A stretch of DNA of 63,982 bases, the filler included, from Dimargaris cristalligena (lineage: Eukaryota): NCBI GenBank assembly GCA_003614675.1. It is 3 parts of 3 records of this genome, joined end to end, with 100 filler letters (N's around TTAATTAATTAA, not from the genome) between each part and the next. Parts side by side here need not be neighbours in the genome. Positions count along the whole stretch, not along the records: positions 45,447 to 63,982 come from ML002763.1; 2 more parts are not named here. One strand, 5' to 3'. Positions 1 to 63,982 of this stretch are shown here, piece after piece. The number at the start of each line of letters is the position of its first letter. Position 1 is the stretch's first letter. A program made the position numbers and the translations under genes. The notes under the pieces were generated by a model. That model did no database searches. It saw nothing but the letters and a program-made list of their open reading frames with translations, and was not told the DNA's origin.

Positions 1-860
1 CAGCTTACTCTTTAGCTTGCAACTCCTCTTTTGTTTTCCCTTTTTGATATCTAGTCTAATAAACCTATTTGCCATCCTTCAAAGTCCTGTCCATCTTATA
101 GTACCTGGTCTTACTTATAGCCCATCATAACAGTTAGTACTATTCCCTATACCTAATGTAATTAGCCCACTTAGCTAAGCCTAAGCCCCACCTACTATTA
201 AAAGCCTATCCTCAGGACTTTTGATAGACTAAGAATAGTTAACCTGGGTGACAGTCCATACTGGTATAGATATTACAAAGCCAGTCAATGACTAAGACCC
301 TGCCTTTGCCATGTATGTTCTGTATTTGCACTCTACCACCAATTTCAATAAATATGAGACAAATGGCAGAGTTTGGTAAGACTAATAGGCCAAGAATCAG
401 AAGCAGGATGGTACCATAGTCATTTATAGCCATAAAGAAAAGCTGGGGCCAGTCATTGGAATATGGACCAAGGGCATTGACACCATTTGCTATAAGGCTT
501 GCAATTTGACTGCAATTACCTACCCTCTAGGTGAAATGTATACTGTTAAGTGTAAGGATTACAGATGGACCATCCCATTCAACTCTTAGAATGACTAATA
601 GTACTAGTTTTATTGTTAATATTGATAAATTAGAATGTAATAAAATAATTGATGAGCTTCTTATACTATTTAATTGAGTAGGGATATAGTCATCTAGGGG
701 ATCATGTTCAGGCTACTCAGCTGTTCCTTTTATATTAGTAACCATGACTATCAACTGGGAGATGTATTGATACACTGGCTTATTAGGATACTTGTCCTAG
801 GGTGTGCTGCATCATGTTGGGAACCCTTGAGTCAATACACCAGTAAGTGCAGCCAGGTCT
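1..860. mobile_element. Degenerate CpG-depleted transposon/repeat relic
   Basis: Essentially no CpG over about 860 nt and no long ORF; 133-253 aligns in reverse complement to 21961-22080 (GATAGGCTTyTAATrGTAGGTGGGGCTT...AGTACTAAC). Confidence 0.6.
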
Positions 861-918
861 CACCGGTGATGAATAAGGTGCTATTAGAGTCTTGGCTATT
901 CCCATTGGCACCCCTGGA

Positions 919-1064
919 ATATGGGAGAAGTTCATCCAAGCTGTATAATGAAAAATCCATTTGATGAGGCAAATACTGTTGGTTGAAAATAAACATCCCA
1001 CTGATTTTCCCATACACATATATTAGTTAAAACCCTATACAGCCGAGCTGAATTTCACCCATAT
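919..1064 (+). repeat. Dispersed ~145 bp repeat, copy A
   Basis: ATATGGGAGAAGTTCATCCAAGCTGTATAATGAAAAATCCATTTGATGAGGC...TGAATTTCACCCATAT matches 43383-43526 (direct) and 39052-39197 (inverted). Confidence 0.85.
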
Positions 1065-2530
1065 CCTCAAGATGTACCAGGGGTCTGGATATTGCTAATA
1101 GTTGGGGTGGCCTAACGGGCTGTCCGACTATACAGGCCATCTAGTTCAGTACTGGACACCTCCGGTGGTGCAGTAACAACATTATCAGCCTAGTATCCCG
1201 GCCTACTTTTCCGGCGACCTATTATGAAAACCCACGCATTAAGCCGTGTTACTAGAAAATAGGAACAACTTTGATTGGGTACGATATGGTGCACTGCAAT
1301 TATGCTTTTAATCCTTTCGTTTTAAAATCGCCCTAAATAAATACACTTACTGATAAAATGAACTTTTGACCATTAGTAGTTAGTCTGCTTCCTTGAATTT
1401 CCTTTAGGACCGCGATGGCCATCCCCTTCCGCACATTCACCCACACGTCGCCCCTATTCAGTCTCGTATTTTCCATAGTGAAGACTATTTACTCACTGTC
1501 TCATAGATATACTGCAACTACCAAGTTGGCCAATTGCAAACCAGAATTCTGGTCATATAGCTTAACTGATATCTTTGGGTAGTACAGCAAGGGTATTGTA
1601 CCTTCTGTTTTGGGCCCAGCGAGTCACGTAAAAAAACTAAATAGTAAGTGTTAGTGTGGATATAATATAATGTACCGGCTAGCTTAATAACCCGTTGGAA
1701 ATGCGAGGCCACCTATCCCTGCATATGGACAAATTTGCGTGAATCATAACACCCAGTGCACCATAAATTACCGTTGTCATCTCGACAAAAATGCAACGAC
1801 ATTACCCGAGTCTCTCCCCCCCACCCCCTCCCTTACCCGACTTCCTAAACGACTCGAGTTATAAATTTGGCTCACACTGCAGCCTACCTATTCTCCCCCC
1901 ATATCCCCCTATCCCTCTCTCCCTTTCTACTGTTGTAATCTTAGATTCTCCACTTTACGCTACCATTCGCCCACAATTTTTCTTGGCTTAGGCCCCGGGC
2001 GATGTTCGCTTATCTTTAAAGGATAGCTTGGCCGGGGTACTCTCCCAATGAGCAGCCAGCTTGAATTTATGGGGGCCTAATTGTTTCATTTCATTCGTCA
2101 CTGCCCCACAGCTCCGCACCCCTATTCGGCTTTTTGTTTGGGTAGTAAAAAATAGGATAAATTGACTCCACATGGCCTTTTGAAAGCAAGGGAATACCGC
2201 TCAATTATAAATACTAAACAGTATCTTTTTTTGGTCTACTTCGTCTTCCCGAAATTTACTGTATTATTTAGTCTGGTTGAACAGGGATGTGCAGATTTAT
2301 ATAAACCGCCACTCGCCAATTCATTTTCCCCGTCCTCGATTTTTATGTTAGTGCTATATTGTGCACCCATTCACTCGATCACCATTTTCTTTGAATAAGG
2401 CCTTATTTATATCTATATAGTATATATATATATAAAATTAGGCTTTAGGGCATACCAGTCCAGTTTTAGTTGTATTTATTCGCCCTATCTCTTCGCCACC
2501 CAATCCCTCACCCAGACTATCGATAGTAAT

Positions 2531-4325
2531 ATGAGGTTTACCTACTCTACTACGTTTGTTTGGGCCTTTTATCTGGTTTCGTACAGATCATTGTCGTCGA
2601 TAACCCTGGCCGAAGGCCCCGGAAATGAAGGTTTGGGAGCCATACTAAGCAGCGCGCCATCCCATTTCGCGAATATTCTAGACAATGCAGCTCCCAGCCT
2701 CTACTCCGGAGCGACCTTCGGGTTCAACACACCCAGTCAGCCGCTTTGGCGTGTGGACGGCCAACCCATGCCCCAATGGAGCAACGGGTCCACGCAGGGG
2801 GGGAGGCGAGAATCGCAGAATGGCGCCTACCGCGGCCTGGACCCGTCGTATGGAAACTCCCGGTGGGGGAATAGCCCTAAGCCCAACTCCAGCTCCGGTC
2901 CCTATCTCAGTGGTAAAAAGAGTGGCGCTGACCTTTCCCAGGGCTGGAGCAACTCCAACCAGTCACGTCTTACGAACTCGCGACCCAGCACTGCCAAGTG
3001 GAATAAAAACGCCCCCCAGTTGGATGGGAGGGTCCCTTCCCCGACGGCCACGGTCAACGGCCCCCGACCTATCCGGAAAAACCGACCGACGGGTCGCAAG
3101 TCACCGGGGGAAACCGCCGCCAATTCGCCGCCCCGGTGGGGAGGGTCACCACCCACGCAAGGGCAACGACCCCAGTCCCCGCAGAAACCCAAGCAGTGGG
3201 AACAACGCACTTCCCCGTCTACTCTACAGACTAAGAATACCTTCGACTTACTAAATGATGACGATAACGAAGACGACGGCCCGGACCTCAACAACTACTT
3301 GGTCGGAACCTCACCAACGCCCAGTCAACGAGTACAAAAAATGCAAGAGCTGAGACATCTCTCCATGGAGCCTAAGCCCGGCCGGCACGCCCCGCGATTC
3401 GACCGTAGTACCCTAACTCTGTTCCAGCAACTCGACCATACCGCGCAACGGTACATTCTTGTTGGGGATGTCCATGGCCAACTGGCCGCCCTGAATACGT
3501 TACTGGAAACCCTGGTATTCAACCCAACTACCGACCAGGTGATTTTTTTAGGGGACATGGTCAATAAAGGTCCCGATTCGAAGGGGGTGCTTAAACGGGC
3601 CCGAGAAATTGGGGCGAGGTGCATACGGGGTAACCACGAAGATTTCCTGTACTCGCTTTACCAAGATTTCCAAAATGGTTCAACCCGGGCCTGGGGCAAT
3701 GATTTAATCAAACTAGTCAAGTAAGTTTATTCGGCCGCCACGCTATGTGATATCAGCGATTCTCTGTCTGTTTTGGTTGAATAAATATACAAATATGTAC
3801 AAAAGGTATAATATACCAAGTCCTCACAAGCTCGGTCGATGATTTCTAACTATTGGTTATTTATATATATATATATATATATTGCGGTGGCTACTCTACT
3901 TTGATTAATTTACTAATATTTTTAGGGATATGGACGAGGCTGACTGGGAGTACCTGGATAGTTGCGCTCTAGTACTTAAAATCCCCCTAGAGGTCGGCAA
4001 TGTGATCGCAGTTCACGCTGGGATGGACACAAGCGTCTCCATCAAAAAACAAGACCCCGACCACGCCATGTATATTCCCTACCTGCGGCGTAAAACGGCA
4101 CCGTACAAGTACTACGACGCTCCCAAAGACTGGCAGAACAAGTGGGCCCAGAAACATTCCCCGGACGGCCCCGTGGTAGTGTACGGCCATGATGAATACG
4201 ATCGAGCGGCCATCATGCCCATGACCAAAGGGATAGACACTACGTGCCGTAAAGGTGGGAAATTAACAGCAATCGTCTACCCGGGAGGGAAGATACGCGA
4301 TGTACAATGCACTGCACCAGAGTAA
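2531..4325 (+). CDS. Calcineurin-like metallophosphoesterase (ApaH/Ppn2-like) with N-terminal hydrophobic signal and long low-complexity linker; exons 2531-3720, 3926-4325
   Basis: Motifs GDVHG, GDMVNKG, GNHE, VHAG, YGHD, GIDT; intron GTAAGT 3721 to TTTAG 3925 joins the two ORFs in frame (LVK-DMDE). Confidence 0.88.
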
Positions 4326-4709
4326 AAGGTATCGAACCGTAAAAGAAATTACCAAAAAAAGAAGCCCCGTTTAGTTAACTTTGGCGCTTAGTTGTTATAC
4401 CATAGATGGCCAGAGACCTAGTATTTAGATTATCGGTTTTGAAAAATTATATTCGCGGATTAGATAAAGTTCCGCTTAATTAAAGTGATATTTACCAATG
4501 CCAAATAGCTATGCGGGGGGGATGCATCCCTTTTCCGCCCCTATGATTGTTTTTCAATGAGGGACACTTGTAGTTTGGTAAATGGAAGAGGACATGATTA
4601 GATCTCGGGTTTTGCATCACAGTTTTGGGGAATGTCAAGGTACGACATGGGTGGTTGTGATTTGCCCGTTTCTTTGTGGGAAACCCAAATGTGTTTTCAG
4701 TTGCACCCC

Positions 4710-7272
4710 CTATTTTTAGATTTACTAATAGTGTATAAATGGACGGATGGTGGGAGAGGAAATGCGGCTGCCGCGGATCGCCGAGCGAATAGCAGTGGGA
4801 TGGCCAATGACCTATTGTATAACCTAGTGAGGGATGGACATTGGTTTATATTTAGCCGGTTTATTTTTAGGCTGAGCGCAGAACCTATACCCGGACGGAT
4901 TTTCATAGTTGGGGAATACCAATAGCCTTGCTGACTACGTCGTGTTTCGGGGGCCAAAGTGAAGGGTAAACATAAGAATAGGCCGCCCGCGTGGCGATCC
5001 CTTTTAACCCCCCCCCCCTTGTCATCCCACGCCAGCCAATGTGGTGGGGCGTTTTCCGCTTGAGCAGTTTTTATTTATATTTTTAAAAGATAACTATGAC
5101 GTTTGGTCAGGACGGCCCGCACGTTGCCTAAAAACGAGGCGATTTATCCCTCATTTTCCGCTTCTTTGTTGTGCTAGTATTTTAGTACGGCTATAGTCAT
5201 GTGGAATATGCCCGGAACTACCGCCCCTCACCACGTGTTATATCGACGCCCGTTCTCTAGCCACGCTTCCATTCCCACTCCAAGCTCATAGACAGCACGA
5301 TGTATCTTATTGGTTATCCCAGGCACCCGAAGCGACCTTAGGGTTTCGACTATTCTCGGGTTTGGGGTTATCATACACGTCATAGCGGAGATTACCTTAC
5401 AGGGGGGATGTCAATAAGCATCATGACCCAGCCCTTGCTAATCGGATCAAAGAATTGCCGCCATTGCAGTACAGTGGTGGTGGTGACACGCATGGATAAT
5501 ACCCAAGTCAGCATCTGTCAACTGCACAATAGGTTACTTGATTTACTATTTATCCCAATGAAACACTGGGCGGGGTCGATCCTTGGGTCACTAAATTACA
5601 CTCACTGCCAGGAAACGACCCTCAGTATCGATTAAATAATTTACAAGGGGATAATCGGGGTGCTAAACGGGGGTTTTTTCTTCAAAGGTATATAAATAGA
5701 TTTGATCGTGCAGTTTGGAATCCTGGGGACCGTTCCGTTACAGTATGGGCACGGCTATTGAGGGATTTTGTTTACTTTCCAGAAAAAATAACCCCATCGG
5801 CTACGAAACGACTACTTTTTAGAGGCTTTTTCGGTGGTATTGTTTAATCATAAGTCGTGTCGCGAATATATCGACATCCCAAGCTAGGGTTCGCAATGAC
5901 AGAATCGGGTTTGGAGGAAACCCGCCGGCTCTCCAGATATCATTTTTGATGCCTAATCTGATCATTGTTGGTGGTGTCGTCAGGTGTGACGGGCCACCCG
6001 CTCGAACCATTGTTCGTGTTTACCCCGCGGGATCCCCCCGCCTACACGCCTCGCGTGGACTAATGTAGGGTACACCAGGTCGCGCGACCATTGTCGAGCT
6101 CATCTGTCGTCCGAAAGCCCACTGGCCGAATGCTAGCCCTGGTTTCGACCAGGTTGATGTACTTTTAATGGTGCGAAATAGACTTTAGGGTAAGTGGGTT
6201 ATATTGATCGGCCTATATTGACGACGACCCCAGTTCCCACATTGGGGCTATATATAACTCGCTCCCCGACTGATACAATTAGTACCTGGCCAGCAGGTAG
6301 GCGGCGCATTGGCTTGCTATAATTAGCTGGAGTGAACCGATTACGGACGGGATGGTTCTCCCTCCCCTCTCGGCTTGCACATTGCATTCCTGCATATTTC
6401 TCGATTTTTCCGTAAGTTTTTTTTTATAGAAAGGATCGTAATAAACAGGAGAACACCCCCCCCTCTACTGAGTAAAACCTATCAGTATCAGGACCGACAA
6501 ATTAGTCTCCGGCCGAGATTAGCGTAACGCCACCTTCTATAAAGATGCCCTATTCTCGTCCGTCACAATTCGTTCGTGTTTTTTGAGTACCTCTCCTATT
6601 GTTTTTCCTGAAGAATTATCCTACGCCTCTGTTTTGCTGAAGTTCCACCTTCGTCACGACCCGTAACTACCATTCGCGCTTGGTGGATTCTCGCCACTCT
6701 CGGCCGTCAAATTACCTCTCTGCTAGTCCAATAGATTGTATTGCCTATTAATAGGTGGAGGTCGACTACTGGTTAGTCTGTTGTGAATGCCCCCTCTTAT
6801 TCTACTACCTTCCTTCATTCCTCCCTCCCTCGTCACGCGTCAGTTAAAAATAGCGCACATCCATTATACCACTCTCTGTATAATATTTCACCCCCAATCC
6901 TCTCTCACACACACAGTTATACTCGTCGCTGACATTCGCACCAGCAGTTTGGTCAGCCCCTCTTATTAATTTTTTGGGGTTTTCGGATAGGGTCGACTGG
7001 CTGACTATTGGCTGATATACTCGAGTTCGACACTCCAACCCAAGGGGGAGGAATTATTACTTTATACTCTACTCTACATTATTAATATCACCGGGATTAT
7101 TGTGAGTGGTTCGATAAGCTGCACCTGTTGGCTATATAACCTTCACTACCCGGACCCGTCTCCATTGTCCACTACCCCCCCTGCTGACTTCATCACACAC
7201 CCGGCTTTAAGTCTCCCCCAATCGCCTGGCACAGCCCCAATCCATTTTTACTTCACACCAATCTATTTTTAA
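4710..7272. promoter_or_regulatory. Candidate MEF2/Rlm1 sites (YTAWWWWTAR) upstream of the MADS-box gene
   Basis: CTATTTTTAG 4710, TTATATTTAG 4846, TTATTTTTAG 4861, TTAAAAATAG 6844, CTATTTTTAA 7263. Confidence 0.4.
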
Positions 7273-8526
7273 CTGCTCCCTTATTGTTACTATTTCTATT
7301 TTAACCCTCACGCTTGCCTGCCGGCCCCGACGCTTTCCTGTTTCCTCCAGGTCCAATTTATTTATTTTTTGCTGCCCACTTACTTTGCGACATTGCTTTA
7401 CCAGCCCACTCTACTCCTCTTCCCATTGCAGCTTGGCAACCAACCCACTCTACTCGGGTACGCTCTGAGTCTGTGTAACCCCGTCTTTGCCTTTCTGCTT
7501 ACTTGGCTTGGCCCTGTTGTACCACACTCTCTCCCCTTTGCACCTCCCAGTGCGTGTCCGTCGGCTCTTTCAGAGGCATTCGCTAACTCCTTCTATTCAG
7601 CAACTTCCTCTACCTACGCAACCCTTTTAGCTTACGCCTTCCTGTTCGTTCGCTCGTTCTTAGACTCCCTTTCCCTTTCGTTTCCTCTCTCCCGACAATC
7701 CCCTACGTAGGCCCCCTTCTGTAACCCCCTCACAGCCCACCCGTGCCTGGCCGCCGTCGTACCAACCCGACGTCATTGCCCTTCTTACTATTTTTTTGTC
7801 CCGCTGGGACCGTAAACTCCCCCCACCGCCGTCCGCGTCTTGTTTGAGTGGCCCCTGCCATAAACCTATTATACTACTCCAGTAGCTCATTAGCAGCCGC
7901 TCGCTCTTTGGTAGGCGTTGCCTTTAATACCGCGTTCTGCCTTTCCTTTGGACCACTTACATTGTGCCTTGCGTATTTCGCTTTTGGACTATTTAGTAGT
8001 AGTAATAATAGTTCTTCGGGATTATCCCTCCACTCAGCTTCTTCGGCCTATTTTATGCCCAACAGGCCCTATCCCACTTCCGCTGAATCGTCTCCTGCCG
8101 AACTCTTTGTGAGGCCCTTGTTCTAGTATTCTGACTGTCGACCGCTCCTTCTTGGCTTAGCGTCAATTGCCTCTCTTCCTCGCACCTTACTTTTACAGCG
8201 TATTCTTCGCCCACCCGGCTTATATTTCTTCGTATTCCTCCGTACCCCTCGGCTTAGCCCAACCCGGTGTTCTGATAGCAGTCCTTACCGCCATTTCACA
8301 CCTACATTCGCATTGATTGAACTATTCGCTTCTCTCCTTTACTTGGCTTCGTATTATTCCCGGCCCGCTCGACCGACGCATACACCTGCCACTGACTCCT
8401 GACTTATTTCCATAGTGCCGCAGTCTCGGCCCCTTATATCACACTATACCCGCGCGGTTTTCGCCTGAACCCCTGAGCAACCCTCCCTAAAATAGAACCC
8501 CCGGCTTTCTCGGCCCGACTTCGCCT

Positions 8527-8528
<2 letters not shown>

Positions 8529-8595
<67 letters not shown>

Positions 8596-8596
8596 C
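8529..8596. repeat. Compound (TA)n(CA)n(TA)n microsatellite
   Basis: Directly visible about 60 nt upstream of the MADS-box ATG. Confidence 0.95.
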
Positions 8597-8654
8597 TTCT
8601 AAAAAAGAGAAACTTACACACCCACCTACCCGTCATTCGACTCCACCCCTCAGG

Positions 8655-11007
8655 ATGGGTCGCAAGAAAATAAAGATCCAGCCCATTGCTGATGATCGCG
8701 GCCGCCAGGTCACCTTCCTTAAACGTAAGCAGGGGCTGATGAAGAAGGCGTACGAGCTCAGCGTACTCTGCGATTGCCAAATCGCCCTCATCATCTTCAC
8801 CTCCTCGGGCAAATTGGTCCAATTCTCCAGCTCGGACATTGACCCGATACTACTCAAGTACACCCAAACCGAAGGTCCTCAAGAGAGTAAAACGAACATG
8901 GACTTCATTAACCCCGACGGACCGGCGTATTCCCAGAATGACGACGAAGACGATCTTTTGCCGACTGACTTCGACGGGTCGCCCGAGTACCATTATCACA
9001 ATAATAGCGTTGGTCTTCAACACCCACCACCGCACGCCTCCATGACCCCACAGCCCGGTGTCAACCGCGGCCCCCACCCCCACATGGTAGCCCAGTCGCA
9101 CTCCCACTCCCACCCTCACCAGAATTACCACCACCAGCAGTCCCACGGATACCCGCCCCATGCCGCCGCACTTGGTACGCCGCCTATGGCCTACCTCCCA
9201 CAACCAACGTCGTCCATGGTTAACCCCGGCAACGGTGCCGATGCCATGGGTAATATGCGACAGCTGCCCGGCGGTGGTGGCGGGGGGCCGCCGGGTCTCC
9301 GGTCCACCTACGCCCAGCCCTCCTTCCCGAACTACAGCAACCAGGCGCCGGTCTATTCCTCGCAACCCGCCATGTCCATGGCCAACTACCCCAATGCGCT
9401 TGCCATGACAACGCCCTTCGGAACTCCTGTAAGTAGCCCTTAATTTCATTAATAATTTGCATATTTTGACCCTATACGTGTGGTCCAGGTTAGTCTACTT
9501 TAGGAATTCCCAGCCTGTGGGGCAAGCCTCCAAGGTGAACCGACGAATTGGCCGTTGAAGGAGGGGAGAGGAGCGGGTAATTTTCACTCACTCCCTCTCT
9601 CTCTTCCACCCCTCCCACATGGGTTGATGAGATCCGACCACTGTAACCATCACAAGTTACTCGTTTTGTTCGCCACTTCCCGTCCCCTGATTTCCCCCCT
9701 GTTCGGCCCCCTTAATTCCATATCCGGACTAGAGTGGGCGCCGAGACAGATTCTCCTAGAGCAAAGGTTGGCTCTGATGCACCTTATCTTCTCTACATGG
9801 GCTCCTCGGGACTTCAGCAAATATATCTATATCTAGATATATAATAGCACATTTTTATTAACCCATCCACCACCCCTGCCTTATCATATACCCACCCACC
9901 CGATGCTAGTCGATCCATTCTCAGTCCACCTTCACCAACGCCCCCGCCCACACTTCCTCTGGGTACTTGGGCTATCCAACAGCCAACAATCCCATGGGTG
10001 GTCTCAGTTTACCACCGCAGAGCCTCCCCCTGCATATGCCGACCGACCACCCCCATCCGGCTGTCCAGCTGGCCACTCCCCCCCTAGGGGCCACTTCCAC
10101 CTTTCGGGGCTCGGCCCCTATGGCCGGTGTCGAGGGGTCCCCTGGCCAAGCCGCCGTTTCCCACATGGACTCTCTCGCGATCAATGCCGATTCATTTCAC
10201 CAGTCCTCTCCACCACTCGGCGCTAACCTGGCCCGTAAACCCAGCGGCCTCCGAGTGACCATCCCCGAGAAGGCCGCAACGGCTCCCACCCCTTCCCATA
10301 CCTTGCCCGCCGTGGCTAACCCCTTCGATAATCATTCAAACCACCCCGGTGAACTGCGAAGATCGCAATCGCAAGACGATACCAGCGGCCAGAATTCCTC
10401 CAACCCGGAAAGTGGCGGTTCCGAAGGGGAGCCGCTCCTATCCACCCCCGTGGGTGAGAGTAGCAGTCCGCCCGATCGTCATTTCACAGCCACTGCCCCC
10501 CCAGCCTCGTCCGTATCCTATTACGCGCGTCCTAGTCTGACCTCGGACCACCCGCATGGCGCAATCCCAACCGCGGTGGCTACGAGTATGCCTGAGCCTC
10601 ACCAGACGACTACCAGTTTAACCAACCCCATGAATGCTACTTCCAGTTTCTACTCTGGCTTTGTACAGGGCAATGAGCTGCCGAGTCCACTTACGTTTAA
10701 TTCGACACCCACCACCGCGCTAGGGGGGTTCAACTGGCCCCCGTCGCTAGGTATGGGTCCGGGCGGTAGTGGTCCCAATGGGAGCGGTCCGAGCGAGAGC
10801 GGAATGGGCGGAACCCTGGGGCCCGGCTATTCATCACGGTCCGTCAGTGGTCCCATTCAGCCGTCGCCCCTAAAGCATGAAAATCAGGTATACGGACAGC
10901 CCAAAGCCAGCGGGTCGTCGCAGTTAAAGGGTCGTCCAAGTCCGTTGGGTGACCACTCGGAGCTATCCCCACCCCATGGCCCCGACGTTAAACGACCGCG
11001 GCATTAA
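8655..11007 (+). CDS. RLM1: MEF2-type MADS-box transcription factor (Rlm1/Smp1-like); exons 8655-9428, 9910-11007
   Basis: N-terminus [51 protein letters not shown]2-like [10 protein letters not shown] and ELPSPLTF motifs; phase-0 intron GTAAGT 9429 to CTAG 9909 is in frame. Confidence 0.93.
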
Positions 11008-12645
11008 AGGCAATGCCGAGTCGGCGACTCCCTGGTGTGTGCTGGCCACTCGCCATGGGGCTATATATTCCTACTCTTCATCTCTGGACACTGCCCATTG
11101 GTGCTATATTTTAGCCTCTATTTATTTATATTTTTTTTAAAAAAGTACTTTTATTTCCAAATCATGTCTTTTTATCAATTGCCCCCCAGTCAATGTCTTT
11201 AAGTATACAACTGCGGTTGATGTTTACTTTATGTCCAGCCCCTTTTCCTTTTCTTTCCTTTTCATTTTAGTCCACCATTTGGGGCCTAAGCAAGCCTTGC
11301 TTTCCTTATGTGCATAATTTGGATGTCTTTGATTAATCACGATTTACCTCTATCTTATCAATTTATTGATTCTCCACGCACTGGTTTTCTTATAATAGGA
11401 CCTAGCGGGCTTAGGTACTTTTCTTTATTCTTGAACTAACCTGGGCTATTTTTACTCCCATTATATCCCATTTCTCCCCTTGGATGTATCTCTAATTCCC
11501 AATACTTTGAATCCATATTGACCTAAAAGGGGTGTTTATTCCAATTCTAGTTTTCGTATCTATTGAAGCCCGCCTCCCTTTTATAACCCTTTTCTGACTT
11601 TCTTGTGCTCCATCAGGGCTGGCCGAACCTAATGCCACACCTCCCACCCTCCTTGTTCACGATTGGTTATATTCAGGGGAATGATCGGATTCTTCTACGA
11701 TCTGAGGCACGTCTGTTGGTTGGTCCTCTGCCTTTTTCAACAAATAGGGTTGCTATTATCTCACCTGACCGGTTGTTCAAGAGAGGTCTCCTTTGTCCGT
11801 CCACTGGCCAATTACAGTCCAGGTGTTGTCTGTCAGCGCGTCCTTATTTTAGTTTGATGTGTGAATATTCCGAATTGGTAGTTAGCAAGAGGGTTCCATT
11901 CAACTCCCCTCCCCACCTTTCTCCCAATTCGATCAAACGTATTCCTTTTTGTCAATGTGTACTATTTTTGTATGTATGTAGTTAGTAAATGCTGCCATCA
12001 CACTTGGTTAGAGTGAATACACTTTCTAGTATCGCAAGGCCAAATTGGGTAGGTATATTTCTCTGGAATACTGGTGTTTGGTGATTACTGAAAATAAGCT
12101 GGGTTTAATCAATTCGGCTATAATATATATACCATCAATAATAATCTGGATAAGGAAGTTAGCGCAACTACCTCATGGAATATATATATATTAAAGAAGT
12201 TGAATTCAATGCGACTAACAATAGCCCGAGAAACTCATCCTTAAAGGTCGAGTTGAATGCCCAGGGTGTGAATACGCTCGGAAACTACTCGATTCAAAAA
12301 AGGCGTAGAAAGTATTCACCTAGTCGCGTCGGTGGCTTGGTCACTTTGACCATTTCTTCTGTTCAATGGCGGTATTGTCTGGTCAATCTCTCTTACCAAC
12401 CGGACAATCGGCAACTCGCTTTTCGGACCCGACCATCTAAAAAAATGGAACCGATAAAGAGAGGTTATCTTTCATTTTTTGGGATGAAGTGAGCTTGCGG
12501 TGATTCTCACTATATTTACATTCTTTTGGCGGCACGGACAGGCAGACCAGCCGGGTATACCATCTTGGCGTAGTTTAGAATAATCAATAGCCATGGGTTG
12601 TTTGGTAGTTGGTATTCTCGCGGGTAACGCATTCAGAGGATTTCT

Positions 12646-13506
12646 TTAAATGATTACTCGGATGAATAGCATATGGTGTTCCGTTTTAGAGGTGTTCGGG
12701 TTAGGATGCCAGTGGAGCTGGCTGGAATCCTTCACAGGATGTTTCGACGTTGGTGTGGCGGGTCCTCGCCTTATATGTATGATGCTGCTTGAAGGAGTAG
12801 TAAGTCCAGAGTCATTGGCACTAGAGCTCGTAGCGGGTACTAAACGTAGGTCCAGGAAATAAGCATCCAGGAGCATCAAGGTGCTCTGATGGTGTAGCAA
12901 GACTCAAGGTGTTTATTGTAAAATAGTACTCTGGCGAAAGAGAGTTCGCTTTAAATATACAGAAATTCCCTTTCCCTCACTGAATCTCACCGTCTCTCAT
13001 GTGCACAGCAGGATGGTGTAACGGGAACAGTCATGCGCCAACGAGGCGTCAGTCAAAAGCAAACCGCTAGGACATCGTGGAAAATATTGCTATAAATACT
13101 TGAACAATAGAAAACTATGATACATTGAACAGTCGTCCACACAACATCGTCAAACAGACATTGTTTGGATAAAATTGGGCTAAACGTAGATTTGTTGAAT
13201 TGGTCATTTACAAGAGTCGTGGTGTTCATCACTGACACTCAATTATTCCGGATTACCCGACAATTGAGACACAATTGCTTGAGCAGCGCCTACACCGAGG
13301 CCATGCGCTGCAGCCGTGCTTTGTTCAGAACCAATAATTTTGCGGAAGCCGCTTTTAATAGTATTAGATAAGGGTGATTGAGGCCTACTGACAGATGGTC
13401 CAGAACCTGGGGAGGGCGTATTTGCAGCCGCGGACGTAGCCACCATGGCTAGGCTGTCAACAAGTGCCCAGATAATGAAACTACGTAGAGCAGGGTGGTA
13501 TTGCAT
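12646..13506 (-). pseudogene. Possible fragmented secreted-protein gene
   Basis: ORF at 13506 begins with a signal-peptide-like stretch, followed by short ORFs in other frames; no family recognised. Confidence 0.25.
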
Positions 13507-39197: not shown

Positions 39198-40938
39198 ATC
39201 CAGCTTACCAATACAGTATGCCCTATCCCAGGTTCCCTCCACTAGTTCTTCTTGAGAGTGCTGGCAGTATACCTCTCCACTGTCCGACACCTTCGAGCAA
39301 ACAACTTAGTTCCCTCCAACGATAAGATTTATGTTGTCCAGGTTTGAATATTCATGGGTAAACAGTGGGCGCATATCAGGGAAGTCACCACCTAATTATA
39401 ATATTACCTGGGAAAAGCCATTTGCGCAGGGCTTTCAACTAGTGAAGATGTAATTTTTGAAGGATATCAAGACGAGCATATATGTCCAAAGAGGGATATT
39501 TTTTGGAGGGGTTAAACCAGAGACAGGACGACAATCCTGACGTAGTGCTATAAGTTATAAGGTGTAGTACCGGGATATGGTAGGCTCTATGATAGCGATG
39601 GTTATTACGTACCTGGCCCCGCCTCCCAAGCCTGTATATTGGTGATATCCTCTTCATTAGTAGCCGCGAGGATTCTCTTGGGCGGATTATGTTCAAGTCC
39701 CCAAAGCCCGTTGAAGATTTTTTAAATAACTGTGGATGCTAAGTTGTCCTAAAAAATGATATTGTTTAAAATCATCGTAAATGAGTTACTCAGGTCGGTT
39801 CAGTTGGGTGGTGATGCAGATGCATACACCCGATTGTACATGAGGCCAGTGCCCCAGGTTAAAAGCTAGACTTAGAGAGGAGACTGTTGGAGGTATAAGT
39901 CGGAGAGTAAACGCAAGATATACCTAAAGAAATATAAAAACATTTTAGAAGAGAGCAAGAGCTTCAAGTGACAATGATAGATGATGTCCCTGGTTGGTTG
40001 TATTGAATTCGATAAAAGCAATGATCGAGATTTATTAATGTCCCGGGTATGGAACGGTGCAATCAGAGATATAGAACCGGTGGGACATGGGAAATGGATA
40101 TCTAACAGTAGTACGGCAGCTAATAATTTCAAAAGGGAGCCCTTTCTTCTAGTATATATATATATATTGAAAGGGGGCTACGGAGTGAGATAGTCGTTGG
40201 CTGTGGCCCGACAATGGAATTACTACTTGTTTGTGGTGGGTATGGAGGAGTCAAGAAAGTGGTCTTAGGGATTGGTGGGTTTCATGGATTATTTTCATCG
40301 AGAATGCATGGGTAGGCTACTGGGTAACGAAGAGAACCGTGTTCGGTAATTATTTTACAGGAAAATAGTCGTGGGGTGAAATTCGTTATAAAGACTTGAC
40401 ATGTTGGTAGAGGGGACAGTATGGGTATGTTGTGCACAGTCGTGTTTCTTATTATTTCTTCTTTTATTATTTCCTACCAGCCAACCCTATCTTCTTTTTT
40501 CATTATTAATATCACAATTTATTCTGTCGGGGTTTTTCGCGTTTGTGCCTAATGGCCAATTCGGTTGTAGACCGCGGACTTCTACACCAACTGAGTTTCT
40601 GTTTATGATGACCCAATGGCCCAATATATTAATGTATTATAGGAAAATGCCGTCGGTGTTCTGTTATTGGTTAATATTACCTATTTCGCTAAAAGACAAC
40701 TTGCCGCATTAAAAAGCCTTCCAGCTACTTCTAATCCCATCTAAAAGAAGCTCCATTTGCACCCCTCTTCGCATGGTATTAATTTGTCTACTTAAAATCC
40801 TAATAATTTATTGCTCGCCTAAAAAGACAACGTATATAACAAATGTCCATTAAACGAACCAATCATCTACTGGTTTAGAGCATAAGGAAATCGTATTATT
40901 GAAAAGTGACACAAATGGGCGTATAGTATTCCAAGTTT

Positions 40939-42000
40939 TTAGTTGGAAAGGACCACGCGGTACCGCACCTTGCCGTCACGAACCCGTTGGATACCTTCAT
41001 TACACTGGTCCATTGGCAGGGTTTCAATCCACGGACGGACATTATGCTCGGCCGCGAAATCGAGCATAGCCCGGACTTCCTTGATACCACCAATCAACGA
41101 GCCCACGATTCCCACGTTGTTAGCCAGGAAAGATAAAGGCTTAAGCTTCAGCTCAGTTTCGGGGGCAGCCAACAAAACAATCAGCCCGTAGACATCCATA
41201 AAACTAATCAACTGGGCCCAGTCGGTGTGGGGCGAGTTGGTGGTGACAATCAGGTAATCGAGGGATTGGGAGGCAGTCTTGCTTTGTTCGGCGTCGCGCA
41301 GGTTAACCACCTGGGTAGCACCGAGTTTGACACATTCCTCGCGCTTGGTTTCGGAAGTGGTGAAGGCGGTGACACTGACACCGAAGGCCTTGGCGAATTG
41401 GACCGCCAGATGACCGAGACCACCGATGCCAACTATTCCCACCCGGTCACCCGTCTTGAACTTGTAGTGCAGCATAGGGGTGAATACCGTAATACCGGCG
41501 CACAAGAGAGGAGCGGCTTCGCGGGGGTCAATCGCAGTGGGGATACTGAACGCATAGTTGGCGTCGACGCGAACGGCATCGGCGTAGCCGCCCTTGGACC
41601 GCTCACCATCGGGGTACGGCTTGTTATAAGTATACACCGCGTGGGAGCATTGCACATCATGGCCCCGTCGGCAGTTCTTGCAATCGGGCTTCTGGCAAGA
41701 GAAGACCTGGGCGCCTACGCCGACTAAGTCACCGATGGCATGGTCCTGCACTTCGGCACCCTTGGCCACCACCCGGCCGACAATTTCATGGCCGACAATC
41801 ACGGGGTATTGGGTGGGTCCCCAGCCACTGTCGATGGTGTGGATGTCCGAACCACAAATGCCACAATGGTCGATTTTGATTTCAATGTCGTTGGGGCCTA
41901 GGGGACGGGACTTGTATTGCCAAGGCACCAGCGGCTGGTTCTTGCCCATAGCGGCGTAGCCGCTGATCATACGGGATTCGGAGGAGTTGGAAGCGGTCAT
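40939..42000 (-). CDS. NADP-dependent Zn alcohol dehydrogenase, copy 2
   Basis: Same 353-aa length and motifs as copy 1; high similarity. Confidence 0.95.
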   Translation of the reverse strand: MTASNSSESRMISGYAAMGKNQPLVPWQYKSRPLGPNDIEIKIDHCGICGSDIHTIDSGWGPTQYPVIVGHEIVGRVVAKGAEVQDHAIGDLVGVGAQVFSCQKPDCKNCRRGHDVQCSHAVYTYNKPYPDGERSKGGYADAVRVDANYAFSIPTAIDPREAAPLLCAGITVFTPMLHYKFKTGDRVGIVGIGGLGHLAVQFAKAFGVSVTAFTTSETKREECVKLGATQVVNLRDAEQSKTASQSLDYLIVTTNSPHTDWAQLISFMDVYGLIVLLAAPETELKLKPLSFLANNVGIVGSLIGGIKEVRAMLDFAAEHNVRPWIETLPMDQCNEGIQRVRDGKVRYRVVLSN

Positions 42001-42121
42001 GGTGAGTGCAGTGCGGGGGAGTAATAAGAGGGTGGGTTATTCAAATCTAGTCTCGAGCAGATGAGTGGTACTATGGCCGATGACTGGTGTGGTAAGTGAG
42101 GTTAAGCGAGGAATACCCGCC

Positions 42122-42129
42122 TATTTATA
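42122..42129 (-). promoter_or_regulatory. TATA box of ADH copy 2
   Basis: TATAAATAGG about 120 nt upstream of the ATG. Confidence 0.6.
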
Positions 42130-43382
42130 TTGGAATGGTCGACCCATTTTAACAAGGGATACAGGGCAGTGGACCATGAAGAGGAATTAAATTAAATAAA
42201 CATGGGTTACTTTCACTAAAAGGGCTTGATGAGCCTGCTTGCCCACACTACAATGGCCAACTGGGGTTTTTGCCGAACTAGAAAGGCATGTGGCTCACAA
42301 AAATAACCAACTGGTTGAAAGACTTACGTTTTCCACCGAGAGGGGTAGTCATTTTGGGATTGGCCCGCCCACAGTGGCCAATAGAGGGACGGGCGGATAT
42401 TTTACTACATAGTTGGAGAGAAGCGGCCAGTGCGGACAATTATTTAGAGTTTTCATTGGTATGGGTGCGTTAGAGAATATAATTGGTTTATATTTACCGT
42501 GTCTCTAACGGATGTGTGGGATGCTACTTGGCTAGCGGGGAGTTTGAAAGGAACCCATCACCTCTCCAAAAACCGAAGTGAAACGTAAGCTATAAACGTC
42601 AGGAAAGAATGGATTACTAGCTTTACGTCACTCTTAGCCATTGATAAACTTTCCTGATTCGGTGGTCGGAAGTGTATGTCCACTCGGTTAAAGTTACTGT
42701 GGCATTTGAAATTTCCCTCCAAATGCGGTCGGGCTTGGTACATTTGAGCCATTTCCTTTTTAAATCATTCATTATTTCCGAAAAAAATCCCCGAAATTAT
42801 GAGACCCACTTTCGAATATCCCCATACATAAATGATTTACAGAGTTCGGTTTTTTCTCTCCGGCTCATAACGGTACTTGGCTGGGCTGCGATGCTTGGAC
42901 CCGTGTAGATGTTCTGTTCAACGTTCCACTTAAAATAAACCCTCGACCGCCGGCTAATTACACCCGGGCATTTATCCGTGGGTATTGTAAAAAACCACTG
43001 TTAGATCCCCTATATTATAGCCCCTGTTATGCCGGAAGAATGGCCTTTGCACCACCTTGCCAATGCTAAGTTAGTAACTCCTTTCAAAACATCCGGATAC
43101 GTAATTTGAAAAGTGGCTGGGTAAAGTAACACGTAGTGAGAAAGCTGACTAATTATGTGTTAATCCCTATAATGCGCTGTACATCCGATAGAGCCGGAAG
43201 GCCAGCTTCACTATCCTTATAGTAGATTTCCTGTCTGTCCGGATAAAATGGCTTATGGGTTGAACAGGCCATACCGGTTAACATTGCACTATTGGCTAAA
43301 TTTGACTGTGTATATTTCATTAAAAACGCGATATTATGATGCCAAAACGAAAGTGGTTCGGCCCAGTTGCAAAGGACCATTG

Positions 43383-43526
43383 ATATGGGAGAAGTTCATT
43401 TAGGCTGTATAACGAAAAATCCATTGGATGAGGCTAATATTACTGGTTAAAAGATATTCTCACATATATTCATTCATACACGTATTATGTAAAACCTTAT
43501 ACAGCTGGTTTGAATTTCTTCCATAT
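43383..43526 (+). repeat. Dispersed ~145 bp repeat, copy C
   Basis: ATATGGGAGAAGTTCATTTAGGCTGTATAACGAAAAATCCATTGGATGAGGC...TGAATTTCTTCCATAT. Confidence 0.85.
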
Positions 43527-44249
43527 TATGATTGAATGGACTAATATGAAGTTCCCTTTATGTGTTCATGTCAAGGGGGTAACAATAGAGACATAGCGAC
43601 CAACCTTTCGAAGTATTGTCAGTAAAATATATCTCCTACACTAGTATTTTGGTCAATATAAAAGTTGTTGGCACTCTCTCTGTGCTAAACTATACCCGAA
43701 TGTACTTGTTTCCTATACTGTCAAATAACGAAGGCTCTGCTATACCGCGAAGACTTGGTATATGGTTTTTTTATTGTTGACATTTACGGATAAAAGTTTT
43801 AGAATCTAGAATCCTCTATGAAGCAATTATAATGGCGGATCTGCCCGGAACCCTCAAATAATATTGGGTGTACATAATTGGACACAAAATGCCCTCGAGT
43901 CTCTGTTCAGGAATGGTAGAGGATACTTTAACAAATGAGTGACGTTTTAGGTGGGGGCTTACTAATCCAATAAAAGTGCGATTGAGAAATATACACTGGC
44001 TATAAACTACAGTATTATAAAACCCGGAAGAATGGTCTACATGTCTTTGATCGCCCCTTGTCTCTTAAATAAAGCCAAGTGGGAGAGGCCAAGTTTTGTA
44101 GGTGACATCGAATCAAAGCCATGGCTGTGACAGTTACTTGTATTGGTATATTAATTTAGACTATCCCCCCCCACTTCCGCAGGCGATTACAGAAAGGAGT
44201 CTTTACTTCACAAACAGCAAACGATATTGACGTAAGCGCTATTGAGTAA

Positions 44250-44939
44250 GTGGCACTATATGCTGCCCAACCTATTCTAAATTCTCCTTGGTTTCCTTGG
44301 GCAGTACTAAGCAATGTAGAGGTTGAGGAAATACACTCAGTTGGAGCTGTAGCTTCCAATTACATACCCATAAAAAAGTAAATGTAAGTGATACTCCTGT
44401 TTATGGAGACATACTTAGATCTGAGGGATGTTGGGTTACATAGACCAAACACCACATCAGAGACAATCATTGACAACTGCATCCTTTCTGGTATAAATGA
44501 TTGCCAGTAGTAGGTGCCTTCAACATTTATCATGCCCAATGGACAAGACCATGGTTCACAAAATTTCAGCTGCCCAGTACTTTAGCACAGCCCACATGTA
44601 TTAGTTCCCAGTGGGGATATACCAGTAATTTATCATATTAGGTATAGAGATGGAGCAATTATAATTTAGAAAAGAAAATATATGTCTGAGGATAAATAAA
44701 TGGTAGGTAGTAGAATACCATTTCAGGGATATCTTCAAAAAATGACATAATTAGTTGTTAGAATGTACCAAGCTGTGAATGTTAGCCATAATTCCTTAGA
44801 TAAGATGTCTTCCCAAGAGGCCCCTATCATAGTAACCCCAATTGAGCCAAGTGCATAAGCAGGTACAGGATATCACATAAAATTATCTAGTTGGTGCAAT
44901 TGTTTTGTCTGGTGTTCCCAGTGGAGGGTGAGGAACCAG
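44250..44939. mobile_element. CpG-free transposon relic
   Basis: No CpG seen over about 700 nt; ends in purine-rich GGAGGGTGAGGAA just before the LTR-like repeat. Confidence 0.5.
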
Positions 44940-45135
44940 TGTCACAGAGTGGTGGTATCAGGCCACTAAAATGAACAATAAAATTATATCAAAAGGGCAG
45001 GGTGGCTTCTCCAGGCAAACTAGTTTGTCACTCAATTGAAAATACTAATAAAACCAGCCGTATAATGTTTTTAACCAAAGTAATCTAATATGAAAAATAC
45101 TTATTTGGAAGCCCAAAAGGTTGGTCCTTGGTGTC
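44940..45135 (+). repeat. LTR-like repeat, copy 2
   Basis: Homologous to 22450-22650. Confidence 0.75.
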
Positions 45136-45346
45136 ACCCAGTGTGGTGAACTTACCACATTTTTCACCTATTTTTATTTTTTTATCTATTTTTCACACTT
45201 ATCAGAAGTACGCCCCTGATAAGTGAATGAGCCCCTGCCCCTGATGAGTATAGTCATTTTTCCTCCATTTTTATTATTATATTGTTTTTCCTATTATTAT
45301 ATTTTATACACTTAACTATGATGTACCCCTGCCCCTAACCAGATGA

Positions 45347-45446
45347 NNNNNNNNNNNNNNNNNNNNNNNNNNNNNNNNNNNNNNNNNNNNTTAATTAATT
45401 AANNNNNNNNNNNNNNNNNNNNNNNNNNNNNNNNNNNNNNNNNNNN
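45347..45446. other. Artificial contig linker
   Basis: 44 N + TTAATTAATTAA + 44 N, identical to the first linker. Confidence 0.97.
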
Positions 45447-46482
<1,036 letters not shown>

Positions 46483-47453
46483 TCAAATAGAAGCGGAACA
46501 AGAGTTGATGGATAAAGAAGCTCTAAATGGTGGCTTAGGCGGGCCATGGGCAGCGGCTTGATTTTATACAGGTTGACTTTACCCCGAAACTCTAGCCGTA
46601 CCACATAGTAAAGGGGGCCATTGGGGGGGGAGCACAGTGGGCCAGCAACTCCCTTAGTCTAATATTTACAATGGTGGCCGGATCGTCCCTGTTAATCGGA
46701 GCGGGAGTTACCGTCGAAGGGCGAGAAGGGGGGGATGGTGCCCTATCCTTCCCAAACGTTGGATGAGACCCGCGCTGACCCATTTCACTATGGTGAGTTA
46801 ACCCTTGTCTCACTTGGCGGCCCCAACCGCCCAATCATGGGGTCCACGGCAACCTGTGTGTGGGGGAGAACCCCAGAAGAATATTGAGCCATTCCCCCCT
46901 CCCCTCGCATCCGCCAGTCGCCGCTATTCCCCAGGCCCTGGGCCTGCACACTTCTGCGCCCCTTCGGTATGCCCGCCAAACAGGCAAGGCATCGGCTATC
47001 AGCATTTAATATTCTCGGATGTTCTCGGCAAACGGAACGCGTCGGGTCTCCGGGTTGCTTGGGGTCCGTCAAAGTATCGACCGCCCGCAGCACCCGCAAA
47101 CTGCGGTTACACCAGGAACAGAGATGATGGCCAAACCCTTCACCACTGGTCAACGGCGGAAGAGGTCTCCTCTCCTGGTGGGCATTATCCACCGGATGGT
47201 TACACACTCATGGGCAAAATCGCTACTTAGTAAAAATGAGGGTGGTCCAGCTGACTGAACGATACTTCGGTAGGCCACCTGGTCTCCATCAGGTCCGCCT
47301 GATCCACAAGGGACGTACGACTAATTACGTTTATTATATCCGGCTAAAGTCTGGGGCTCTGCAGAAAAAGCCACTCCACAAATAATAAACCGAAAGACAA
47401 TACGCATGGATCCCGACGTGTAAGGTGATCCGAAATCGAGCCACCGTGGTAGT

Positions 47454-50400
47454 CTACCCTCGTTGTTGCTGCTGGCGTTGCAATTGGTGGTTCTATATGG
47501 TTTGTTAGGGTGAGGAAACATTAAGATGCAAGCCATACGTTAATTGCCGGAATGGAAGGGGGACTAAAAACCGAAATACTATATGGCGCTCCATAAAAAA
47601 ATCCATATATCCTCTGTAAATAGTACATACCTTGGCCCGCAGCTGTACTGTTAGGCTGTCACGCTCTACTTCGCATTGGCGGAGGCATGTTCGGAGCTGT
47701 TCCAAGTCGCGGGTCAGCATCAGTGCATTGCGCTTGTATTCATTTTTGGACATTTCAGTGGCTTTAAGAAGATCCTGAAGAGATAGCAGCTCTTTGGATA
47801 ATCCGGCTTTGTCAGCCTAGTGTGAAAACCCGAGAATTATAGTGATTGGGGACGAAGACACCAAAGTGAAATAACTCTTAATATTCCGGGTCAGAATAAG
47901 ATCCGAATGGATTGGGCGATGGGACTGGCGTTAATTTCCAAGAAAATTACCAAAAAAAACATAACACTTACTTTGATTTGATCACTAATCGCGGATATAG
48001 ACGCTAAGCTCTTCGAAATATCTAAAAACGGCAAATCGATAAAAAGATCAAGGGCAACATTACGACCACCACCCGGACAATGGCAAGGCAACCGGATGGG
48101 TTTAAGTTAGTATTAGCAAAAAAATGGATATCCATGGTACTGGCTTGGAAGTGAATAACAATACTAGCATATTAGGTAATATTTAATTACTTACGCTTGT
48201 TCTGCTCGCGCAACAGTGACATATCCTGCTGGTATCGCTTGCATTCAGCTTTCAGTTCTTGACAGTATTTCTCACTCGACTCGCGTTGCCCATCGGAAGC
48301 TTTTAGGGAGTTCCTAGAATCATAACCCCAAGAATACATATAACGCAGTTCTCATTAGATCATGGATATGCACTGGTTTCATCAAATTATAGAAGAAGTT
48401 GCCTGGGAATTGGCATCACCTAGTAGTCCCAATAGTCCCTATGATACAACCACCATTCAAATTACCCAAACCTGCGGTTACCTTAATCGATCGACTTCTT
48501 CGATGGCGTTCTTAAAGGATTCGTCCAAGTGCTCGTGGTCCCTTGTGAGCTGTTGGAAGTTTTCAAGTAAATCATTGATTTCTCCTGATAGGTATTGGCG
48601 CTGGACTGCCGACGATGGCAAAGTATGATCAGCGGAGCGGCTGTGTTGAACTGTAGGAGGGGATCGGGACTGGAGCTACCAATTGAGGTATAATAGACAT
48701 AGAACATAACCCAATGTTACAGCTAGTAGATATATAAATAAGGATCTATAGAAGGGGACATCTAGATGCAAGGAACGGCCTCAAACCCGCAGTAGGTCAG
48801 ATTCGGCTGTGGCAGCCCAGTCTAGTGGGTACCCTCCATAGTAGTCGTTTTACCTTCTTTAATTCATTCAGAACCGACTCGTGTTCGGCTGTTAGCTTGA
48901 GGTAGGCCCTTTCCAAGCCAGCCATAGCACCAGCTGATGAGCCCATTGTGGCTCTTCCATCAGTGGCCAATGACCCTTGGTTTGCAGGGGCAACAGGAGG
49001 GGATTGGCGATTGGCCCGCGAGAGCTCCATCAATTGGCCATGTAGCCGCTTTAACTGTTCCACCAGGGGCCGAAGAGTTTGAGAAGCACAGTTAGGAGGA
49101 TCGACTTCAGAAGATAACCCCGTTGCAATACGCCGTGTATAGTCCGATAACTACGATTAATAAATACACACGTCAGGCAATACAGCCAAATAAAAATTAC
49201 CCCCGAGCAAAAGTGGCGATGGAGAATATATGAAGTTTTGAAATCATATTAGGGAAAATTAAGTTGTAAAATCGAACCTGGGTTGGTTGGCTCAACTATG
49301 CCAATGGGTGACGTGGGCTGGAGAATGACTATGTAATATTGACACTTGTAATAATATTCATTTAGCCATCTCTGGGATTGAGTAGTTCCCCGACTATTTT
49401 GACAACATTACCTTTTCGATATCAGAGTCCATCAATTCAAGATTCTGTTGATGATCCCTAATGCGAGTCTCCGTCGCACTGGTACCGGGTTGAGGTGACG
49501 ATGTTGTTTGTAAGTGCGGGCTACCGCCCGATGTCTGGGACAAAACTGGCGGGTCCTTAGATTTCGGAGAAGTGGTTGACGAACCCTGTTTATAAGTCTA
49601 TCAAACAAAAGGCAGGCATTGTTTTATAATATAGTATAATGGGTCGATATAAAGGCCTAAAGGTTAAAATACCGAATAACAATGACGAAACATCAACTAT
49701 TGGAGACATGCTGGACAATACCTGCAATTATAAATATGCATTACCTTGAATTGCTGTCGAAGCTGTTGTAATTCCCGGATGACCTATAGAAATACGCAGA
49801 CAAGGTAATAGATGCAATTACCAATAATATCTAGAATCAGTGCCTATATTAGCGGCTAGTATAGATTACAGCTCCAACAGGCAATATTTAAACGAACGTC
49901 AATTTTCGCTTGCGCAGTGTGTTGACTCACCTGTTCATAAAGCTGGCGTAGGTTATCCCGGTCCTGAGTGACATTGGTCAGCTGACCGGACAGTTTTTCT
50001 AGGAGGGTCCTGTCGGGCTCAACCACAGGCGGATGAACAGTTGTCCTTGGAGAATGAGAAGCGGGCTCGGGGGTAGGTGTTAAGTCTAATTTTTCCAATT
50101 CAGCAACCAATGATTGGAGAAAGAGGAGCTTCTCGTACGTGTCAGTATTCGTCTTATTGGCTTGGGAAATATGGGACTTGGCCTGGTCCAATTCCTTGGT
50201 GTGGTCCCGTTTTGCCTCATCGAAATGCGCTTGGGCAGTCTCCAGTTTCTAGGGGAATAGTCGAGTATTAGGTTGAAGCATAATATAAATGGCTGTGGGT
50301 AAGGGCATTGCCTTGGCGATGATTGCAATTGTACGTTGGAATTGACATACTCACAAGGGACGATATTGGACTTGGTTGGCAATATGGCACCTGCTTTGAC

Positions 50401-51276
50401 AGAAATACTATAATTCAGGTGTATAAGTAAAAGCATCTATATTAACCCGAACTACTTACATCGGTCAGTTGATCGTTTTGTTGCTGGACAAATAATAATT
50501 GGTCCGCCAACTGCTGGGCCCGAGTTCCAATTGCCTGTTTATTATTGGGATCCACGAGCCAGGATGTCAACTGGCTCTGTAGCTCAGTGATTCGCGTGTC
50601 TTTTTTCCGTAGCCGAGTTTGAAGGGACTCGACCTAAGTGTATATAAGTAAAGGGAGTAAATAACAAATATATTAGATCCGATCATACCTGGGGCCGAAG
50701 GAGGGGCTATCTTAGGGAATGGACCTCTACAGCAACTGAAGGGCTTTACTGGGACCATAGAAAAGCAATCGGGATCTAAAAAACATGTATTACCTGCTGA
50801 TTTAATTTGGCTACATCGGCCTCACTAGCGTCCGCTTCTTGCTGTAGTTGATCAAATCGGGCATGATCCAACGACGCCCAGTTCCGCTGCCGCAATCGAT
50901 TACATGGACCATCTCCCTCGGAGTTCGCCAGCTGTGTTAACCGTTGGGAAGGCTCGCGTAGAAAGGGAATCTCAATGGGGCTAGTGAGGTTGAGCACAGC
51001 CGACCGGGAAATGGCCCGGTTGCCCATGGCAGCGTCGAGCCGCTTCTGTAAGAGGCTCCGCTGGTCGTCGGTCTGGACCAGGAGGGCATTGTACTTGGCC
51101 TTCCATTCGTTGTTGAGTAGGCGGAGCTCGTCCGCCTCACGCTGGGCCCGCACAAGCTCCTCCTGATGGGTGAGTCGAAGGTTCTCTAGAAGATTCTGTA
51201 AATCCAGGAGCTCACTTTGGTACCGATTGCATTCCTTCAGCAAGACACTGGTGGGGGACGGGTCATTGGCCAGCAT
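47454..51276 (-). CDS. Multi-exon coiled-coil hypothetical protein
   Basis: Successive heptad-rich ORF pieces with GT/AG borders (YQSELLDLQNLLENLRL; LSGQLTNVTQDRDNLRQLYEQ; LERAYLKLTAEHESVLNELKK; LTRDLEQLRTCLRQCEVERDSL); last exon NHQLQRQQQQRG*; internal exons not all resolved. Confidence 0.7.
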
Positions 51277-52074
51277 GGCGGGGTCGGAAGAGAAATTAAT
51301 TGGCACTATTAACAACCTACGCAAACGGGTGAAACAGGGAAATGCGATAGGGATAATTCGAAGGGGGCTAAGTTAAACGGTATTGGAGGCTGCATTGAGG
51401 GTCTAGCGGGCGAGGGCTAGGTATAGCGGAATGTTGTAGGGGACCATGGCGGACTCTCAATATGGCCTACTAGGGGGAGGGGGCGCAAGTGCCTATTCAC
51501 TGAATGTCCAGGAACGCCCACGGGCCCTGCAACCCCTGGAGAATGCCAGCGAAAAATAAAGCGACCGGGCCGATGACACTTGTTTATTTTTAATCATGCA
51601 ACCTATCCGTTTACCCAATGAACGGCTCCATCATCCAGCACTAGCAATGATAATGTAAACATCGTCACCATTTAATAAGCTACCTATTACCGTGGTATTG
51701 GGGTCTGCGGTTAAGAAAATTAAGTATATTCAGTACATCTGAACAAACGGACCCCTCTCTTTCATAATTAAAAGTGGGATATCCATTATAGATAATAGTC
51801 TAAATTCCCGCTGTAGTTGGCGTACAGGACGGGGTCTGTTGTCCCTGCTTTCGCGGTGAATGGTACCCGTCATCGGGGTTTAGTGGATGTTTCCTTCACT
51901 ATGAATACAGGGTATTTTGAAGCATATGCCTTATCCCAGACCAGACTTCCCTCACACCTGTGGTATCTGTTTGGTACAGGTCGAGTTACGCGGCTCAACG
52001 CCAGAGCACTTCAGCCATTTCTAAACCTAACTTGCCCAAGAAGTCCTCGGTCTTGGTGGTCAATTTAAAATAGA

Positions 52075-52084
52075 GTCACGTGAT
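52075..52084. promoter_or_regulatory. E-box/Cbf1-type site upstream of RPL31
   Basis: GTCACGTGAT; related sites at 56085 and 62233. Confidence 0.45.
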
Positions 52085-52914
52085 TTACCATCAACAGGGC
52101 TAAATGGTAAGGTTAGTGAGCGAGCAAGCGTATTAGTTAGCTGGCTGGGAGGAAGGAATACCGCAGTGTGTGGGTAGATATTGGGAAAGTTACTCGGTTT
52201 GGAGGTGGTGGTACTTTGAGAGGTGGGCCAAAATGGGAGCAGGACCTAGGCGGGTCAAATAATGTGTTGGTGGTGTGGCAGTCTGCCCATCCTAAGGTCG
52301 AGGCCAATATTACGTTGGCATGCCCTGTCCATCGTCGAATCCCCCTCTTCCTTCTTGTACTATTTACTACGCCCCGTCGAGGTAAGGCCCATAGCCCCCC
52401 CGATATCTAATCGTCGGGTCGCGCTTACAGCCTACCCCTACCCACAACCTTCCAATCCCTTCGCACCTTCTTCGCCGTCACTGTTACCACCGTTGGTTCG
52501 AATGGATTACGACAGTCAGGCGTAAGAGACTGTCATCCGCAACCATGGCCATCCATCCATCCATCCGTTCACCGTGTGGCACAGCCACCTTATTTCAAAT
52601 ATTGGGTAGAGCCTCTGGACTTATAGTGATGGTGAATGGCGGACAAACGGATGGATAGACTGTATCTATTCGAGTTACCTCGTTACTGATGGTGCGACTG
52701 AAGCAGAGGTTGTGGTCGGAAGGCGCGCTGACCCGAACGAAAGTGAATCCGCATTTTGAATCGACATGGAACCGTGAACGGATTCTGATGTCCATACATT
52801 CCTTCCCCGCCCTTGAATCCACCTAACGACTTGCCTCTTGTTTATTTATTGACCACCTCGTATTTCCGCCCTAGGTATTAGAAAATATACAGCACCCTCT
52901 ACACAATAGCCAAA

Positions 52915-53280
52915 ATGGTGAAGGCCAAGCATACTAAGCGTTCCGCTCTTTCCGAGGTTGTCACTCGCGAGTGCACCATCCACCTGTCCAAGATGGTCCG
53001 TGGTGTTCAGTTCAAGAAGCGCACCCCCAAGGCCATGGACGCCATCCGGAAATACGTCCGCCAGGACATGGGCACCACCGAAGTCCGCATCGACCCCGGT
53101 CTCAACAAGTTCCTGTGGTCTACTGGTGTCAAGGCCATCCCTTCCCGTCTGCGCATCCGCATGTCCCGCAAGCGTAGCGACGAAGATGACAGCGCCAACA
53201 AGCTGTACACCGTCGTGACCTACGTGCCCGTTGCCTCTTTCAAGGGTCTGGAAACCGAAGTCGTTGACGAAGAAGAGTAA
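52915..53280 (+). CDS. RPL31: 60S ribosomal protein L31 (eL31); probable 5'UTR intron about 52500-52874
   Basis: EVVTRECTIHLSK, FKKRTPKA, VRIDPGLNKFLWSTG, KLYTVVTYVPVASFKGL. Confidence 0.97.
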   Translation: MVKAKHTKRSALSEVVTRECTIHLSKMVRGVQFKKRTPKAMDAIRKYVRQDMGTTEVRIDPGLNKFLWSTGVKAIPSRLRIRMSRKRSDEDDSANKLYTVVTYVPVASFKGLETEVVDEEE

Positions 53281-55109
53281 AAATAGCGAGCGCGCGTTCA
53301 CTCCCTCTTTTTTTCTAATCGCGATTGCACACCTTCCCTCTTCCTACCACTTTCTCGCCATAATCGATCTTAAAGTATCATTTTGCCGCAACCCCCCTCC
53401 TCCCCTTCCAATAAATTCCGTCCGGTTTCTTAATTATGGTTTTTGATGTAGAGAATGTTTATAGTATTATCAATTGATTAAATTGCTCTTGATATATCCC
53501 ACAGTAGTTATTCTTAACTAGGCTGTATTGTAGGATGGTTGATTCGGATAACAAAAGTGCACTATGTTTTCACTTATTTGGAGGGTTCAGGACGGGCCAA
53601 TTTGACATTGACATCGTTTGCGCTCATGCTACTGTTACGATGTGGATTTTGATTTCAATGGAGATCCTATTCGAAGCATTTGCGATCTAAATACCAACAG
53701 GAAGATCTTTATATATTATAAGGCATTTTAACTGCTCAACTCCTTATTTAGAATGGCCGAGTATAACATTGAACAGTACTCTGAAATTAAGGTCAGCTAA
53801 ATGCAGGAGTGGGTCAGTTGATTTCCCAACTATAAGAAGTATGATGCGATTCCGTGCGCCTCATTAGTCTTACGCTAGGCCTGAGGAGGGTCAGTATTAT
53901 TGATAATTTACCGGGCAGGGAAAGTATACACCAGGTAGATAATTCAATTACTATACCACGAGGATATTAAGAGTCGGGGATTAATTGTGCTCTAATATAT
54001 TGAATATTCCGGGCATGTGAGGGTAGTTTAATTTGGCTAGTAACTGGCCATCACCTACTTGGCGGTGCAACTTCACTGGGGGGCGGGGGCGAGCGATCAT
54101 TCGGTTTTTGGGTGGTTGGCCCCATCCAGTGGTTGTATTGTTAACCGTCGGATATGTAGAAGTGTGTAGAGATTTCAAACTCAATCTCCTATTTGAGCGC
54201 TGGACAAGGTATTGATTAGAATCGAACCGGGCTAGCATGACTTATATTTCATCCTTGATGATATAATACTAACTAATCGTCTAATATGGTTCAGCAATGC
54301 CTTGGAGACTGGTATCAAGGGTCTTATTATAATGAGTGGGTCATTGCGGAATGGGTGCCTCGAAATGCCCGATCACCGGTATGTTGATCGACTAACCTCG
54401 AGTATGACTTTGTAGAATTTATCTACTCGAATGGCTTGTCTGTGGTATAATTTCATCCCAATGCCTGATCAGTGTTCGATTTGTTGATATTCGACCGATT
54501 TCTCTGGCATGCTTTAAACAATTGGGACGAATCTCTAGAATCGTCCGATAGTATCAAATCTCATCTTAGCTCGATTCCCCAGTAGCATCGGTTGAATATT
54601 AAATGTCAATCGGAATGTAGTAATTTAGATGTCCAGTATTAATGTACGACTCTAGTAATATCAGCCCATTCCGAAAGAAGAGGTTAATTACAATGCAACA
54701 TATAACCCAAGACTCAGAAAAGAAATCTAATGCAGAGTTATTGTCAGAGCACCCCACACGAATCCCTGGATAATCTAGAACCATAGTGACTGCCTGATTC
54801 AATTTAAATCTGAAATGATTTATTAGCACTAACGCCGATTACCAAACAATTAATCACACACTCCCTGGCATTGAAAATGACCGATAAGCCAGATTACAAC
54901 GAAAATCTATGCTAACATTTTATTTCCATGGAATACAAGTGGTTTAATGAATAAAAACAAATATATTAGCATAGAACCGACCGCGAAATGGGTTATATGA
55001 AGAGTTACGCATCTCAAGGGGTCAGGTAAGCTTGACGCATGGAAAGATAAGGGAGGAGACGAGGGAGAAGGAGATACGGAAAGGTTTGGGGACTAATAAC
55101 ACAACTCAT

Positions 55110-55928
55110 CTAGGCCTTGATGGCGTAGACGCGCTGGGGGAAAGCCAGCTCCTTCTTCTGCTGACGCAGAGTGCGGTTGGACAGCTCCTTGGGGGTCAGG
55201 CGACGACGGATGGCGCGGGTCTGCTTAGCGCGGAGGTCCAAGGGCATGTACTTCTTGCCCTTGTAGAATTCGCGGAGCTGCTGGCGCTGGGTCTGGGTGA
55301 TGACAGTCAGGACACGGCCAATGTTCTTGCGGGCATCCCGGATTTTGGAGCCCTTGCCGCCAGTGTTGGAGGCACGCTGAGCCCGGAGGCTGGCGAGCTC
55401 GCCCTTGAGGGTCTCGAGGGTGGAGGTCAGTTCGACCTTGGACTTGCCGCGGAGTTCGTGAGCCTTGACTTTAGCCTAAGGAGAAGAATGAGAGAAAGGA
55501 AAGGATAGATAGAAGCTATAGTTAGTTATACGGGTCGGTCAGCATGTACAAGATGGAATCCCAGTAGCCGGCAGGGTGGAATCTTGAAGTTCACATGACA
55601 AGATTCCTTCGGCTGAGGGATGCGTGCCACTGGCTATTCTCGTTGCACCATCGGTGGCGGTTCCATTACGAGGTCTATTCGGACACGGATTCGCAAATAC
55701 ATAATCATCCATCCATCCTGGACACGGTCGCTAAGAGCTGGTAATCCGTTCGAGTTGGGTCGGATATTGTCACGGAACGAGAGGTCGGATATCGACATGG
55801 TCGATGGACAGCGGTTTCCTCGGTTCATCGGATTCGGCAGCTGGGGCTTCATTCGTAGGTTCGATGGGCGTACGGATGGATGGATGGATGACAGCAGCGT
55901 CGCTTACGGGGGGATGGTCGCTTACCAT
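55110..55928 (-). CDS. RPL35: 60S ribosomal protein L35 (uL29); exons 55928-55926 (ATG only), 55475-55110
   Basis: Manual translation [14 protein letters not shown]...[11 protein letters not shown]...[24 protein letters not shown]...[10 protein letters not shown]; absent from the ORF track because the ATG is on its own exon. Confidence 0.96.
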
Positions 55929-56084
55929 TTCAAAGGTATAATGTTATTGAATGGGTAGGGTGCAGGGGGATGAAGAGAAGGAGCCCACCCAAAATGCCCA
56001 GCAATGATGTTTAATAATTAGGTTTGGCTATATTGGATCTTCTGTTTGGCTTGTACTGGACTTGGTCTCAATAAGCCAGTTCCC

Positions 56085-56092
56085 CACGTGAC
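56085..56092. promoter_or_regulatory. E-box/Cbf1-type site in the RPL35-DIM1 divergent promoter
   Basis: CACGTGAC. Confidence 0.45.
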
Positions 56093-56263
56093 CTTGATCT
56101 CAGGCTGCCTTGCTATTCCCAGTGGGCAGTTTGTGAGGGAATAGGGGAGGAGGGGCTTGGTTCGCTCCCATCTCCCTTGCAACGGGTGTTGGGATGCATC
56201 ACACCTACACACACATAATATCCAGGCTAACACAAAATGTGAAAAAAAGAGAAATAAACTTGA

Positions 56264-58037
<1,774 letters not shown>

Positions 58038-58700
58038 ACTATATTGGTTACTTTTGGTCGATTGCCTGTGTAGCCTCTAGTGTGCTTTGCTGCTGACTGT
58101 ATCGACCTGGATGGATTCCACCTGGTAATGATGGACATCTAATACAGTTATTATGCCTTTATCGAAATAATAAATTTTAGTAGTACGATTGATTGTTAGT
58201 CACGGACATGTTGGACGAGGGTATTAAGGCCCCCCCTTCTTTGAAACCCTAACCCACCCTATAACTTAATCAACCAACTATACTGACTAATTACATTATC
58301 GAATGATGGTGCGGAATGAGCAACATCACGTGCCCGACTGGTCGGACCTAAACAGTCTAGCAAGTAGTGCAGCAGGTAGGAGTAATAATAAGTATAGTGT
58401 TGGTTATTGATTATTGGGACGATAAGGCCATATAATTAGAGCCAGTGGTAGCTATGAGATGCAAGGGAGTGGGACCTGAAATGAGATATGTCTTACCCCG
58501 TCTGCATGCCCGCAACCAATGGCCCAAAGAGATACCCACGTATTACGGACACGGCAGCTGTTGGGGCGCGGTCGCTGCTTCCTCTTCTTATACCCGCCAC
58601 CACGATACGTGTTTTATAGCACCCCTCCTCCTCTTGTTGCCTTCACTTCCTTTGCCCCGCCCATTCCCACTCGACCTATTTCCCGTTCATTACCGTTGCC

Positions 58701-59853
58701 ATGTCGACCCCCACTGACCAGTCTGTCCTTCACCAACTATGCCAGCTCGTCGATTGGCACCAACCCACCCTGTGGTACGCCGTGGCCTGCATCCTGTTCA
58801 ACCCGTTGTTCTGGAACATCGCCGCTCGCCAAGGTGGGTGACTGTGGTTAATATACTACCACCAGCGTATGACTAACCCCCTCACACTCAGTGTTTCTTG
58901 TCAAGACTGGTGACGGGTCCCTTTTAACGGAGTGACGCATTTTAAAAATGGAACAGCTTCATAACTACTGCCATCTTTTCCGCAACCCCCTCGGTCATAA
59001 GAAACCAGTGATATCTAATCTAATAGTATGTCGCCAAATGCCCTTGGCGGATACCCTCGATTACTCCTCATATATAATCTTATTTCCCCCCATTAGAATA
59101 CCGCCATCACTGGATCACCAAGTTGGCCTGTGGTAATGCCTACGTAGGCTGCTACATGCTGGCCATTACCATCTTCTCGCTGGGTATCTTCCGCGATGCT
59201 GTGTAAGTACAATCCCTCCCCCCCTACTACCCCTTCCGAGCTTGATCATCGGATTGTTTCTCAGGTGAACTAATGATTCTAATTATATTGGTGCTGATTG
59301 CTCATTTCGGAACTGCTCAGCTACAACCTGGCTCTAGACCACCAGCCCACCGCCGCCTTCCTGGCCTATGGCGAGATCAAGATTGTCGCTGCTGCCCTGT
59401 GGGCCGTCGGTATGCTGCTAGTGTTGACCTCCACCTACCAGCTTGGAATCACCGGTACTTATTTGGGCGACTATTTCGGCATCTTAATGAACGCCAAAGT
59501 GACCAAATTCCCTTTCAACGCCACCAACAACCCCATGTACCAGGGATCTACCCTCGCCTTCTTGGGTGTGGCCCTCTGGAAAGAATCTGTGGCCGGACTT
59601 ATCTTGTCGGTCCTGGTTTTCGTGGTCTACTCGATTGCCTTGCACTTCGAAGAGTAAGTGAATCCATGGATAGTATTGCCAAACATGTTTTATTCACCTA
59701 AATCGGTGACCAGTCGCTGCAGATAGCCCCTTTATACTTATACATATCTATATCTATTTTAATTGCCCTGGATTCTCCTCGATAATGGCATCCCACTTGT
59801 ACTTTAGGCCCTTCACCAACATGATCTACGCTAAACGCGAGAAGTCCTCTTAA
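58701..59853 (+). CDS. OPI3: Phospholipid N-methyltransferase (PEMT); exons about 58701-58833, 59096-59201, 59321-59653, 59808-59853
   Basis: ILFNPLFWNIAARQEY, GCYMLAITIFSLGIFRD, LGITGTYLGDYFGILM, FPFNATNNPMYQGST, FEE|PFTNMIY. Confidence 0.94.
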
Positions 59854-60520
59854 CTTGTTGGAAAACTTACCTATTCAAATCTAGTCCCAGTTGGTTGCTG
59901 CCCAGTCTCCAGCACCGCGGACACTTTTATTACTCAGTCATTGTCCGTCACGGCACATTTGTATTCATTACTTTACCAATGCCTTTGTAGATATCTGGTA
60001 CCACCAATACACCCGACTGTTTACCACCACCACTCATGTATCTGGTTATTTGTAATGTTAGAAAGTAATGGGGCTGGGATTCACATATCTATGGGCTATG
60101 GAATCGGCTCCAACATTAGCCGGTTGAGCAACGGAGTCCCCCAGTGAACGCTCTCGTAAATGATAGGTTGATGGCTTGCCTATGCATTACAAATCGGGAA
60201 CCGTCGCCTAAGAGTAAATGGGACAGGCCATTAGTAAGAAGGGTTACTCCTGGACAATTGGGTATCCCCCCCCTTGACCCTGGGTCTCAGGTGGATAACG
60301 ATTCCACTGTCCTCCCCTTCCCAGCGGGGCTGTTGTTATACCACGGCTGACGGAAGTAGTGCGGAGTCCCTCGAACTAGACCGAGTTTTACTTCCCGAGT
60401 CACTCCGACTACCTATCCTATTTATTGCCGGGCTTTCCCCGCGGGACTTGGCTTAACCACCAACGACATTCCCCTCTGGCTCAACCGTCCTCATTCCACC
60501 TTCATTTACCTCCTGTAACC

Positions 60521-61795
60521 ATGGCCCAGAACTCCGCAACGTATACCATTGGCTGGGTCGGACTAGGCAACATGGGTCTACCCATGGCCCAAAACCTCCA
60601 GTCCCTACTGTCCCAGGCCGCCGCCAACGCCGAAGTTGCGGGCCGCCTCCCCTTTCCCGTCCACCCCAGTCTGGTGGTGTACAACCGTACCCAGGCCAAG
60701 TGTGCTTCCGTAGTCGAATTGGGTGCTACGGCTGTCTCGTCCGTCGCCGAGGTGGCCCGCACCTGTGACTTGATCTTTACCAGCCTAACCAACGACCAGA
60801 CCGTTCGGTCGGTCTATAACGAGCTGCTGCCCACCCTCCGGGCCCGCCAGGAACAGGGACTGTTACAGACCCGCTCCGTATTCCTAATCGAAACCAGCAC
60901 CACGTCGCCCCAATTGGCTACTGAGCTCAGCAGCCAGGTCCAGCTGCTCGCCTCCGGCCAGTCGAGTAACCATCCCGTGTATTTCCTCCGCTGTCCCGTC
61001 TTCGGCGCCCCCGTCGCGGCCCAGAGTGCCAGCCTGGTCTGGGTGCTCTCCGGGCCCGCCCCGGCCTGTGTGGCGTTGAAGAGTATAGTGATCCCCGCCC
61101 TAGGCCGGGGTGCCATTGAGGTGGGCGAAGACCCGGTCCAGGGATCCAATATGAAGCTATTGGGTAATTTTTTTATCGGCAGTACAGTCGAAACCCTCTC
61201 CGAAGCGGCCGTGCTGGCTGAAAAAGCGGGCCTGGGGACGGCCAAGATGGCGGAATTTGTCGAGTGGATGTTCCCCTTTGGTACGTACCTTCTCTACAGC
61301 CGTAAGATGGTACGCCCCGAGGAGCGTCACTTACTTAACTCCCCCGCCGGTCCTAGCGCCCCGCCGGCTTCGACCCCTGCGAACCCTAATGGTGGTGGTT
61401 CCTTTCTCCACGCCGGCCCGGCCCGTAGTCACCCCCTGCCTCCGGCGGCCACCCGTTGCGTCGGCGTGGGTTCCACCACCCCGGTGAGCACCCCCGGGGC
61501 CGATGACGAGCCTAATCCACTAGCCCAGCCCGACGGGTTTATTACGGACGTGGGCTTCTCGATTGACCTGTGTCTGAAGGACGTCAACTTGATTCGGGAG
61601 TTGGCCCGTAAAAACAACTGCCAACTTCCCACTATGGATGCTTTCCACCGCCACTTAACAACGGTGCAGAGCAGAGGGCATAACGACTGGGACTGGTCAT
61701 CCGCCGTCGCGGCCTTGCGCTGGGAAGCTGGCCTGCCGGGGTATTACAATGACACCACCTTTCCCAAACCCGATGGAAACCTCCACCAACCGTGA
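60521..61795 (+). CDS. Beta-hydroxyacid dehydrogenase (3-hydroxyisobutyrate/6-phosphogluconate dehydrogenase family)
   Basis: IGWVGLGNMGLPMAQNL, VYNRT, ETSTTSP, CPVFGAP, MKLLGN, GFSIDLCLKD, DWSS. Confidence 0.9.
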   Translation: MAQNSATYTIGWVGLGNMGLPMAQNLQSLLSQAAANAEVAGRLPFPVHPSLVVYNRTQAKCASVVELGATAVSSVAEVARTCDLIFTSLTNDQTVRSVYNELLPTLRARQEQGLLQTRSVFLIETSTTSPQLATELSSQVQLLASGQSSNHPVYFLRCPVFGAPVAAQSASLVWVLSGPAPACVALKSIVIPALGRGAIEVGEDPVQGSNMKLLGNFFIGSTVETLSEAAVLAEKAGLGTAKMAEFVEWMFPFGTYLLYSRKMVRPEERHLLNSPAGPSAPPASTPANPNGGGSFLHAGPARSHPLPPAATRCVGVGSTTPVSTPGADDEPNPLAQPDGFITDVGFSIDLCLKDVNLIRELARKNNCQLPTMDAFHRHLTTVQSRGHNDWDWSSAVAALRWEAGLPGYYNDTTFPKPDGNLHQP

Positions 61796-62658
61796 GCCAC
61801 CCTTCAATAACCTCGTTTATTTGCGATCGTGATGGGTCGACCCACCAATGGCGGATATATGCTTCCTATTGGGCTGTTCGCTGTTTTTATATTAATAATC
61901 CCCACACCCACCACCATCCATGTCCGATTATATACGTAATAAACCCTCTAGTTGAAATATCGGTTTCAAAGTTGGGTTGCTGTGTGCATATCCTTCGTAT
62001 ACCAAATTGTACAGTAAATTAAAATGAGAGCGTGGGTGATGTATATGGCCATTGGAAGTGTTTGCCATGGCGCATTAAATAGCCTGGCTGCATGTTGACG
62101 GGAATGCTGTGAGGGAGGGGGAGTCATTGGGTGGTGGTGGTGGTTTTACCAGCGCACCAGGCCTTTAGACAGGCAGGATAAAAAAGAAGTGGTTGGTTAG
62201 TCAGATGGCTGGTTGAAGGGCTGGGTGTGCAGGTCACCTGACTGGAATTGCACTCACGGGACCTTAAATAAGAATAGTGAGGCCCAAATGGTCTTAGAGT
62301 ACGAAAAAAAATAGGAGGACTCAGTGTGGTGGGTGTGGTAGTATGTGTGTAAAGGTGGTCTCTCTTTTCACCAAGACCAGGTTAGGCGGGGCAAAGAATG
62401 GGTGGCTCGTAGGCCCAAAAGAGTCGGTGTCGCATGGATAGGCGGCCAGAGCAGGGAAAAAATTACCAAGAAGAGGCGGGGACTCAGAAACTGGGCTGGG
62501 AGGCAAAAAGAACCGGGTGGTAAAAGAAGACAGCGCCAGCCGCCCGATCTAGATTCCCCCTCTTTCCCTTCTGTGTTGTCCCCTGTTGGAATCAACTTAT
62601 TCCTCACACCCTTCCCATCTAAGCGGATCTCCCCCTTCTGCTTCGTATATCCTCCAAC

Positions 62659-63630
62659 ATGGTTAGTCTGTCCAGCCAAAAGCGCCTGGCCGCCAGTATC
62701 CTTAAGTGCGGTGAACGCAAGATCTGGTTGGACCCCAATGAAGCCACCGAGATCGCCAATGCCAACTCTCGTAAGTCACTGCTGCCTTTTATAATACCTC
62801 TCCTCTAGCCTTCTATAGGAGCCCACCGAGGAGATCCGTAACCCCTCGCACCCTACTCCGTGTTTCTATAAGACGAAGTTTGATAGATCCGGTCGCCGAC
62901 CATCTCCCTCCCCAAAACCTAACTCGACGACCGACTTGGTCGAACAGATCTATGGTGTCTGGTACAACGGACCAAGTCGGTGTTCCTTCGGTGGAGGATC
63001 CTTCGGGGCGATCCGACCGAAGTTCATCTTTATCCCCGTTACCACCACTACTACTACTATTTTACCAAGCCTGTAAGACCGCCCCACCACCGCCTTATTA
63101 CCGTACCCGTCTTAACCCCCATTTTATATTTATATTTTTTTTCTACACCCTATGCTCATTGCTCGAACCCCACAGGCCAGCACATCCGCAAGATGATCAA
63201 GGATGGTCTGATCTTCCGCAAGCCCCAAACTATTCACTCCCGCTACCGCGTCCGTGAGTACCAGGCTGCCAAGCGTAAGGGCCGTCACACCGGTCTGGGT
63301 AAGCGTCAGGGTACCTCCGAGGCCCGTATGCCCACCAAGATCCTGTGGATGCGCCGCCAGCGTGTGCTCCGTCGTCTGCTCCGCAAGTACCGCGAGGCTG
63401 GTAAGATCGACCGGCACCTGTACCGTACCCTTTACCTGAAGGCTAAGGGTAACGCCTACAAGAACAAGCGTGTGTTGGCCGAATACATCCACAAGGCCAA
63501 GACCGAGAAGGCTCGTCTGCAGGCTCTGGCCGACCAGGCCGAGGCCCACCGTATCCGCAACAAGGCTGCCCGCGAGCGTCGTGAAGTTCGTCTCCAGGCT
63601 AAGAAGGAGGCCCTGTATGGCTCTAAATAA
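62659..63630 (+). CDS. RPL19: 60S ribosomal protein L19 (eL19); exons 62659-62770, 63176-63630
   Basis: [28 protein letters not shown]...[42 protein letters not shown]. Confidence 0.97.
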
Positions 63631-63982
63631 ATGGGTCAATATCCTTTTGGCATAAACCCACCACCACCCTACCCCTCTTTTCTCCCCCAACCGTCAATGC
63701 CCTGTCCATCCTATAATCCAATAAACCGTTGCCTGATCCCCTCCTCTACTTATTTTTAATTCCTTCTTCACTTTGCTTGCCGTTGGAAGCATGAGTGGAG
63801 AGGTGATCACCGAATTATAGTTTTGGGCTCTTCATTTTGGCAACTTTTTTTACTACCAATAACATTTACTCTTTTTTTACTGGTATTATATATACGGGAA
63901 AACAGTTTGTACGTCTTGCATTAAACCCTGTGGTTTCGAATGTTGGTAGAGGGGCAAATTGGGCACGATTGAGTGGAGAAGT

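Follow-up and report, generated by a model that had tools for sequence, protein, structure and literature searches.

(CCAT)n tracts with intronic complements in RPL35 and RPL31 of Dimargaris cristalligena: candidate long-range helices in ribosomal protein pre-mRNAs

Introduction

Long-range base pairing within ribosomal protein (RP) introns has been described in Saccharomyces cerevisiae, whose RP introns carry zipper stems and long stems; a zipper stem is defined as a helix of at least 6 bp between the donor and the branch point, with a total linker of 42–85 nt (PMC12350175). In the RPL7B intron, a zipper that enhances splicing alternates with a mutually exclusive, protein-bound structure (PMC12311795). 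Furthermore, a structured RNA motif, rpl7-l8-s3, occurs in the introns of different fungal RP genes (PMC5640933).

The window analyzed here, i.e., the whole stretch of 63,982 bases of eukaryotic, fungal-type nuclear DNA, contains the RP genes RPL35, RPL31, and RPL19. The introns of the first two contain a (CCAT)n tract shortly past the donor and complementary sequence farther 3′. The leading, still tentative explanation is that RPL35 and RPL31 pre-mRNAs would form long-range intron helices of the type known in yeast, in a lineage-specific version. The locus resembles the yeast zipper and long stems (PMC12350175) in having long 5′-proximal RP introns with potential long-range helices that start just past the donor; it differs in that the arms consist of a tetranucleotide repeat common to two genes, in that the organism lies outside Saccharomyces, and in that the helices are known here by prediction. 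The candidate helices of RPL35 (15 bp) and RPL31 (11 bp and 10 bp) all exceed the 6 bp of the zipper definition, whereas the linker range of that definition fits the RPL31 distal helix (35 + 37 nt) and not the RPL35 15-bp helix (approximately 33 + 178 nt). Because the end of the latter lies approximately 178 nt before the branch point, it would be a “long stem” rather than a zipper, and under the same linker rule no helix beyond 4–6 bp was found in RPL35 or RPL19.

The RPL31 layout, in which one 5′ arm has two exclusive candidate partners, one of them adjoining the branch point, recalls the RPL7B switch (PMC12311795). The likeness is one of sequence layout only: neither RPL31 helix is favored in the predicted ensemble, whereas the RPL7B switch is accompanied by protein binding, a non-consensus branch point, and cross-species conservation. 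Similarly, rpl7-l8-s3 recurs among the introns of RP genes that are not homologous, although it is built from two long hairpins whose covariation spans 25 species (PMC5640933), whereas the present motif has two copies in one genome and is without an Rfam match. The preliminary description of this DNA had not recognized the architecture as a described one; the motif itself was indeed not found in the literature searched, whereas its kind is known, both as long-range stems and as structured motifs shared among RP introns. RPL35 and RPL31 are unmentioned in PMC13232506, PMC8216456, and PMC5640933, supplementary tables aside.

Gene Context of the RP Introns

The features of the three RP genes are collected in Table 1. 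Pfam assigns the product of RPL35 exon 2 to Ribosomal_L29 (E 1.4e-14). RPL31 and RPL35 lie on opposite strands approximately 2.2 kb apart, and the leader intron of RPL31, as drawn here from the sequence, is putative. A gene for a Dim1-type rRNA dimethylase starts at 56264, divergent from RPL35, and this gene and the three RP genes are clustered in approximately 11 kb (52300–63700). The RP introns (353–450 nt) are two to three times as long as the non-RP introns that could be delimited, which measure 130–203 nt (203 nt and approximately 130–160 nt in the Dim1-type gene; a CDP-diacylglycerol synthase gene has one of 190 nt). Baker’s yeast likewise has long RP introns at the gene’s 5′ end, as do RPL35, RPL31, and RPL19 here. 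In two metagenome loci with a low-GC, yeast-like RPL35 (L001 and L006), the intron also directly follows the ATG and carries a TACTAAC-type branch site; the position of the RPL35 intron is therefore old and common to distant fungi, even if its content is not.

Table 1. Positions of the RP genes, introns, motifs, and candidate helices in the window.
Feature	Position	Strand	Description
RPL35/uL29 first intron	55476..55925	minus	450 nt, GT-AG, phase 0, immediately 3′ of ATG (55928-55926)
RPL35 exon 2	55475-55113	minus	363 nt; stop codon 55112-55110
RPL35 first donor 9-mer	55917..55925	minus	G at exon position -1; gives the canonical protein
RPL35 second donor 9-mer	55899..55907	minus	Identical to the first; 18 nt downstream (start to start), in frame
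RPL35 5′ tract	55872..55894	minus	23 nt; shared 9-mer running into (CCAT)n with CCGT end; (CCAT)n at intron positions 34-52
RPL35 15-bp helix (candidate)	5′ arm 55892-55878; 3′ arm, (GGAT)n, 55704..55718	minus	14 Watson-Crick pairs and 1 G-U pair
RPL35 donor-covering helix (predicted)	55921-55913 with 55645..55653	minus	5′ arm at intron positions 5-13; in MFE structure; probability 0.65-0.96
RPL35 local hairpin (candidate)	55558..55621	minus	9 + 5 + 5 bp, small internal loops
RPL35 branch-point consensus	55521..55526	minus	ACTAAC; 45 nt 5′ of acceptor
RPL31/eL31 5′-UTR (leader) intron (putative)	52522..52874	plus	353 nt; drawn from sequence
RPL31 donor hairpin (candidate)	52511..52534	plus	7 bp; donor in 10-nt loop
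RPL31 donor and shared 9-mer	52522-52538	plus	Shared 9-mer itself at 52530-52538
RPL31 (CCAT)n with CCGT end	52549-52568	plus	Intron positions 28-47
RPL31 proximal helix (candidate)	52559-52569 with 52646-52656	plus	11 bp, perfect; loop of 76 nt
RPL31 distal helix (candidate)	52563-52572 with 52774-52783	plus	10 bp, perfect; about 40 nt before branch point; linkers 35 + 37 nt
RPL31 CTAAC box	52823-52827	plus	47 nt 5′ of acceptor
RPL31/eL31 CDS	52915-53277	plus	Unbroken by introns; Pfam Ribosomal_L31e, E 5.4e-32
RPL19 intron	62771..63175	plus	405 nt; gene start 62660; comparison intron
RPL19 ATCCGT box	62834	plus	Single copy
RPL19 mid-intron hairpin (candidate)	62930-62941/62970-62981	plus	12 bp, perfect; 28-nt loop

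A Motif Common to the Starts of the RPL35 and RPL31 Introns

The motif strings of the preliminary description were all recovered at their coordinates, on the transcript (minus) strand for RPL35. They include the RPL35 donor duplicated 18 nt apart (55925–55917 and 55907–55899), and the reported resemblance of the RPL31 leader to the start of the RPL35 intron holds as well, with a similar donor, the shared 9-mer, and the (CCAT)n tract at 52522–52568. The donor 9-mers of the two genes are near-identical and differ at position 6. The (CCAT)n run with its CCGT end constitutes an identical 19-mer in the two introns, on the sense strand in both. Three (CCAT)n tracts of at least 10 nt exist on either strand of the 63,982 bases, and all three lie inside the RPL35 and RPL31 introns; the 14-mer (CCAT)n pattern had five overlapping matches against 0.03 expected, with as many in none of 100 shuffles. 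Aligned locally, the two introns reach a score of 38, whereas shuffles average 18.5 and none of 300 equaled it; nor did any of 500 shuffles equal the 9-mer that precedes the tract in both introns. Beyond the shared motif region the two introns did not align, and a global MAFFT alignment of them was uninformative.

The motif is confined to two of the three RP genes. Shuffled sequences aligned as well as the RPL19 intron did with the RPL35 intron in 193 of 300 cases and with the RPL31 intron in all 300, and the (CCAT)n tract is absent from the RPL19 intron. A cis-regulatory architecture common to RP genes, as had been proposed, is not shown: the long intron of RPL19 is without the tract, and the placement of the partner differs in the other two, being mid-intron in RPL35 and both proximal and branch-point-proximal in RPL31. 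What RPL35 and RPL31 do share, a non-random motif at the 5′ end of the intron with a complement farther 3′, is consistent with a cis-acting element of the intron. The hexamer ATCCGT/ACGGAT, with which the tract ends and which recurs in both orientations, occurs at 26 sites in the window, seven of which fall in the three RP introns; its density there (1.9% of the stretch) is approximately 19-fold that elsewhere, as counted after the motif had been seen.

A scan of metagenome sequences for the composite of donor, shared 8-mer, and (CCAT)n returned no stretch. The RPL35 protein search of metagenome contigs yielded 53 loci, the nearest at most 61–68% identical and the best near-full-length one 61% identical. 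Among the 25 of these loci whose match starts at query residues 1–5, none has (CCAT)3 within 700 nt upstream, and four have a single ATCCGT/ACGGAT site; the divergence of these loci is too great for their introns to be aligned.

Long-Range Complementarity and Intron Folding

A complementary (GGAT)n tract in the same intron as (CCAT)n had been noticed in both genes, and it was confirmed in RPL35 (55718–55706) and in RPL31 (52647–52656). The RPL35 15-bp helix would pair intron positions 34–48 with 208–222 and enclose a loop of approximately 159 nt; it appears in both the MFE and the centroid structure, with a predicted pair probability of 0.58–0.68, and it was counted as a 14-bp perfect inverted repeat in the stretch-wide scan. 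In the MFE structure of RPL31, the tract pairs with the proximal partner in a slipped register, and the probability of the exact 11-bp register is approximately 0. The distal helix would exclude the proximal helix because both need the same 5′ arm. None of 200 shuffles reached the 10 Watson–Crick pairs of the distal helix, although 8.5% did if G-U pairs were allowed, and in the full-length ensemble it would pair with a probability of approximately 0. The duplex between the RPL31 5′ end and branch-point region has a predicted energy of −29.0 kcal/mol versus −19.6 ± 3.7 kcal/mol for shuffled sequences, 0.8% of which were as good. RPL31 alone beat the shuffles in this 5′-to-branch-point duplex test, in which RPL35 and RPL19 were worse than shuffles.

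Leaving out a TA microsatellite, perfect inverted repeats of at least 11 bp within 450 nt occupy 13 loci in the window, of which three lie in the three RP introns (1.9% of the stretch), the RPL35 15-bp and RPL31 11-bp candidates being among them; at a length of at least 12 bp, two of seven loci lie there. Inverted repeats of 10 bp occur in the stretch at about the random rate.

The additional stems of the preliminary description are all present, although two of them, the RPL35 7-mer pairs 55782–55776/55644–55638 and 55749–55743/55691–55685, are no better than chance: approximately six complementary 7-mer pairs are expected by calculation in any 450 nt, and both pairs cross the 15-bp helix. The RPL35 hairpin at 55621–55558 has a predicted energy of −23.1 kcal/mol (z −2.93; as good in 1 of 200 shuffles) as a segment picked post hoc, and the RPL19 hairpin, in a 61-nt segment picked after inspection, has a z of −3.23. 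The RPL31 donor hairpin is weak (−9.9 kcal/mol, z −1.86; as good in 14 of 200 shuffles), and its 3′ arm belongs to the motif in common with RPL35. The predicted helix 55921–55913/55653–55645 covers positions +5/+6 of the first RPL35 donor and not the second. For the three RP introns as wholes, the MFE was no better than that of dinucleotide shuffles (z −0.95, +0.63, and +0.48). The graph distance from donor to branch point, calculated on MFE structures only with 60 shuffles for each of the three introns, was no shorter than in shuffles (28 vs. 35 ± 18, 33 vs. 34 ± 17, and 6 vs. 38 ± 20).

Possible Functions of the Shared Motif

From these elements, we infer a role in splicing, for which both helix formation in vivo and an effect on the reaction would be required. 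The (CCAU)n-CCGU tract, located approximately 30–50 nt past the donor in RPL35 and RPL31 pre-mRNA, would base-pair with the (GGAU)n/ACGGAU complement farther 3′ in the same intron, and the resulting long-range helices would loop out 76–200 nt, thereby shaping the presentation of donor and branch point to the spliceosome. The RPL31 5′ arm would have two mutually exclusive partners, one proximal and the other approximately 40 nt before the branch point. A functional element is favored because the joint pattern is hard to obtain by chance: the RPL35 and RPL31 tracts are alike in strand, distance from the donor, CCGT ending, and preceding 9-mer, each has a complement in its own intron, and the other 62.8 kb are without the tract. 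Weighing against helices in the pre-mRNA, besides the folding results above and the tract-free RPL19 intron, are the presence of the motif in two introns only and the nature of the repeat, a microsatellite, which can arise by slippage.

Slippage is also the core of the neutral alternative, in which (CCAT)n would have expanded in two long, weakly constrained introns, perhaps aided by a local exchange of sequence, the two genes being 3 kb apart, and the complements and stems would be functionless. The identical 19-mer is indeed mostly tetranucleotide repeat; outside it the introns are unalignable, and the number of 8-mers shared by the 1-kb regions of RPL35 and RPL31 is near the approximately 17 expected. 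The agreement of whole-intron folding with shuffles, the chance-level 7-mer and 10-mer complements, and RPL19, which lacks the tract, point the same way. This coincidence is nevertheless considered somewhat unlikely, as it must account at once, in two RP genes, for strand, donor distance, CCGT end, 9-mer, and complement, and the sequence exchange would require conversion of otherwise unrelated introns without flanking homology. An origin from a MITE or transposon was rejected, as what lies between the inverted tracts cannot be aligned from one intron to the other and no target-site duplication was seen. Alternatively, the tract and the ATCCGT boxes may act in DNA, binding an RP-regulon transcription factor whichever way they are oriented and forming an intronic enhancer just past the start. 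This explanation is unlikely, and it retains weight because the boxes occur in both orientations at the increased density in RP introns noted above, because the three introns all start within approximately 100 nt of likely start sites, and because the RPL35 copy fits the 8-nt core (CAYCCRTA) of the Rap1 consensus (PMC2585575); furthermore, the promoters of these genes have other RP-type motifs in common. Compared by eye with that consensus, core matches of 8–9 nt are located at 55879–55872 and near 62833–62841, but only the core fits and the flanks mismatch. Yeast Rap1-type sites are located 160–500 bp upstream, and yeast RP introns are not enriched in RP factor motifs (PMC2585575), whereas the present sites lie inside first introns, and both points speak against a site of this kind. 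Pairing in the pre-mRNA is preferred to a DNA site because each of the two RPL31 partners fits a different flank of the sense copy, a feature that a short core site would not need and that pairing would explain more simply than independent protein sites, and also because the helices are long and perfect.

Two further alternatives concern the RNA itself. The introns of RPL35 and RPL31 may host a snoRNA or another ncRNA, with the tracts as external processing stems; RP introns carry snoRNAs in other fungi, the RPL35 hairpin at 55621–55558 looks stable, and the tracts flank 76–159 nt. By contrast with the intron-encoded snoRNAs of fungal RP genes, which share the location in RP introns and for which flanking complements could likewise be external stems, these introns have neither a box C/D pair with terminal stem nor an Rfam snoRNA match. 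At the gathering threshold, Rfam found nothing in the whole stretch; at E up to 10, it found nothing interpretable in the three RP introns and no snoRNA on the transcript strand, the rows of snoRNA families being only on the opposite strand or outside the introns and all far below gathering. The box scan used the box C and box D consensus sequences and demanded that the boxes be joined by a terminal stem of at least 4 bp. No exact box C turned up in the three RP introns, and all nine candidate C/D pairings contained a single box mismatch, with at most 3 bp of terminal stem. On inspection, neither the internal loops of the RPL35 hairpin nor how far it lies from the nearest ACA suits H/ACA geometry, and the loop sequences enclosed by the tracts are unrelated between the two introns. 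An intron-hosted ncRNA family, as the preliminary description had suggested, finds no support in Rfam matches, box patterns, or whole-intron folding, and a hosted RNA is judged highly improbable. In the case of regulated donor choice in RPL35, the helix over the first donor would shift splicing to the second, yielding a protein extended by six residues or else a U1 decoy. The identical 9-mers, in frame and without an intervening stop, so that the second donor adds six codons, are consistent with such a choice, as is the predicted pairing (0.65–0.96) that covers the first donor only. The first donor makes the canonical protein, however, because the N-terminus is then M-A-K-V, as in a metagenome locus (L007), and this N-terminus requires that donor; the second donor has C rather than G at exon position −1, its in-frame product offers no decay-based regulation, and RPL31 has one donor only. 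Donor choice is thus distinctly improbable as the explanation. Recursive or twin-intron splicing at the second RPL35 donor was rejected, as no AG precedes that donor.

Should the long-range helices of RPL35 and RPL31 be functional, splicing of long RP introns with the help or under the control of RNA structure would reach outside the Saccharomyces clade, in which it has been worked out, and one element in two different RP genes would hint at coordinated rather than gene-specific control. An improbable extension of this proposal is that (CCAU)n-CCGU with AUCCGU/ACGGAU constitutes a lineage-specific RNA regulon signal that sets the splicing rates of several RP genes together, via a common factor or via helix competition that selects among alternative long-range helices, and in RPL35 maybe also selects donors; coordinated post-transcriptional control of RP genes would then operate by a shared intron code instead of gene-by-gene autoregulation. 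If the tracts are mere microsatellites, they advise caution, as low-complexity repeats that happen to be complementary can look like designed stems.

Upstream Regions and Other Features of the Window

The regions upstream of the RP genes share several short motifs. RPL31 and RPL35 have in common, arranged in the same order, an E-box 8-mer with a CACGTG core (52075–52082 and 56092–56085), the 9-mer GGGCTAAAT (52097–52105 and 56460–56452), and the 9-mer CCCTACCCA (52436–52444 and 55960–55952), which resembles the HomolE box (PMC10253590). RPL31 and RPL19 share TAGGCGGG (52247–52254 and 62383–62390), a sequence similar to the IFHL motif in reverse complement (PMC10253590). Together, these upstream motifs look like the promoter grammar of an RP regulon. 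The 10-mer that runs across the start codon and donor of RPL35 (55930–55921) recurs in the RPL31 upstream region at 52102–52111, beside GGGCTAAAT, probably by chance.

Elsewhere in the window, an open reading frame at 45460–46482 (minus strand) encodes a phosphofructokinase N-terminus, with Pfk_N followed through to position 38 of the PFK domain. Runs of N at 45347–45390 and 45403–45446 adjoin its end, and downstream on the same strand (42000–45460) no open reading frame of at least 30 aa gave a PFK match at E up to 0.01. Either truncation of the gene or a hidden remainder may account for this. Two similar open reading frames for zinc-type alcohol dehydrogenases, at 36621–37736 and 40939–42036 (both minus strand), approximately 4 kb apart, look like a tandem duplication.
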